Origin: Candidatus Latescibacterota bacterium
GTDB lineage: Bacteria; Latescibacterota; UBA2968; UBA8231
NCBI GenBank assembly: GCA_965208105.1
Contig: OZ242318.1
Location: forward strand, 4,160,001-4,224,000
Direction: 5' to 3'
DNA length: 64,000 nt
A model generated the notes under the pieces. That model was not told the DNA's origin and searched no databases. It saw only the letters and a program-made list of their open reading frames with translations. Both the position numbers and the translations under genes were made by a program. This document shows positions 1 through 64,000 of this stretch, one piece after another. Position 1 is the stretch's first letter, and the number at the start of each line of letters is the position of its first letter.

Positions 1-2
1 TG

Positions 3-554
3 GCCTTCGCCGCCATAAAGAACAACGACCGCGTGGGACTCCTGATTTTCACGGACGAGGTGGAGGTCTTCATCGCGCCCAAGAAGGGGCGGAAGCACGT
101 CCTGAGGGTAATTCGCGAGTTGCTCTACTTCCAACCCCGCGGCGGCGGCACCGATATCACCGCCGCCCTCGAGTATCTGAACCGCGTAATCCACCGCCGC
201 AGCGTGGTTTTTCTCATTACCGATTTCATGGACGCCGACTACGAGCGCGCCTTGCAATTGGTGCGGCGGCGCCACGACCTGATCGGCATCGCCATCGTGG
301 ACCCGCGCGAACGCGAATTGCCGGATGTGGGATTCATATCCCTGCGCGACGCCGAGAGCGGGGAGCAGGTCCTGGTCGACACCCGCAACACCGAGCTGAG
401 GAGGACATTCGCCAGGTGCCAGGAAGCTGCGCAGCGCAGGCGTGCCGAGCTCTTCGGCAAATTGGCCATCGACGAAATCAGGGTGGATGTTTCCCAACCG
501 TATATCGAACCGCTGGTCCACTTCTTCCAGAGTCGGATACGGCGAAAGTACTGA
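3..554 (+). CDS. DUF58 family protein (MoxR-associated), 5'-truncated by the window edge
   Basis: NDRVGL..FTD, GTD...AL..L, VFLITDF, HD.I.I...DPRE..LP..G.I.L.DAE.G motifs; lies upstream of bat genes. Confidence 0.85.
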   Translation, partial: AFAAIKNNDRVGLLIFTDEVEVFIAPKKGRKHVLRVIRELLYFQPRGGGTDITAALEYLNRVIHRRSVVFLITDFMDADYERALQLVRRRHDLIGIAIVDPRERELPDVGFISLRDAESGEQVLVDTRNTELRRTFARCQEAAQRRRAELFGKLAIDEIRVDVSQPYIEPLVHFFQSRIRRKY

Positions 555-620
555 GAGCCGGGGCCGGAATGCCCTCGCGGTTTGGCGGGGCAGTGGCTCG
601 AGCAAAAAGGAGGCGTTTTT

Positions 621-1568
621 GTGATTGAAGTCAGCGAGCTGTCCAAATATTACGGCGATGTCGCCGCCGTGGAAGACATTTCGTTCAGAGTGGAGGAAGG
701 AGAAATCCTGGGATTCCTGGGACCGAATGGAGCCGGCAAGACCACCACCATGCGAATGCTCACCTGCTATTTGCCGCCTTCCAGCGGCAGCGCGACCATT
801 GCCGGCTATGACGTGGTGGAGGAATCTATGGAGGTGCGCCGGCGCATCGGCTATCTGCCCGAGCATCCTCCCCTCTATACCGACATGACCGTACGCGCCT
901 ACCTGAACTTCGTGGCCAGGATAAAGGGATTGCCCACTGCCCACCTGAAAGGACGGATAGGCGAGGTCATGGAGAAGACCGGGATCACCGCTGTTCAGGA
1001 CACGGTGATCGGGCACCTCTCCAAGGGGTTCCGGCAGCGGGTGGGGCTTTCCCAGGCCCTGGTCCACAACCCCGACGTCCTGATTCTGGATGAGCCGACG
1101 GTGGGCCTCGACCCCAAGCAGATCATCGAGATCCGCGAAACCATCAAGGGATTGGCGGGAGACCATACGGTGATCCTGAGCACCCACATCCTGCCCGAGG
1201 TCAGCGTCACTTGCGAGAAGGTTGCCATAATCAACAATGGACGCATCGCCGGAGAAGGAACGCCTGAAAGCCTGATGGCGAAATTGAAGGAAGGGGAGGT
1301 CCTTCGCGCCCAGATTACCGGCCCCTCGGATCAGGTCATGGAGTTGATCGGGGCCATCGACGGAGTGCTGGATGTCTCCCTTGAAAGTGGGGGCCGGGAA
1401 GACGGCGAACAGGTTTACCTCGTCACTGCCAGCCCCGGACGGGACGTGCGCGACGACCTCGCCCGCAAGGTGGTGGACAGCGACCTGGGCCTGCGCGAGC
1501 TGAGACCGCTCGAGATGACCCTCGAAGACATATTCCTGCGGCTGACAACAGAGGAGGTGGATGCCTAG
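621..1568 (+). CDS. ABC transporter ATP-binding protein (GldA-like)
   Basis: Walker A GPNGAGKTT, signature LSKGFRQ, Walker B ILDEPT; GTG start after AGGAGG at 608-613. Confidence 0.9.
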   Translation: MIEVSELSKYYGDVAAVEDISFRVEEGEILGFLGPNGAGKTTTMRMLTCYLPPSSGSATIAGYDVVEESMEVRRRIGYLPEHPPLYTDMTVRAYLNFVARIKGLPTAHLKGRIGEVMEKTGITAVQDTVIGHLSKGFRQRVGLSQALVHNPDVLILDEPTVGLDPKQIIEIRETIKGLAGDHTVILSTHILPEVSVTCEKVAIINNGRIAGEGTPESLMAKLKEGEVLRAQITGPSDQVMELIGAIDGVLDVSLESGGREDGEQVYLVTASPGRDVRDDLARKVVDSDLGLRELRPLEMTLEDIFLRLTTEEVDA

Positions 1569-2354
1569 ATGCGCAATTTCTTAGCCATATACAACAAGGA
1601 GATGCGGTCCTACTTTGTTTCGCCCGTAGCCTACGTGATCGCCGGGGTATTCCTCTTCCTCTCCGGTTATCTGTTCCGCAACATTCTCATGCAGTTCAAC
1701 ATGCTGAGCATTCAGCTCATCCAGCAGCAGGCCCGCTTCAGAGACATGACCATGCCGACCCTGAACGTCAACGAGATGGTGGTCTCCCAGTTTTTCGGGG
1801 TGATGGACTTCATCTGGCTGCTGGTCGTGCCCATGCTGACCATGCGGCTGTTTGCCGAAGAAAAGAAGAGCGGCACCATCGAGCTTCTCATGACCTCGCC
1901 CATCACCACGGTTCAGGTGATCCTGGGCAAGTTCTTCGCCTGTCTCAGCCTGTATGTTCTGATCGTCGCAATGACCCTGGTATACTGCGGTATCCTGGAG
2001 CTCTACAGCAAGCCGGACTGGGGCCCCATCTTTTCGGGCTACCTGGGGTACATTCTGCTGGGTGGCGCCTTCATTACGGTGGGCATCCTGGCCTCTGCCC
2101 TGACCGAAAACCAGGTGGTGGCAGTGCTTTTGTCCTTCGGCATGCTGCTGCTCCTGTGGCTGATCGACTGGTCGGCCAGCTTCGCCGGTCCCACGGCCGC
2201 CAGGATACTCGAGTACCTTTCCTTCATCCGCCATCTCCAGGATTTTCAGCGCGGCGTCATCGATACCAAGGACGTGGTCTTCTACCTCAGTTTCATATTC
2301 TTCGGTTTGTTCCTGACCAGCCGGGTAATCGAGTCGAGAAGATGGAGGCGCTAG
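1569..2354 (+). CDS. ABC-2 type permease (GldF-like)
   Basis: KE.RSYF.SP.AY, P.LTMRLFAEEK.SGT.ELL.T.P, F.RG.ID..D..FY motifs; multiple TM helices. Confidence 0.88.
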   Translation: MRNFLAIYNKEMRSYFVSPVAYVIAGVFLFLSGYLFRNILMQFNMLSIQLIQQQARFRDMTMPTLNVNEMVVSQFFGVMDFIWLLVVPMLTMRLFAEEKKSGTIELLMTSPITTVQVILGKFFACLSLYVLIVAMTLVYCGILELYSKPDWGPIFSGYLGYILLGGAFITVGILASALTENQVVAVLLSFGMLLLLWLIDWSASFAGPTAARILEYLSFIRHLQDFQRGVIDTKDVVFYLSFIFFGLFLTSRVIESRRWRR

Positions 2355-2355
2355 C

Positions 2356-5300
2356 ATGAAGCCCTATACGATTCCCCTCAGCCTGGCAGGCGCAGCCCTG
2401 ATCGCCGCCGGCGGGTTGGCCTATCTGATCCAGCCGGAGGCGGGAGTCGTCCCCGCGGTCAACATGGCCGTGGGCGCGGCAATGGTGGTGGCGGCAGGAG
2501 TAATCAACCCCGATCTCTTCAGGCACTACGGCCGCTGGCTCAACGCCTTTTGGGGAGGCATCATGGTCCTGGGCATCACCGTCATGGTGAACTTCCTGGC
2601 CGATCGCTATCCCCAGCGCCTCGACGTAACCGCCGGCAAGCTGCACAGCCTGGCGGATTTGACGGTGGAGACCCTGGAGTCGATGGAGAAGGAGGTTCGC
2701 GTTCTCGCCTTCGTGGAAAAAGGGGAAGACCAGGACCTCGAGAGCCTGTTGAAAGGCTACGGCGTCCACAGCTCACTCTTCAGCTTCGAGCTCGTCGATC
2801 CGGACAGGGAGCCTGAGCGGACCCAGAGATACGGAGTTCAGCGTTACAACACCCTGGTGATAGAAACCGACGACAAGCGGCAGATGATCGAGGAGAAGGA
2901 GGAAAAGGAGATAACCAGTGCCCTGTTGAAGGCCCTGCGCGACCGCAGCGAGGTGGTCTATCTCACCGTGGGTCACGGGGAGGCAGGGTCGGAGGGGGAT
3001 GGACGCGCCCTGGGAACGCTCAGGCAGCGCCTTGAAGAGATCGACTATGCACTCAGGGATTCCCTGTTTCTCGGCCACGCCGGAGAGGTGCCCCGCGATT
3101 GTGCCGTTTTGATGATCGCGGGGCCGCGCTTCCCGTTTCTCGATCCCGAAGTGGACGCAGTGCGCAGCTACCTGGAAAGGGGGGGATCGGTCATAGCATT
3201 TCTGGATCCCCTCTATGAAAGTGGCCTGGAGGGCCTGCTGAAGGAGTGGGGAGTGGAGGTAGGATCGGATTTCGTCATCGACACAAGCGGCATCGGCAGC
3301 CTTTTCGGCCTCGACATGACCGCTCCGGTGGCCATGAGCTACGGCGACCATCCGATCACCCGGAAACACCCGGGCGTCATGACCGCCTTCCACTTGGCGC
3401 GATCGGTGCAGCTTGCGGCGGCGCAGGAGGAGGGATTCGAAGGAGTGGAGCTGGTAGAGACCAGCGAACAGGGATGGGCCGAAACGGATTTGAGCGTGCT
3501 CAATACCAGGGGAAAGAGAACGGTCAGGCTCGACGAGGGAGTCGACCGCAAAGGTCCCGTCGCGCTGGGGGTCGCGGTGAGCGCCCCTGACCGGTCCGGT
3601 GCAGAAGGGGGCCGCCTGGTGGTCTTCGGAGACTCCGACTTTGCCACGGATTCCTACTTCGCCTACCAGGGGAACGGCGATCTGGTGCTCAACACCTTGA
3701 GCTGGCTGGCCTCCGACGAAAGCCTGATCTCCATCCGCCCGCGGGAGGCCGGGCACAGTCCCATCGCCCTAACCGAGAGGCAGGGTGACTGGATCTTCTG
3801 GGTCACGGTTGTATTGATGCCGGCGGCAGTCGCCCTCCTGGGGATTTTCATCGTATCTCGCAAGGGCCGGTGGAGCCTGGCCGACCTGGCCACCGCCGGA
3901 CTCGGCCTGGTCATTGCCCTTTTCGCCGTCGGCCTGGTGAATTTTGTCGGCAATAGCTACCACCTGCGCATCGACCTGACCAAGGAGGGCCTGTTTTCCC
4001 TTGCCGAGGAGACCAGGGATCTTCTCGAAGGGCTGGGGGAGGACGACCAGCGCGTCTCGGTAAAGGCGTTCATGACCGAGTTCGAAGCCGGGCGCTTCGA
4101 GAATCTGCTCCGGGAATACGGGTATGCCTCGAAGAATTTCGACTACGAAATTCTCGATCCGCAAAAGAACGCCCTGGAAGTGAAGCAATACGGGGTCCGC
4201 GAGATGGGCACTTCCGTCGTCGAGGTGAGCGGAGACGGCCGCGTTCGCGCGGAGCGCATCACGGAGCAGAGCGAAGAGGCCCTGAGCAACGCCATTCTGA
4301 AGGCGCTCAACGCAAGGGAACAGAAGGCCTACTTCAGCGGGGGTCACCAGGAGGGCGATCTCGACCTGGTGGACGGCGAAGGCTACAGCATGCTGAAGGG
4401 CCGCCTCGAGGAGATGAACTTCGAGGTGTTCGACAGCCTGCGCGTCGAGGAGGGGATTCCATCCGATGCCACCCTGCTGGTCGTCCTGTCTCCCCGGACC
4501 CCGTTCAGCAGGGCCGCCGCCGACTCGGTCTTCAGCTATCTGCTGCGCGGCAAGAAGGCTCTGCTCCTCCTCGACCCCGGTTCCAGGACCGGCTTCGAGA
4601 GGATGTTGTTCACCTACCAGATCGAGCTGGGACAGAATTTTGTGGTCGACTTGAGCGGGCTCGGCCAGTTCTTCGGTGCCGATGTCTCCGTGCCGGTTGT
4701 GGTCGAGTACGGAGACCACCCCATAACCGAAAAGATCCCGCAGAGGGGCATGAGTTTCTTCCCTTTGGCGCGCTCTCTGAACAGGATGCCGTTCATGCGC
4801 CAGATGGCCGGGCCCACCCGGCCCCGGGTCACACCGCTGGCCGTGACCCACAAAAGCAGTTGGGGCGAGAAGGACCTGAGCCCCATCCAGGGCGGGGACG
4901 GCAAGGTTGAATTCAACGAAGGCGAGGATACCAGGGGACCCCTGGTTCTGGCCGCGGCGGTGGAGGCCGAACCAGATACCAGCGTGCACAGCGGGGAGAA
5001 AACCCGGTTCGTAGTCTTCGGCGACGCAGATTTTGCGCGCAACCAGTACTTCGGGCAGCAGGTAAACGGGGAGTTGCTCATGAGCAGCGTCTCCTGGCTG
5101 AGCGAGCGTGAAGACAAGCTCACCATTCCGCCCCGGGAGCCGACGCACACGCCGATCACCTTCTACGGCAACCAGGGAGCGCTACTGGTCTGGGCATCCG
5201 TATTCGTGCTGCCATTCGCGGTCGCGCTTTCAGGCATGGTCATCGTCCTGCGCCGGGGCTATGAGAGCTACGCCAGCGGCTTTCTTTCCTGGCTGATGTA

Positions 5301-5619
5301 CAACTTCAGCGCTGCGGCCGTCTTCTTCTTCGTCCTTGCCGTCATCGGAGCCAGCGAGGGGGACGTAGCCAGCGGTGAGGGCTACCTGCTGCTGTCTCTG
5401 GTCACCGCCGCCATCGGATACGGACTCTACCGCCGTGCGCCGTGGGTCTGGGCATGGGCCCTGGCTCTGGCTGTCCTCCACGCAGGGCTGGGGTTCCTGG
5501 CCATTCCCAACGACACCATTCAGCTTCTCTACGCTGCGCTGTTCACGGTCAATGCCGCGATTCTGGTGTGGATCAGAGATGCCTTTCGCATCCATGGAGA
5601 CAGGGAGGTTGCAGCTTAA
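2356..5619 (+). CDS. GldG-like ABC auxiliary protein with two tandem GldG modules
   Basis: The motif series D.T....SL...T, DP.......YGV, GH.E, G..FV.D.SG.G..FG.D...PV...YGDHPIT, VVFGD.DFA, N..L......WL occurs twice, separated by TM helices. Confidence 0.85.
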   Translation: MKPYTIPLSLAGAALIAAGGLAYLIQPEAGVVPAVNMAVGAAMVVAAGVINPDLFRHYGRWLNAFWGGIMVLGITVMVNFLADRYPQRLDVTAGKLHSLADLTVETLESMEKEVRVLAFVEKGEDQDLESLLKGYGVHSSLFSFELVDPDREPERTQRYGVQRYNTLVIETDDKRQMIEEKEEKEITSALLKALRDRSEVVYLTVGHGEAGSEGDGRALGTLRQRLEEIDYALRDSLFLGHAGEVPRDCAVLMIAGPRFPFLDPEVDAVRSYLERGGSVIAFLDPLYESGLEGLLKEWGVEVGSDFVIDTSGIGSLFGLDMTAPVAMSYGDHPITRKHPGVMTAFHLARSVQLAAAQEEGFEGVELVETSEQGWAETDLSVLNTRGKRTVRLDEGVDRKGPVALGVAVSAPDRSGAEGGRLVVFGDSDFATDSYFAYQGNGDLVLNTLSWLASDESLISIRPREAGHSPIALTERQGDWIFWVTVVLMPAAVALLGIFIVSRKGRWSLADLATAGLGLVIALFAVGLVNFVGNSYHLRIDLTKEGLFSLAEETRDLLEGLGEDDQRVSVKAFMTEFEAGRFENLLREYGYASKNFDYEILDPQKNALEVKQYGVREMGTSVVEVSGDGRVRAERITEQSEEALSNAILKALNAREQKAYFSGGHQEGDLDLVDGEGYSMLKGRLEEMNFEVFDSLRVEEGIPSDATLLVVLSPRTPFSRAAADSVFSYLLRGKKALLLLDPGSRTGFERMLFTYQIELGQNFVVDLSGLGQFFGADVSVPVVVEYGDHPITEKIPQRGMSFFPLARSLNRMPFMRQMAGPTRPRVTPLAVTHKSSWGEKDLSPIQGGDGKVEFNEGEDTRGPLVLAAAVEAEPDTSVHSGEKTRFVVFGDADFARNQYFGQQVNGELLMSSVSWLSEREDKLTIPPREPTHTPITFYGNQGALLVWASVFVLPFAVALSGMVIVLRRGYESYASGFLSWLMYNFSAAAVFFFVLAVIGASEGDVASGEGYLLLSLVTAAIGYGLYRRAPWVWAWALALAVLHAGLGFLAIPNDTIQLLYAALFTVNAAILVWIRDAFRIHGDREVAA

Positions 5620-7062
5620 ATGAAGTTCAAAACCAATGCGATAATCGCCCTGGTATTCGCCGGTCTGCTCGCCTTCGTCTATTGGTACGAGATCAAGGGC
5701 GGGGAAGAACGCCAGGTGGCCGAGGAAAAGGCCGGGATGGTCCTGGATTTCGGGGCTGACGAGGCGGTGAGACTCGTCCTCGACCGCGGCGACACCCTGA
5801 TCGTTCTTGAGAAGCGCGACTCCTGGGTCTTGACCGAGCCCATCGAAAGCGCGACCGACGAGGACGCGGTGGAGCGCTACATCGACGACCTGGCCAGGTG
5901 CCGGCGCGAGCGCGTGGTCGAGGACAGCGCCAGCGCCACCGACTATCCCGATGCGGCCGCCAGGTACCGGTTGGACGATCCGCGTCTCAAGGTGCTGGTG
6001 GAAACCGGAGAAGGGGAGCAGGACACCCTCTTTTTCGGAGCCGAGAGTCCCACTGGAAGCTACGTTTTCGCCAGCCGAAGCGGACCGAACCCCGAAATCT
6101 TCACCATGCGCACCTTTTACTTCAACAGCCTGAGCAAAGGGGTGTTCGACCTGCGCGACCGCCGGGTTCTTCCCTTCGAAAAGAAGGAGGTGCAGGAAAT
6201 CCGCCTGGCGCGTCCGGAAGGGCGGATCGTCCTCGAGCGTCGTGGCAGGAAGGACTGGTACATGCGGGTGCCGGCACAGGTTCCCGTGGACGAGGACGCG
6301 GTGGAAGAGATATTGACCCGGCTCCACAACGCCAGGGTCGATACCTTCGTCGCGGAGCGGCCCGACGACGAGGCCAGGACGCGGTACGGCCTCGCCGGCA
6401 TCGTGAATCTGGAGGTGTCCCTGCTGCTCGGTGCGGAGCACACGGAGAAGCGTCTGCGCCTCGGCGCGGCACGCGATCGGCACCGCAACTATGCCATGGA
6501 TTTGAGCCGTTCTCCCATCTTCCTGGTCGATACGACCCTGGTGCGCCCGTTGCAGCAGCAGGCCAAAGACCTGCGCGACCGAAAGCCCCTGGAGTTCAAC
6601 CGCGACGAGGTCGTCCGAATCGAGATCCGCGGAGCGGAGACTCTGGCCGCTGAGAAGGACACGACCGGGGCATGGATGCTCGTCGAGCCCGAGGTTCGCG
6701 CGACCCGATCGTGGAAATTCAACAACCTCATGACCGACCTCGAAGAAGTGGAGGTCGAGGAGTTTGTCGCGGATCAGGTCGAGGACATGGGTGCCTACGG
6801 GCTCGCCTCGCCCGGGTTGAGGCTGAAGCTGATGGGGGAGGAAGGAGAAGACTTGCTGGAGGTTCACCTTGGCGCGCAAAAGGACGACATGGTCCACCTT
6901 ACCAAGGTGGGAGTGCCTTCGGTATACCTGGTGAGCGAGTATGTTCTGCAGGATCTGGGTCTGGAGGTGGACGACGTGGTTGAACTTGCCGGGTTGGACG
7001 ACTCCGACGAAGCCGGCGATGCGGACGAAGCTGAGGACCCCGAAGACCCCGATGGACCGTGA
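5620..7062 (+). CDS. DUF4340 repeat membrane-anchored protein
   Basis: N-terminal TM; three repeats of W....P, Y.L..P, G......Y, DLRDR; follows the GldG-like gene. Confidence 0.75.
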   Translation: MKFKTNAIIALVFAGLLAFVYWYEIKGGEERQVAEEKAGMVLDFGADEAVRLVLDRGDTLIVLEKRDSWVLTEPIESATDEDAVERYIDDLARCRRERVVEDSASATDYPDAAARYRLDDPRLKVLVETGEGEQDTLFFGAESPTGSYVFASRSGPNPEIFTMRTFYFNSLSKGVFDLRDRRVLPFEKKEVQEIRLARPEGRIVLERRGRKDWYMRVPAQVPVDEDAVEEILTRLHNARVDTFVAERPDDEARTRYGLAGIVNLEVSLLLGAEHTEKRLRLGAARDRHRNYAMDLSRSPIFLVDTTLVRPLQQQAKDLRDRKPLEFNRDEVVRIEIRGAETLAAEKDTTGAWMLVEPEVRATRSWKFNNLMTDLEEVEVEEFVADQVEDMGAYGLASPGLRLKLMGEEGEDLLEVHLGAQKDDMVHLTKVGVPSVYLVSEYVLQDLGLEVDDVVELAGLDDSDEAGDADEAEDPEDPDGP

Positions 7063-8048
7063 ATCCGAGTTTGCCTCTCTTCCTGGCATTGTGGCTGAAC
7101 GGTCAGGTCCTGGCGGCAGTCCTGCCGGCGGTGGAGGCTCGAGTCGATACCGCCAGGGTCACCTTGGGAGATCCCGTCGAGCTGACTTTGAGGCTTCGCC
7201 ACCGCTCTTCGGAGAAGCCCGCCCTGCCTCCGGTGGCCAGGATCCTGCCTGGCTTTTTTTCGAGGCTGGAGGCGGGCGGCGGGTCCGAGACCGTGGATGG
7301 CGGGATTGAGCGGGTCTGGCGCTATGAACTGCGATTCTACTCACTCGGGCTGCAGCGAATTCCGCCGCTGCCGGTGACCTTCATCCAGACCTCCGGCGAT
7401 ACCCTGGTCCGCGCCACCGAGCCCCTCGAGATCGAGGTGGTCAGCGTGCGCCGGGAAGGGGAGGAGGTTGAGCTGGGGGATATTCGGCCTCCGGTGGGAA
7501 TCCCCGGCGGGGTGCCCCTGTGGCTGGCCGCAATGCTGGCGGCGCTGCTGCTGGTGGCGCTGGCCGCCGCGGTCTACTGGTTGTTGCAGCGTCCCTCCCG
7601 CAAGGGGGAAGAGGCGCCTGCTGTCGCCCCGACCGACTTTGCGGCGGAATTTTCCCGCATTGCGGCCATGGGCCTGCTGGAACGCGGAGAATTCAAGCGA
7701 TACTACTCCCTGCTTTCGGAAAATATGCGGCGGTATCTCGAAGCCGAGCTGCAGGTGGAAGCCATGGAGCGCACTACGGACGAGATTGCATCGGCGCTCC
7801 GGCGAATCGGCCTCGAGGATGGGGCAAGGACCGATCTGGAGGAGTATTTGCGGGCAGCCGACATGGTGAAGTTCGCCTGCTTTTCCCCGGAGATCGCCAG
7901 TGCGCGCCGGGCACCCGCCTCGGGTGCCACCATAGTGAGGGCGGTGGAAGCTGCAATGCAGGCCGGCGCCGAGCCACGGGCTTTTCCGGATGATTCAGGT
8001 GAACCCTCCGCAGCCTCGGTGCCCTCCCGGGCGCCGTCTCAGTCGTGA
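7059..8048 (+). CDS. Bat-operon membrane protein (BatD-like Ig domain + TM, DUF4381-like)
   Basis: Signal peptide, V.LGDPV.L.L, DI.PP..IP then TM, YY..LS...R.YLE, A.E.TT.EI, AD.VKFA. Confidence 0.7.
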   Translation: MNPSLPLFLALWLNGQVLAAVLPAVEARVDTARVTLGDPVELTLRLRHRSSEKPALPPVARILPGFFSRLEAGGGSETVDGGIERVWRYELRFYSLGLQRIPPLPVTFIQTSGDTLVRATEPLEIEVVSVRREGEEVELGDIRPPVGIPGGVPLWLAAMLAALLLVALAAAVYWLLQRPSRKGEEAPAVAPTDFAAEFSRIAAMGLLERGEFKRYYSLLSENMRRYLEAELQVEAMERTTDEIASALRRIGLEDGARTDLEEYLRAADMVKFACFSPEIASARRAPASGATIVRAVEAAMQAGAEPRAFPDDSGEPSAASVPSRAPSQS

Positions 8049-9049
8049 TTCACTTCGAGTCTCCCCATTGGCTCTGGCTGCTTCTGGCGCTGCCTCTGCT
8101 GGTTTTTCGCTATGTGCGTGAAGAGCGGGGAGAAAAGGGCAGCGTCCGCTTCGCCGACCTGGGCGTCCTGCGGCAGTTGCGGCCCACCCTGTGGACTCGC
8201 CTGCGCCACATCCTCATCGTGCTCAAGGTGGCGGCCCTCGGTTGCTTGGTGGTGGCCATGGGGCGGCCGCAATCGGGACTGGAGAGCCGCGAAATATCCT
8301 CCGAGGGCATCGACATCATGCTGACTCTGGACGTGTCGCGGAGCATGGAGCACAGGGACCTCGCCCAGGCCGAGAAGAGCAGGTTGCAGGTGGCCAAGGA
8401 GGTGGTCGCCGACTTCGCCAGCGGACGCCAGACAGACCGCATGGGGGTGGTTGTCTTCGCGGGTGAGAGTTTCACCCAGTGTCCCCTGACCCTCGACCAT
8501 TCCCTGCTTCTCGACTTTCTGGACGGCGTGGAGATCCCGGCCAAACAGACCCGCCATGCCGATTGGCACGACTCCACCGCCATTGGCATGGCCTTGATCA
8601 ACGCCTGCAACCGCCTGCGCCGCTCGGAGGCCGAAAGCAAGGTCATCATTCTCCTCACCGATGGTGAGAACAACGCGGGCGAGATCGAGCCTCTGACCGC
8701 GGCGGACGTTGCGGCGGCCGTCGGGATCCGGGTATACACCATCGGGGTCGGCGCCTCGGACCAGTCCCGGCAGGGCCTTTTTTCCAGGCTGAATCAGAGG
8801 GCGCCCCAAATCGACGAGGAGACTCTCAGGGAAGTGGCCGGGCGCACCGGAGGGAAGTACTACCGGGCGACCAGCGAGGAGAAACTAAAGGAGATCTACC
8901 GGGAGATAGGCGAACTGGAGACCACCGAGATAAAGACGGAGATCAAGGTGGACTACGCGGACCGCTTCCCCGCATTCCTGTGGTTCGGACTTGCGCTGCT
9001 GCTCGCAGGGGTAGCTCTGGCCAACACCCGTTTTCGCAGCATTCCCTGA
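8045..9049 (+). CDS. batA: BatA vWA domain protein
   Basis: F..P..L.LL N-terminus, GIDI.L.LDVS.SM (MIDAS), TAIG, LLTDGENNAG, IDE..L..VA..TGG.YYRA. Confidence 0.85.
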   Translation: MIHFESPHWLWLLLALPLLVFRYVREERGEKGSVRFADLGVLRQLRPTLWTRLRHILIVLKVAALGCLVVAMGRPQSGLESREISSEGIDIMLTLDVSRSMEHRDLAQAEKSRLQVAKEVVADFASGRQTDRMGVVVFAGESFTQCPLTLDHSLLLDFLDGVEIPAKQTRHADWHDSTAIGMALINACNRLRRSEAESKVIILLTDGENNAGEIEPLTAADVAAAVGIRVYTIGVGASDQSRQGLFSRLNQRAPQIDEETLREVAGRTGGKYYRATSEEKLKEIYREIGELETTEIKTEIKVDYADRFPAFLWFGLALLLAGVALANTRFRSIP

Positions 9050-9065
9050 CCCCGGGACCGGGACC

Positions 9066-10091
9066 ATGCACTTCGGCTCGCCGCAAAACTTCTGGCTGCT
9101 CCTGCTCGTTCCTCTTCTGGGGTGCTTCCTAGCCTGGGCAATCTCACGCAAGCGCCGCGCCCTCGAGCGCTTCGTCAGCTCGGAACTGTCCGCCAAGCTG
9201 ACCCGGAACCTCAGCCGCGGCCGGCAGTCGTGGAAATGCGCCTTCCTGGTGGTGGGAGTGCTGTTTCTGGTACTTGCCCTGACTGCCCCTCAATTCGGCG
9301 CCAAGCTCGCAATGGCGCAGCGCAAGGGAGTGGACGTGGTAATGGTGCTGGACGTGTCGCGCAGCATGCTCGCCCGCGACGTCAAGCCCAGCAGGCTGCA
9401 GCGCGCCAAGTACCAGGTCGGCCGGCTGATGGAGCGCCTGCAGGGCGACCGGGTGGGGCTGGTCGTCTTTGCCGGAGAGGCCCGCGTCCGGTGTCCCCTG
9501 ACCCTTGACCACGAAGTGTTGCGGACCTTCCTCGATGTGGTCGACACCAGGGCCATCCCGGTGCAGGGAACGGCCATCGGGGACGCGCTTGTCCTGGCGG
9601 CAAGCTGCTTCGAGGAAGGTGAGCGCCGCCACAAGGCCGTGGTACTATTCACCGATGGCGAGGAGCACGTGGGCCGGCCCCTAGAAGCGGGGGAGAGCAT
9701 CGCCGCGGAAGGGGTGCGGGTTTTTGCCGTGGGAATGGGGACCGAGGGGGGTGAATTGATCCCGGGGCAGGACGTGGAAGAAGATCTTAATTATCACAAG
9801 GACGCGTCCGGGCAGTACGTCAAGACGCGGCTGGACGAGCCCATGCTCGAGCAGATTGCCCTGAGCACCGGGGGCGATTATTTCCGCAGCAGCCTGGGAG
9901 GAGGAGAGCTGGACGCCCTGCATGAGCAGATTGCCGGAATGGACGAAAAGGAATTCGGGTCCCTGCGCTTCACCAGCTACGAGGAGCGCTTTCAGATTCC
10001 GCTGCTGTTTGCTCTGCTCTGCTTCCTGGCCGAGGCCTGGATTTCGGACAGAAGCCGCCGCAAGGGACAATGGCGGGGGCGTTTCACATGA
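9066..10091 (+). CDS. batB: BatB vWA domain protein
   Basis: LDVSRSM.A.DV.PSRL..AK, PLT.D, QGTAIG.AL, FTDGE.H, G.GT..G..IP. Confidence 0.85.
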   Translation: MHFGSPQNFWLLLLVPLLGCFLAWAISRKRRALERFVSSELSAKLTRNLSRGRQSWKCAFLVVGVLFLVLALTAPQFGAKLAMAQRKGVDVVMVLDVSRSMLARDVKPSRLQRAKYQVGRLMERLQGDRVGLVVFAGEARVRCPLTLDHEVLRTFLDVVDTRAIPVQGTAIGDALVLAASCFEEGERRHKAVVLFTDGEEHVGRPLEAGESIAAEGVRVFAVGMGTEGGELIPGQDVEEDLNYHKDASGQYVKTRLDEPMLEQIALSTGGDYFRSSLGGGELDALHEQIAGMDEKEFGSLRFTSYEERFQIPLLFALLCFLAEAWISDRSRRKGQWRGRFT

Positions 10092-10918
10092 AAGGAAGAG
10101 CGGAGGTATTGGCATTGGCCGCCGGGATGATTGTTGCCTGGATGGTGCTGACAGGAGCGGTGGTTGGCGACCAGGTTGCCTCGAAGGCGGCCGAGGCCAT
10201 GAAGCGCTACGAGCGGGGTGAGTACGAAGATGCGCTCAGGCTCTACCGCGAAGCTCAGATCCGGGAGCCTGGGTCCCCGGCGCTGCATTTCAACGTGGGC
10301 GACGCGCTATACAAGCTGGGAGATCTGGCCGCCGCTCTCGAGGAGTTCGAGAAGGCATCCCTTGGTGGCGGAGAAAATGAGGTCAGGGGGCGGGCCTTCT
10401 ACAATCTGGGCAAGACCTACTTCCAGCAGGGACAGTTCCCGGAGGCCGCGGAGGCCTTCAAGCAGGTGCTGGAGCTGGACTGGAAGGACCGGCCGGCGAA
10501 ACTCCACCTGGAGCTGGCGCTGGAACAGCTGGAAGACCGGCAGGACGGTCAGCGGGATAGACAAAAGGGGCAGGAAGACCGGCAGGGCGGTCAGGAGGAT
10601 CGGCAGGAGGGGCAGGAAGGCCGGCAAGATCAGCAGGAGGGGCAGCAGGGCAGGAAGGATCAGCAGGAGAATGGGGAGGATCGGCAGGAGGGGGAGAAGG
10701 ACCGGCAGCGACAGGATCAGGGACAACAGATGCATCGACAGGAGGGCCGGCGCGGTGACCCGGGACCGGAAGAAGGGCTGGACGAGGGCAGCGATGCCTC
10801 ACTTCCCTTGAGACAGGAAGAGGCCGAGCGTTTGTTGCAGGCGCTGGAGGACCGCGAGAAGCTGGCCTTGCTGCGCCTCTTGAAAGGTGCGCAGAGCGCC
10901 CGCGGCAAGGACTGGTAG
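10088..10918 (+). CDS. batC: BatC TPR protein with Q/E/D/R/G-rich low-complexity linker
   Basis: TPR motifs (FNVGDALYK, YNLGKTYF), QEGQ-type repeats, AERLL.AL...E, C-terminal KDW. Confidence 0.8.
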   Translation: MKGRAEVLALAAGMIVAWMVLTGAVVGDQVASKAAEAMKRYERGEYEDALRLYREAQIREPGSPALHFNVGDALYKLGDLAAALEEFEKASLGGGENEVRGRAFYNLGKTYFQQGQFPEAAEAFKQVLELDWKDRPAKLHLELALEQLEDRQDGQRDRQKGQEDRQGGQEDRQEGQEGRQDQQEGQQGRKDQQENGEDRQEGEKDRQRQDQGQQMHRQEGRRGDPGPEEGLDEGSDASLPLRQEEAERLLQALEDREKLALLRLLKGAQSARGKDW

Positions 10919-10919
10919 G

Positions 10920-12734
10920 ATGTGGGTGGAAAAATCGATTCGAACGGCGTTGATCGCTTGCGCCGCAGGCCTCCTCGGAGCCCCTGCCTTTGCCATCGAG
11001 TTCACCGCCGAGATCGACCGCAGCCGCGCCGGCGAGGCCGATCCCATCCGCCTTGTCCTGAGCATTGCCGCGGATGAAAATATCCCGGAGATCCCCGTCC
11101 CTGAACTGGTCCTCGACGAATTCCACGTGGAGGGCCCGAGTCTCAGCACCCGGGTGGAGATGGTCAACTTCCGCACCACTTTCAAACGGGAGCTGACCTA
11201 CACCATTTACGGGCGCAGGCCCGGCAACTTTGTCATCGGTCCGGCCAGGATCGAACTTGGGGGCAGGACCTACGAGACCGAGCCGCTCAAGGTCGAAATC
11301 GTCCCCGGTTCGCTGCGCCAGGCTCCGCTCGCGGGTCAAGGCGAGCCGGCGGCGCCGGCAAGTATCGCGGACAACCTGTTCCTGCGCGTACGCAGCGACC
11401 GCGGCAGGGCCTACGTTGGACAGCAGGTAACCCTGGACTACGATCTGTGCTATCGCTTCAGGCTCCGCAACGTGGGTTTCAAGCAACTACCGACCTTTGC
11501 GGGCTTCTGGGTCAAGGAGCTCTTCGCAGCCCAGACCCTGGAGGTCCGCCGCGAAACGATTCGCGGGTCTCAGTTCGACGTGGCCCCGCTGCGCCGGGTC
11601 GCCCTCTTCCCCACAAGAGCGGGAACGCACCAGGTCGAGGCCATGGTCCTCTCCTGCGAGATCCACCGGAGGCGCAGGCAGCGCAGCGTCTTCGACTCCT
11701 TCGGGCTTTTCGACGGCTTCGGCCAACCCGGCCAAAGTGTGACAGTACGCAGCGAGGCGGTGGAAATCGAGGCTCTGCCCTTGCCGCGGGACAGAAGGCC
11801 GCCGGACTTCAGCGGTGCGGTGGGCCGCTTCGCTCTCGACGTCGAGGCCATGCCAACCGCGGTGCCGGTCGGCGACCCTGTGACCCTCAGGGTGGAGGTG
11901 AGTGGCCGGGGCAACGTGAACGCACTGAATTTCGAGGCCCTGGAGGGGCTGCCGGGGTTTGAAGTATACGAGCCCCGGGTAGAAACGGCCGAATCGGTTG
12001 AGAGCGGGGTCTATGGGGGCAGCCGCACCTTCGAGTACATCCTGATTCCGGAGCGCGGAGGACAACTGGAGATCCCCGCCCTGCGATTGTCCTACTTCGA
12101 TCCCCACAGCGCTTCTTACCGGGTAGCGCATTCCACTCCCATCCAAATCGCCAGTGATGGGGGCGAAATGGCTCTCGAAGGCAGCGAGTACGGGCTGAGC
12201 CGCAAAACCATCGAGGAAGTGGGCAGGGATATCCGTCACATCAAACCGGATCTGGAGGAGCTGGAGGATGTGGAGTTTCTCTACCGGAGGAAATCCATCT
12301 GGATCCTGCCTGCCCTGCTGCCCCTGGCCTACGCGGGACTGCTGCTTCACCAGCGCCACCAGCAGCGCCTCGAAGGAGACGTGGCCTACGCCCGGCGGCG
12401 GCGGGCAAGAGGCGAGGCAGACAAGCGCCTAAGCCGGGCCCGACAGCTGCTGGAGGAGGATCGCGGCATCGAGTTCTACGCCGAAATCCAGCGTGCCTTG
12501 CTGAGCTTTTTGGCCGATCACCTGAATCTCGCGGCCGCCGGACTTACCCGGGAGACATGGGCGGCGTCGCTGGAGGAGAGAGGAGTGGGGGAAACCGAAA
12601 TCTGCGAGGTGGGAGAATTTCTGGACAGGTGCGACTTCGTGCGCTTTGCGCCGGCGGCCCCGGAGCGTCCCGAAATGGAAAAAGCGCAGCAGGAGGCTGC
12701 GCAGCTCATCGCAAGCCTGGGGAGGAGGGTCTGA
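10920..12734 (+). CDS. batD: BatD family protein
   Basis: Signal peptide, Ig-like repeats, YVGQQV, P.F.GFW, LP...P..F.GAVG.F, YFDP....Y, DIR.IK, C..RFAP. Confidence 0.85.
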   Translation: MWVEKSIRTALIACAAGLLGAPAFAIEFTAEIDRSRAGEADPIRLVLSIAADENIPEIPVPELVLDEFHVEGPSLSTRVEMVNFRTTFKRELTYTIYGRRPGNFVIGPARIELGGRTYETEPLKVEIVPGSLRQAPLAGQGEPAAPASIADNLFLRVRSDRGRAYVGQQVTLDYDLCYRFRLRNVGFKQLPTFAGFWVKELFAAQTLEVRRETIRGSQFDVAPLRRVALFPTRAGTHQVEAMVLSCEIHRRRRQRSVFDSFGLFDGFGQPGQSVTVRSEAVEIEALPLPRDRRPPDFSGAVGRFALDVEAMPTAVPVGDPVTLRVEVSGRGNVNALNFEALEGLPGFEVYEPRVETAESVESGVYGGSRTFEYILIPERGGQLEIPALRLSYFDPHSASYRVAHSTPIQIASDGGEMALEGSEYGLSRKTIEEVGRDIRHIKPDLEELEDVEFLYRRKSIWILPALLPLAYAGLLLHQRHQQRLEGDVAYARRRRARGEADKRLSRARQLLEEDRGIEFYAEIQRALLSFLADHLNLAAAGLTRETWAASLEERGVGETEICEVGEFLDRCDFVRFAPAAPERPEMEKAQQEAAQLIASLGRRV

Positions 12735-13489
12735 TGCGCCTGACCCTTGTGGTCCTCGCGCTGATCCTGGCGGGGCAGGGGGTGCCCGAGGCTCGATCCG
12801 CCTTCCCGGGGCGCTACAACGAGGCCAATGACCTGTACCGCGGCGGCGAGTTCCATGAGGCCCGGGAGATCTACCTCGAGGTAGCCGCCAGCGGGATCCG
12901 GAATTCGGGGCTGTTTTACAACCTGGGCAATTCCTGCTTCAAGTCGGGGCGCCTGGGCGAGGCCATCCTCTGGTACGAACGGGCGCGGAGGATCGATCCC
13001 CGCGACGCCGATATCAGAGCCAACCTGCGTTTTGCCAACCAGGTGAAGAAGGACCGCGACCCGGCGCCGGCCGGGAACGCGGTGTGGGGCTTTCTCCTCG
13101 CACTGTTTCTCTTCCCCTCGATGAACGAGTTGTGCCTCGTCTTTTTTCTGCTGTCCCTGCTGGTTTTCCTGCTGGCGGTCTGGCGCCTGCGGCTGCGCAC
13201 GACACGGGCTTTGTGGCTCGCTCTTTTCCTCACCTGCAGCGGCTTGACCGTGCTGGCGGGAGGGTGGGGTGGACTGCGCATCCACCGGCAGGAAACCCTG
13301 GTCGAGGCCATCGTCGTCGTCGGCCAGGCCACGGCGCGCAGCGGACCGGAATCGCGGCAGACCGCGGTGCTCGTCGTCCATGAGGGCACCAAGGTCCGGG
13401 TCGAGAGAATGGAGGGAGAATGGCGGCTCGTACGCCTTGCCAACGGCCTTGGCGGGTGGCTGCCGGCAGCTTCCCTCGTTAATATTTGA
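12734..13489 (+). CDS. batE: BatE (TPR + TM + SH3b)
   Basis: YNLGN..FK.G.LG.AIL.YERA....P.D.DI..NL; RSGP, HEGTKV, GW.P. Confidence 0.85.
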   Translation: MRLTLVVLALILAGQGVPEARSAFPGRYNEANDLYRGGEFHEAREIYLEVAASGIRNSGLFYNLGNSCFKSGRLGEAILWYERARRIDPRDADIRANLRFANQVKKDRDPAPAGNAVWGFLLALFLFPSMNELCLVFFLLSLLVFLLAVWRLRLRTTRALWLALFLTCSGLTVLAGGWGGLRIHRQETLVEAIVVVGQATARSGPESRQTAVLVVHEGTKVRVERMEGEWRLVRLANGLGGWLPAASLVNI

Positions 13490-13534
13490 AAGGCCTGCCG
13501 CTCTGCCGGCAGGGTTGAAATGAAAGGGGATTTC

Positions 13535-14590
13535 ATGGCCGGATTGAAGGTGGGAATCATCGGCGTGGGGGGAATTGCCCGCTCCCATGTTCCGGGGTGG
13601 CAGGCTTCGCGGGAGGCTGAGTTGGTGGCCGGCAGCGACCTGGATGCGGACGTGCTCGGCCGCTGGGGAGAAGAAAGTGGGGTAAGCAGGCTCTATACCG
13701 AAGCCGCCGACCTCTTCGCGGATGGCGACATTGACATCGTCGACATCTGCACCCCCAACAGGTACCACGCCGAGCTCGCCATCAGCGCCCTGGAGGCCGG
13801 CAAACACGTGATTTGCGAAAAGCCGCTCGCCCCTACTCCCGATGCCATCCGCCAGATGATCGCCGCGCGCGACCGCGCCGGCAAGATGCTGATGACGGCG
13901 CAGCATTTCCGCTTCGAAGACAGTGTGGTGGCGCTGAAGGCGGAGATCGATACGGGGACACTCGGAGATATATACCATGCGCGAAGCTGGATGTTGCGCC
14001 GGGCCGGTCTGATCCCCACTCCCACCTTCGTTCTCAAAGAGCACAGCGGGGGAGGGCCGTGCATCGACATCGGGGTCCACATTCTCGACCTGACCCTGTG
14101 GTTCATGGGCAATCCCCGGCCGGTGGCGGTGAGCGGGGTAGCCCGGGCGGAGCTGGCGCACCAGGAGGGCGCCTTCAGCAGTTGGGGGGAGCGGCCGCCG
14201 GTCCCGCGGGAGTTCGACGTCGAGGATTTCGCCGCGGCCTTCGTGCGCTTCGAGAACGGCGCGACTCTCATCCTGGAGGTGAGCTGGTTGCTGCACCACC
14301 ACACCGAGGGAGAGGACATGCAAATGTGGCTGTACGGCACCCGCGGCGGGGCGCACTGGCCCGCGTGCCGGATCGCCGAAAGCAATTACGCCACCCGGCA
14401 GCACTACGATCGCACCCTTCAGCTCATGCCCGACGGGCTCGAGGAGCACGCCCTGGAGTGCGTAGAGTTTGCCCGCGCCATCGCCGAGGGAGCACCGTCC
14501 CCGGTGCCAGCCGAGCAGTCGCTTCAGGTGGTCCAGATTCTCGATGGCATCTACCGCAGCCAGGAAGCCGGCGGCGAAGTCAGGCTCTGA
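13535..14590 (+). CDS. Gfo/Idh/MocA family oxidoreductase
   Basis: GIIGVGGIA, ICTPN..H, GKHVICEKP, GGG..IDIGVH..D. Confidence 0.9.
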   Translation: MAGLKVGIIGVGGIARSHVPGWQASREAELVAGSDLDADVLGRWGEESGVSRLYTEAADLFADGDIDIVDICTPNRYHAELAISALEAGKHVICEKPLAPTPDAIRQMIAARDRAGKMLMTAQHFRFEDSVVALKAEIDTGTLGDIYHARSWMLRRAGLIPTPTFVLKEHSGGGPCIDIGVHILDLTLWFMGNPRPVAVSGVARAELAHQEGAFSSWGERPPVPREFDVEDFAAAFVRFENGATLILEVSWLLHHHTEGEDMQMWLYGTRGGAHWPACRIAESNYATRQHYDRTLQLMPDGLEEHALECVEFARAIAEGAPSPVPAEQSLQVVQILDGIYRSQEAGGEVRL

Positions 14591-14629
14591 CCCGGGCAGG
14601 CGGTACGGCGCCACCTGCATCCCCATGTA

Positions 14630-16387
14630 CTAGATTCCTGCCTTGAAATAAGCGGCGACGGCCTCGGTGTCGAGGGTGTTGATGACGTCCTCGCTCCGCA
14701 GCCAGCCCTTGCGGGCAATGCCGATGCCGAAGTGGAGGTTGTCGAGGCCGGCGATGGAGTGGGCGTCGGTGTTTACGGCGAGGCGCACCCCGCGGTCGCG
14801 GGCCTTCCTGACGTGGCGCCAGTCCATGTCGAGTCGCGCGGGAGAGGCGTTGATCTCGATGGCGGTGCGATGCTCTGCTGCCGCGGCAATGATCGCGTCG
14901 ACGTCAACGGCGTATCCTTCCCGGTCCAGAAGGAGGCGGCCGGTGAGATGTCCGAGCATGGTGGTGGCGGGATGCTCGATGGCGCGCACGATGCGCCGGG
15001 TCATTTCCGCTTCACTCATGTTGAAGCGCGCGTGCACCGAGGCGACGACGAAATCGAATGTGGAGAGAAGGTCGTCATCGTAGTCGAGGCTCCCGTCGGC
15101 GCGGATGTCGGATTCGATTCCCCTGAAGATGTGAAAGTCCCGGCCTGCTTCGTTGAGGGCATCGATCTCCTCGTGCTGGCGGCGGATGTCCTCCTCCTTC
15201 AGGCCACCGGCATAGGCGGCCGAGCGGCTGTGATCGCTTATTCCCAGGTAGCTGTAACCCCGCTCCTCCGCCGCCGCGGCCATGGCGGCCAGGCTGTCGC
15301 TTCCGTCGCTGTAGGTCGAGTGGACGTGGAGCAGGCCGCGGATGTCTCCCGAGGTGACGAGTCCGGGCAGGGCTGCCTGCCCGGCGGCGGCGATTTCGCC
15401 GGCCCCCTCGCGCAGCTCGGGCGCAATGTAGCCCAGGCCAAGGGCCTCGTAAATTTCGGCCTCGGCGGCGCAGGGAAGCCGTTCCCCGCCGCGAAAGAGG
15501 CCGTCCTCGCGGAGCTCGAGGCCCATGGTCCGGGCCCGGGCGCACAGCTGCTCATTGTGCTCAGCGCTGCCCGTAAGGTGACGGAGGGCAAATGGGAAGG
15601 CTTCTTCAGACACGATGCGCAGGCGCGCCTTCATGCCGTTCTTGAGGCGAACCGTCGTTCCGCCGTCGCCGCCGTCGGTCAGCTCTGCAGCCTCACTCAC
15701 CTCGATGACCTCCTCGTGGGCGGCGCAGGCCGCGGCTACGCTCGCGGGATTGTCCGAGCTCAGTACCAGATCGATGGATCCGATCGTTTCCAGGTGGCGC
15801 CGCAGAGGGCCGGCCGGACTGATGCGCGCGGTGTGGGGTTGGGCGGCAAGCGCGGCTCCGAGAGATTTGGCTGCGGCCATGGCCACGTCAAGGCGGAACC
15901 GGCCATGATGGCGGCGCACGAATTCGATCCCCTCGAGGATCTGGACCTGGGTCCTGGTTCCGAAACCGGGAAGAGTGCTCAATTGCTCCTGCCGGCAGGC
16001 CTCTGCGAGGGCGTCAAGGGTGTCGATGCCGAGCTTGTCATGGACGAGGCGGATCTTCTTGGTGCCCAGCCCCGGAATCCTGAGCATGTCCAGGAGACCA
16101 GGAGGGATGGATGCCTTCAGCTCCTCGAAATCCCGGGTGGTGACGAAGCCGCTGCCGACGAACTCGGCGATTTGATTGGCAAGCCCCTTGCCCACCCCTT
16201 TGATCGATGTGAGTGACCCCTGGCTCACGAGCTCCTCCACATCCTCATCGAGGCTTGCGAAGATTCGCGCCGCCCGGAGGTAGGCGCGCAGGCGAAAGGC
16301 GTCGGCGCCGCCCAATTCCATCAGGACCGCGAGTTCTTCGAGGAATTCTCCGACGGCGCGCGCGCTGGCAGTGGGCATCTCAGACAA
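14630..16387 (-). CDS. polX: DNA polymerase X / PHP fusion, polymerase site apparently degenerate
   Basis: F.LRAY..AA, HhH motifs IKGVGKG/IPGLGTKK, TGSAEHN, ELRE; PHP motifs HVHSTYSDG, SDHS, GIESD, NTDAH. Confidence 0.88.
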   Translation of the reverse strand: MSEMPTASARAVGEFLEELAVLMELGGADAFRLRAYLRAARIFASLDEDVEELVSQGSLTSIKGVGKGLANQIAEFVGSGFVTTRDFEELKASIPPGLLDMLRIPGLGTKKIRLVHDKLGIDTLDALAEACRQEQLSTLPGFGTRTQVQILEGIEFVRRHHGRFRLDVAMAAAKSLGAALAAQPHTARISPAGPLRRHLETIGSIDLVLSSDNPASVAAACAAHEEVIEVSEAAELTDGGDGGTTVRLKNGMKARLRIVSEEAFPFALRHLTGSAEHNEQLCARARTMGLELREDGLFRGGERLPCAAEAEIYEALGLGYIAPELREGAGEIAAAGQAALPGLVTSGDIRGLLHVHSTYSDGSDSLAAMAAAAEERGYSYLGISDHSRSAAYAGGLKEEDIRRQHEEIDALNEAGRDFHIFRGIESDIRADGSLDYDDDLLSTFDFVVASVHARFNMSEAEMTRRIVRAIEHPATTMLGHLTGRLLLDREGYAVDVDAIIAAAAEHRTAIEINASPARLDMDWRHVRKARDRGVRLAVNTDAHSIAGLDNLHFGIGIARKGWLRSEDVINTLDTEAVAAYFKAGI

Positions 16388-17162
16388 CCTCTCCGACCAG
16401 TTCGAGCATGGCCGAGGTCAGGGCCTGGTTGCCGGCTACCAGGCCGCCGTCGATGCGGGGATCGAGCTGATTGTAGCTCCGTACCCGGCCCTCGAGGTCG
16501 AGCATGAGGCCCCCTGCCTCGCGCACCAGGAGATCGCCGGCACAGACGTCCCACTCGTTCTTGGGCTGGACGCTGAGGTTGAGATCGCCCCGGCCTGCGG
16601 CAACGGAGGCCAGTTTGTAGGAGACGCTGCCGAGGGGCCGCACTTGCCCGAGATGGGGATGGAAGGGGTCGACCTCCCCTCTTCCGGCCTCGCTGCGGCT
16701 GACGATCAGGGTGGCCTGATCGAGCCGGGTCGTGGCGCTGCAGAACACCCTCTTGCCGTTGAGAAAGGCACCTCCTCCTCTCACCGCGGCGTATAGTTCG
16801 TCCCTGGCCGGATTGAAGATCACGCCGACGACGGGCTCGCCCTGGCGCACGAGGGCGATGGAGACCACGTACTCGGGGATGCGCTGGAGGAACTCCCTGG
16901 TGCCGTCGATGGGGTCCACGATCCAGACGGTCTCCTTGTGCAGCCGCCGGGCGTCGTCGGCCGTCTCCTCGGAGAGCCAGCCATAGTCGGGGCAGGCCCC
17001 CAGGAGGATCTCCTTGAGGAGCAGGTCCGCCTCGAGGTCGGCGGTGGAGACCGGATGGCCGCCGCCTTTGTCGCGGACATCGGCCTGGCGGCCGAAATAT
17101 TCGAGGGTGAGGGCGCCGGTCTTGCGGCCGGCGTCAAGGGCGAGTTCGAGCTTGTCTCTCAT
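16380..17162 (-). CDS. Inositol monophosphatase / CysQ family protein
   Basis: PVS.ADL.AD, WLSEE, WIVDPIDGT.EF, EWDVCAG. Confidence 0.88.
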   Translation of the reverse strand: MRDKLELALDAGRKTGALTLEYFGRQADVRDKGGGHPVSTADLEADLLLKEILLGACPDYGWLSEETADDARRLHKETVWIVDPIDGTREFLQRIPEYVVSIALVRQGEPVVGVIFNPARDELYAAVRGGGAFLNGKRVFCSATTRLDQATLIVSRSEAGRGEVDPFHPHLGQVRPLGSVSYKLASVAAGRGDLNLSVQPKNEWDVCAGDLLVREAGGLMLDLEGRVRSYNQLDPRIDGGLVAGNQALTSAMLELVGEVV

Positions 17163-17386
17163 CGGGGCTGGTTCCGACCCGGGACAGGCCGGCTGCCAAC
17201 AAACATATTGGCTGGGCGATGGTCCGGCAAGGCGAGGGGGAGGGGGCAGAGAGGGGATCGGCGCCTCTGCCCATGGTGTCTGGCAGGAGTCCGCGCATCG
17301 GCTTGACTCGACGCGCAGGGGGCCTAGATTGAAATTTTGAAAGCGGAAAGGCGAATGACCAGGTATCCATTGTGGAGGTTTGACCG

Positions 17387-18091
17387 ATGAGATCGAGGTT
17401 TTCCGGATCGAGGTTGTTGACGCTGCTGGTGCTGGTGGCTCTTTGTCCGTGGGCTGCGGACCCGGCACAGGGAACATTGAGCGTGGATGAGACCAGGGCC
17501 CTGCTGCGGCAACTGCAGGAGAGTGACCTGTGGGGTGAGGCGGTGCTGGAAGGCGGGAGGATTCGCGATATCAAGGTGGATTCCCTGGCTGCCGACAGCG
17601 TGATCGTGCGCGAGGTCGTCGGGGCGCTGCACCAGCGCCGCGCGGTTTACTCCCTGACCGAGATCAACTCGCTGCGCCAGTTGGGAGCACAGCGGATCCC
17701 GCAGGCACGTATGCCCATGCGGGGGCCGAAGTCCATGCTGGGAGCCATGGTCTTCGAGATGATACCCGGGGCGGGGTACTACTACATCGGGGAAACCCGG
17801 CAAGGCCTGGTGCTGCAGGCATTCACGGCGCTGGCCGCCGGCGCGGTAATGGCCACGGGCAGGGAAGGAGCGGTTGGGTGGGCCCCGCTGGCGGTCTGGG
17901 TCAGGGTGGGATCCCTGCTGCACCTGTGGGACGAAGTGAAGGCGCTGAACGAGGTGGCGCGTTCGTCGGCCCCTGCCGGCGCGTCCAGGGAGGGGACTGG
18001 CGAAACGGGGCAGGGGGGAAGAGCGTCGGTCGGGCTGATGCGCGGAGAAGAGGGGGCGGTTCCGGCGCTGCAGATCCACTTTTCCTTTTGA
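17387..18091 (+). CDS. Hypothetical exported/membrane protein
   Basis: GGAGG RBS, signal peptide, IPGAG.YY.G motif, C-terminal Phe. Confidence 0.6.
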   Translation: MRSRFSGSRLLTLLVLVALCPWAADPAQGTLSVDETRALLRQLQESDLWGEAVLEGGRIRDIKVDSLAADSVIVREVVGALHQRRAVYSLTEINSLRQLGAQRIPQARMPMRGPKSMLGAMVFEMIPGAGYYYIGETRQGLVLQAFTALAAGAVMATGREGAVGWAPLAVWVRVGSLLHLWDEVKALNEVARSSAPAGASREGTGETGQGGRASVGLMRGEEGAVPALQIHFSF

Positions 18092-18241
18092 GAGAAACCG
18101 CGCCGGGGCCAGTAGGGCATATGGTGCTGCGCCGGCATGGAATTGCAGTGAATCGCTTCAATCACTCATGCCCTGGAATCCTTCGCTCCGCTTGATCCCC
18201 ACCTAGTGTCCCGTCGCAGAGATAGGTTGACGAAATTGGGC

Positions 18242-18275
18242 CGCTCAGGCGCCCGGCTCACCAGGCGCCTGAGCG
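18242..18275. terminator. 12-bp inverted repeat between convergent genes
   Basis: CGCTCAGGCGCC-N10-GGCGCCTGAGCG; no clear U-tract. Confidence 0.4.
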
Positions 18276-18366
18276 AGTCGTACCAGTGGTGTACGGTGAG
18301 TGAAGGCAACGCCGTGAGCCGGGATGGATCGGCGAAATAATGGCGACATATTTCTGCGGCGGGACA

Positions 18367-20109
18367 CTAGTCTTCCTGGCACTGGACCCGCAGCTCGCAC
18401 TGGTGCAGGGTGGGCCAGGAGCCGCTCAGCCCCGGCCCCTGCTGCTGGTAGCCCTGGGGCAACTTGAACCCCTCCAGCACCACCAGCACGGTGTTTTCCC
18501 CGTGCTGCAGCGGCGGATCGTCCACCACCAGCCATTCCTCCCCGAGTGAGTTTCTGATCTTTCCCGCCGACAGCAGATCGATCTGGCGGCCGTTCACCTC
18601 GCAGCGAACGCGCTCGATGCACTCCTCGTGATGGGCGAGGCGCAGGCGCAGTTGGGTCTTCTTGATGCGGCCTTCCGCCCGTCCGGCCTCGATGTCGTCT
18701 TCGACGAGCAGGCGCAGCGCGTGCCCGGGTCCGGAGCCGCGGCCGCTGAGTGCCAGCTTGCGCGGCAGTTGAGGGAGGAAATCGCCCGGGGAGCCGGAGT
18801 CGCTCAGGTGGTAGCAGCGGTCCAGCCCGGCGAGGATTTCGGGATCGCCGAGATCGCGCAGGGTCTGGAGGTCCCTCCTGGTGAAACGGTCCGAATCGAA
18901 GGGGCCCTGCAGGCCGCTGTAGAGGGGAGGAGAGGGAAGCAGGGGCATGTCGCTCACGTCGCCCGCGGCCACCGGCTCGCCGCGGTGGTTGGCGTAATCG
19001 TGGTTGAAGAGGTGGACCCCGGCCGCGCCCTGCCTGTAACCGTTGAGGGCGATGGCGCGCCGCAGCGAGGGTTGGCCGTTCTCGTAGCCGTCCTGGGGCG
19101 AGGCTTTGTAGGTGCCGGCCGAGCCCACGTAGATCAGAGCGCCACTGTTGCGGGCGGCGGCCACCGCCCGTGCAACGTCCATCTCCAACTGCCATCCTCT
19201 TGGCGAGGAGACCACCGCCAGGTCCACCAGGCCTTCTTCGATCCAGGTTTCCGGATCGAGACCCAGCTCCATGCTTGCATCCAGACTGCAGGGGACCCGG
19301 CACGCCAGCTTGATGTCTTTGTTCCTCCGGGCCGCGTGGCGCTCGACGATCTGGCGCGCACTGCGCATGAGTTCGGTCATCGTGGCGACGTGCTTGAAGC
19401 CCTGGTGCTGCTTGAAAAAGGGCGGCTGGCGGCAGTAGTCCAGCTCCAGGCCGTCGACATCGTAGCGGTCGAGGGTTTCGTCGAAGAGGCCGAGGAAGCG
19501 CCGCCTCACTTCCGGCTGGGCATAGTCCCACTGCCAGGAAAAATTGAAATCCTCGGCGTAGCCATTCGCTCCCCGGGGGGACGGCGAGCCGATGAGCAGG
19601 TCCGGACGGGTCACCATGAGGGCGGAGCGCCGGCCGTCGGCCATGCGGTGCTCCATGTTGCGGTGGGCGTCGTTCATGCGGAAGGAGGCATAGATGCCCA
19701 GGCCCACCTGGCGGGCGCGGTCGACGTAGAGCTGGAAGACGTCGTGGCCGTCCTCCACCATGGCGGCGAGGTTGACCTGGAGAAGGTCGGAGGGAACCAT
19801 GTTCATGGCGACGGGGGAGGTCTGCCCGGAGGAGCCTCCGGGAAGGAGGTCGCTAGCTGAAGCGCCCATGGTCTCGCCCCAGAGCTCTCCGTGGGGACTG
19901 CCGCGCCAGCACAGATCGTCGTTTATGCCGACCAGCACCGAAACCACGTCGACGCTGGTGTCCGCCAGTGGAACCAGCATGGCGGTCACGTCGTGGGGAT
20001 TGCGGCGCTTGAGGTACTTGAAGACCAGGCAGCCGTCGGTGTTGAAGATGATGCGCGGCGGCCACCTGTAGGGCAGTTGCTGCTTGCCGGTCAAATTCTC
20101 TTGCCTCAT
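18367..20109 (-). CDS. Glycoside-hydrolase-like TIM-barrel protein (GHL10-like)
   Basis: RIIFNTDG, ASFRMNDAH, WDYAQPEVR, YDVDGLELDY.R, GVHLFN; ATGA overlap with the upstream gene. Confidence 0.6.
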   Translation of the reverse strand: MRQENLTGKQQLPYRWPPRIIFNTDGCLVFKYLKRRNPHDVTAMLVPLADTSVDVVSVLVGINDDLCWRGSPHGELWGETMGASASDLLPGGSSGQTSPVAMNMVPSDLLQVNLAAMVEDGHDVFQLYVDRARQVGLGIYASFRMNDAHRNMEHRMADGRRSALMVTRPDLLIGSPSPRGANGYAEDFNFSWQWDYAQPEVRRRFLGLFDETLDRYDVDGLELDYCRQPPFFKQHQGFKHVATMTELMRSARQIVERHAARRNKDIKLACRVPCSLDASMELGLDPETWIEEGLVDLAVVSSPRGWQLEMDVARAVAAARNSGALIYVGSAGTYKASPQDGYENGQPSLRRAIALNGYRQGAAGVHLFNHDYANHRGEPVAAGDVSDMPLLPSPPLYSGLQGPFDSDRFTRRDLQTLRDLGDPEILAGLDRCYHLSDSGSPGDFLPQLPRKLALSGRGSGPGHALRLLVEDDIEAGRAEGRIKKTQLRLRLAHHEECIERVRCEVNGRQIDLLSAGKIRNSLGEEWLVVDDPPLQHGENTVLVVLEGFKLPQGYQQQGPGLSGSWPTLHQCELRVQCQED

Positions 20110-20594
20110 CCGTCGAAAATGGAATCGTCGGGGATTTCGGAGGAATTCTCCCTGCCCATGGCGATGACGTGCTCGGCGGCGATCTCCTGCCGGCCGGCGT
20201 AACCGCCGTCGATCTCGTGCCAGAAGCGGACCTCGTCCTCGCCCCGCTGCCAGCACAGAAAGACCCACCGTCCCTCGAAGGTGGTGGGAAAGTCGATGAG
20301 GCCGTGCTCCAGGCCACCGGGAGGAAAGCGCAGACCGAGGCCGAGGATCCTGCGGCGGATCAACCGGTCCACGTCCTTGATCGCGGCGGAGATGAGGTCC
20401 CGGTGGCGGCGGAATTCGCCATGATCCGGGTTCTTTGGCTGAGTGACCTTTTCTCCCCACAGGGCATCGAGGATCTGCAACTTCTCGCTGTACCGGCCGA
20501 TCTCCACCTTCTTCTTCTCGATCTCGTCCAATGCCCCTTCGACCGCAGGGATCATCCGGTTGGCCTCTTCTACGGTAAACGATCTGCGTCCCAT
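20106..20594 (-). CDS. DUF2203 family protein
   Basis: FT.EEAN..IP, GLIDFP, V.LCW..GE..V..WH....GY.GR. Confidence 0.85.
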   Translation of the reverse strand: MGRRSFTVEEANRMIPAVEGALDEIEKKKVEIGRYSEKLQILDALWGEKVTQPKNPDHGEFRRHRDLISAAIKDVDRLIRRRILGLGLRFPPGGLEHGLIDFPTTFEGRWVFLCWQRGEDEVRFWHEIDGGYAGRQEIAAEHVIAMGRENSSEIPDDSIFDG

Positions 20595-20846
20595 GGCTCT
20601 CCGCTCCTCGGGTGGTCGGACAAGCAACCGGCGCCGTTTATCGAGTGTCGGCGCCAGGCCCCGGTCATCTCCATGTGGCTGTGAGTATAGTCAAAGTGAG
20701 GGGATGGAGCAAGAAGGACACGGTGGTGCTACGGGGAACAAAAGGCCTTGCGTTCCCCGCATCCCCATAGCATATTTGTCCCGGCTTGGCCATCCTGGTC
20801 GAGGCCTTTTCAATTCCCCGTTTGCAGTGGGTTCAGCGTTTGAAAT

Positions 20847-22992
<2,146 letters not shown>

Positions 22993-23154
22993 GGAGCGGG
23001 TCCCCGGGATTGAAAAAAGTGTCGAAAAGGTAACGCGGCCGCGCTTCCGTTTGAGGGTGTGGCCGATTTTTTTGCTCCGTTCCTCCAAGTCCCCAGGATT
23101 CTGTCGTACCTGGCCGCTTCCCGGCAGGCGGCCATGAAATCAGTATATTCTGCT

Positions 23155-24990
23155 ATGGCAAACTGGCGCGGATTCGCCTTGGTGCTGAGCATGGCCCGAA
23201 TGTTGCAGTGCGGTCCGGTGGAAGAGCAGGGCGCAGAGCCCCCTGGAGCGGCGGCTGACCGGGAGTCATGGGGGGTCGGGATAGAGATCCACGAAGGAGA
23301 TCTGCAGGTGGATATTCAGGCGGCCTACATGGCCGACTACGCGGCGACGCAGACGACCTACGGCGACAGCGGTGTCTCCCTTGATTTCCGCGATGCCCGC
23401 GGGGGAGTCCAATCAAGGCTCAGCGCCGACAGGCTGACTTTGAATCCGGACAGGGCGGCCCTGGGAGGAGAAGTGGTTCTCCGCGCGGGCGAGGAGGTGG
23501 AGGTGCAGGGCGACACCCTGGTCTGGGAGCGCAAAACAGGCTCGCTGGTGGCCCCGGGAGAGGTGCGCCTGATTACAGCGGAGGGGACCGAAAGAGGACG
23601 GGCTCTGCAGACCGATTTCGAGATTCGGACCTGGAGCATGGAAGCCGTTCAGGGACGATGGCATGGGGATGGCCCGGAAGATGCCTACGACCTGGAAATA
23701 CAGGCTCGACGCGTGCACGGCCGACGGGAGGAAGGCCTCCTTCTGGTCCAATACGACAGCGTTGCAGCCGAATGCGAAGGTACCCGAATCAACAGCCTCA
23801 GGGCGCGTTTCGATGCAGGGGCCAGGACTGTCTTCTTTTCGGGGGAGGTGAAGGGGCATGACCCGGACCGGAGGATGGCGGCAGGGGGATTGAAATTCGA
23901 TTTGGGTGAGGGGAGACTGACAGTGCTCGAGCAGGTGGAATTCGCCACCCCCGAGTGGAGTCTGTATGCCGCTGAAGTCCTGGAGGAGAGGAAGGAGAAG
24001 CGCCTGCGCGCCCGGGGACAACCGGCTGCGTTCGTGCAGGGGGATCGCCGGATCGAGGCCGACGAGTTGGATTACGCCCGGGTACCCGGGGTTCTTCAAG
24101 GGCGGGGGCAGGTGGTCCTGCGCGAGGAAGGGCGGATCCTGGAGGCCCCCCGTCTCGTATACTATCGCCCGCAGGAACGCCTGGAGGCGAGAGGCGAACT
24201 GAGGCTGCAGGAGGCCGACTTGGAGGGTGTTGTTACGGGGAAGAAGCTGGTCTATGACCTGGCCGCCGGTAAGGCACAGGTGAAGGAGGGCCCATTATGG
24301 AGGCGGCGGCGGTCTGACGGAACCTGGCTGGAGGCCGTTGCCCTCGAGATGGAGATCGATCTGGGGCGCAGGGAGCTGAGAGGCTCGGGGGACTTCAGTG
24401 TCGCCTCGGCGGGCATGGAAATAAAGGCTGAGCGGGGCCATTACGATGCCGAAGGTGAAGATCTGGCCCTGGGATCGCAGGTGAATCTTCGCTTGCTGGA
24501 CCCCGGGAACAACCACCGCAGCGAAATCGCGGCGGACTCCATGATCGCGAGGCTGCAGGATGGCAAGTTCGACCGTATCACCATACCGAAAAGGGCGAAG
24601 GGCAGGATAGAGGTGGAGAAGGAGAGGACAAGCTGGATCGAAGGAGGATCCGGAGAAATCTTCTTCCAGGACGAACGCCTGCATCGGGTGGAATTGAGGG
24701 GAGGGGCGGACGCGACCCACCACAGGCTCGACGAGAGGGAGGTGAGCCGCTTCAGGGGCAGAGACATGACGCTGCTCTTCGCCTCCGGTGCTCTGGAGCA
24801 GGTGCGGGTCAGCGGCGAAGCAGAGGTATGGTCGCACCTGCCCGACAAGGAGGGGGGAGGACAGGTCTCCATCAATGCGGTAAAAGGAGAGGAGCTGGAG
24901 GTCTCCTTCGCCCAGGGTACTATCGCCGAGGTTCGGGTAGTGGAATCGGTTGAGGGAAAGTACTATCCTCCAGAAGCTGAAGGACCTTGA
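23155..24990 (+). CDS. Fused LptC/LptA (OstA-repeat) LPS transport protein
   Basis: N-terminal signal/TM, LptC-like segment (GV..DF.D..G...S.L.AD, DTL.W), repeated A..L.Y/G.V beta-jellyroll units; directly upstream of lptB; start uncertain. Confidence 0.7.
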   Translation: MANWRGFALVLSMARMLQCGPVEEQGAEPPGAAADRESWGVGIEIHEGDLQVDIQAAYMADYAATQTTYGDSGVSLDFRDARGGVQSRLSADRLTLNPDRAALGGEVVLRAGEEVEVQGDTLVWERKTGSLVAPGEVRLITAEGTERGRALQTDFEIRTWSMEAVQGRWHGDGPEDAYDLEIQARRVHGRREEGLLLVQYDSVAAECEGTRINSLRARFDAGARTVFFSGEVKGHDPDRRMAAGGLKFDLGEGRLTVLEQVEFATPEWSLYAAEVLEERKEKRLRARGQPAAFVQGDRRIEADELDYARVPGVLQGRGQVVLREEGRILEAPRLVYYRPQERLEARGELRLQEADLEGVVTGKKLVYDLAAGKAQVKEGPLWRRRRSDGTWLEAVALEMEIDLGRRELRGSGDFSVASAGMEIKAERGHYDAEGEDLALGSQVNLRLLDPGNNHRSEIAADSMIARLQDGKFDRITIPKRAKGRIEVEKERTSWIEGGSGEIFFQDERLHRVELRGGADATHHRLDEREVSRFRGRDMTLLFASGALEQVRVSGEAEVWSHLPDKEGGGQVSINAVKGEELEVSFAQGTIAEVRVVESVEGKYYPPEAEGP

Positions 24991-25006
24991 AAGGTACGGC
25001 GGGGGA

Positions 25007-25735
25007 ATGGCGCTGAAAACCGAGAATCTGTGCAAGAGGTACGGCCGCCGCCAGGTGGTCGACATGGTGAATCTCGTGGTGGAGCCCGGGGAGATCGTGG
25101 GCTTGCTGGGCCCCAACGGGGCGGGCAAGACCACCACCTTCTACAGCATCGTGGGCTTCGCCGCCGCCGATGCCGGGCATATCTTCCTGGACGGGGTCGA
25201 CATCACCGGCCTTCCCATGTACCGCCGCGCCCTGCAGGGCATCGGGTATCTTCCCCAGGAAACCTCGATCTTCCGCAAGCTGAGCGTCGAGCAGAACATA
25301 CGCGCTGTCCTTGAAACCCGGGGCCTGGGCAAGGAGGAACTCGCTTCGAGGTTGGCCCGGTTGCTGAAAGAGTTGAATCTGGAGGCGCGCGCGGCGCAGC
25401 GCGCCGACGAGCTCTCGGGCGGCGAAACACGGCGGGTGGAAATTGCCCGGGCCCTGGCGATCCAACCGCGGTACATGCTCCTGGACGAGCCATTTGCAGG
25501 CATTGATCCCCGCACTGTCGAGGATATTCAGAATATCGTGGCCGAGTTGCGCCGGAAGGGTTTGGGGATATTGATTACGGATCACAATGTGCGCGAGACT
25601 CTGGAAATCACCGACCGCTCCTACATCATGGTGGACGGCCGCATTCTCACGGCAGGAAGTGCCCGTGAGCTCACCGCTGATCCCCGGGTGCGCAGCATCT
25701 ATCTGGGCGAGAGGTTCCAGATGGATCCTACTTGA
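25007..25735 (+). CDS. lptB: LPS export ABC ATPase
   Basis: GLLGPNGAGKTTTFY, GYLPQE.SIFRKL, LSGGE.RRVEIAR, LDEPFAGIDP, ITDHNVRETL, YLGE.F. Confidence 0.95.
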   Translation: MALKTENLCKRYGRRQVVDMVNLVVEPGEIVGLLGPNGAGKTTTFYSIVGFAAADAGHIFLDGVDITGLPMYRRALQGIGYLPQETSIFRKLSVEQNIRAVLETRGLGKEELASRLARLLKELNLEARAAQRADELSGGETRRVEIARALAIQPRYMLLDEPFAGIDPRTVEDIQNIVAELRRKGLGILITDHNVRETLEITDRSYIMVDGRILTAGSARELTADPRVRSIYLGERFQMDPT

Positions 25736-25839
25736 TCGGCCTCAAGGCGATCGGTTATATTTGATTTCGATGGATTTTGCCGGCCCCGAGGTAAAGCGAA
25801 CGGGTTTCTCATGCATCCCCACAGGGAATTTTAGGGACA

Positions 25840-27300
25840 ATGCTCCGCATTCTGCAACATCAAACTCTCCAGCAGAAGATGGCCCCTCAGTTGATCCAGT
25901 CGCTGAGGCTGCTTCAGATGTCGACCCTGGAACTGGAGATGAGGATCAAGCAGGAGATGGAGCTCAATCCCCTGCTCGAGGAGAGCCCCTCTGTGGAGGA
26001 GGATTCCCAGGAACCGGAGGCAGGGCTCGATGAAGGGCTCAAGGAAGAGGAAGAGCTGCCCAGGGAAGCGGAGGAAGTAGACTGGGATACACTTCTGGGC
26101 GATCAATTCGACCAGGGCGATTACAACAGCGAACGCACCGAGTACGATCCGAATTGGGAAGTTGACCGCGAGCCCCGGGAGAACCGCATTACGGCCATTC
26201 CCCCGTTGACTGCCCGGTTGCACGAACAACTGGCTTTGAGCTCACTCTCCCCCATCGAGCGTGAGATCGGCGCCTACATCATCGGCAGTATTGACGAGAG
26301 GGGATATCTGGGTTGTTCCACCGAGGAGCTGGCCGAGATGCTGCACCTGGCAGCGGCCGAGGTGGAAAAGGTCCTGAAGGTGGTTCAAGGATTCGAGCCG
26401 CCGGGAGTGGGCGCCCGCGACCTCCGCGAATGCCTGATGATTCAGTTGCAACAGCAGCAAGGAGAGCGCCGGGACCTTGCGCTCCGGGTGGTGGGCGACC
26501 ACATGGAGGATTTGACCAGGAGGCGCCTGGGGCGCATCACGCGGGCCCTGGCCATCTCCGATGAAGAGCTGAAGGCAGTGCTGGACCTGATCGAAAGCCT
26601 GCAGCCTTATCCCGGGTCGCCAAGCAGCAGCGACTACTCCGGCCTGCTCACCCTGGACACGGAGGTTTCCTACATCACTCCCGACCTCGTCGTCGAGAAG
26701 GTCGGCGATGAGTGGGTCGTTTCTCTGACCGATGGGACATTGCCGCCGCTGAGAATCAGCGGCACCTATTCCAGGATGCTCAAGGACTCCCGGCGCAACG
26801 GCAAGGACGAGGTCCAGGACTACCTGGCCAAGAAGATCAACGACGCGCGCTGGCTGATCAACGCCATCCAGCAGCGGCGGACCACCATGCTCAAAGTGGC
26901 CAACTACCTGGTGAGGATGCAGCTGCCATTCTTCGAGAAGGGACCGGCCTACCTGAAGCCAATGGTGCTTCAGGACGTGGCAGACAAGGTGGAGATGCAC
27001 GTGTCGACGATCAGCCGGGTCAGCAACGGAAAGTACATGCAGACGCCCTACGGCGTATTTGAGCTCAAGTACTTCTTCGACGGCAGGGTAAGCACCGAAA
27101 GCGGAGAGGACGTTTCCACCCGCAACGTCAAGGAGCACATTTCCAGATTGATTGCCGGGGAGGACAAGGCCAATCCTCTCAGCGACCAGAAGATTGCCGA
27201 CGAGCTGGGCAGGAAGGGGCTGCAGATCGCCCGGCGCACGGTGGCCAAGTACCGGGACCAGCTGGGGATCAACTCACAGCGCTACCGCAAGTCGTTCTGA
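25840..27300 (+). CDS. rpoN: RNA polymerase sigma-54 factor
   Basis: Q-rich region I, P.GVGARDL.ECL..Q, H.STISR, RpoN box ARRTVAKYR. Confidence 0.95.
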   Translation: MLRILQHQTLQQKMAPQLIQSLRLLQMSTLELEMRIKQEMELNPLLEESPSVEEDSQEPEAGLDEGLKEEEELPREAEEVDWDTLLGDQFDQGDYNSERTEYDPNWEVDREPRENRITAIPPLTARLHEQLALSSLSPIEREIGAYIIGSIDERGYLGCSTEELAEMLHLAAAEVEKVLKVVQGFEPPGVGARDLRECLMIQLQQQQGERRDLALRVVGDHMEDLTRRRLGRITRALAISDEELKAVLDLIESLQPYPGSPSSSDYSGLLTLDTEVSYITPDLVVEKVGDEWVVSLTDGTLPPLRISGTYSRMLKDSRRNGKDEVQDYLAKKINDARWLINAIQQRRTTMLKVANYLVRMQLPFFEKGPAYLKPMVLQDVADKVEMHVSTISRVSNGKYMQTPYGVFELKYFFDGRVSTESGEDVSTRNVKEHISRLIAGEDKANPLSDQKIADELGRKGLQIARRTVAKYRDQLGINSQRYRKSF

Positions 27301-28557
27301 TTACCCGCCAGACCTGATCAAAGCACCGTCTCCCGCAAAATCCAGAGGCCGCAGCGGGCCCACCTGCTCGACCTGCGGATGGCTCCTGCATTCGTCCAGC
27401 AGGGACTGCGAGACCTGAATCCGCTCCAGGGACAATGTATTTTTTATGCGCACGATGCGCGCCCTGGTGGAGTCGGATAGACGGAGAACGTCGAGAGCAG
27501 CGCCGATGGCCTCGCGGTCGGTCTCCATGATGACAGGTATGTAGGCGCGGTTGAGGTAGGTCGTGGTAAAAACGTTGGCGTAAGTTGACTTGAGGTCGAT
27601 TTTGTCGAAAAGGCGCCTGGTAATTATATCCGCCAGGCCCAGGCCCGAGGCATTGCCGTGCGTGCGTCGGGTGAGGTCGAGAACGACAATTCTCGCAATG
27701 CCCGGAGTCTCGGGCTCCTTGATCCCCGGCAGTTGCATACGGCCGATTACGTTGGTATCCATTCCCGTACCGCTGATATCCTTGCCCATTTCCTCGACGA
27801 TCAGCAGATCGATTTCCTGCACCAGCAACCGGGGCATCGCCAGGCGCGCCTCCTCGAGAAGACCCGGTTCCCGGGATTCGATTTCATCCGGCCTCAACGC
27901 GACAATTCGCGCCGTGTCGTCGCAGGCGTTCTCCACGATGGCTAGCCCCAGCATAACCGGCATCCGGTGGATGATGGTTTTGCCCCAGGCGGGGATCAGC
28001 CTGGCGATGCCCTGCGCCCCCTTTGAATGCGCTAGGCTCGCACCTTTGTGGCTGCCCAGGCCGATGGTCAACATCTTCATCAGGCCGCTCTCGAAAGGCC
28101 CGCGGAAAGAGGTGTGGGGTTTGATTCGATTCACCAGGACGATGCCATCGGCCTCTTTTGCAAGTTTGTTGAGGAGCACGGGGGTGGCGTCGTTCAGTTC
28201 GCCTACCTGCACGACCTCCATGGTGGCCTCAACCGGAACTCCCATGCTCTCCTCGGTGATGCCGTAGGAGGCGAGGACCTGCTTCTGCCCCTCGGTGCTT
28301 GCGCCGCCGTGGCTGCCCATGGCCGGGAGGATGAATGGACGGCCTCCCGCCTGGCTGATGTGGTCGACGAGAGTGCGGACGATGGCCGCGATATTTGCAA
28401 TTCCGCGGCTGCCGGTGGCCACGGCGATGCGGGCACCCGGTGCAATTGCGCTGGCAAGATCGGTCCGCCGCAATTGATTCTCAATGGCCGCGGCGATATC
28501 TTCTACGTGGACATTGGAAAAGTGCTGCTTGACAGTGGCCATCAGAGGAAGTTGCAT
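27301..28557 (-). CDS. Lactate racemase (LarA-N / DUF2088) domain protein
   Basis: GSRGI, PAMGSHGG, NRIKPHT.F, ESGL.KM..IGLG, GK.ISG.GMD.NV.GR. Confidence 0.8.
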   Translation of the reverse strand: MQLPLMATVKQHFSNVHVEDIAAAIENQLRRTDLASAIAPGARIAVATGSRGIANIAAIVRTLVDHISQAGGRPFILPAMGSHGGASTEGQKQVLASYGITEESMGVPVEATMEVVQVGELNDATPVLLNKLAKEADGIVLVNRIKPHTSFRGPFESGLMKMLTIGLGSHKGASLAHSKGAQGIARLIPAWGKTIIHRMPVMLGLAIVENACDDTARIVALRPDEIESREPGLLEEARLAMPRLLVQEIDLLIVEEMGKDISGTGMDTNVIGRMQLPGIKEPETPGIARIVVLDLTRRTHGNASGLGLADIITRRLFDKIDLKSTYANVFTTTYLNRAYIPVIMETDREAIGAALDVLRLSDSTRARIVRIKNTLSLERIQVSQSLLDECRSHPQVEQVGPLRPLDFAGDGALIRSGG

Positions 28558-28569
28558 GTGCTGTCTTCC

Positions 28570-29139
28570 TCAATCGTTGCCGGCCAACGCCTGCCGCAGC
28601 CGGCGGGCGCGAGTGCGGATGGGAAGGGCGGGGCGCGGCACGGGTTCGGTGGCCCTGGCTATCTTCCATATGAAGACCAGCGGTCCCTTTGCCTCGAAGT
28701 GAGAGGAGAGGTTTTCATCGAAATCATGGTCGTTGTCGATGGTGCAGACCCGCTCAATGCCCGCGCCTCGGGCAATGGCCTCGTAATCGGCGATACCGGC
28801 GCCGGGTACGGGCTGGTTGCCGGTAACCTCGTAGGTTCCGTTCTCGGTTATCACCAGGGTGAAATTTTCCAGGGGTCTCTGGGCTATCGTCACCAGGGTG
28901 CCCAGGCACATCAGCATACTGCCGTCGCCGTTGAGGACGATGACGCGGCGCTGCGGCTGGGCCATGGCAAGGCCATAGCCGAAATCGGCGGCGTGGCCCA
29001 TGGCGCTTTCAACAGAGGCGAAGTCGAGGGGGCCGTCGGACAGTTTTGCCCATGGGGCGGCCACGCTCATGGTGGTGATCACGACTTCGTCCCTGCGCAT
29101 GGCGGCCAGCTTCTCCAGGCATTTGTACTTGTCTAGCAA
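28570..29139 (-). CDS. TPP-dependent decarboxylase beta subunit (ComE / phosphonopyruvate decarboxylase-like)
   Basis: MG.A...G.GLA, GDGS.LM..G.L.T, N..Y..TG.Q. Confidence 0.8.
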   Translation of the reverse strand: MLDKYKCLEKLAAMRRDEVVITTMSVAAPWAKLSDGPLDFASVESAMGHAADFGYGLAMAQPQRRVIVLNGDGSMLMCLGTLVTIAQRPLENFTLVITENGTYEVTGNQPVPGAGIADYEAIARGAGIERVCTIDNDHDFDENLSSHFEAKGPLVFIWKIARATEPVPRPALPIRTRARRLRQALAGND

Positions 29140-29141
29140 AT

Positions 29142-29636
29142 TCAGCTGCTTTCTTCGACGAGAATGACGGCAGCAGGTGAAGAGGTCCCGGCTGCGCGCT
29201 CGAATGCGGCGGAAACGCGGTCGAGATCATCGTCGCAACGGAGCTCGAAGCAGGGGATGTTCCAGGCCGCCAGGGTTGGCTCGAAGAAGGTGGCCGCGGT
29301 ATCGACGCGCTCTGCATCCGGCCCAAGGGATCTGTAGCCGCGATAACCGATGAGCATGACGAGGGGAATCCCCATGTTGTAGGCGGTGCCGCGAAATGCA
29401 TCCCCGGCTTCGAGGAAGCCCGTATTCTGGATCACCACCAGGGGGCGTTTGCCGCCCAGATACAGACCCGAGGCCAGGGCGAATGCCTCTCCCTCGCGGC
29501 TTGACACGATGACTTCGATACCCGGATCGTCCCAGAGTCGCCCGAAAAGGGCCTGGGTGCCGTTGTCGGGGACCCCGACGACGTGCGTGATTCCGTGCTT
29601 CTTGATTTCGGCCAGGAGCTTGTGCGCTTTAATCAA
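29142..29636 (-). CDS. TPP-dependent decarboxylase alpha subunit (ComD-like)
   Basis: GVPD, REGEA..LA.G..L.G..P....QN.G, IP....IG.RG. Confidence 0.8.
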   Translation of the reverse strand: MIKAHKLLAEIKKHGITHVVGVPDNGTQALFGRLWDDPGIEVIVSSREGEAFALASGLYLGGKRPLVVIQNTGFLEAGDAFRGTAYNMGIPLVMLIGYRGYRSLGPDAERVDTAATFFEPTLAAWNIPCFELRCDDDLDRVSAAFERAAGTSSPAAVILVEESS

Positions 29637-29823
29637 ACAGGTCTTTCCCGATGGAATTCGTTAATCTAAAACTAGGAGGGCGGCGCGGGCCAGTCAAGGC
29701 CGCTGCCGACGGCGGGGGACCGCTGCGGTCGGGACAATGACGCGGAGGGGAATGGGTCCTCACACTCTGACCGGCAGGCCCGGAAGGGCTTCCGGTGACC
29801 CGGCCCCAGGCGGGAGGGCAACC

Positions 29824-30507
29824 ATGTCCGGGTGCTGTATCCTGATGGTGAAAGACCCCCGGCCGGAGCATGTCAAGACCCGGCTCATGCCGCACTGCAG
29901 CGCGGAAGAGGCGGCCTTGCTCTACCGCGCATTTGTCCTGGACAGCGTGGCCCTGCTGGCGGAATCAGCGGCTGACATGAAGGTCGTTGCCTTCACTCCG
30001 GCAGACGCTGAACCGAAGGTGCGCGAGTGGCTGGAGGAGAGGGGAGATTTCGCCTGGCTGCCGCAGCCCGAAGGCGGCCTGGGACAGCGGCTGGACCAGC
30101 TCATGGGCTGGAGCTTTGACCAGGGAGCCGGGCGCACCGCCATAATCGGATCCGACACCCCCAGTCTGCCGCCCGCCTACGTCGACATGGCCCTTGATTC
30201 AATGGTGGAACACGAGGTGGTAGTTGGACCCAGCGTAGATGGGGGGTACTACCTCATCGGCCAGCAAGCAGGTGAGCGGCCGATGTTCGCGGGCGTCGAT
30301 TGGAGCACGGGCAGGGTCCTGGAACAGACCTTGAGCAGGCTTGGCAGCCGTTCTCTGGGGCTTCTGCCTCCCTGGTACGACGTGGATACGGCTCCGGATG
30401 CGGGGTTTTTGAAGGTTCACCTCATGGCGCTCCACAGGGCCGGTCAACCGCGGGGGTCTCACAGCCTGAGGGTGCTCCGCAAGATGAAGCTGCCGCCGCC
30501 TTCCTGA
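29824..30507 (+). CDS. DUF2064 / TIGR04282 family glycosyltransferase-like protein
   Basis: K.P.P..VKTRL, Q....LG.R, IIGSD.P.L, VVGP..DGGYYLIG, WST..V, DVDT..D. Confidence 0.85.
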   Translation: MSGCCILMVKDPRPEHVKTRLMPHCSAEEAALLYRAFVLDSVALLAESAADMKVVAFTPADAEPKVREWLEERGDFAWLPQPEGGLGQRLDQLMGWSFDQGAGRTAIIGSDTPSLPPAYVDMALDSMVEHEVVVGPSVDGGYYLIGQQAGERPMFAGVDWSTGRVLEQTLSRLGSRSLGLLPPWYDVDTAPDAGFLKVHLMALHRAGQPRGSHSLRVLRKMKLPPPS

Positions 30508-31281
30508 TCACATTCCCATTATGCTGTATCCACCATCCACGTAGAGAATCTCCCCCGTTATCCCCCGGCTCATGGTGCTGCACAGGAACAAAGCAGCATC
30601 CGCCACCTCTTCCACGGTGGTGTTGCGCCGCAGCGCCGCGCGCTCGGCGTGCAGCTTGTGCATGGTGCTGAAATTCTTGATCCCGCGCGCGGCCAGCGTT
30701 TTGATTGGGCCGGCGGAGAGGCCGTTGACGCGGATGCCTTTTGTCCCCAGCTCGCTGGCCAGGTAGCGGACGCCCGATTCCAGGGCAGCTTTGGCCACCC
30801 CCATGACGTTGTAGTTGGCGACTGCCCGCTCGCTGCCCAGGTAGGTCATGGCGACGACGCCCCCGCCCTCGGTCATCAGGTGTTCGGCGCCGTGCACCAG
30901 GCAGTTCAGGGAGTAGGCGCTGACGTCGAGGGCGAGGTGGTAGCCCTGGCGCGAGGTGTCGGTGTAGCGTCCGTCCAGGTCTTCGCGGTTGGCGAAGGCG
31001 ATGGAATGGACCAGGCAATCGAGCCGCCCGCAGGATTCACCAATGGTATCGAAGGCGGCGCCAACCGAATCGTCCTCGGTTACGTCGCACGCTACCAGGA
31101 GTGGCTGTCGCTGCAACTGGCCGACGATCTTTCCGATGCCCTGCTTTTCTCGATCGCCCAGGTAGCCCAGGACCAACCGAGCACCTTCCCGGTCGAGAGC
31201 CCGGGCGATGGCCCAGGCAATGCTGCGGTGGTTGGATACTCCGGTGACAAGGGCGGTTTTATCTTGCATCAACATGAACAT
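30508..31281 (-). CDS. fabI: Enoyl-ACP reductase
   Basis: GV.N..SIAW.IA, VHSIAFA, SAYS, YNVMGVAKAALE, SAGPIKTLAA, VDGG. Confidence 0.93.
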   Translation of the reverse strand: MFMLMQDKTALVTGVSNHRSIAWAIARALDREGARLVLGYLGDREKQGIGKIVGQLQRQPLLVACDVTEDDSVGAAFDTIGESCGRLDCLVHSIAFANREDLDGRYTDTSRQGYHLALDVSAYSLNCLVHGAEHLMTEGGGVVAMTYLGSERAVANYNVMGVAKAALESGVRYLASELGTKGIRVNGLSAGPIKTLAARGIKNFSTMHKLHAERAALRRNTTVEEVADAALFLCSTMSRGITGEILYVDGGYSIMGM

Positions 31282-31356
31282 GGCTCCTTTCCGGGTCGTC
31301 TTCGAGGCTGCCACAGCCGGACTCGATATTCCATGTAGACACTTGGGCAATCCCGC

Positions 31357-32808
31357 TTATTCCCGGTGGTGATAGAATACAGGCTTCTCTCCAGGCACGG
31401 GAGAATTGCTCAGTCCGCGTTGGATCACCGCCTCCATGCCTCCGTAGGCTTCCACTTTGGCCGTCTGGTCCACCTTGCACCTGAGGTCGGTGGCCTCCGG
31501 ATCGAGCAGGTCTCGCAGGCGGGCTTCGAGCCCCCGGACCAGGTCCTGGTGGGAGGAAGACCCGGACAGGTCAAGCAGTTCATCCGGGTCGGTCTCGAGA
31601 TCGAATACCTGGGGCGGTTCGTGGGTGTAGTGCACGTACTTGTGGCGCCGGTCGACCAGCATGAAGACGGCGTTCCGCGATCCGGCGGCGTGATATTCAC
31701 TGAAGACCGTGCGGTCGCGGTCCTGCTGGCGGGCGATTTTCCACAGGGATTCCCCTGGCAGGCAGGCGTCCTCGCTTGCGGGCTCCGATCCCACCGCTTC
31801 CAAAACTGTTGGAAAGCAGTCCACCAGTGAAACCGGGGTGCCCACCACCCGGCCTCGGGCCACATCGGGGCCCGCCATGATGAAGGGTAGCGCGGCTGCC
31901 TGCTCGTACATCGTCAGCTTGTTGAACTGTCCCCGCGCTCCCAGCATGGCGCCGTGATCACTGGTGTAAATTATGCGCGTTCTGTCCCGGAGGCCCTGGG
32001 CGTCGAGCGCCTGCATGACCTTGCCGACGTTGTGGTCCACATAGCTGCACAGGGCGTAGTAAGTGATCGTCGCCCGACGGATCTCTTCCTCTTCCAGCCC
32101 TCTGTCCCACATGAACCGGTATCGGAAGTGAGCCAGCGCAGGGTGGTCGGGCCACTCCTGGCGCCGCCATTGTGGAGGCATTGCGACCTGAGCCGGATCG
32201 TAGAGCCGATAGAATTCCTCCGGGGCCGTGAATGGCGGATGGGGGCACACCAGCGACAGGAAAAGCACCCAGGGCTTCTCGTCGCCGGCATGAGCGGCCA
32301 GCCAGCGGCAGGCAGCATCCGTGTTTTCGGCGTCGTAGCGCAGATAGGAGGAATTGCCGGGACCCGCCTGGCGCACGCCCTCCGGGCCGTCACGGGGAGG
32401 GGCTTTCTCGCGCAGGCACTCGATGATTTCCCCGATTCCCTCGGCTACGTTCAGGGGTTGGTGTTCCGCGCTGAAGCCGTTGTCGTCATCGCGGCTGCGA
32501 AAGTGCAGCTTGCCGATGGAATCCACCCGGCAGCCCCGGTCCCGCACCCTGTGCCCCCAACTCGGAAACTCGCCGTGGTAGGGAAAGGCATTGTCCCAGT
32601 GCCCCGTCTGGTGGACGTATCGCCCGGTGGCCAGTGCAGCCCGGGCGGCCACGCAAATGGGGGAATTGGTGTAAGCCCGGGTAAACCGGACCCCGCGAGC
32701 CGCGAGCCCATCGAGGTTGGGGGTATGCACCACCGGATGGCCGTAACATCCCAGCGCATCGCGCCTGTGCTCGTCGGCGAGGATGAAGAGCAGATTGGCA
32801 GGATTCAT
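31357..32808 (-). CDS. Sulfatase (choline-sulfatase-like)
   Basis: DEHR.D, TPNLD.LA..G..F..AY, C.A.R...TGRY, GKLH, PHPP, SDHG. Confidence 0.9.
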   Translation of the reverse strand: MNPANLLFILADEHRRDALGCYGHPVVHTPNLDGLAARGVRFTRAYTNSPICVAARAALATGRYVHQTGHWDNAFPYHGEFPSWGHRVRDRGCRVDSIGKLHFRSRDDDNGFSAEHQPLNVAEGIGEIIECLREKAPPRDGPEGVRQAGPGNSSYLRYDAENTDAACRWLAAHAGDEKPWVLFLSLVCPHPPFTAPEEFYRLYDPAQVAMPPQWRRQEWPDHPALAHFRYRFMWDRGLEEEEIRRATITYYALCSYVDHNVGKVMQALDAQGLRDRTRIIYTSDHGAMLGARGQFNKLTMYEQAAALPFIMAGPDVARGRVVGTPVSLVDCFPTVLEAVGSEPASEDACLPGESLWKIARQQDRDRTVFSEYHAAGSRNAVFMLVDRRHKYVHYTHEPPQVFDLETDPDELLDLSGSSSHQDLVRGLEARLRDLLDPEATDLRCKVDQTAKVEAYGGMEAVIQRGLSNSPVPGEKPVFYHHRE

Positions 32809-32844
32809 GGTCCGGTCAGCGGATCGGATGCAGTCCGACCCCTG

Positions 32845-33759
32845 TCATTCGTTGTGCTTTTCCGGCGGCACGCGATGATCGCTGGAGAATTCCATGTCCT
32901 CGGGCAGGGGCAGGAACGCGGCGGTCATATCGCTTACGCGTCCCATGTGGACTTCCATGGATTCGTCCACCTTGTCCAACTCGAAGTCGGAGATGGGCAG
33001 AGTGTAGCGCACCATGGGGGTATAGCGCTGGAAAGCCTCGGCGTAGGCCACCCCGGCCTTGTTGCCGAAGTGACCGTCCTCGTTCTCTCCGCGCTTGCGC
33101 GAATAGGGACCGCCGTAGTACTGGCTGGAAATGCAGTCCAGTGCCCTGACCTTCCTGTCGATGACGTCGGTGATATCGACGTAGAGGTCGACGCGGGCGG
33201 TACCGGCGTACTCCAGGGTGTTTGCGCCCATGTAGGCGATGGGGTTCATGAAATAGTGTACCGGTGTGCGATGGCGGACCTGGCGGGAGCGCCCGGTCCC
33301 CTGGGCGAGCTGGGTAGCGTAGACGGCTGCCTGTCCGATGGTACCGTGCATCTTGAGCCCGGCCGTCTCGTAGGGATGATGGGAAATCAGGAGGTCCGGC
33401 CTTACCTCGCGGATGATGGCGGCGATTGCCTCAACCTTCTCCCGGTTCAGCAGCAGGTCGTCGTCCTCGAAGCCCAGGTCGCGCAAATCGTCGAAGCCCA
33501 GAAGGCGGCAGGCGGTTCGGGTCTCCTCGAGTTTCTCGGCCACCGCGGCCTCGATCTTCGATTCCACGTCCAATTCGCCGCCGGCTCTGTGCTTGGCGTC
33601 CTTCAGCTCCCAATGATGCGAGCGCACGCCGGTGGTGGCGATGGCCACGGTCACCTGGTCGCCGCGGGCGACGTGATGGGCGAGGGTTCCCCCGGCCTGG
33701 TCGAAACCGTCCGCCGGATGGGCGGCGACGAGGAGGATCTTGATTGGTCTGCTTGGCAT
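32845..33759 (-). CDS. PIG-L/LmbE family deacetylase
   Basis: AHP.D....GGTLA, E...A...LG, IR..RPD...HHP, VDITDV...K..AL....SQ, YAEAF. Confidence 0.8.
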   Translation of the reverse strand: MPSRPIKILLVAAHPADGFDQAGGTLAHHVARGDQVTVAIATTGVRSHHWELKDAKHRAGGELDVESKIEAAVAEKLEETRTACRLLGFDDLRDLGFEDDDLLLNREKVEAIAAIIREVRPDLLISHHPYETAGLKMHGTIGQAAVYATQLAQGTGRSRQVRHRTPVHYFMNPIAYMGANTLEYAGTARVDLYVDITDVIDRKVRALDCISSQYYGGPYSRKRGENEDGHFGNKAGVAYAEAFQRYTPMVRYTLPISDFELDKVDESMEVHMGRVSDMTAAFLPLPEDMEFSSDHRVPPEKHNE

Positions 33760-33897
33760 GAGAGATTTCTTTCTTCAATCTTCCGTGAGGGTTTAAGCGG
33801 CATTTTGCCGGGCGCATTCACAATATGTAGATTCCGCTTTTTCAACGCTACCCGGGGCCGCCGCAGTCTGCGGCCGCGGGCAGCGCAGGAGGAGAGA

Positions 33898-34923
33898 ATG
33901 GGCGGGCCGCAGGAAAACGTCAACCGGTTGCTCGCGGTCATGGCAGATCTCTGCAGAGGGGGCCGGCTCGATTCCATGGTTCTCCTCGGCGTGGACAACT
34001 TTTCCAGGCTCGAATCCCGGGAAGGTGCGCGGACCGGTGCTGCGGTCCAGGAATACCTTCAGACTCTCCTGCGCCGGGAATCCGGATGGTCCGGCCTCGT
34101 GGGCAGAGGCAGATTCGCCTGGCTGCAGGTGGAAGAAGCCAGGGTCCGGGAGATTGGAAGGGAGTTCAGGCAAGGCTGCGAGAGGGTATTCGGTTGCCGC
34201 GTTACCATGTCCGGGGGCGGTGTGAGATTCTGTCCCCTCACCATCGTCTGCACGCAGGAGACCTTTCTGGCCGTATATGAAGCCGCTGCCGAGATGCTGG
34301 CGCTGGCCAACAAGCGCGGCGAAGGGACCTGCATGTGGCTGACTGCGGCGGCCGGGGTCGATCACCACACCGCCGCGGCAGGCCGTCGCCTCTACGAGGA
34401 TCTTGCCCGAATCAACGCCGCAATGGTCCGGCGGATGGAGATGGAATCCCGCGTGGATTCCCTCACGGGGCTCTACAACAGGCGCGGATTCGACGATATC
34501 TTCGACCGCCGCCTCGGCTCCGCGGCGCGCTTCAAGCAGCCGCTGTCGCTCATCTACCTGGATTCCGACAATCTCAAGGGCATCAACGACACCGAGGGCC
34601 ACGAGGCCGGGGACAGATTCATCGTCCAACTGGGGGTCGTGCTGAAGTCGGTAGTCAGGAGGTCGGACTTCATTTTCAGGTGGGGCGCCGATGAATTCGC
34701 CGTCATTCCCGAGTGCACCACCGCGGAGACGGCGGTCAGCCTGGCCGAGCGCTTGAGGACCGCGGTCGAAGAAAGGACGGCCGGGACCATTTCAGCGGGG
34801 ATATATCACGGCATCCCCTCCAGCGCCGACGAAGCATTGTCCGCCGCCGACGCGGCCATGTACGCGGCCAAGCAGGGAGGAAGGAACCGGGTCGTGCTCA
34901 ATGGCCGCCGCCCGCCGAAATAG
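33898..34923 (+). CDS. Diguanylate cyclase (degenerate GGDEF + GADEF domain)
   Basis: D.LTGLYNRR, D.D.LK.IND..GH..GD, RxxD I-site, RWGADEF; AGGAGG RBS before ATG 33898. Confidence 0.88.
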   Translation: MGGPQENVNRLLAVMADLCRGGRLDSMVLLGVDNFSRLESREGARTGAAVQEYLQTLLRRESGWSGLVGRGRFAWLQVEEARVREIGREFRQGCERVFGCRVTMSGGGVRFCPLTIVCTQETFLAVYEAAAEMLALANKRGEGTCMWLTAAAGVDHHTAAAGRRLYEDLARINAAMVRRMEMESRVDSLTGLYNRRGFDDIFDRRLGSAARFKQPLSLIYLDSDNLKGINDTEGHEAGDRFIVQLGVVLKSVVRRSDFIFRWGADEFAVIPECTTAETAVSLAERLRTAVEERTAGTISAGIYHGIPSSADEALSAADAAMYAAKQGGRNRVVLNGRRPPK

Positions 34924-34972
34924 GGGTGTGGCTGGTCTGGGCGGGAGGGGGCTGCAGGGGTCCCCGGTCGAG

Positions 34973-35998
34973 TCAACTTCCATTCCCGTTGAGCTGATTG
35001 GCCGCGCGAGTGATGCCGGCCATGTAGCCGATGGCAAAGGCATGGCCCTGAAATTGGGGCGGGGAATCGTTCACGGTGCGGGGCAGATGGGCGACGGCCA
35101 GGAAAGAATCGACACCCACCTGGTCGAAGGTCCTCACGACTTCCAGGAAATCGCAGTCGGCTTCGTCCAGGAAACACTCGTTGAAGCGGGGCACCGTGCC
35201 CTGGACCCCCTGGGCATGTCCGTAGAGAATCCTGCCCGCCGCTCCGAAGCGGCGGATCGAGGCAACGATGTCGGTGCCCATGGCAGTCCAGTTTCCCAGG
35301 CAAAGATTCACTCCGCTGACCTCGCTGTCAGCCAGGTCCAGGGCGCGCTGGTAGCAATCGGGGTCGTGGAAAATCCGCGCGACACCGCCGACTTTCGGGG
35401 ACGGAGGATCGTCGGGGTGCAGGCCCATTCTCACGCCCGATTCCTCCAGCACGGGAACAATGGCGCGCACGAAGTACTCGTAGTTTTCCCACATTTCCCC
35501 GGAGCTGTACTCGCGGTCTCTGAAGAGCGGTCCCTTGTTGACCACCTCGAGGTCGAGAAGATCGTACTTGGCTCCTCCCCTGCCCGGGAAGTTGAGGGAT
35601 GAGCGGGTGGAAAAGCGCCAGTTCCGCGACGGGTTCGCCATCCAGTTATACCCATAGTAGGGGATTCCCGCCCGCCCCATGTTGCGGATGGTGATGCTGA
35701 GGTTTTCGAGCTGCTGATCGCGTCCCGGCAAGCCCAGCATCACCTGGTCGAAGCACCATTGCGGCAGCGGGTTCTCCATGCTGGCCAGCCGCAGCCCGTA
35801 GGACTCGACGCGCTCGCGCAGTTGCACCAGGTCCAGATAGTCCCAGTACTGGCCGGGTTTGTCGCCCGCATCCGGGGGAAACTTGCGGGTGTAGTCGGGA
35901 CAACTGGTGAATCCTCCCACGACATCGCTCACCCCGTACTGCTGCAGAAACTGGAGGAAATCATCTCCCTGATTGCCCAGGAACGCACCTATTCTCAT
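34973..35998 (-). CDS. uxuA: Mannonate dehydratase (UxuA family)
   Basis: LG..GRD...E, I.NMG.AGI, YNWM, W.NY.YF.....PV.EE..V..G.HPDDPP, F.DE. Confidence 0.75.
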   Translation of the reverse strand: MRIGAFLGNQGDDFLQFLQQYGVSDVVGGFTSCPDYTRKFPPDAGDKPGQYWDYLDLVQLRERVESYGLRLASMENPLPQWCFDQVMLGLPGRDQQLENLSITIRNMGRAGIPYYGYNWMANPSRNWRFSTRSSLNFPGRGGAKYDLLDLEVVNKGPLFRDREYSSGEMWENYEYFVRAIVPVLEESGVRMGLHPDDPPSPKVGGVARIFHDPDCYQRALDLADSEVSGVNLCLGNWTAMGTDIVASIRRFGAAGRILYGHAQGVQGTVPRFNECFLDEADCDFLEVVRTFDQVGVDSFLAVAHLPRTVNDSPPQFQGHAFAIGYMAGITRAANQLNGNGS

Positions 35999-36255
35999 CG
36001 TTTTTCTCCTTCCAGGAAAACTGGAGCAGGGCCGCTGCTCCGGCTCATGGCCCGCCAGTGCAGAATTCGGTACACCATCTCATCATCGATGCCAGGATGA
36101 CGGTCGGCTTCCAAGCTTATTCCCTTCTCACCCGGTCGTCAAGCCTGCCTCGAGTCTGAATGGCCTTGTCCGCTTCGGTAGCCTGGACAGCCGCGTCACC
36201 GCTGGCTACTTTCAGAAACCAACCGCGACAACCCTTTGCCAGGAGGCAGCTCCGA

Positions 36256-37758
36256 ATGAATGACGGACGACCCGCTCCAACTCCGATTCTCGATCACTAT
36301 GGAATCTGGGCATCTCACCGCAAGCTCGAGCCGGACGGCACCATATGGTCCCAGGATCCTCCCAGGGGGGTGAAGATCGAGATCGAAACGGCGGGAAAGT
36401 CTGCCGTGTTTTTCCACAAGGAGCGTCCCTGGGAGAGGGGGGCGAATCTCCACCTCAACTCCATGATTTGCGACCAGGGTCGCTACCGCCTCTGGTACGG
36501 GGTGACCAGGGTGAGTGATGTTTCCAGGAACTATGTGTGCTACGCCGAAAGCGAAGACGGATTCAACTGGGAGCGCCCCGAGCTCGGTCTCGTAGACTAC
36601 GACGGGTCCACCAGGAACAACATCATTTGCCATGGAAAGGACCATCACCTGGGCTTCGTCTTCATCGATCCTTCCGCCCCGGAAGAGGAACGCTACAAGG
36701 CCATAGCCGGCGAGGGCAGATTTTACCGGGACGGAAAACTGGATGAGAACATGGACGGGAAGAAGTTCAAGGAGTTGATGATCGCCATGGACGTTGGCGG
36801 GGTCAGTCCCGAGGACCGCAGGAAGGCGGTGGAGCTGCGCCAGGCGGTGCATGCCTCCGTTTCCCCGGATGGGATTCGCTGGAAGAATATCGAGGACCAC
36901 ATTCTCGACGTGGGGGCGAGCGCCCTCGACACCCACAACCTCTGCATCTACGATCCCTATGAGAAAAAGTACGTGGCCTACCTTCGCGGCCACCTCGAAC
37001 GCCGGCGCTCGGTGCGGCGCGCCGAAGGAACGGATTTCCGCCATTTGCAGGAACCGCGGCTCTGCCTGATGTGCGATCCTCAGGACCCCATTGGCGACGA
37101 CATCTACAATCCTTGCTACAGTGCCTATCCGGGGCGGCGGCTCTACCTGATGTTTCCCTCCTTCTACCACCGCATTCCCTCCACGGTGGACATCCACCTG
37201 GCCATCAGCCACGACAGCTACAACTGGAGCCGGCCCGAGCGCAAGCCCATCATCGACCTGAGCTACGAGGGCGGAGAATACGGCTCGATGTACGCGAGTC
37301 CCAGCCTCGTCGCCCTGGACAGCGGTGAATGGCGGCTTCCCTTTGTGGGCAACCAGCGCAAGCACGATTTTCTGGACCGAGGCCGCAACTATCCGGAAGA
37401 CGGCGAGTTTCGCTGGGCAAGCTGGCGGGAGGATCGCCTCGCGGGGCTGCATGCCGCCGCCGAGGGCTCGGTGGTCCTGGTGCAGCGCCCCTGCGCCGGA
37501 AAGGAGCTGCGCCTGAACTATCGCACCGAGAAGGACGGGTGGGTAAAGGTGGAACTGGTGAATCCGCCGGTGACTCCACCCCGGCCGGTGCAGGCTTTCG
37601 AAGGGTTCGGTCTCGATGCGGCCGAGACTCTGAGCGGCGACGAACTCTCGAGGGTAGTCCGCTGGAACGGAAAGAGCGATCTCTCCATGCTGCGCGGCAA
37701 GGAGGTGAGCGTTCGACTGCACCTGAACAGGGCCAAGGTCTTTTCCACCGCTCTTTGA
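36256..37758 (+). CDS. Five-bladed beta-propeller glycoside-hydrolase-like protein (paralog 1)
   Basis: PWE, GRYRLWY, YAES.DG..W.RP.LG, F.DP.AP..ERYK, SPDG.RW, W..DR; AGGAGG RBS. Confidence 0.65.
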   Translation: MNDGRPAPTPILDHYGIWASHRKLEPDGTIWSQDPPRGVKIEIETAGKSAVFFHKERPWERGANLHLNSMICDQGRYRLWYGVTRVSDVSRNYVCYAESEDGFNWERPELGLVDYDGSTRNNIICHGKDHHLGFVFIDPSAPEEERYKAIAGEGRFYRDGKLDENMDGKKFKELMIAMDVGGVSPEDRRKAVELRQAVHASVSPDGIRWKNIEDHILDVGASALDTHNLCIYDPYEKKYVAYLRGHLERRRSVRRAEGTDFRHLQEPRLCLMCDPQDPIGDDIYNPCYSAYPGRRLYLMFPSFYHRIPSTVDIHLAISHDSYNWSRPERKPIIDLSYEGGEYGSMYASPSLVALDSGEWRLPFVGNQRKHDFLDRGRNYPEDGEFRWASWREDRLAGLHAAAEGSVVLVQRPCAGKELRLNYRTEKDGWVKVELVNPPVTPPRPVQAFEGFGLDAAETLSGDELSRVVRWNGKSDLSMLRGKEVSVRLHLNRAKVFSTAL

Positions 37759-37939
37759 TCGGTGGAGAGGTTCACAAGGCCAAGGCCTCTGCGGATTCAC
37801 CGCCAGGAAGCCCGACCTCCTCCATCCATTCCAGGATTCCTATCGCGTTCCTGCCTCTGCGTCTGCTTGACACACTAGCGATAATGCCTCTTATTTGCCG
37901 TGCGCGACAGGCCACGCGGTCAGTCCCAGGTTCCCGCCT

Positions 37940-39265
37940 ATGTCCGACACTTCCCCTCAGACAACAGCCAGCGGCAAGGATACGAGTGCAATGTCGCGGC
38001 GGTCTCTGCTTCGCGCCGGCCTTGCCGGTTGCCTGGCCGCCCCTTGGTGGCCGGCCTTGCGCGCATTTGCCGAAGCCCCTGCCGCCGCGGCATCCGGGGT
38101 GACCGACTCCGAGATCATCCTGGGTACATCGGCCGCGTTCTCCGGACCATCCCGGGGGTTGGGAATCGAGCTCTATCGCGGTTCCGGCGCCTATTTCGCC
38201 CACGTAAATCGGCAGGGGGGCGTGGCCGGCCGCAGCGTTCAGGTCACGGCCTACGACGACGGCTATCAACCCGGTCCTTCAGTGAGAAACACCATGAAGC
38301 TGATGCTGGAGGACCAGGTTTTCCTGCTCTTCGGATACGTCGGCACGCCGACGGTAACGCGCGTTCTGCCCATCCTGAAGAAGTTCCAGGACCGCGACAT
38401 CCTGCTGTTCTTCCCTTTCACCGGAGCCCAGCCACAACGCGAACCCCCCTACGGAGCCTTCGCCTTCAATCTGCGCGCCTCCTACCGACAGGAGACCGCC
38501 GGTCTGGTGGACAATTTCGTGCGCATCGACCGGCGGCGCATTGCCGTGTTCTACCAGGCCGACGCATATGGCCGCAGTGGATGGGCGGGGGTCAGAAGCG
38601 CACTGAAAAAATACGGGGAAAGTATCGCTGGAGAGGCCACCTACCGCCGCGGTGAACGGTTCACGGGAACCATGCGCAAGCAGGTCGAGATTCTCAAGGC
38701 GGCCAGGCCTGAAGCGGTGATTTGCATCGGTGCCTATGCGGCCTGCGCGGCCTTTGCCCGCGATGCGGTGGACCTCGGCCTGCAGGTTCCATTCGCGAAT
38801 CTTTCCTTCGTTGGAAGCGAAAATCTCCTCAAGCTCCTGACCGAGGGACGCGAGGACAGCCGGCGCTACACCCGGTGGCTGGTAAACTCCCAGGTGGTGC
38901 CGAGCTACGAGGATGTATCCATTCCCGCCGTTCAGGAATATCGCGAATTGATGAAACGCTACGCTCCGTTGCCGCCGGCGGAGTTGATGAAGGACCCCTA
39001 TACCCCCTTTGATTACAGCTTCGTCAGCCTCGAAGGATTTCTCAACGCCAAGTTGATGGTCGAAATCCTGCAGCGCCTCGGTGACGAGCCGCAACGCAGC
39101 CAACTGGAGGAAGCGGTTCTCTCCGTTGCGAATTTCGATCTGGGTATCGGGGAACAGGTCTCCTTCGGGCCGGGCCGGAGACAGGGGCTGCAGCAGGTAT
39201 ACTACACGGTGGTGGACGACGGCCGTTTCGTTCCGCTCGATGATTGGCGCGCCAGGTTCGCATGA
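37940..39265 (+). CDS. Periplasmic binding protein (Leu/Ile/Val type) with Tat-like signal
   Basis: SRRSLL motif, GV....I..G.S.A.SGP...LG, DDGY.P, VGTPT, N.RASY..E, EG.L.A. Confidence 0.85.
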   Translation: MSDTSPQTTASGKDTSAMSRRSLLRAGLAGCLAAPWWPALRAFAEAPAAAASGVTDSEIILGTSAAFSGPSRGLGIELYRGSGAYFAHVNRQGGVAGRSVQVTAYDDGYQPGPSVRNTMKLMLEDQVFLLFGYVGTPTVTRVLPILKKFQDRDILLFFPFTGAQPQREPPYGAFAFNLRASYRQETAGLVDNFVRIDRRRIAVFYQADAYGRSGWAGVRSALKKYGESIAGEATYRRGERFTGTMRKQVEILKAARPEAVICIGAYAACAAFARDAVDLGLQVPFANLSFVGSENLLKLLTEGREDSRRYTRWLVNSQVVPSYEDVSIPAVQEYRELMKRYAPLPPAELMKDPYTPFDYSFVSLEGFLNAKLMVEILQRLGDEPQRSQLEEAVLSVANFDLGIGEQVSFGPGRRQGLQQVYYTVVDDGRFVPLDDWRARFA

Positions 39266-39990
39266 TGATGAAGGTACAGAAGCTGTTCAAGAAGACCCTG
39301 TTCGGCGTCTTTTCGCTGTTCGGCCTGATCGGCCTCTCGACCTCCATCCTCTGCGTCTATACGGTCGATACGCATCTGTCCGCCGAATACGAGAGCAACA
39401 GCCGCGACATCGCCAAGACCATTGCAGATTCGAGCGTGGACATTCTTCTGAACCGCGACTTGTCGGCCCTGCAATCGCTCATCGATCAGTTCGTCGAGAT
39501 TCAGGGCATAAAATACATCTATATCACCGACGAGTCCGGTGAGTTCCTGGCCCATACATTCGTGCCCGGCATCCCCGCCGAGATTCGCGCCAGCGACCCC
39601 TTCAATATGGAGACCGTGGAGCGCAGCCTGCCTGGAATGGGGGATTTCGTCGAGGTCGGGAGCCCGATTCTAGCCGGTGTTGCAGGAACGGTGCACGTGG
39701 GCATGGACACCGGTCTGATTGCCCTCAAGATCCAACGGGCCATCGGCCAGCAGGTCTATCTCTTCTCCATAATTCTCGTGGCCGGGGTATTTGCCGCCAT
39801 CTGGCTGGTCAATCTGGCCGCAAAACCGGTGGGCTCGCTTCTGGGGTATGCCGTGGGCATGGCGCGCGGGGAGGGGGAAGCGGTGGACGCGGACGACAAG
39901 CTTCTGGGACGCGACGACGAAGTGGGACACCTTGCCCGACTTTTCCTCCATGTTGCCGAAAAGAAGCCGCCCCCGCCATCCGGCGACTGA
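39262..39990 (+). CDS. Membrane sensor-like protein with HAMP domain and no output domain
   Basis: TM, Cache-like region (YI.I.D..G..LAHT), TM, KP...L ... DEVG.LA..F, then stop. Confidence 0.7.
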   Translation: MMMKVQKLFKKTLFGVFSLFGLIGLSTSILCVYTVDTHLSAEYESNSRDIAKTIADSSVDILLNRDLSALQSLIDQFVEIQGIKYIYITDESGEFLAHTFVPGIPAEIRASDPFNMETVERSLPGMGDFVEVGSPILAGVAGTVHVGMDTGLIALKIQRAIGQQVYLFSIILVAGVFAAIWLVNLAAKPVGSLLGYAVGMARGEGEAVDADDKLLGRDDEVGHLARLFLHVAEKKPPPPSGD

Positions 39991-40008
39991 TCCGCCGTCG
40001 GTATCCAG

Positions 40009-41325
40009 GTGAAAATGTCGAAAGGAAGGGAATTGGTCCCGCGCTCCCTTATGGCGCTATTCTGCACGGTCCTGCAGGTATGCTTCGGGACGGTGTATGC
40101 CTGGAGTTTCTTCCAGACCCTGCTGGTCCGGCAACTGGGCTGGACCTTCACCGAAACGGCCTGGGCATTCAGCCTGACGATCCTTTCCCTGGGCACCTCG
40201 GCGGCCTGGGCAGGCGCCCTGTTGCCGCGGGTAGGACCCCGGCGCCTGGCCGTGGCGGGAAGCGTCATGTTCGCGGTGGGCTATGTGCTGGGGAGCCTGG
40301 CGCTGAACCTGAATAGCCTCGCGCTGTTCTATGTGGGGTATGGTATAATCGGTGGCGCGGGAATCGGGCTGGGATACGTTACCCCGGTGGCGACGGTGGC
40401 CAAGTGGTTCCCGGACAAGAAGGGGTTGGCGACGGGGATCGTGGTGATGGGGTTCGGGGTAGGCGCATTTCTGTTGAGCAAGGGCCTGGCGCCGCTGCTC
40501 GTGTCCCACCTGGCAGGGGACCTGCCCCGTGTCTTCCTGGGGCTCGGGGTGATCTTCGCCGCGGTGCTCATACCCTGCAGCCTGCTGTTGAGCAATCCTC
40601 CTGCGGCCGCTGAAGCCGTCGCCGAAGAGACGCCCGGCGACGAGTCCGACTCGGTTGCTCCCTATCTGCGTTCATCCGAGTTCGTCCTCATGTGGATCGT
40701 CTTTTTCTTCAATATCGCCGCCGGAATCTCCGTCATCAGCTTTCAGTCCGAACTCCTCCAGGAAGTCTGGGGTCTGGCCGACCCCACGGTGGAGCCGGCG
40801 ACCCTGGCCGAGTACGGAGCGACCCTCATAGCGGTCAGCTCCCTGTGCAACGGGGTGGGACGGTTGTTCTGGGGACTGCTGTCGGACCGCCTGGGACGCG
40901 TCAGGGTCTTCCGGATACTCCTCGCCAGTCAGATGGTGGTCTTCGGCATACTGATGACCGAGCGCAATCCCTGGATATTTTCGATCCTGGTCTGTTATAT
41001 ACTTCTGTGCTTCGGCGGGGGTTTTGCCACCATGCCGTCATTCGTGCTCGATGTATTCGGCCAGAAGAAGATGTCGATCATCTACGGGACCATTCTGACG
41101 GCATGGGCGGCGGCGGGGATTTGCGGACCTCTGTACGTGGGCTACCTGAAGGATCAGTATCCCGACCGGGCGATCATCTATTGCTTCCTGATAGGCATTC
41201 TGATGCTGGGGCTCGGCTTCGTGTTCTCCTATCTATTGAGCGACGATCGCATTCGACTGCGCCGGCCGACCATGGAGGATACATTGCGCCAGTTCGGCAT
41301 TGCCTCTCCGGGTCCGGGCGGTTGA
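40009..41325 (+). CDS. MFS transporter, oxalate/formate antiporter (OFA) family
   Basis: G.VYAWS.F, G.G.G.GY.TPV....KWFPDK.G.ATG....GFG.G, NG.GR.FWG..SD..GR, GGGF..MP. Confidence 0.88.
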   Translation: MKMSKGRELVPRSLMALFCTVLQVCFGTVYAWSFFQTLLVRQLGWTFTETAWAFSLTILSLGTSAAWAGALLPRVGPRRLAVAGSVMFAVGYVLGSLALNLNSLALFYVGYGIIGGAGIGLGYVTPVATVAKWFPDKKGLATGIVVMGFGVGAFLLSKGLAPLLVSHLAGDLPRVFLGLGVIFAAVLIPCSLLLSNPPAAAEAVAEETPGDESDSVAPYLRSSEFVLMWIVFFFNIAAGISVISFQSELLQEVWGLADPTVEPATLAEYGATLIAVSSLCNGVGRLFWGLLSDRLGRVRVFRILLASQMVVFGILMTERNPWIFSILVCYILLCFGGGFATMPSFVLDVFGQKKMSIIYGTILTAWAAAGICGPLYVGYLKDQYPDRAIIYCFLIGILMLGLGFVFSYLLSDDRIRLRRPTMEDTLRQFGIASPGPGG

Positions 41326-41359
41326 CGGGCGCAGGCTGCTGCCGCTTTCATACTCCTCC

Positions 41360-42808
41360 CTAAAGTGAAACCGAGAACAGGCGGGCCCGGCAAAGCTCTA
41401 TCCGCAGGCACAGATCCCTGCCCTTCAATGGCGACAGGTCGCTGGTTCCGTTCCAGCTCACCTCCGCCTCGAGGTGGTCGCCCCGAACCTCGGCGCAATC
41501 GGCGAAGCTGTAACCTTCCATGGGCTCCAGATGGGCGGGCGGCCACAGGGTGGGCTCGATCAATTCCACCCGGATCCAGCCATTGGGGGCGGTCTGGCAG
41601 TTGAGCAGCAGTGGGGCTCCGCTGGCGGGCAGTTGATTGAGAGTGACCCGGCCCGTCTCCGCGGCCTCCAGGGCAACCAGGCGGTCACGGGTCCATGTCG
41701 CCCAGCGGATCTCACCCCTGGACCGCTCGGGCTCGTAGTAGTAGCTCTCGTTGTGGAGCTCCTCCTCGCCGCGGCAGATCAGGCCCCAGCGCTCACCATC
41801 AAGGGGGACAAGGCCCGGCCCCGGATAGATCCCCCCCTTGTACGGATGGGAGGGGGGAATGACCGGTTTGCGCTCGGGCCACGACCAGTTGAACCCGTCG
41901 CGGCTCACCGCGATGCGCACCTCAACGCAGTCGAGCAGGCGACGGTAGATGGCCGGGAACATCAGGTGGAAGTCCCCTGACCCGGGATAGGGAGAGTACC
42001 CGTTGGTGTAGTAGTCGTCCGTGGGTGGTTCATCGCCGTCGGGCTGCAGCACGATGTCCGGTTGCGGCCAATGGCGGAAATCGGCGGTCTCGGAGCGCGC
42101 TATGCTGCGCCTCCTTCCGGCACTGGAGCGCCAGTAGCCCACGTATTTCCCGCTGTCCTCGTCGTAGAGCACGACGTTCTGCGTATCGCAAAACTTCTCG
42201 AAAAGGGGCTCGTCGAGGAAGGTCCAACGAAGCCCGTCGGGTGAAACCGCGCCGTGGACCGCGCCTACCAGCTTCAGTTCCTTTCCATAGATCTCCGCCG
42301 GAGGAATGCCGCGCTCCTCGAGCTCGGAAAGGGCGCGCTCCAGCTCTGCGCCGGCTAGGCGCGTCCCCTTGCGGTCGGCCGATGCCTGCATGGTCACCAG
42401 CTTGTAGCGCTCGGACTCGGGGGCTGCCGGGTCCAGGAATACGCTGCCTTCGATGCTTCTGTCGAGCACCAGATTGTTGGCCCTGGAGCCTTCGTGGTCA
42501 ACCAGGTCGAGTTCGGGTTTGGTCCAGGCGAAGCCGTCGTCGCTCTCGGCGTAGGCCAGCCCCTCCTTGCAGCCGTACCACATGCGGTACTTGCCTTCAT
42601 CGCAGCGGGCGGTGACGTAGCCGGGGGTGGTGCCTTCCCATGGTTTGTCGAGGACCACCACGGGATCGGTGATGGCCGCGGGCTGCACTGCAAGTCTGAC
42701 CTCCTGCGGCGCCTCGCTGATGAAGGCGGTGCCGTCCTCGTCGTAGCCGGTGGCTCCTGGCCAGATTCCATGCCAGTCCAGGAACAACTCCTTCGTGCGC
42801 GCGCTCAT
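41360..42808 (-). CDS. Beta-propeller glycoside-hydrolase-like protein (paralog 2)
   Basis: Same motif series as 36256-37758. Confidence 0.65.
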   Translation of the reverse strand: MSARTKELFLDWHGIWPGATGYDEDGTAFISEAPQEVRLAVQPAAITDPVVVLDKPWEGTTPGYVTARCDEGKYRMWYGCKEGLAYAESDDGFAWTKPELDLVDHEGSRANNLVLDRSIEGSVFLDPAAPESERYKLVTMQASADRKGTRLAGAELERALSELEERGIPPAEIYGKELKLVGAVHGAVSPDGLRWTFLDEPLFEKFCDTQNVVLYDEDSGKYVGYWRSSAGRRRSIARSETADFRHWPQPDIVLQPDGDEPPTDDYYTNGYSPYPGSGDFHLMFPAIYRRLLDCVEVRIAVSRDGFNWSWPERKPVIPPSHPYKGGIYPGPGLVPLDGERWGLICRGEEELHNESYYYEPERSRGEIRWATWTRDRLVALEAAETGRVTLNQLPASGAPLLLNCQTAPNGWIRVELIEPTLWPPAHLEPMEGYSFADCAEVRGDHLEAEVSWNGTSDLSPLKGRDLCLRIELCRARLFSVSL

Positions 42809-42818
42809 GAGCCTCCTC

Positions 42819-44342
42819 CTACATCAGGGTTGAGAATACCCGCGCCCGGCAGAGTTGCAGGCACAGGCAGATGTTGCGTCCCTTCAATGCCGAAAGATCG
42901 GCGTTGCCCTTGAAGCGGACTTCGCTATCCAGGCCGTCCCCCCGCACCGGGTCGCAGTCATCGAAGCTGAATCCCTGGATGGGTTTGATCTTCTCGGGGG
43001 GCCACAGCATGGGTTCCACGAACGCTGCCCGCACCCATCCACCCGGCTCGGTCTGGCAGTTGAGGAGGAGCCGCTCGCCCCGGCAGACCCGGGGCAGGAG
43101 GGTCACCTGTCCCTGCACCTCCGCCTCGAGGGCGACGAAGCGGTCGCGCTTCCATACAGCCCAGCGATGGTAGACATCCTGGTCGTAGTTATCGTAGTAG
43201 TAGCCTTCGTTGTGGCGGTGGCTCATGCAGATATAGGGAACTCCCCAGTGCGACTGGTCCAGCGGAAAAATCCCGTGGCGCACGTAGATGCCGCCGTCCT
43301 CGCACCTCTCGGGAGATCCCAGCTTGAGGATGGGGTCCCTGTGGCGGAACCAGGTAATGCCGTTGCGGCTCACCGCGATCTGGGTGTCGACCACGTCCGT
43401 GCCGCGGTGGAAGATACTGGGAAACATGATGTGGTAGTTCCCGGTGGGATAGGGAGCGTAGGCGTTGGTGTAGATGTCCTGCACAGGCGGGTCGTCGGCG
43501 TCGGGCTGGACCACGATGGTGGGAGTGGGCCATTGGCGGAAATCGCCGGTCTCGGCGCGGCCGATGCAGCGCCAGGGGTTGGGCGGCCACACCGTGGGCA
43601 CGGTCTCGCGGAACATGTTGTGGCGGAAGTAACCCACGTAGCTGTTCCTCTCCTCATCGAAGAAGACGATGTTGTCCGAGTCGCAGAACATCTCCAGGAG
43701 CGGCCGCTCCAGCTGGGTCCAGCGCAGCCCGTCGGGGGAAACCGCGCCCATCAGGTTGCCCATCAGCCCGATCTCCTCCAGGATCTCCTGCTCGCTCTTG
43801 CCCTGGGCGCACAACTCGGTGCGCAGCTTGAGCGCATCGGGCTCGTCCTCGGCCCCTTCCATGTGACCGCCTCCGCGTTTCCACCAGCCCTTCATGCCCA
43901 CCATCTTGTAGCGTTCGGCCGGGGGTGCCTGGGGATTGGTGTCCAGGAAAATGTGTCCTTCCAGATCGCTGTCGATGATGTTGTTCTCCCTGGAGCCCTC
44001 GAACTCGCACAGTCCCAGCGACGGTTTTTCCCAGGCGAGGCCGTCGTCGCTTTCGGCATAGCAGGTTGCGCTCCCGGACCACCCCCGCGGCTGGGTGTGA
44101 TACCACAGCCGAAAGCGGCCGTCATGGTGCATCAGGGTGGAAATATTCACCCTGCCGCCCTCCCAGGGACGATCGTTGTCCATCTCGAAATCCCGTTTCT
44201 CCTGGGGAGGCTGCACGGAGAGCTTCACCCCGGTCGGAAACTCGCCGATGAAGGCGCGGCCGTCCGCCTCGTATCCGGAAGCTCCCGGCCACAGCTCGAA
44301 CCAGTCGAGAAACGGTACTGGAGTTTTGGCATCCTCGCTCAT
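42819..44342 (-). CDS. Beta-propeller glycoside-hydrolase-like protein (paralog 3)
   Basis: Same motif series as 36256-37758; AGGAGG in the short gap to the next gene. Confidence 0.65.
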   Translation of the reverse strand: MSEDAKTPVPFLDWFELWPGASGYEADGRAFIGEFPTGVKLSVQPPQEKRDFEMDNDRPWEGGRVNISTLMHHDGRFRLWYHTQPRGWSGSATCYAESDDGLAWEKPSLGLCEFEGSRENNIIDSDLEGHIFLDTNPQAPPAERYKMVGMKGWWKRGGGHMEGAEDEPDALKLRTELCAQGKSEQEILEEIGLMGNLMGAVSPDGLRWTQLERPLLEMFCDSDNIVFFDEERNSYVGYFRHNMFRETVPTVWPPNPWRCIGRAETGDFRQWPTPTIVVQPDADDPPVQDIYTNAYAPYPTGNYHIMFPSIFHRGTDVVDTQIAVSRNGITWFRHRDPILKLGSPERCEDGGIYVRHGIFPLDQSHWGVPYICMSHRHNEGYYYDNYDQDVYHRWAVWKRDRFVALEAEVQGQVTLLPRVCRGERLLLNCQTEPGGWVRAAFVEPMLWPPEKIKPIQGFSFDDCDPVRGDGLDSEVRFKGNADLSALKGRNICLCLQLCRARVFSTLM

Positions 44343-44365
44343 ATCATCTCTCTTTCTTCCAAATT

Positions 44366-44453
44366 AAAGCCCCTGGCAAGATGCGGTGCGGGTGCGCCCG
44401 GGACATCGGCCGCCCCGGTTGGGGCCGCCCGACGGCATCCTGCCAGGGACTTT
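44366..44453. repeat. Long imperfect intergenic inverted repeat
   Basis: AAAGCCCCTGGCAAGATGC (44366-44384) matches the reverse complement of GCATCCTGCCAGGGACTTT (44435-44453) at 17/19. Confidence 0.55.
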
Positions 44454-46441
44454 CAGAACCGCAGGTGAATGATCTCGTGAACGCCCACGTCGGGAAGAAA
44501 GCACCTGATCCCATCCCCACTCCTCTCCCAGCTCAAGGTGCGGTCCCCCGGTTGAAGGGATGCTGAAGCTGGCGCGGCCGGACAGCGCAGACGCAGAGTG
44601 CGCGGACCACCGCCGGGCACCTGCTCCACGAAATAGCTGCCCGCCCCCATGTCGCGGTCCGCCCCGTGGTTCACCAGGTGAACCAGCCATTCATCCGGCC
44701 TCTGGCGCACCGCCACCTCGAGTTGCCCGGCCGGGTCCAGCTCCGCCACCGGCCGCGGGTGCAGGTTTCGCAGTTCACCCAGTACCAGGTCGCGCAGTGC
44801 CGGAGCCTGTACGTTTCTGTAACCGTCGAAGACATGGCCCGCCAGGGTCGCGACCTTTCCACGGCCAAGCTGGTGCAGGTACGAAACCGGGACCCCTTGC
44901 AAGGGTTCGAAGCTCGAAACGTCCCAGAGCTGCCCCCGTGCCCGTGCATCACCGCCCCGCGCCTTCGCAGCCTTGTAGAAGACCCGGGCCCATCCCGACG
45001 GCAGGAGGGCCCGAAGCGCCACCTTTTCCAGCGGGTCCTCGGCGCTTTCCAGGGATTCCCATCCTGCGACTCCGGTCAGGTCGGCGCTCTCCTCGGGGAG
45101 GGGCAGACTCAGCAGCAGACGCCCCCCGCCGCGCACGAATTTCCTCAGCGCCTGCACCAGTTCCCGGGAAAGATGGGACACCCCCGGCAGCAGCGCGACG
45201 GGCCAGTTGGAACCCCGTTCAATAAAGGCTTCCTCGCTGACCAGATCGTGGTGCAGTCCCGCCTCCACCAGCACCTGATGGGCGGCGAAGACCCGGTGCA
45301 CGTCCTCGGTCTCCAGCTGCAGCTTGGGATCGTTCTCCCACCCGGCGGCTGAAACAATCAATGCCAGGTCCGCCACCGAGGTCGTCCCCGTGCAGAAGGG
45401 CTGGCGCTCCCGCGCGAAACGGCCGACCGCCGCCAGGGTCGGAGGATCCTCCACTCGAAAAGCCGCTTCCCGCGTCGGCGTCACCCAGTAGAACAGGCGC
45501 GCTCCGTTGGCAAGCAAGGCTGCCGCTTCCTGCTCCATCTGCGCGGCGGACTTGTGGTAGGTGTACCCCCGGGTGCGGTAGTCCAGGCTGAAATCGCAGA
45601 CCATGATGTCGAAGGGCAGGCCCTGATGATTCATGAACCGAGCCTCGCGCCCGGCCGCCTTGACCCCGTGGTTGAGCGGCACGTCACCGGACAGCCAGTC
45701 CACCTTTCCCCGGCTCGCCCACGGATTGCGCAGGGTGTGCAGCCAGTTCACCGAGAACAGGCAACCGGGATGGACCTCCCGGATCAGGTCGCGGACCTTC
45801 TGCAGGTAGTCCATGTAGGTGCCGCGGCAGAAGCGCAGAGCAAGAGGCCAGTCCTGGTGTCCATGGTCTCTTGGCACCTTGCGGCCGCCGTGGCGGCTGG
45901 CGAAGATTTCCTCGCAGGAAGCGCAGTAACACACCTGGGAAACCCACACGTCCCCATCGAACCACATTCCGTCAGGGCGGTAATTTTCCAGGATCTCGCG
46001 GATCTGGGGGAGCAGGTACTCGTCGACGTACTGGCTGTTGTGGCACAGGAAGAAGCTGTGCATGGTGTCGCCTTCCCACTTCTCTTCCGTGCCGTAAAAA
46101 TTCCCATCGGCCTTGACGATGCGCCAATCCTCGTGCCCGTCCGCCGCCACCGCGTCCACCAGGCTGGAGTAGTAGACGCTGAAGCGCACCCCCATCTCGC
46201 GGCACACGTCGCGATAGACCGCCAGCACATCTTCGCTGTGCGCGCTGCTCACCTGCCCGACCTTCGTAGGGTAGGATGCGATCCCCGGATGTCCCTTGGA
46301 GTGCACCTGGATCATGTCCGGCTGCACTTCGCCCAGGAACTGGCGCAGGATGCCGCGGCTGATGCCCGCTCCCGTCCTGGCATCCTTGCGGGTGTGGTAA
46401 TCCACGTGGACGTTGAAGAAGCTCTCTTCGTACCAGTTCAT
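44453..46441 (-). CDS. Glycoside hydrolase (GH29/GHL6-like TIM barrel + GH42-type trimerisation-like domain)
   Basis: H.D.H, KGHPG..SYPT.VG, YYS...D, C.NS.Y, DG.WFD, CYC..C, L...V..GG.LL, VHLVN. Confidence 0.7.
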   Translation of the reverse strand: MNWYEESFFNVHVDYHTRKDARTGAGISRGILRQFLGEVQPDMIQVHSKGHPGIASYPTKVGQVSSAHSEDVLAVYRDVCREMGVRFSVYYSSLVDAVAADGHEDWRIVKADGNFYGTEEKWEGDTMHSFFLCHNSQYVDEYLLPQIREILENYRPDGMWFDGDVWVSQVCYCASCEEIFASRHGGRKVPRDHGHQDWPLALRFCRGTYMDYLQKVRDLIREVHPGCLFSVNWLHTLRNPWASRGKVDWLSGDVPLNHGVKAAGREARFMNHQGLPFDIMVCDFSLDYRTRGYTYHKSAAQMEQEAAALLANGARLFYWVTPTREAAFRVEDPPTLAAVGRFARERQPFCTGTTSVADLALIVSAAGWENDPKLQLETEDVHRVFAAHQVLVEAGLHHDLVSEEAFIERGSNWPVALLPGVSHLSRELVQALRKFVRGGGRLLLSLPLPEESADLTGVAGWESLESAEDPLEKVALRALLPSGWARVFYKAAKARGGDARARGQLWDVSSFEPLQGVPVSYLHQLGRGKVATLAGHVFDGYRNVQAPALRDLVLGELRNLHPRPVAELDPAGQLEVAVRQRPDEWLVHLVNHGADRDMGAGSYFVEQVPGGGPRTLRLRCPAAPASASLQPGDRTLSWERSGDGIRCFLPDVGVHEIIHLRF

Positions 46442-46630
46442 TCCAGGGTTCTCTCCGGTGATGGAGTTCGCATGCCTGCTGCCCGAGTGCCGGGACGGAG
46501 GTTCAGGCGAATCGCACCGGTATCCGCGTTTTCCGCATTCGGTCTGTTGCCCGCCAGGGTAAGGAGACGGGCGGAATCCGGCGGCCGCCGCCGTCCTTTC
46601 GGCCTGCACCTGAATTCATGCCGGCAGGTC

Positions 46631-49591
46631 CTACAACGGGCGCCCGTACTCGGTGTACCCTATCAGGGTGCGGACAAAGAAGGACCGGGTTTCATATTCC
46701 CTGAAGCGCTGAATCTCGGCGTCGAAGTCGAGCTGGTCATTGGAGATCCCGACAATGGTATACAGATCGTAGCCGAAGTAGCGCGAGCGGTTGGTAAGGG
46801 TGATGAAGGAGGTGCGTCGTTCCTGACTGTTGCGGTCGGCTATCTGGTCATCGCGCCGGTATGGAAGGGGGCCCATTCCCTGGATCCCCGCCCGCAGCGC
46901 CGTTCGATCCAACAATTGGTACTCCAAGCCCAGGATCGGGATCGAGCGGGTCTCGGCCAGCAGATCCTCGTTCTGCTGCCGGTCGGCCAGGCGCAGCAGC
47001 ATGAATTTGTACTGGGGTGTCACCTTCAGCTTGCCCCAGTACCAGGTGTAGTCGACCCTGCTGACCCAGGTCCAGAAGTCAAGACGCCGCTGTCGCTGGA
47101 AGATTCCGGGACGCAGCTGCCCGCCCTGCTGCCAGTTCAGCTGCAGTCGCCACTTCTGCACGACATTGAGGGTGGACCATGGGCTGAGGTTCCCTTCGAG
47201 GTAGGTATCGTTGACATAGCTGTCCTGGAAGTAGAGCAGGTCCGGCCGGAAGCGGCTTGCCCAGATGGGGGGAGCGTTCGATCTGGAATTGGAGAAACGA
47301 ACTCCTCGTCCTCCGAAGCCACCTCCGCGCAGGGGGATGTCGTCCACCGTGGTGAACTCGTTGGCTATGTCATCCCGCACCCGGCGGAAGCGATTCTCGA
47401 AGAAGAGCCTTCTGAGAAGCGCCGTGCCTTCCCGGCGTTCCAACCCCTCGCGGAGGTAACTCAGCAGCGCGTAGTTCGAGTTGTTGCGCCCATTGCCGGC
47501 AACCTGATCGATCCGGAATCTTCCCGCTCCCAGGGACCAGTGGCGAGTCAGGTTCCACTGTCCGAAGAGGTGGTAGCCGCGCTCGTCGTAGTAGTAGGGA
47601 TAGTCCACCACGCCGTCGTCCTCCCGGTGGTCCGGCTCGTTGTTGTTGTTGCGGTCCAGGCCATAGGCGTAGATATTGGGCTCGACGTCGTACATCAGGA
47701 AGGGCTCGTCGAAATCGGGGATGTGATTGAGGTTGCGGTTTGTCTCCGGGGCTCCGTCCTTGTCCTCGTCCTGCCCGATGAAAATCCCGTCCATGTCGAA
47801 GTCCCTGCTGTCGTTGGGCAACCCCACTATGTTGCCGAAGCGGGCGTCGGGGTAGCGGTCGCCGTCGTCGTTGTCCTGCACCGTCTGCCAGTAGGCGGTC
47901 TCGTTGGTCAGTCCGTGCAGATTGGAGTAACTCAGGCCGAGCCCGAAGTCGAGGTAGGTGCGCATCTCCGTCTGGAATTCCGGATTGATGGAAAAATACT
48001 CGCCGCCTATGCGGCCCTGGCCGAACCAGTGCGAGGCGTTCAGGTAGTAGGCGTCGCCCCGGTCCTTGAAGCGGGCCCCGTCGTCGAGGAACGGGGCTCC
48101 TTCCACCTGGGCGGGATAGCGTGAATACACACTCGAACGGGCGTATTCTCCTATGACCTCCAGCCCGGGAAGGCGCAGTTGCAGGTCCGCACTGTAGACG
48201 AAGTTGGCGGTGTTCTCTCCAACCTTGAAGCGCCGCCGTTTGAGGTTCGACAGGTCGTGCACGTTGCCCGGAGAACGCAGGACCGTTCTGTAGTAGGTGC
48301 TCAGATACTGGGCATGGTAGGTCTTGCCGCGGGGGTCGGTCAGGCTCAGGACCGCCACCTCCACCCGGTAGTCATTGCCCAGGATGGCTTCCACCTCCAG
48401 GGACTCGACCATGGGTTCCTGCGACAGGTCGAAGAGGAAGGCCAGTTGCTCGTCGCCGTTTGACTGCAGGGACCCCTGGGAAGTTTCTATCGCGAAGCTC
48501 CCCAGCAGGCCGCTGAGGTTGGTGGATTTGCTCACGTCTATACCAGCTTCGTAGTCCAGGCGGTAATAGTAGTCCGAGTAGAGAGGGATCTCGCGCTCGC
48601 GATAGTAGAGATTGCCTACGAAGCGGCCTATGTCCACCGGTCCTCCAGGAGCTGGTCGGACATAGTTGGCCTGCCGGAACCGGCCGGTGGCCTGCGAGAC
48701 CGTTCCAACCTGAGGGGTGACACCGGCCAGGTGGCGGATCACCTGGGACTCCAGGTCCGGCCTCGCTTCGCCATTGACTATCAGTTGAACGTCCTGGACC
48801 ACGGCCCCGCCCATGCCATCCTCGGGTGAATCGTCCGAAAAGCGCACGATAACCCGGTGGATGAGCGGCTGATCGGGCCGCAGCCGGCCTTTGATCCCGT
48901 TGCCCGGCTGGGTGCTCTGGTAGACGTGCTGGTTCACCCAGTTGAGTCCCAGCTGCAATATGCCGAGATCGGCCTGCATCCGGCTGCCCAAAAGCAGGGT
49001 GGAATCGTCGGCGCGGTGGGCGTCCTCGTCGATCCAGATAGGCTGGTACTCGATATAGGACCTGGGCCGTTCGACCCGCGAGGCCAGGCCGGTGAATTTG
49101 AGGCGAGGAGTGGAAACATCCAGGCGCACGCCGTTGTAGTCCGTTTTGGACAGGGTCAGGGGGGTGAAGCGGGCTATCATCCCATCGCCGGCAATGGCGC
49201 GGTAGCCCCAACTGCCGTAGCCGTCGCGGCCCACCACCAGGTAGTCGAAAACGGCTGACCAGACTCCCAGGTCCTTGTAGATGCGGCTGCCGTAATCCAG
49301 GCCAGCGGTGCGGGTCTCGCTCCAGCCAAAGATGGGATAGCCGGTGATGAGATAGTTCCCCAGGGAGTTGTAGTAGTCCCTCGGGGCATCGTCGAAGGGA
49401 AACTCGTGGTTGGGATAGTGGGTGTATTGCTGAATGGCGAAATTGCGGTAAGCCGGCTGTGCCTTGCGCAAAAATGGCCGCGCTTCGGTCATCTGGTCGA
49501 GGTAAATTCTATGCTCTTCAGCGCCGGCTGCCGTTATGGCGGCTGCCCAAATCAGGCACCACGCCAAGTGTCGTAGGGATGAGCCCAGCAT
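46631..49591 (-). CDS. Large exported hypothetical protein, probable outer-membrane beta-rich protein with Asp-rich Ca-binding-like repeats
   Basis: Signal peptide (..AAGA|EE); DNDDGD.YPD, D.D.DG, DRNNNNEPD, DYPY repeats; aromatic alternating strands in the C-terminal third; AAGGAG RBS. Confidence 0.65.
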   Translation of the reverse strand: MLGSSLRHLAWCLIWAAAITAAGAEEHRIYLDQMTEARPFLRKAQPAYRNFAIQQYTHYPNHEFPFDDAPRDYYNSLGNYLITGYPIFGWSETRTAGLDYGSRIYKDLGVWSAVFDYLVVGRDGYGSWGYRAIAGDGMIARFTPLTLSKTDYNGVRLDVSTPRLKFTGLASRVERPRSYIEYQPIWIDEDAHRADDSTLLLGSRMQADLGILQLGLNWVNQHVYQSTQPGNGIKGRLRPDQPLIHRVIVRFSDDSPEDGMGGAVVQDVQLIVNGEARPDLESQVIRHLAGVTPQVGTVSQATGRFRQANYVRPAPGGPVDIGRFVGNLYYREREIPLYSDYYYRLDYEAGIDVSKSTNLSGLLGSFAIETSQGSLQSNGDEQLAFLFDLSQEPMVESLEVEAILGNDYRVEVAVLSLTDPRGKTYHAQYLSTYYRTVLRSPGNVHDLSNLKRRRFKVGENTANFVYSADLQLRLPGLEVIGEYARSSVYSRYPAQVEGAPFLDDGARFKDRGDAYYLNASHWFGQGRIGGEYFSINPEFQTEMRTYLDFGLGLSYSNLHGLTNETAYWQTVQDNDDGDRYPDARFGNIVGLPNDSRDFDMDGIFIGQDEDKDGAPETNRNLNHIPDFDEPFLMYDVEPNIYAYGLDRNNNNEPDHREDDGVVDYPYYYDERGYHLFGQWNLTRHWSLGAGRFRIDQVAGNGRNNSNYALLSYLREGLERREGTALLRRLFFENRFRRVRDDIANEFTTVDDIPLRGGGFGGRGVRFSNSRSNAPPIWASRFRPDLLYFQDSYVNDTYLEGNLSPWSTLNVVQKWRLQLNWQQGGQLRPGIFQRQRRLDFWTWVSRVDYTWYWGKLKVTPQYKFMLLRLADRQQNEDLLAETRSIPILGLEYQLLDRTALRAGIQGMGPLPYRRDDQIADRNSQERRTSFITLTNRSRYFGYDLYTIVGISNDQLDFDAEIQRFREYETRSFFVRTLIGYTEYGRPL

Positions 49592-49714
49592 ATGCTTTCT
49601 CCTTGCAACCCGATTCGTTCTTCCAGGGACATCGGAACTATGTATTTCTCCCGGCAAAATATAATAAGAAACCATCCCATTCCCTAAAGGTTTCCTCCAT
49701 CAAGGGAGCGAATC

Positions 49715-50515
49715 TCACGGGTCGGCCTCTGACCGGGCCCACACCGGCATTGGCTGCCCCTGGGCGCAGCGCAGTTTCTCCAGATCGTCCCGGGGAGGCT
49801 GCTCGAACATTCCCAGCCTGCTCACCGGCGGCAGGCCGGCCTGGCGCAATACCGCCATGGTCTCGGCCATCTTGAACCCGGGCAGCATGCCGTCGACGAT
49901 CGGGGCGCCCTGCTTTTGGGGATGCTCGCGCGCCTCCCTGGACAGCACCGAGCCGGCCAGGGTGCAGCCGGCGATGAGCACCTCGGCGCCGTCCTCCTCG
50001 ACGCAGAGGCGCGCCGTCTCCAGCACCCGGCAACGGGTTTTCTCAGGCGTAGTGCGGTCCACGTAGAGGTCGTTGGCGTCGATGTCGAAGCTGCGCACTG
50101 AAACCAGCCCCTGTGCAAGCTGGTACTGCTCCAGCAGCATCTTCTGGATCTGGCCGTTCTGCGCATCGACGCTCAACAGGGAAAATCGACGGCCCATGGT
50201 CCGCGCCGTCAGGACTGCCGCCTCCAGGGTGGCGGTCACCGGAATGGTGCACATCTGCCTGCATTCGTAGAGGCCGATATCGAGATTGCAGCTGATGAAA
50301 ACGGCGTCGTAGCCCTCCCTTTCGGCCTCCATTGCCCGGTCGATGGTGGGGCCAGTACAGCTGTGCTTGAAGAACAGCCACTGGTTGTTGGCGAGAGGGT
50401 AGCGCGATTCGATGTTGACGATGTCGAATTCCGTTCCCGGTGCGGCGATTGCCTCCAGGTTTTCACGCCCGAAAAATTCGGTGCCTGCAAAGGGGTTTAT
50501 GACACAAATGCGCAT
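49715..50515 (-). CDS. Asp/Glu/hydantoin racemase family protein
   Basis: I.VINP, EGYDAV.ISC..D.G....R....IPV, DGAEV.I.GCT. Confidence 0.82.
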   Translation of the reverse strand: MRICVINPFAGTEFFGRENLEAIAAPGTEFDIVNIESRYPLANNQWLFFKHSCTGPTIDRAMEAEREGYDAVFISCNLDIGLYECRQMCTIPVTATLEAAVLTARTMGRRFSLLSVDAQNGQIQKMLLEQYQLAQGLVSVRSFDIDANDLYVDRTTPEKTRCRVLETARLCVEEDGAEVLIAGCTLAGSVLSREAREHPQKQGAPIVDGMLPGFKMAETMAVLRQAGLPPVSRLGMFEQPPRDDLEKLRCAQGQPMPVWARSEADP

Positions 50516-50927
50516 GGCGGCTCTCCTCGATGGGCGACCAGGACCCGGACGGTGTCCTGCACGCGGACACCCGGGGGAGAAGCGGTGAGGTCGCGGTTGA
50601 AGTATCGACACCAGATAACATGGCAGGATTCCACGTCCCGTTGCCAACCTTGATTCGAACCCCTGCGGTCGGAGATCGGATGGAGCCCACCACGGAGGGA
50701 CGGCTCTGCCCCCCATCTCGCAGGAGTTTCCCGGACCGGAGAAAGGGGCTTGCCGGTTAAGTAAGTTTTCCCATCACCGCAGCGCAAGAGGTCCAGCTTG
50801 ATGGCCCGTAATAAAAAGACGCGATTATCCCCTTGACACAACAAGGATGATTTCTTATAGATGAACAAGTACCACAAGTCGGCGCGGACCTCTGAAAGAC
50901 TCAGCCCTCGGGAGGGCCGCGGAAGAA

Positions 50928-52094
50928 TCAGGCGCGGTTGGCGCCGTAGGCCGCCTTGAACAAGGCGCCCCTCTCGAAACGGTTCAGATTGAAGCGCGAG
51001 ATGTCGATGGGAGGAGATCCCGAAAGGATCTCCGCGGCCATTAGTTCGCCGATGGCCGGGCCGATCTTGAAGCCGTGTCCGCTGAACCCGGCGCACAGGT
51101 AAAATCCGTCGACTGCCTCCGCCCTGCCCAGAATCGGGTGCCAGTCCGGGGTAACATCGTAGAGCCCGGTGTAGGAATTCAGCGCGAGGGCATCGGCAAA
51201 GACCGGCCAGCGCTCCCGGAAGCGCCTCCCGGTTTCCTCGATGAACTCGGCGTCGACCTCCTGGTTGTAACCATCCGCCTCGACGTACTCGTATTCCTTG
51301 GGAAAACCGCGTCCGACAAGGGTTCGCGCCGCCCCTTCGGGGCGATAGTAGATCGCCTTGGCCATGTCCGAGAAGCAGAGCCGGGGCGGCCCCCCGCCTC
51401 CCGCGGTCTGGTAGACGATCTCCTCCTCCCGGGTGACCCGGATGGGCACGGCGACCCCCGCCCACGCGCCAACCCGCGCTGCCCATGGACCGGCGGCGTT
51501 GACCACGACCCTGGTTGAAATATCTCCCTTGCCGGTGCGCACGGCCGCAATGGCGCCACCTTCGACAACAATCCCCTCCACGGCCGTAAGCTGCATCAGG
51601 CGGCCGCCCAATTCAGCGAACCGCTTCACGAAGGCATGGGTGCTCAGACGAGGATCGGCGTAGCCGGAATGTGGCTCGTAGACAATGCGGTGGACATCCA
51701 TCAGGTCAATCCGGCCTTCAAGTTCCTTGAGGTCCTCGCGGCTGATCTCCTCCACCTCCACTCCGAGCCGTCGTCCCATCTCCAGGTTTCTGCTCAAGCC
51801 CTCGGAGACCTCCTCGGGAACGAGGAATGCCCAACCGGTGTTGACAAAACCAGGATCTCCACCCACCACATCGTCAAAGTTTCGGAATACGTCGACGCTG
51901 CGTTTGACCATGCGCACCAGTTCCTCGTTGGAGTAGTGCTGGCGAATAATGGCGGCGGACCGTCCCGTCCCCCCGGAGGCGATGAGCTGCTTCTCGAGGA
52001 GCACGACGTCCTTCACCCCCGCCCTTTGCAGGTTGTAAGCTGTCGCAGCTCCGTTGATTCCCGCGCCTATGACCACAACGTCCGCAGTTTGCAT
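50928..52094 (-). CDS. FAD-dependent oxidoreductase (sarcosine oxidase beta / DAO family)
   Basis: VIGAG.NG, G.TGRSA..IRQ, VVNAAG.WA, YD.TPD.HPILG, GFSGHGFK..PA.G. Confidence 0.88.
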   Translation of the reverse strand: MQTADVVVIGAGINGAATAYNLQRAGVKDVVLLEKQLIASGGTGRSAAIIRQHYSNEELVRMVKRSVDVFRNFDDVVGGDPGFVNTGWAFLVPEEVSEGLSRNLEMGRRLGVEVEEISREDLKELEGRIDLMDVHRIVYEPHSGYADPRLSTHAFVKRFAELGGRLMQLTAVEGIVVEGGAIAAVRTGKGDISTRVVVNAAGPWAARVGAWAGVAVPIRVTREEEIVYQTAGGGGPPRLCFSDMAKAIYYRPEGAARTLVGRGFPKEYEYVEADGYNQEVDAEFIEETGRRFRERWPVFADALALNSYTGLYDVTPDWHPILGRAEAVDGFYLCAGFSGHGFKIGPAIGELMAAEILSGSPPIDISRFNLNRFERGALFKAAYGANRA

Positions 52095-52171
52095 TTTTCT
52101 CTCCACGAATTTCTAAGTTTCTCAGTCCATGACCCGACGGAGGTTGACCGCGAGTTGGTTCGAACCGGCCC

Positions 52172-54202
52172 TCACCACCAGTGCACGCGATGTCCCGCCG
52201 TGGGAAACCAGATCATGTCCACGACCGTGGACAGAACCACACCCACCACGTAGCCGATTCCCAATCCATAAAAAAAGGGCTTTCCGGCCAGATACGCCTT
52301 CACTCCGCCATAGCGCAGAAGGACCACCTTGATGGCGAAGGCGATGAAGAAATTGATCCAGTACCACCAGGTCGCGTGGGTGTATTGAAAGATCAACCCG
52401 ATGGGATGGATGGGAAACCAGTGAAAGCGGGCGCGCAAAAAGGAGATTCCGGCGGCCTCCAGGAACCCTCCCCACCACAGCGACCACTTGTACAGGTTGG
52501 GCGTGGTGGGGTTGGTGATCAGGTAGGTGATACCGTCGTAAAAAACGGCTGTCCTGCCGCCCACGTAAAGGGTCCCCCCCTCGTCGTAGGCCAGATCGAG
52601 CATGGCCCAGGCCGCCGCCGCGAATCCCACGGGGAATGCAACGAACACAACCGCCGTCACCCACCGGGGTTGGCGCGGCAGGGAAAAAATGCGCAGATGA
52701 TGCGCCATTGCCGGCCACGCCGGGATGGTGAACGGCCCGAAGAAGGCGAAGCTGGTGAGCACTTTGAAGGGGACCAGGCGTTGCGGCGGTATGTAGATCG
52801 AGCCGATTAGCTCCAGAAAGAAGGACTCCCCCTTGAGGTAGGGACGATTGGGATAGATGTAGGCGCAGCCGCTGGCCGCAACCAGCTTGACCGCGACGAA
52901 GTAGGCCAGCACCATCAGCCCGAACATGCCAAGGGCCAGCCACAGGCTCACCCCGAGATGCAGGGCCCAGCCGATCACGTAGGCGGCCGATCCCAACATG
53001 CCGGCCACGGCCCAGCGGTAGCGCCGTACATCCTGCGGGTCTCCCTCTCCGTGCCGCACCTGCTCCCACACCTGGCGGAGATGACGCCGCGCCACCCACA
53101 CCGACCAGAGGAATACGAAGACCATTGCTCCGTGGCTCTCGGTATTGAGGATCATCTGGGGCTCGGAAAAGCGGTTGTTGGCGTTTACCCCGGTGAAGCC
53201 CAGGCTGGGGGTGCCGAAGCGCCGCATCAGAACCATCTTGAACTCGGCCAGCCAGTGGAAGAGCACCATGCTGCCGAGGATGTCCACCGGGCACAGGTAG
53301 ATCACCATCAGCATCAGCGGCATTACGCGGATGAATCCCGACACCAGTCCATTGCCGAATTCGTAATGGTAGTAAGTCCAGAACAGGTCGAAGGAGGGAA
53401 GGCCGGGGGTGAAATAGGTGGTGACGTTATAGAGCAGCGGAAGGAAAACGGCCCCGAATCCTGCCCAGAACAGGCGCGAAAAGAAGATGTCCGGCATGCG
53501 CCTCCGGCCGTCGAAGCCCTGGGTCATGTCCATGGGCATCTGGGCCAGGGGGAAGGTGAGCTTTTCCGCTACCATCCACTGGCGCTGAAACACGATCAGC
53601 AGGCAGAAGCCGAAGGCCACCACCGCCATGGACACCCCCAGCCAATTGAAAATCTGAAGCACCCAGCCGTCCCAGGGCAGGCCCATACCCTCGGGCAGAC
53701 CATACCAGAAGGCGTCGGTGATCCGTCTCGTAGCAGGGGGAAAGGCGTGCCAGGGCACGAAGTTGAAAAATGTTTCCGCCCACTGGTTCTCGGGAGTGGC
53801 AAAGTGGGTCGGGCCCGTCAGGGTGGCGACCCAGGAGTTCATCCAGGAGGGAATGGTCGCCACTACCCATGTCATCGAGAAAAGGGTCAGCAGTTCTCCC
53901 CGGCTCAATGCCAGGCGGGGCCATACCGACTTGATGCCCACATTGAGCAATAGCCACATGGCGAAGGGCATGAACGCGGCGATGGGGTACTGCGACTGCA
54001 CGTAGGTGCCCGATCCCTGGCGCTGGGCGATCTGGATGATGTAGTAGAACATCGCCGCGATGGTCAGCGCTCCCAGCACCACGGCGCGCAGGGTGATCAA
54101 CGGCGAATCTTCACCATCGCGCTCAATTTGGTCGCAATCAGAGAATCGACCTGGAGTAGATCCCTGAGGATTTTCAGTTGCTCTATGGTGGGGAAGGGGC
54201 AT
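52172..54202 (-). CDS. Polytopic membrane protein (DUF6785/DUF6784-like, putative peptide transporter)
   Basis: ITLRAV.LG, W...EKL.FP.AQ.P, W.ARRHL, W.PIHPIG, K...LRYGG...Y....PFF.GL..G; start uncertain. Confidence 0.7.
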   Translation of the reverse strand: MPLPHHRATENPQGSTPGRFSDCDQIERDGEDSPLITLRAVVLGALTIAAMFYYIIQIAQRQGSGTYVQSQYPIAAFMPFAMWLLLNVGIKSVWPRLALSRGELLTLFSMTWVVATIPSWMNSWVATLTGPTHFATPENQWAETFFNFVPWHAFPPATRRITDAFWYGLPEGMGLPWDGWVLQIFNWLGVSMAVVAFGFCLLIVFQRQWMVAEKLTFPLAQMPMDMTQGFDGRRRMPDIFFSRLFWAGFGAVFLPLLYNVTTYFTPGLPSFDLFWTYYHYEFGNGLVSGFIRVMPLMLMVIYLCPVDILGSMVLFHWLAEFKMVLMRRFGTPSLGFTGVNANNRFSEPQMILNTESHGAMVFVFLWSVWVARRHLRQVWEQVRHGEGDPQDVRRYRWAVAGMLGSAAYVIGWALHLGVSLWLALGMFGLMVLAYFVAVKLVAASGCAYIYPNRPYLKGESFFLELIGSIYIPPQRLVPFKVLTSFAFFGPFTIPAWPAMAHHLRIFSLPRQPRWVTAVVFVAFPVGFAAAAWAMLDLAYDEGGTLYVGGRTAVFYDGITYLITNPTTPNLYKWSLWWGGFLEAAGISFLRARFHWFPIHPIGLIFQYTHATWWYWINFFIAFAIKVVLLRYGGVKAYLAGKPFFYGLGIGYVVGVVLSTVVDMIWFPTAGHRVHWW

Positions 54203-54281
54203 TGAGAGAGGGGGTCTATTCTAGGAGCAGTGCCGAGCCGAGGCGCATTGGCCTCTGTGTCGATAGGGTGGGCTGAACGCA

Positions 54282-54317
54282 AGTAGAGGGATGGATTTTG
54301 CAATCCATCCCTCTACT
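54282..54317 (-). terminator. 16-bp perfect stem with GCAA loop downstream of duplicated gene copy A
   Basis: AGTAGAGGGATGGATT-ttgc-AATCCATCCCTCTACT; weak U-tail. Confidence 0.7.
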
Positions 54318-54345
54318 CATGAAGCTGCGAAGCTGGTGATCGAGC

Positions 54346-56298
54346 TTACTTCAGCAGGGTCATCGAATGCGTGGCGGAAAAATCGCCGGCCTGCATGCGA
54401 TAGAAGTAGACTCCGCTCGACACCTGCGAGCCGGCCTGGTCAAGCGCGTTCCAGGTTGTCCGGTAGGTCCCCGCGCTCAACTCCTCGCCCACCAGGCTGG
54501 CCACGGTTTGGCCCACCGCGTTGAACACGTCGATTTCCACGAAGCCCTCGGCGGGCACGTTGAACTCGATGGTGGTCTCGGGATTGAAGGGGTTGGGATA
54601 GGCCGCACCCAGCGAGTAGCTGTCAGGTGTGCCAGCGCTCTCCACCTCTTCCACCGCGGTCATGTCCAGCCTGCCGCTGACCAGATCGTAGGGAATGTGG
54701 AAGAACATGGCCGCCCCGAACTTCTGCCCCTCGATGCGCTCGAAGGTGTGCCGGGTGATGTCGTAGCTGGAATCCCAGTACATGCCGTCCCACGGCCCGC
54801 GCTGACCGGCGTTGGGGCCGTCCCAAGTCGAGCTGCTGCCGATGGTGGAGCGGTCGTGGTCGATGATGTTGATGAAGGTCGACAGCGAGATGACGAGCGG
54901 GCCGACGATCGCCGGATCGGCGAAGATGTTGAAGATCCCCGCGCCGTCGCGGCCGGTGGTCCCGTAGTTGACGCCCAGGGCGTTGTGCCGCGGGCTGAAG
55001 TAGGCGGCTTTGCCGCTGAGATCGGCGTTGTAGCGGATGGGATAGGACGCGTCCACCGTCATGCCCGTCTCCGCCGCCAGCTCGTAGGTCACCCGGTCGC
55101 CCACCAGGTCGCCGTTGCGGTTGACCCAGATGGTGTTGCCGTCGTGGTCGATCTTGATGAGGTTGGGCGAGAGCCAGCCGGACAGGTAGATGCCATCCTC
55201 GTGGACGGACAGGTTGCCCGGTCCGCTGGCGCTGGCCACCTCGTTGCCCTCGTCGTCGACGCTGAAGTTGGTGAACCACTCGGCTATGTCGAGGGACTTG
55301 GTCACCTCGCCGGAGCCCTTGTCCCAGAACTCCACCGAACTGGCCGGCACGTCGGCGCGGCTCCAGTTGGCCGCCACCAGGTTGTTATTCCAGACCTCCA
55401 TCTGCATGATGCCGATGCCGGGGGCGCCGATGGGCGCCAGGCCGTTTTCGGCCCAATCCGTGTCGGCCTCGAAGGTCTGGGCGGCGCGGTTGATGGTCAT
55501 GCGATAACAGCCGGCGCCCTCGTCCGAGCGATGGGTGGTGTAGTAGATGTCCTGCTTATCAGGGTCCGGGTCGCCGCGCATGCCGCCCAGGGTCCGCGCC
55601 CCTTCGAAGTCGGTGACGCTGTTGGCGTCCCAGCGATCCCAAGCGTTGGGGTTGGCGATGAAGTCGGTGCCCAGGACAGAACGGCCGATGTCGCCGGAGC
55701 GGTGGCCGCCCCAGTCGGGCGCGTCGCGGTCGTACTCACCCATCCACACCTCGTTGGTGCGCAGATCGATCCAGGGATCGGCGAAGCCCGTGATCGGGGC
55801 GATGCCCGCCACGGACAAGTCCTCGAGAATGTTCAGACCGATGAGATCGAACTCGAAGGGTCCGGCGCCGGCGGCGTTGCCTTCCCAGTCGTTGCCGTCC
55901 CAGGTGATCACGTTGTTGCCGGCCTCGAAGTCCTGGCCTGCGGTGGAGGCGACGAACAGGGCGGGGCCGGGCTGCAGGCGCAGCCAAGCCTCGAAGGGTC
56001 CTCGCGCACCGGTCGTTGCCTTGGCTCCGTCGCTGGCGTCGTAGACGGCCAGCCACACGCGGGCGCGCTGGTTGAGACTGAAGGGTATGTCCACCGAACC
56101 CCCGCTGTAGCCAACGTCACCGGTACTCATGATGAGTGTATTCACCGCACCGGACTTGACGATGGGAGCCCAGAGGGAGGGATCCATGTTGTCAAAGGAC
56201 GGCTGGGCGGGAAGACCGGTCAACTCTTCGGCCTCCACGGAACCCAGGGCCAAGACAGCAACGGCTACTCCAAAAAGAGTTGCTCGTACTATTCGCAT
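54346..56298 (-). CDS. Secreted 650-aa protein, copy A: N-terminal FlgD-Ig-like, central beta-propeller-like, C-terminal FlgD/T9SS-type sorting domain
   Basis: Signal peptide; AG.N.I.WDG.D..G; C-terminal YPNPFNPETTI...SSGVYFYRM.AG...MTLLK; GAGGAG RBS. Confidence 0.8.
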   Translation of the reverse strand: MRIVRATLFGVAVAVLALGSVEAEELTGLPAQPSFDNMDPSLWAPIVKSGAVNTLIMSTGDVGYSGGSVDIPFSLNQRARVWLAVYDASDGAKATTGARGPFEAWLRLQPGPALFVASTAGQDFEAGNNVITWDGNDWEGNAAGAGPFEFDLIGLNILEDLSVAGIAPITGFADPWIDLRTNEVWMGEYDRDAPDWGGHRSGDIGRSVLGTDFIANPNAWDRWDANSVTDFEGARTLGGMRGDPDPDKQDIYYTTHRSDEGAGCYRMTINRAAQTFEADTDWAENGLAPIGAPGIGIMQMEVWNNNLVAANWSRADVPASSVEFWDKGSGEVTKSLDIAEWFTNFSVDDEGNEVASASGPGNLSVHEDGIYLSGWLSPNLIKIDHDGNTIWVNRNGDLVGDRVTYELAAETGMTVDASYPIRYNADLSGKAAYFSPRHNALGVNYGTTGRDGAGIFNIFADPAIVGPLVISLSTFINIIDHDRSTIGSSSTWDGPNAGQRGPWDGMYWDSSYDITRHTFERIEGQKFGAAMFFHIPYDLVSGRLDMTAVEEVESAGTPDSYSLGAAYPNPFNPETTIEFNVPAEGFVEIDVFNAVGQTVASLVGEELSAGTYRTTWNALDQAGSQVSSGVYFYRMQAGDFSATHSMTLLK

Positions 56299-56330
56299 TT
56301 GGTTCTTCTCCTCTTTGGTTAGAATGATTA

Positions 56331-56540
56331 TGAGATGCAAGGAATACATCTCACGACGAAAGAAATGTAAGAATTAATAGAACATTTTCTACAACGGTCA
56401 GGTGATACTGGCTTTCACCTCCTTTCAAACCAAGAGACCTGAGGTAGAATTAAACTCAAGTTATTATTAAAGTTACTATATGGTGCAATATGCAATATTG
56501 CCATTATTGCCATTATTGCCATTATTATATATAACTCCAA
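56331..56540 (-). promoter_or_regulatory. Structured 5' leader with an upstream reading frame ending WFERR* (copy A)
   Basis: Hairpins at 56398-56442 and 56331-56353; frame 56540-56415 is stop-free. Confidence 0.55.
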
Positions 56541-56541
56541 T

Positions 56542-56570
56542 TAAATACAAAAATTCCATTTGAATGTCAA
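56542..56570 (-). promoter_or_regulatory. Sigma70-like promoter, copy A
   Basis: TTGACA (56570-56565)-17 nt-TATTTA; conserved in copy B. Confidence 0.55.
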
Positions 56571-56649
56571 GTTTTAAATCCATTTAGCGATAGAGGGTTA
56601 CAGCCTGTTGGAAAAATGAATTGGCCTGCGGAATGGTGGCCTGAACGCA

Positions 56650-56685
56650 AGTAGAGGGATGGATTTTGCAATCCATCCCTCTACT
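56650..56685 (-). terminator. Identical 16-bp stem downstream of copy B
   Basis: Same sequence as 54282-54317. Confidence 0.7.
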
Positions 56686-56713
56686 CATGAAGCTGCGAAG
56701 CTGGTGATCGAGC

Positions 56714-58666
56714 TTACTTCAGCAGGGTCATCGAATGCGTGGCCGAGAAATCGCCGGCCTGCATGCGATAGAAGTAGACCCCGCTCGACACCTGCGAGCC
56801 GGCCTGGTCAAGCGCGTTCCAGGTTGTCCGGTAGGACCCGGCGCTCAACTCCTCGCCCACCAGGCTGGCCACGGTCTGGCCCACCGCGTTGAACACGTCG
56901 ATTTCCACGAAGCCCTCGGCGGGCACGTTGAACTCGATGGTGGTTTCGGGATTGAAGGGGTTGGGATAGGCCGCACCCAGCGAGTAGCTGTCAGGTGTGC
57001 CGGCGCTCTCCACCTCTTCCACCGCGGTCATGTCCAGCCTGCCGCTGGCCAGATCGTAGGGAATGTGGAGGAACATGCCGGCGCCGAACTTCTGGCCCTC
57101 GATGCGCTCGAAGGTGTGCCGGGTGATGTCGTAGCCGGTTCCCCAGTACATGCCGTCCCACGGCCCGCGCTGACCAGGGTTGGGGCCGTTCCAGGTGGTG
57201 CTGCTGCCGATGGAGGAACGGTCGCGGTCGATGATGTTGATGAAGGTCGACGACGAAATGGGGAGCGGGCCGACGATCGCCGGGTCGGCGAAGATGTTGA
57301 AGATCCCCGCGCCGTCGCGGCCAGTGGCCCCGTAGTTGACGCCCAGGGCGTTGTGCCGCGGGCTGAAGTAGGAGACCTTGCCGCTGAGGTCGGCGTTGTA
57401 GCGGATGGGATAGGACGCGTCCACCGTCATGCCCGTCTCCGCCGCCAGCTCGTAGGTCACCCGGTCGCCCACCAGGTCGCCGTTGCGGTTGACCCAGATG
57501 GTGTTGCCGTCGTGGTCGATCTTGATGAGGTTGGGCGAGAGCCAGCCGGACAGGTAGATGCCATCCTCGTGGACGGACAGGTTGCCCGGTCCGCTGGCGC
57601 TGGCCACCTCGTTGCCCTCGTCGTCGATGCTGAAGTTGGTGAACCACTCGGCTATGTCGAGGGACTTGGTCACCTCGCCGGAGCCCTTGTCCCAGAACTC
57701 CACCGAGCTGGCCGGCACGTCGGCGCGGCTCCAGTTGGCCGCCACCAGGTTGTTATTCCAGACCTCCATCTGCATGATGCCGATGCCGGGGGCGCCGATG
57801 GGCGCCAGGCCGTTTTCGGCCCAATCCGTGTCGGCCTCGAAGGTCTTGGCGGCGTGGTTGACGGTCATGCGGTAGCAGCCGGCGCCCTCGTCCGAGCGGT
57901 GGGTGGTGTAGAAGATCTCCAGCTTGTCGGGGTCGGGATCGCCGCGTATGCCGCCCAGGGTCCGCGCCCCTTCGAAGTCGGTGACGCTGTTGGCGTCGTA
58001 GCGCTCCCAGGCGTTGGGGTTGGCGATGAAGTCGGTGCCCAGGATAGCCCGGGCGATATCGCCGGAGCGGTGGCCGCCCCAGTCGGGCGCGTCGCGGTCG
58101 TACTCACCCATCCACACCTCGTTGGTGCGCAGGTCGATCCAGGGATCGGCAAAGCCCGTGATCGTGGCGATGCCCGCCACGGTGGCGTCCTCGAGAATGT
58201 TAATGGCCACGAGATCGAACTCGAAGGGGCCGGCGCCGGCGGCGTTGCCTTCCCAGTCGTTGCCATCCCAGGTGATCACGTTGTTGCCGGCCTCGAAGTC
58301 CTCACCGGCGTTGGAAGCGACGAACAGGGCGGGTCCGGGCTGCAGGCGCAGCCAAGCCTCGAAGGGGCCGCGTGCACCGGTAAATCCCTTGGCTGCGTCG
58401 CTGGCGTCGTAGACGGCCAGCCACACGCGGGCGCGCTGGTTGAGACTGAAGGGAATGTCCACCGAACCCCCGCTGTAAGCCACGTCACCGGTACTCATGA
58501 CGAGGGGATTCACCGCACCGGACTTGACGATGGGCGCCCAAATAGAAGGGTCTTCCCTGTCAAAGGCCGGCTGGGCGGGCAGACCGGTCAACTCCTCGGC
58601 CCCCACGGCACCCAGTGCCAAAACGGCCATCGCTACTCCGAATAGCGTTGTGCGTACCATTCGCAT
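56714..58666 (-). CDS. Secreted 650-aa protein, copy B
   Basis: Colinear with copy A, no indels, about 53 amino-acid differences by manual count. Confidence 0.8.
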   Translation of the reverse strand: MRMVRTTLFGVAMAVLALGAVGAEELTGLPAQPAFDREDPSIWAPIVKSGAVNPLVMSTGDVAYSGGSVDIPFSLNQRARVWLAVYDASDAAKGFTGARGPFEAWLRLQPGPALFVASNAGEDFEAGNNVITWDGNDWEGNAAGAGPFEFDLVAINILEDATVAGIATITGFADPWIDLRTNEVWMGEYDRDAPDWGGHRSGDIARAILGTDFIANPNAWERYDANSVTDFEGARTLGGIRGDPDPDKLEIFYTTHRSDEGAGCYRMTVNHAAKTFEADTDWAENGLAPIGAPGIGIMQMEVWNNNLVAANWSRADVPASSVEFWDKGSGEVTKSLDIAEWFTNFSIDDEGNEVASASGPGNLSVHEDGIYLSGWLSPNLIKIDHDGNTIWVNRNGDLVGDRVTYELAAETGMTVDASYPIRYNADLSGKVSYFSPRHNALGVNYGATGRDGAGIFNIFADPAIVGPLPISSSTFINIIDRDRSSIGSSTTWNGPNPGQRGPWDGMYWGTGYDITRHTFERIEGQKFGAGMFLHIPYDLASGRLDMTAVEEVESAGTPDSYSLGAAYPNPFNPETTIEFNVPAEGFVEIDVFNAVGQTVASLVGEELSAGSYRTTWNALDQAGSQVSSGVYFYRMQAGDFSATHSMTLLK

Positions 58667-58700
58667 CTGATTCTTCTCCTCTGTTGGTAGGAATGATTAC

Positions 58701-58827
58701 GAGATGCAAGGAATACATCTCACGACGAAAGAACAAACAATTTTTTAAAACCGTCAGGTGATGCTGGCTTTTACCTCCTTTCAAACCAAGAGACCTGAAG
58801 TAAAGTAAAGCCATAATATGACTCCAA
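58701..58827 (-). promoter_or_regulatory. Structured 5' leader with an upstream reading frame ending WFERR* (copy B)
   Basis: Hairpins at 58754-58798 and 58701-58721; frame 58827-58771. Confidence 0.55.
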
Positions 58828-58856
58828 ATTAAAAAAAAATTCTATTTGTATGTCAA
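58828..58856 (-). promoter_or_regulatory. Sigma70-like promoter, copy B
   Basis: TTGACA at 58856-58851 followed by a T-tract and TTAAT. Confidence 0.5.
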
Positions 58857-59269
58857 GTTTTAAATCCGTTCAGGGCAACCGGTTGGAAGAATAAATTGCC
58901 CTGCGGAATTGTGGCCTGCACGCGGGGAATGGATGAAGTGCAGCTACAGGTCGAGTGTTGCCTGCTTTCACTTCCTTCCCGACCAGGTAACCTGGGGCCA
59001 TCCATGAACTGTCAGGTCCAGGATTGTCGTGAGGCGAATACAGCTCCGCCTGTCAATAATTTTATTTTCATCCAATTCAAGTTAATTCAATGCAGCGTAA
59101 ACAATTAACAACATTGACGCGGGGGGATTTGGATGGGGTTCTTCCCTCCGGTTGATAGGTGCCATAGCGGGCAATTTGATTTTACCCGCTTTTTCCACTA
59201 GGATTATGGGCCGGAACGGCAATCACCGGCCAGCAAGGCCTTCCTCCATCCGAAAAAGACAAGGACGAA

Positions 59270-59923
59270 ATGACGGAATCGACCCAGACCGTCCAAAGCC
59301 CGGTTGTCGGCAGCCTTATCGTTTATACCAACGCTCTCCTCCTGGGAACAGGGCTGATGTCCCTGGAAATGCTTGGCAGCCGCTACCTGGGCCCCTACTT
59401 CGGATCTTCGATTCACATCTGGGCGGCGTTGATTTCAACGGTTCTGGCGGCATTGTCCGCGGGCTACTTCCTGGGCGGCTACATCGCCGATAAATTTCCC
59501 TCTCTCCTGGTGTTGGGGGGGGTCGTCCTCCTGGCATCGGGCTACATCGCCCTGATTCCCTTTTTTCTGGACGAGGCCTGTATTCTGGTCATTCGAATGA
59601 TTTCAGGCCCCGCACTTGGCAGTCTCGCCGCCAGCTTCGCCATCTTGTTCCTCCCCCTGATGGGCATTGCCATATTCACCCCTTTCGGGGTCCGCCTCCT
59701 CGTCCGCGGCCACGGGAGCGACCGTCCCGGCACCGCCACCGGGATCATGTACGGGATTTCCACTCTGGGCAATATTTTTGGGATTCTGTTCACTACGTTC
59801 TACCTCATGCCAAGGTATGGTTCCAGGGTGATAACCTACCAGATTTCTCTGGTAATCCTCATATCTGCACTGTCGTTCTGGATTTACCATTGGGCAAACA
59901 GGGGGAAACCCCATAGCTCCTGA
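59270..59923 (+). CDS. Membrane (MFS-like) half of the fused MFS/spermidine synthase family
   Basis: M.LE.LGSR.L.PYFGS....W..LI..VL.ALS.GY..GG..AD; G..Y.ISTLG.I.G...T.F.L.P..G. Confidence 0.8.
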   Translation: MTESTQTVQSPVVGSLIVYTNALLLGTGLMSLEMLGSRYLGPYFGSSIHIWAALISTVLAALSAGYFLGGYIADKFPSLLVLGGVVLLASGYIALIPFFLDEACILVIRMISGPALGSLAASFAILFLPLMGIAIFTPFGVRLLVRGHGSDRPGTATGIMYGISTLGNIFGILFTTFYLMPRYGSRVITYQISLVILISALSFWIYHWANRGKPHSS

Positions 59924-60127
59924 GCCACGGGTCCGGATCGGGCTGCAGGGAAGGTTTTGACGGAGGAAACCGGGGGTTTTATCTTTCTGCATGCATTCCA
60001 GCGCCGGGAGTGCACCCTTTTCAACCATGCCTCCGCCGCCTCATCACATCATCCACCGGACTATCGAGGCCGATTCAACCTTCGATTCTCCCGCCCTTTT
60101 CATCCTTTCCGGCTTTCACCTGGGGAA

Positions 60128-62614
60128 TTGAAACCACCCTTGCCAGGATCCACTGCGTCGACATGCAGCGCGGCGACTGCCTCGGCAATATGCGCGCTTT
60201 TCTTCCTGCACGCCTGGTGCCTTCCCGGCGCGGGCGAATCAGCGGGTCCACCCAGCCTCGCTGCAGAGCGCGGGTCCGGACATCAGCGCATGTTGGCGAA
60301 GCTGCGGCAGATGGCCGCCGATCCTCCCGGAGAGCACTTTGTCTTTCCCCTGCAGAAAGCGCGGCGATTGCGCCGGGACCTGACCAGGGTGGAGGGGGGG
60401 GAACGCAAGGTGGATCCGTTCGAAAGGTGGCGGCTTCATTTTGAACTGGGACAGGCGGAGGTCAGGCTTGGGAACACCCGCAGGGGCATTTCCTCGTTGT
60501 TGAAGGCCCAGGAGGTGCTCGATGACCTCAGGGAATTTCTCGTGCGCCGCAATTTGGTCGACGTCAATCCTGCCGCAAGGCGGCGGATGGAAGATTTCGC
60601 GCTGCAGACGCGATTCTACCTGGGAGTGGCCTATCTGCGCCTCGGAGAGGAGCAGAACTGCAACCAGGTCCACAATGGCGAGGCCTGCATCCTGCCCCTT
60701 CGCGGCGGGGGGCTGCACGCCAGACCGGAAGGTTCGAGGAAGGCCATCGAATATTTCCTCCAGGTGCTGACAACGTCTCCGGCCGCGGAAGGGCGGCAGC
60801 CTGAGAGGGGGATGGCCGCGTCGGGACTGGCGAGCCCGGCGGAACCGGGTTCGAGGCAAGCCGCCCTGGCCATTCACTACCAGCAGGCGGCGCGCTGGCT
60901 GCTCAACATCGCCTACATGACCCTCGGCGCCTTTCCCGAGCAGGTTCCCGGGCAGTACCTGGTATCCCCCGAAGCCTTTCAGCCGGAGATCGACTTCCCG
61001 CGCTTCGAAAATGTCGCACCCAGGCTCGGACTCGACACCTTCAACCTGTGCGGCGGGGCCATCGTCGACGATTTCGACAACGACGATTATCTCGATATCG
61101 TCACCAGCACCTGGGACCTGAAGGGACAAATGCGGTTTTTTCGCAACAACGGGGACGGCACCTTTTCCGACCGTACCGAGGAAGCCGGATTGCTCGGCTT
61201 CTACGGCGGCCTCAACATGGTGCAGGCCGACTACGACAACGACGGGGACACCGACATTTTCGTTCTTCGCGGTGCCTGGCTCTCCAAATGGGGCCGGCAT
61301 CCCAACTCCCTCCTGAGCAACAACGGGGACGGCACCTTCGTGGACCGCACCTTCGAGGCCGGTCTGGGCTACGTTCACTACCCCACCAAGACGGCCAGTT
61401 GGGGAGACTACGACAACGACGGTGACCTGGACCTGTTCGTCGCCAACGAAACGGACCACAATGTCTTTGCTCCTACCCAGCTTTTTCGCAACAACGGGGA
61501 CGGCACCTTTACCGATGTCGCGTCTCAATCGGGGGTTCAGAGACATTGCTTTGGAATGGGGACGGCCTGGGGAGACTACGACGACGACCGCTACCCCGAT
61601 CTTTACGCGGCCTGCTGGCCCAACCAGCTATTCCACAACGACGGCGACGGCACCTTTACGAACGTCGCCGAAAAATTGGGGGCCGAGGGGCCGAAGCGGC
61701 CCTTTGCGGTCTGGTTCTGGGACTTCAACAACGACGGCTCCCTGGACCTGCTGGTCAACTCCTCGGCCGGCCCGGTGGGAATCCTTGCCCTGAATCCGCT
61801 GGGGATAGACGTGCCTGCGAGCGACCCGGCGCTGCGTTCCCTTCAGGAATCCGCCCCCGTGGAAGTAATGCATCTCTACCAGAATGACGGAGACGGTGGG
61901 TTCAAGGAGGTTGGGGAGCTCAAGAACCTGACCTATCCCGCCCAGCCCATGGGGGCGAATTTCGGTGATCTGGACAACGACGGTTATCTCGACTTCTACC
62001 TCGCCACCGGAGACGTCTGGTATTCGGAGTTGCGGCCCAACGTGATGTTCCTCAACAACCGCGGTGATGGTTTCACCAACGTGACCATGGCGGGGGGATT
62101 CGGCCATCTGCAAAAGGGCCACGGGGTTTCCTTTGCCGACCTCGACAACGATGGGGACCAGGATGTCTACGTCCAGATGGGCGGGGCCTATCCGGGGGAC
62201 AAGTTCAACGACGCTCTTTTCGAAAATCCGGGATTCGGCAATCACTGGATTACGGTGGACCTCGAGGGGAGGAGCTCGAACCGTTCGGCAATCGGAGCCC
62301 GCATCCACGCGCGCATCGTCGAGGAGGGCGGGGAGCGCTCGGTTTTCCGGCACGTCAACAGCGGCGGCAGTTTCGGCTGCAATCCCCTGCGTCAGACCCT
62401 CGGTCTGGGCAAGGCCGAACGCCTCCTGAAGCTGGAGGTCTTCTGGCCGACCACGGGGCTGACCCAGGTATTCGAAGGGGTTTCCATGGATCAAACCATC
62501 CGGATCGTCGAAGGCGAGACCCGCTATTTGCCGATAGAGCTGAAGAAGTTTACCCTCGGCGGCCCGCAAAGCACCTCTGCAACCTCTGCAGGCCATGATA
62601 ATCACGTCCACTAA
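60128..62614 (+). CDS. CRTAC1 / ASPIC-UnbV family FG-GAP repeat protein with N-terminal TPR-like region
   Basis: Many D(Y/F)DNDG..D and N.GDGTF repeats; LQKGHGV.FAD.D.DGD.D; NRSAIGA.I, GLG, V.WP; start uncertain (frame open from 59957). Confidence 0.85.
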   Translation: MKPPLPGSTASTCSAATASAICALFFLHAWCLPGAGESAGPPSLAAERGSGHQRMLAKLRQMAADPPGEHFVFPLQKARRLRRDLTRVEGGERKVDPFERWRLHFELGQAEVRLGNTRRGISSLLKAQEVLDDLREFLVRRNLVDVNPAARRRMEDFALQTRFYLGVAYLRLGEEQNCNQVHNGEACILPLRGGGLHARPEGSRKAIEYFLQVLTTSPAAEGRQPERGMAASGLASPAEPGSRQAALAIHYQQAARWLLNIAYMTLGAFPEQVPGQYLVSPEAFQPEIDFPRFENVAPRLGLDTFNLCGGAIVDDFDNDDYLDIVTSTWDLKGQMRFFRNNGDGTFSDRTEEAGLLGFYGGLNMVQADYDNDGDTDIFVLRGAWLSKWGRHPNSLLSNNGDGTFVDRTFEAGLGYVHYPTKTASWGDYDNDGDLDLFVANETDHNVFAPTQLFRNNGDGTFTDVASQSGVQRHCFGMGTAWGDYDDDRYPDLYAACWPNQLFHNDGDGTFTNVAEKLGAEGPKRPFAVWFWDFNNDGSLDLLVNSSAGPVGILALNPLGIDVPASDPALRSLQESAPVEVMHLYQNDGDGGFKEVGELKNLTYPAQPMGANFGDLDNDGYLDFYLATGDVWYSELRPNVMFLNNRGDGFTNVTMAGGFGHLQKGHGVSFADLDNDGDQDVYVQMGGAYPGDKFNDALFENPGFGNHWITVDLEGRSSNRSAIGARIHARIVEEGGERSVFRHVNSGGSFGCNPLRQTLGLGKAERLLKLEVFWPTTGLTQVFEGVSMDQTIRIVEGETRYLPIELKKFTLGGPQSTSATSAGHDNHVH

Positions 62615-62702
62615 TCTTCCCCATAAGGCCTGACCCGGGAAGACAGATGCGGCACCAGGGGTCGGTACTTATCCTGTCCGGCATCATCCGCGAGGAAGAA
62701 GA

Positions 62703-63638
62703 ATGAAAAAGTATCCAGCATACCTCTTTGCAACCTGTCTGTGTTTTCTGTTCCTCTACCCATCCGCTGCATCCGGCCAACCTTCCGCTGCTGAGGAAGA
62801 CGCCATGGAGCTCTTGGACCAGATCGAGACCCCCTACAACAACATCTTCATCTACGGCAACAAGAACCTTGTTTCAATGCGGTTCAAGCGCTACGGCCGC
62901 AGTTTCAACGAGTCAACGCTCAACGTCAACAACCCCCGGGATCTGCCCCTGTCTCATTATAAGCTGATGCCCGCCGGACTGCTGTACGTGGACGATCCGG
63001 AGAGCATGTTGATGGTGGGACTGGGTGGCGGAGTGACCTCGATGTACATTCACCGCTACGTGGCGGGCATGAACATCACCGCGGTAGAGATTGATCCCGG
63101 CGTCATCGATGCGGCGAAAAAATACTTTGGCGTGGCCGAGGATTCCACCTACAGCGTGGTCGCGGCCGACGGCCGCATTTTCCTGGTCAGGAGTCCCGGT
63201 TCCTTCGATGTAATCATCATCGACGCTTATAGAGGCGGCTACGTGCCTTTTCATCTGACCACCAGGGAATTCTATCTTCTTGTGGAAAAAAGGCTGAAGA
63301 AGGGGGGGTGTGTGGTCATCAACTCCCACGCCGGCAGTAGGCTGTTCGACAGCACCATAGCCACGGTGCGCAGCGTGTTCGAGAATATGGACGCTTTCAA
63401 AGGCGAAGGAAACAACGCCATACTGGTCGCCTATCACCACGCTGAAAAAAGCGCCGGCGAGCTGGAAGAAAAGGCGAAATCACTCCAGGAGAAGCACGGC
63501 TTTTACCACGATATAAGGGAAATCCTGAATGCGCGCTATCAGGTCTCGGCCGATTCAAACGCCGTAGTCCTCACCGACGATTTCTCTCCGGCGAACTATC
63601 TGAATGCGATTGAACGATACAATGAACCACGCTGGTAG
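62703..63638 (+). CDS. Spermidine-synthase-like class I SAM-binding protein with signal peptide
   Basis: VGLGGG, VEIDP, DGR.FL, FDVIIIDAY, PFHLTT.EFY, LTDD..P.N. Confidence 0.82.
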   Translation: MKKYPAYLFATCLCFLFLYPSAASGQPSAAEEDAMELLDQIETPYNNIFIYGNKNLVSMRFKRYGRSFNESTLNVNNPRDLPLSHYKLMPAGLLYVDDPESMLMVGLGGGVTSMYIHRYVAGMNITAVEIDPGVIDAAKKYFGVAEDSTYSVVAADGRIFLVRSPGSFDVIIIDAYRGGYVPFHLTTREFYLLVEKRLKKGGCVVINSHAGSRLFDSTIATVRSVFENMDAFKGEGNNAILVAYHHAEKSAGELEEKAKSLQEKHGFYHDIREILNARYQVSADSNAVVLTDDFSPANYLNAIERYNEPRW

Positions 63639-63679
63639 ACTGACTCGCTCAGGGAGGGCAGGATGCCCGGAATCCCTAG

Positions 63680-63839
63680 CAGCCCGTTGATAAAGTTGCT
63701 CTGCAGGCGAGGCCGAGGCATGGCGGTCGAAGGCAAGGCGTGCGACCGAGGCGAATCGAGGGGATTCGGGGAGGGAGCGCAACGCCGTATTCGACCGCCA
63801 GGGCCGGCCGCAGCCCGGATGGACTTTTTCAACGGGCTG
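63680..63839. mobile_element. MITE-like non-autonomous element (160 bp)
   Basis: Terminal inverted repeats CAGCCCGTTGATAAAGT / ACTTTTTCAACGGGCTG (16/17), flanked by CTAG and CCAG; internal TGGCGGTCGAA/TTCGACCGCCA palindrome. Confidence 0.7.
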
Positions 63840-64000
63840 CCAGCTCTCCTCTGTCTGCTGGTCGGCCTCTTGGGATGTTCCGAAGAACGCGGCGAAGGCG
63901 GCGAATCGACATTCGGCCATACCCCCCGCTTTGACCTCGATACGGCCTCCGAGTACACCGAATGGGGCGTCGCCCTCTCCAGGAAGGGTGACAGAGCCGG

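Follow-up and report, generated by a model that had tools for sequence, protein, structure and literature searches.

The leader of the cry3A message of Bacillus thuringiensis carries, near a 5' end located at -129, a stabilising Shine-Dalgarno (SD) sequence (STAB-SD); as summarised in PMC4113751 (Agaisse and Lereclus 1996; Mathy et al. 2007), a 30S subunit bound to this leader blocks the 5'-3' exonuclease RNase J1. In the hbs message of B. subtilis, according to the account in PMC5737220, ribosomes that initiate on a strong SD stand in the way of RNase J1, and the 5' UTR is opened by RNase Y. For RNase E, PMC9943677 describes how ribosomes bound in the 5' UTR hinder scanning by the enzyme, more so when they are locked in place, with protection rising with 16S complementarity and with the persistence of binding. 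The leaders described here belong to a family of secreted-protein genes of Latescibacterota and carry a start-less "super Shine-Dalgarno" which, judged by sequence comparison, is a conserved feature of these leaders. By analogy with the cry3A STAB-SD, we give about an even chance to this orphan SD being a 30S docking site that stabilises the message, with a different nuclease being blocked.

The window, a stretch of 64,000 nucleotides from an uncultured Candidatus Latescibacterota bacterium, contains two tandem genes, A and B, each with an AT-rich leader and a T9SS-sorted product (Table 1). A structure model of the gene B product (pLDDT 68) has a beta-propeller-like and an Ig-like part, and its top match in the PDB is PorZ, at a low TM score. 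The coding sequences of the two genes are 93.4% identical (92% for the proteins) and the genes are a recent tandem duplication; the leaders are less alike than the coding sequences (78% column identity), and a BLAST search of the home genome with the leader returned the two copies and no third. Because A and B are a tandem duplication with coding DNA more alike than the leaders, conservation between the two copies is weak evidence alone. The case against chance therefore rests on diverged paralogs and other genomes; these back the SD motif only and, in the sequences compared, give no support to a reading frame or an anti-SD loop. The TTGACA box of the predicted gene A promoter is kept in copy B and in the ortholog of genome G001 in the leader alignment, and this promoter is absent from the output of a simple promoter scanner. 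The GC-rich hairpin 3' of gene B is also found 3' of gene A (approximately 54283-54318), where it emerged as a spurious hairpin match in an Rfam search; from its sequence, the hairpin after gene B is likely a terminator that divides two transcription units.

Table 1. Features of the two genes and their leaders (positions in the window; SD, Shine-Dalgarno; RBS, ribosome binding site)
Feature	Position	Strand	Basis or remark
Gene A, 650-aa secreted protein: signal-like N-terminal segment, beta-rich body, T9SS C-terminal sorting domain	54346..56298	-	
Real RBS of gene A, GAGGAG, 9 nt ahead of the ATG at 56298	56308..56313	-	
Hairpin 2, copy A: 10-bp stem, loop UUCCU	56330..56354	-	-12.9 kcal/mol
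Hairpin 1, copy A: outer stem UCAGGU/ACCUGA, inner stem UGGUUU/AAGCCA, 12-nt loop = orphan SD	56398..56442	-	minimum-energy fold of the isolated segment
Orphan extended SD, copy A, GAAAGGAGGTGA: complementary to the 16S 3' tail over 12 nt with no mismatch; begins 128 nt ahead of the start codon of gene A	56415..56426	-	
Predicted sigma-70-type promoter, gene A: TTGACA, 17 nt, TATTTA	56542..56570	-	read from sequence
Perfect GC-rich hairpin 3' of gene B, likely terminator	56651..56684	-	read from sequence
Gene B, 650-aa paralog; FlgD_ig and Por_Secre_tail matches at residues 567-641	56714..58666	-	
Hairpin 2, copy B, identical core	58701..58721	-	sequence match
Hairpin 1, copy B, same architecture	58754..58798	-	fold
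Orphan extended SD, copy B, GAAAGGAGGT: 10-nt perfect complement, then AA, starting 116 nt before the gene B start codon	58773..58782	-	
Predicted promoter, gene B: TTGACA, 17 nt, TTTAAT	58828..58856	-	read from sequence and leader alignment

The 16S rRNA of the home genome ends in GGATCACCTCCTTTCT, of which the copy-A motif is the exact complement, and the tail is identical in the three further genomes surveyed (G001, G008 and G021). The predicted duplex with this tail is -21.5 kcal/mol for the copy-A motif vs -9.6 for the RBS of the same gene, and -17.0 vs -9.5 kcal/mol for copy B. Across the 34 instances described below the median is -19.9 kcal/mol, vs -9.5 for their own RBSs, and the orphan is the stronger in 34 of 34; just 0.1% of 2959 RBSs from crude gene calls match the orphan median. 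No ATG, GTG or TTG lies 3 to 13 nt past the GGAGG of either window copy, and no conserved start or ORF was found downstream of the motif in the sequences of the 34 instances. A first-pass annotation of the window had claimed a strong SD without a start codon in both leaders; this is borne out, and the motif is conserved far beyond the two copies.

We surveyed the upstream regions of 63 paralogs from four genomes of two genera for 16S complements of at least 9 nt lying more than 20 nt before the start codon. Thirty-six regions passed and two of these, which carry GAGGTGATC and have no GGAG core, were dropped, giving an orphan SD in 34 of 63 leaders (10/13 in G000, 10/20 in G001, 7/13 in G008 and 7/17 in G021) and none in 29. 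The motif lies at a median of 104.5 nt ahead of the start codon, and at 72 to 134 nt in 31 of the 34. The conserved block covers exactly the 12 positions of GAAAGGAGGTGA (68-100% match, vs 26% on either flank), an extent that is partly circular, as the instances were selected on matches of at least 9 nt. This wider pattern became visible only once the upstream regions of diverged paralogs were compared. In eight same-genus ortholog pairs between G000 and G001, 89 of 96 motif positions are identical (93%) vs 729 of 1367 (53%) for the rest of the leader; the motif is missing from both members of four further pairs and degenerate in one member of another, and its presence or absence agrees in 12 of 13 pairs. 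It also persists, in two genera, among paralogs with only 40-50% protein identity.

The association with this gene family was measured in the home genome by counting non-coding 16S complements of 10 nt or more that lie 20 to 250 nt upstream. Such complements precede 8 of the 13 family genes vs 3 of 2946 other gene calls (Fisher p 1.5e-18), where the control calls are crude (2959 genes, 69% of the genome), the motif instances are related by descent and p-values overstate the evidence; the non-family sites have no downstream gene in common. Four of seven metagenome relatives with upstream sequence carry an 8- to 9-nt complement 82 to 163 nt upstream, and a more distant metagenomic locus (L085) has a 10-nt match 253 nt upstream. 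Other genera were represented by single homologs of the family at 8 loci, of which 0 have a complement of 9 nt or more; one of the eight (L015) has an 8-nt match, at an uncertain distance. Start codons were assigned heuristically and are probably wrong for L062, L068 and L081, where motifs may be missed. Raw counts of GAAAGGAGGTG in 41 related genomes are not discriminating (1-18 per genome vs 0-7 for a reversed control), and a profile search with the family protein alignment keyed on the C-terminal sorting domain and returned mostly unrelated T9SS cargo.

Two longer sequences recur exactly twice in the window on the minus strand, with no occurrence expected by chance, namely CAGGTCTCTTGGTTTGAAAGGAGGT (56417-56441 and 58773-58797) and GAGATGTATTCCTTGCATCTC (56332-56352 and 58701-58721). 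Folded alone, hairpin 1 adopts the nested shape that had been claimed for it, whose 12-nt loop holds the SD (-13.0 and -13.5 kcal/mol), but its stability does not exceed that of dinucleotide shuffles (z -0.25 and -0.74). With the motif kept unpaired, pairing of the flanks beats shuffles in both copies (z -3.9 for A and -4.2 for B) and family-wide (mean z -0.81, p 0.001); four or more pairs enclose the motif in 27 of the 36 upstream regions, and a subgroup of seven members has a consensus enclosing helix of 6 bp. In unconstrained folding the motif is unpaired at 0.50, vs 0.48 with shuffled flanks, and the structures are no more stable. The predicted folds thus argue weakly for display of the motif in a loop, because the unconstrained ones show no excess over shuffled flanks. 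Hairpin 2 is strong (z -6.18, with 0 of 200 shuffles folding as well); its loop, however, is not conserved, reading UUUA in the same-genus ortholog L034, and the hairpin is lost in the other such ortholog, L035. On this comparison only the two window copies have the anti-SD loop. Both hairpins are common to only four close relatives, in which the suggested covariation is not seen (no compensatory changes); the element consists of a short sequence motif flanked by stems that vary. Whole-leader folds of the window copies are not significantly stable (z -1.5 and -1.2), and in the minimum-energy fold of the full copy-A leader CUCUUGGUU of hairpin 1 pairs with AACCAAAGAG beside the real RBS. Neither leader matches a described Rfam family at E-values up to 10 in a search of 54000-59500.

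The leaders are covered by RNA-library contigs. In X17 a single contig (55904-56455) spans the entire copy-A SD hairpin and runs 14 nt past it, and in X15 and X16, which belong to one study, contigs extend from the coding sequence of gene B as far as 58775, where they stop within the copy-B motif. These are assembled contigs from related strains, from which neither true 5' ends nor strand nor level can be read and which may include DNA; the X17 contig passes the motif, so the three libraries share no common end. Positions 56498-56654 and 58853-59000 have no RNA-contig cover, which is no evidence of transcript ends. The distance from the predicted transcription start to the motif varies from approximately 30 to approximately 155 nt across leaders, which argues that the motif is not at the primary 5' end.

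In the docking model, the 10- to 12-nt motif would pair with the free 3' tail of the 16S rRNA, and a 30S subunit would thereby dock on the leader, at a site usually bracketed by a short stem, left in its loop, and some 100 nt upstream of a much weaker real RBS. As there is no start codon, the docked 30S could not leave by translating, and would form a persistent obstacle shielding the message from 5'-end-dependent decay. The STAB-SD mechanism as defined, a block to RNase J1, cannot apply, because no RNase J was found: the home genome (93.9% complete) has no match to TIGR00649, a model that matched 13 of 14 control genomes. As the genome appears to be without RNase J, the enzyme blocked would be an RNase E/G homolog or RNase Y rather than a 5'-3' exonuclease, and the genome encodes one RNase E/G homolog and two RNase Y homologs. 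Binding of 30S to the leaders and an effect on stability or translation are what we infer.

The same complementarity and conservation would also suit a role in translation rather than decay, in which the orphan SD gathers 30S subunits for the weak downstream RBS, as a standby site, or competes with it as a decoy. The real RBSs are indeed much weaker (median -9.5 kcal/mol), and in 31 of 34 leaders the distance to the start codon stays within a fairly narrow range. Approximately 100 nt is, however, far for a hand-over, the regions around the real RBSs are rich in A and show no evident structure, in keeping with the whole-leader folds, and family genes without an orphan have equally strong RBSs (median -9.7, n = 29), so that we consider such tuning unlikely. 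A functionless relic carried along by duplication of the family could be imagined from the recent origin of the window copies and from the 29 of 63 leaders that have no motif; it is very improbable given a motif that is 93% identical inside leaders otherwise 53% identical, that persists in paralogs 40-50% identical in protein in two genera, and that is concordant in presence or absence in 12 of 13 ortholog pairs. The GGA within the often stem-bracketed motif raises a further alternative, recognition by an RNA-binding protein, either CsrA-like, as the first-pass annotation had hinted, or an unknown regulator dedicated to the family, which the family-specific distribution would suit. However, the home genome (93.9% complete) has no match to PF02599, whereas the controls E. 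coli, B. subtilis and T. maritima were matched, and conservation spans all of the 16S complement, also the GGTGA that follows GGA, a stretch that CsrA-type recognition does not need; we regard a GGA-binding protein as improbable.

The first-pass annotation had itself favoured a switch, in which an upstream ORF, a short one, ends in AGG-AGG-stop (ERR-stop) and the choice of partner for the UUCCU loop of hairpin 2, decoy SD or real RBS, depends on a ribosome that pauses or terminates at that point. The two frames are present and translate as the annotation states when TTG is read as the start, hairpin 2 is strong, the window copies contain 4-5 anti-SD-like pentamers vs 1.0-1.5 expected, and the copy-A fold that pairs CUCUUGGUU with AACCAAAGAG makes alternative folds conceivable. 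The frame, however, is not kept: of 29 AGGAGG instances, 20 have an in-frame stop and nine do not (seven TGG, two TGT), and eight of the 20 have no in-frame ATG, GTG or TTG, so the conserved open frame with start and stop expected of a leader peptide is missing. The caution that the TTG may precede the transcription start was apt, as the TTGs lie 0-1 nt after the predicted -10 hexamers (copy A, 56538-56540, beginning 2 nt after; copy B, 58825-58827, abutting) and hence upstream of the likely start. Between the orphan SD and the real RBS, anti-SD-like pentamers occur in 11 of 34 leaders vs 11.7 expected, which fails to support the proposed pairing, and the changed or lost hairpin 2 of the orthologs and the lack of compensatory changes also count against it. 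The 16S complement itself runs on with TGA, which explains the TGA after AGGAGG, and on this evidence the ERR-stop frame is a by-product of the SD motif. We judge the switch very improbable; a copy-specific structural switch may operate in the two window leaders.

Literature searches combining Latescibacter with Shine-Dalgarno and Latescibacteria with type IX secretion returned no description of the element. Work on STAB-SD-type stabilisers has so far been on Bacillus, with RNase J1 as the explanation; if 30S docking is correct, ribosome parking on leaders would be more general than currently described, and would need to work against nucleases other than RNase J. A wider proposal, which we hold to be somewhat doubtful, is that a start-less super-SD approximately 100 nt upstream is a cross-phylum means of parking 30S on heavily used messages, perhaps in the absence of RNase J; in this lineage it would have spread by copying as a family of T9SS-secreted surface proteins expanded, whose expression would then be tied to the free 30S pool through one post-transcriptional handle. 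The element is compact and testable, consisting of 12 nt and a short stem, and it cautions annotators against taking the strongest SD near a gene as proof of a start codon.

Among known systems, CsrA target leaders have GGA motifs in hairpin loops together with a site at the RBS, and the Latescibacterota leaders resemble them in having a GGA-containing loop upstream of an RBS that also contains GGA; they differ in that no CsrA gene was found and in that conservation tracks the 16S complement rather than a short core of GGA. [quoted passage not shown] As in hbs, a strong SD is the putative determinant of stability and RNase Y is present, although the protecting SD of hbs is its own RBS and the Latescibacterota SD is separate, start-less and approximately 100 nt upstream. 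The cry3A STAB-SD is matched by a 5' UTR SD-like sequence that can pair with the 16S 3' end (10-12 nt of perfect complement), that appears from its context to direct no translation initiation and that lies approximately 100-130 nt upstream of the real start; the cry3A element presumably has the same GAAAGGAGG core. Unlike it, the Latescibacterota element is found outside the Firmicutes, in a genome where the search for RNase J gave no match, has a stem around it in most cases, and is common to many paralogs of one secreted-protein family, whose messages it would stabilise.

The single 16S rRNA gene of the home genome ends in GGATCACCTCCTTTCT, and the leader of gene A (copy A) carries GAAAGGAGGTGA, a perfect 12-nt complement of this 3' end, while the leader of gene B (copy B) carries a 10-nt complement, GAAAGGAGGT. 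Read against the 16S tail, the codons that the first-pass annotation had taken for the E-R-R-stop end of an upstream frame are simply this start-less complement, or orphan SD, TGA included. The duplex it would form with the 16S tail is predicted at a median of -19.9 kcal/mol versus -9.5 kcal/mol for the genes' own RBSs and is the stronger of the two in 34/34 leaders; 0.1% of the RBSs of the home genome reach the motif median.

Features in and near the window
Feature	Position	Strand	Description
Gene B	56714-58666	minus	650 codons
Gene A	54346-56298	minus	650 codons, tandem with gene B
Orphan SD, copy A	56415-56426	minus	
Orphan SD, copy B	58773-58782	minus	
Copy-A leader as folded	56296-56445	minus	
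Copy-A insertion	56449-56520	minus	AT-rich, relative to copy B
Downstream gene	52172-54202	minus	676-aa membrane protein, DUF6785 and DUF6784
Nearby paralog	G000:C1:4227260-4229110		about 3 kb past the right end of the window

The coding sequences of genes A and B are 93.4% identical, with some stretches at 99-100%. Each gene carries an AT-rich leader of its own (32-35% G+C versus 61.6% for the genome) and a TTGACA box, and its stop codon is followed by a perfect hairpin. Both proteins have a signal-like N-terminus and a C-terminal type IX secretion sorting domain (FlgD_ig and Por_Secre_tail matches, residues 567-641); residues 1-560 matched no Pfam family, and relatives in a large protein collection (45 matches) are nameless or called "hypothetical protein". 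The predicted structure is all-beta, at moderate confidence (pLDDT 68, pTM 0.61), and structure comparison returned only a loose likeness to beta-propeller proteins, with PorZ top-ranked (TM ∼0.2). The membrane protein gene lies directly downstream of gene A; upstream flanks of paralogs L050 (genome G008) and, apparently, L040 (genome G021) begin within sequence resembling the end of a DUF6785/DUF6784 gene, and the two families may be repeatedly linked. The paralog near the tandem pair has a GC-rich upstream region devoid of an orphan SD.

The home genome has 13 full or near-full paralogs of the family, and many further ones occur in three other genomes, from two genera. We compared 63 upstream regions (50 from the other genomes and 13 from the home genome) and scored as the motif any 16S complement of at least 9 nt lying >20 nt 5' of the assigned start. 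It was present in 36/63 regions, or 34/63 after dropping two in which GAGGTGATC, lacking the GGAG core, is probably within upstream coding sequence. The motif begins a median of 104.5 nt ahead of the start codon (72-134 nt in 31/34), and no recurrent start codon was found at a usable distance downstream of it in the motif-bearing family leaders. In a GGAG-anchored alignment, whose core is inflated by the selection for matches of at least 9 nt, conservation spans exactly GAAAGGAGGTGA (68-100% per position) and is 26% at the next position on either side. Among metagenome relatives, 4/7 with upstream sequence carry it as a complement of 8-9 nt; single homologs from other genera of the family had an orphan complement of at least 9 nt in 0/8 loci.

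Orphan complements of at least 10 nt precede 8/13 family genes versus 3/2946 others in the home genome (non-coding DNA 20-250 nt upstream; crude calls of 2959 genes), and the few non-family sites share no downstream gene. In eight pairs of orthologs from two genomes of one genus, identity is 89/96 over the 12 motif positions versus 729/1367 elsewhere in the leader, and in some such pairs the motif is the sole alignable block from promoter to RBS; four further pairs lack it in both members and in one pair it is degenerate in one member. That the start-less complement exists, is specific and is conserved is well supported. Agreement between copies A and B says little, as these are leaders of two recent duplicates; column identity between the two leaders is 78%, lower than the identity of the coding sequences, with gaps of 61 and 13 columns. 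The gaps correspond to the copy-A insertion, which includes three tandem AATAATGGC units, sits between the predicted promoter and hairpin 1 (the nested hairpin around the orphan SD), and supplies all in-frame ATGs of the proposed copy-A frame.

L043, L044, L046, and L075 form a subgroup with a shorter motif, AGAAAGGAG, preceded by CUCCGG; this lets GGAG pair with the upstream CUCC, which is the reverse of display in a loop. At L051 (G021), a 29-codon frame begins at an ATG that overlaps the end of the orphan SD and terminates in a TGA sharing bases with the main gene's ATG (ATGA); L053 and L052, the closest relatives of L051, lack this frame. At L045 (G021) and L047 (genome G001), the paralog is immediately preceded by fragments similar to the 5' part of 16S rRNA, with junction and gene start almost identical in two different genera; for L045, Rfam returned a truncated, sub-threshold SSU match (32.7 bits, model positions 1-221). 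These fragments could reflect assembly chimerism, recent transfer or real insertion.

Folding models provide modest evidence that the motif is displayed in a hairpin loop. With unconstrained folding, the motif was not more unpaired, nor the structures more stable, than with shuffled flanks. With the motif held unpaired, as if bound, pairing between the flanks exceeds that in shuffles (mean z -0.81, p 0.001, n = 36, where relatedness of the instances makes p-values overstate the evidence), and stems of at least four pairs enclose it in 27/36, most clearly in the window copies (z ∼ -4). In a 7-member subgroup, the motif is enclosed by a consensus 6-bp helix in which both sides of one pair have changed. 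Folded by itself, hairpin 1 took the nested shape claimed for it, the SD occupying a 12-nt loop, but its stability did not exceed that of shuffles (z -0.25 and -0.74). The three helices proposed earlier were 88.8% paired in the four closest leaders versus 34-44% in slid controls, but showed no compensatory change. The minimum-energy structure of the entire copy-A leader has no hairpin 1; CUCUUGGUU, part of that hairpin's sequence, is instead base-paired with AACCAAAGAG immediately 5' of the real RBS. In that of copy B hairpin 1 is kept and the RBS region pairs with an upstream U-rich tract; z-scores of both folds are not significant.

The first-pass annotation combined the upstream frame with the UUCCU loop of hairpin 2, nearer the real RBS, into a translational switch. 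Its two frames translate exactly as written, its two conserved blocks each occur exactly twice in the window (0 expected by chance), and hairpin 2 has high stability given its composition (z -6.18); an Rfam search of both leaders, a check it had named, found no family match even at E 10. Its own caveat that frame conservation has a one-in-three chance was apt. The TTG starts in the window follow the predicted -10 hexamers by 0-1 nt. The frame is not conserved across the family: AGGAGG is followed by an in-frame stop in 20/29 instances (16 TGA, 3 TAA, 1 TAG), 8 of these 20 having no in-frame start, and by TGG (7) or TGT (2) in 9/29. Nor is the loop, which reads UUUA in one same-genus ortholog, the hairpin being lost in the other, and anti-SD-like pentamers between orphan SD and RBS occur in 11/34 leaders versus 11.7 expected. 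The window copies do show a local excess of such pentamers (4-5 versus 1.0-1.5 expected), and the full copy-A leader can fold with part of hairpin 1 paired beside the real RBS, so these two copies may still harbor a private switch, which nothing supports beyond these two sequences.

For the start-less complement itself, we infer a function in which a 30S subunit would dock on the orphan SD, could not leave, no start codon being present, and, thus parked, would shield the leader and the real RBS. Contigs from RNA libraries include the leaders: those from one study end inside the copy-B motif, and one from another spans the copy-A hairpin. As assembled contigs of related strains, they are weak hints. 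CsrA had no match in the home genome. In E. coli, ribosomes bound in the 5' UTR hinder RNase E scanning to a degree that scales with SD strength and is greater for ribosomes frozen in place (PMC9943677). The closest known system is the STAB-SD of the Bacillus thuringiensis cry3A leader, an SD-like element near the 5' end, at -129, which starts no translation, pairs with 16S rRNA and holds a 30S subunit that blocks RNase J1, stabilizing the message (PMC4113751). Whereas STAB-SD blocks RNase J1, the home genome gave no match to an RNase J model and encodes one RNase E/G homolog and two RNase Y homologs; for this reason, and given the E. coli RNase E precedent, we propose that the orphan SD may follow STAB-SD logic with a different nuclease.
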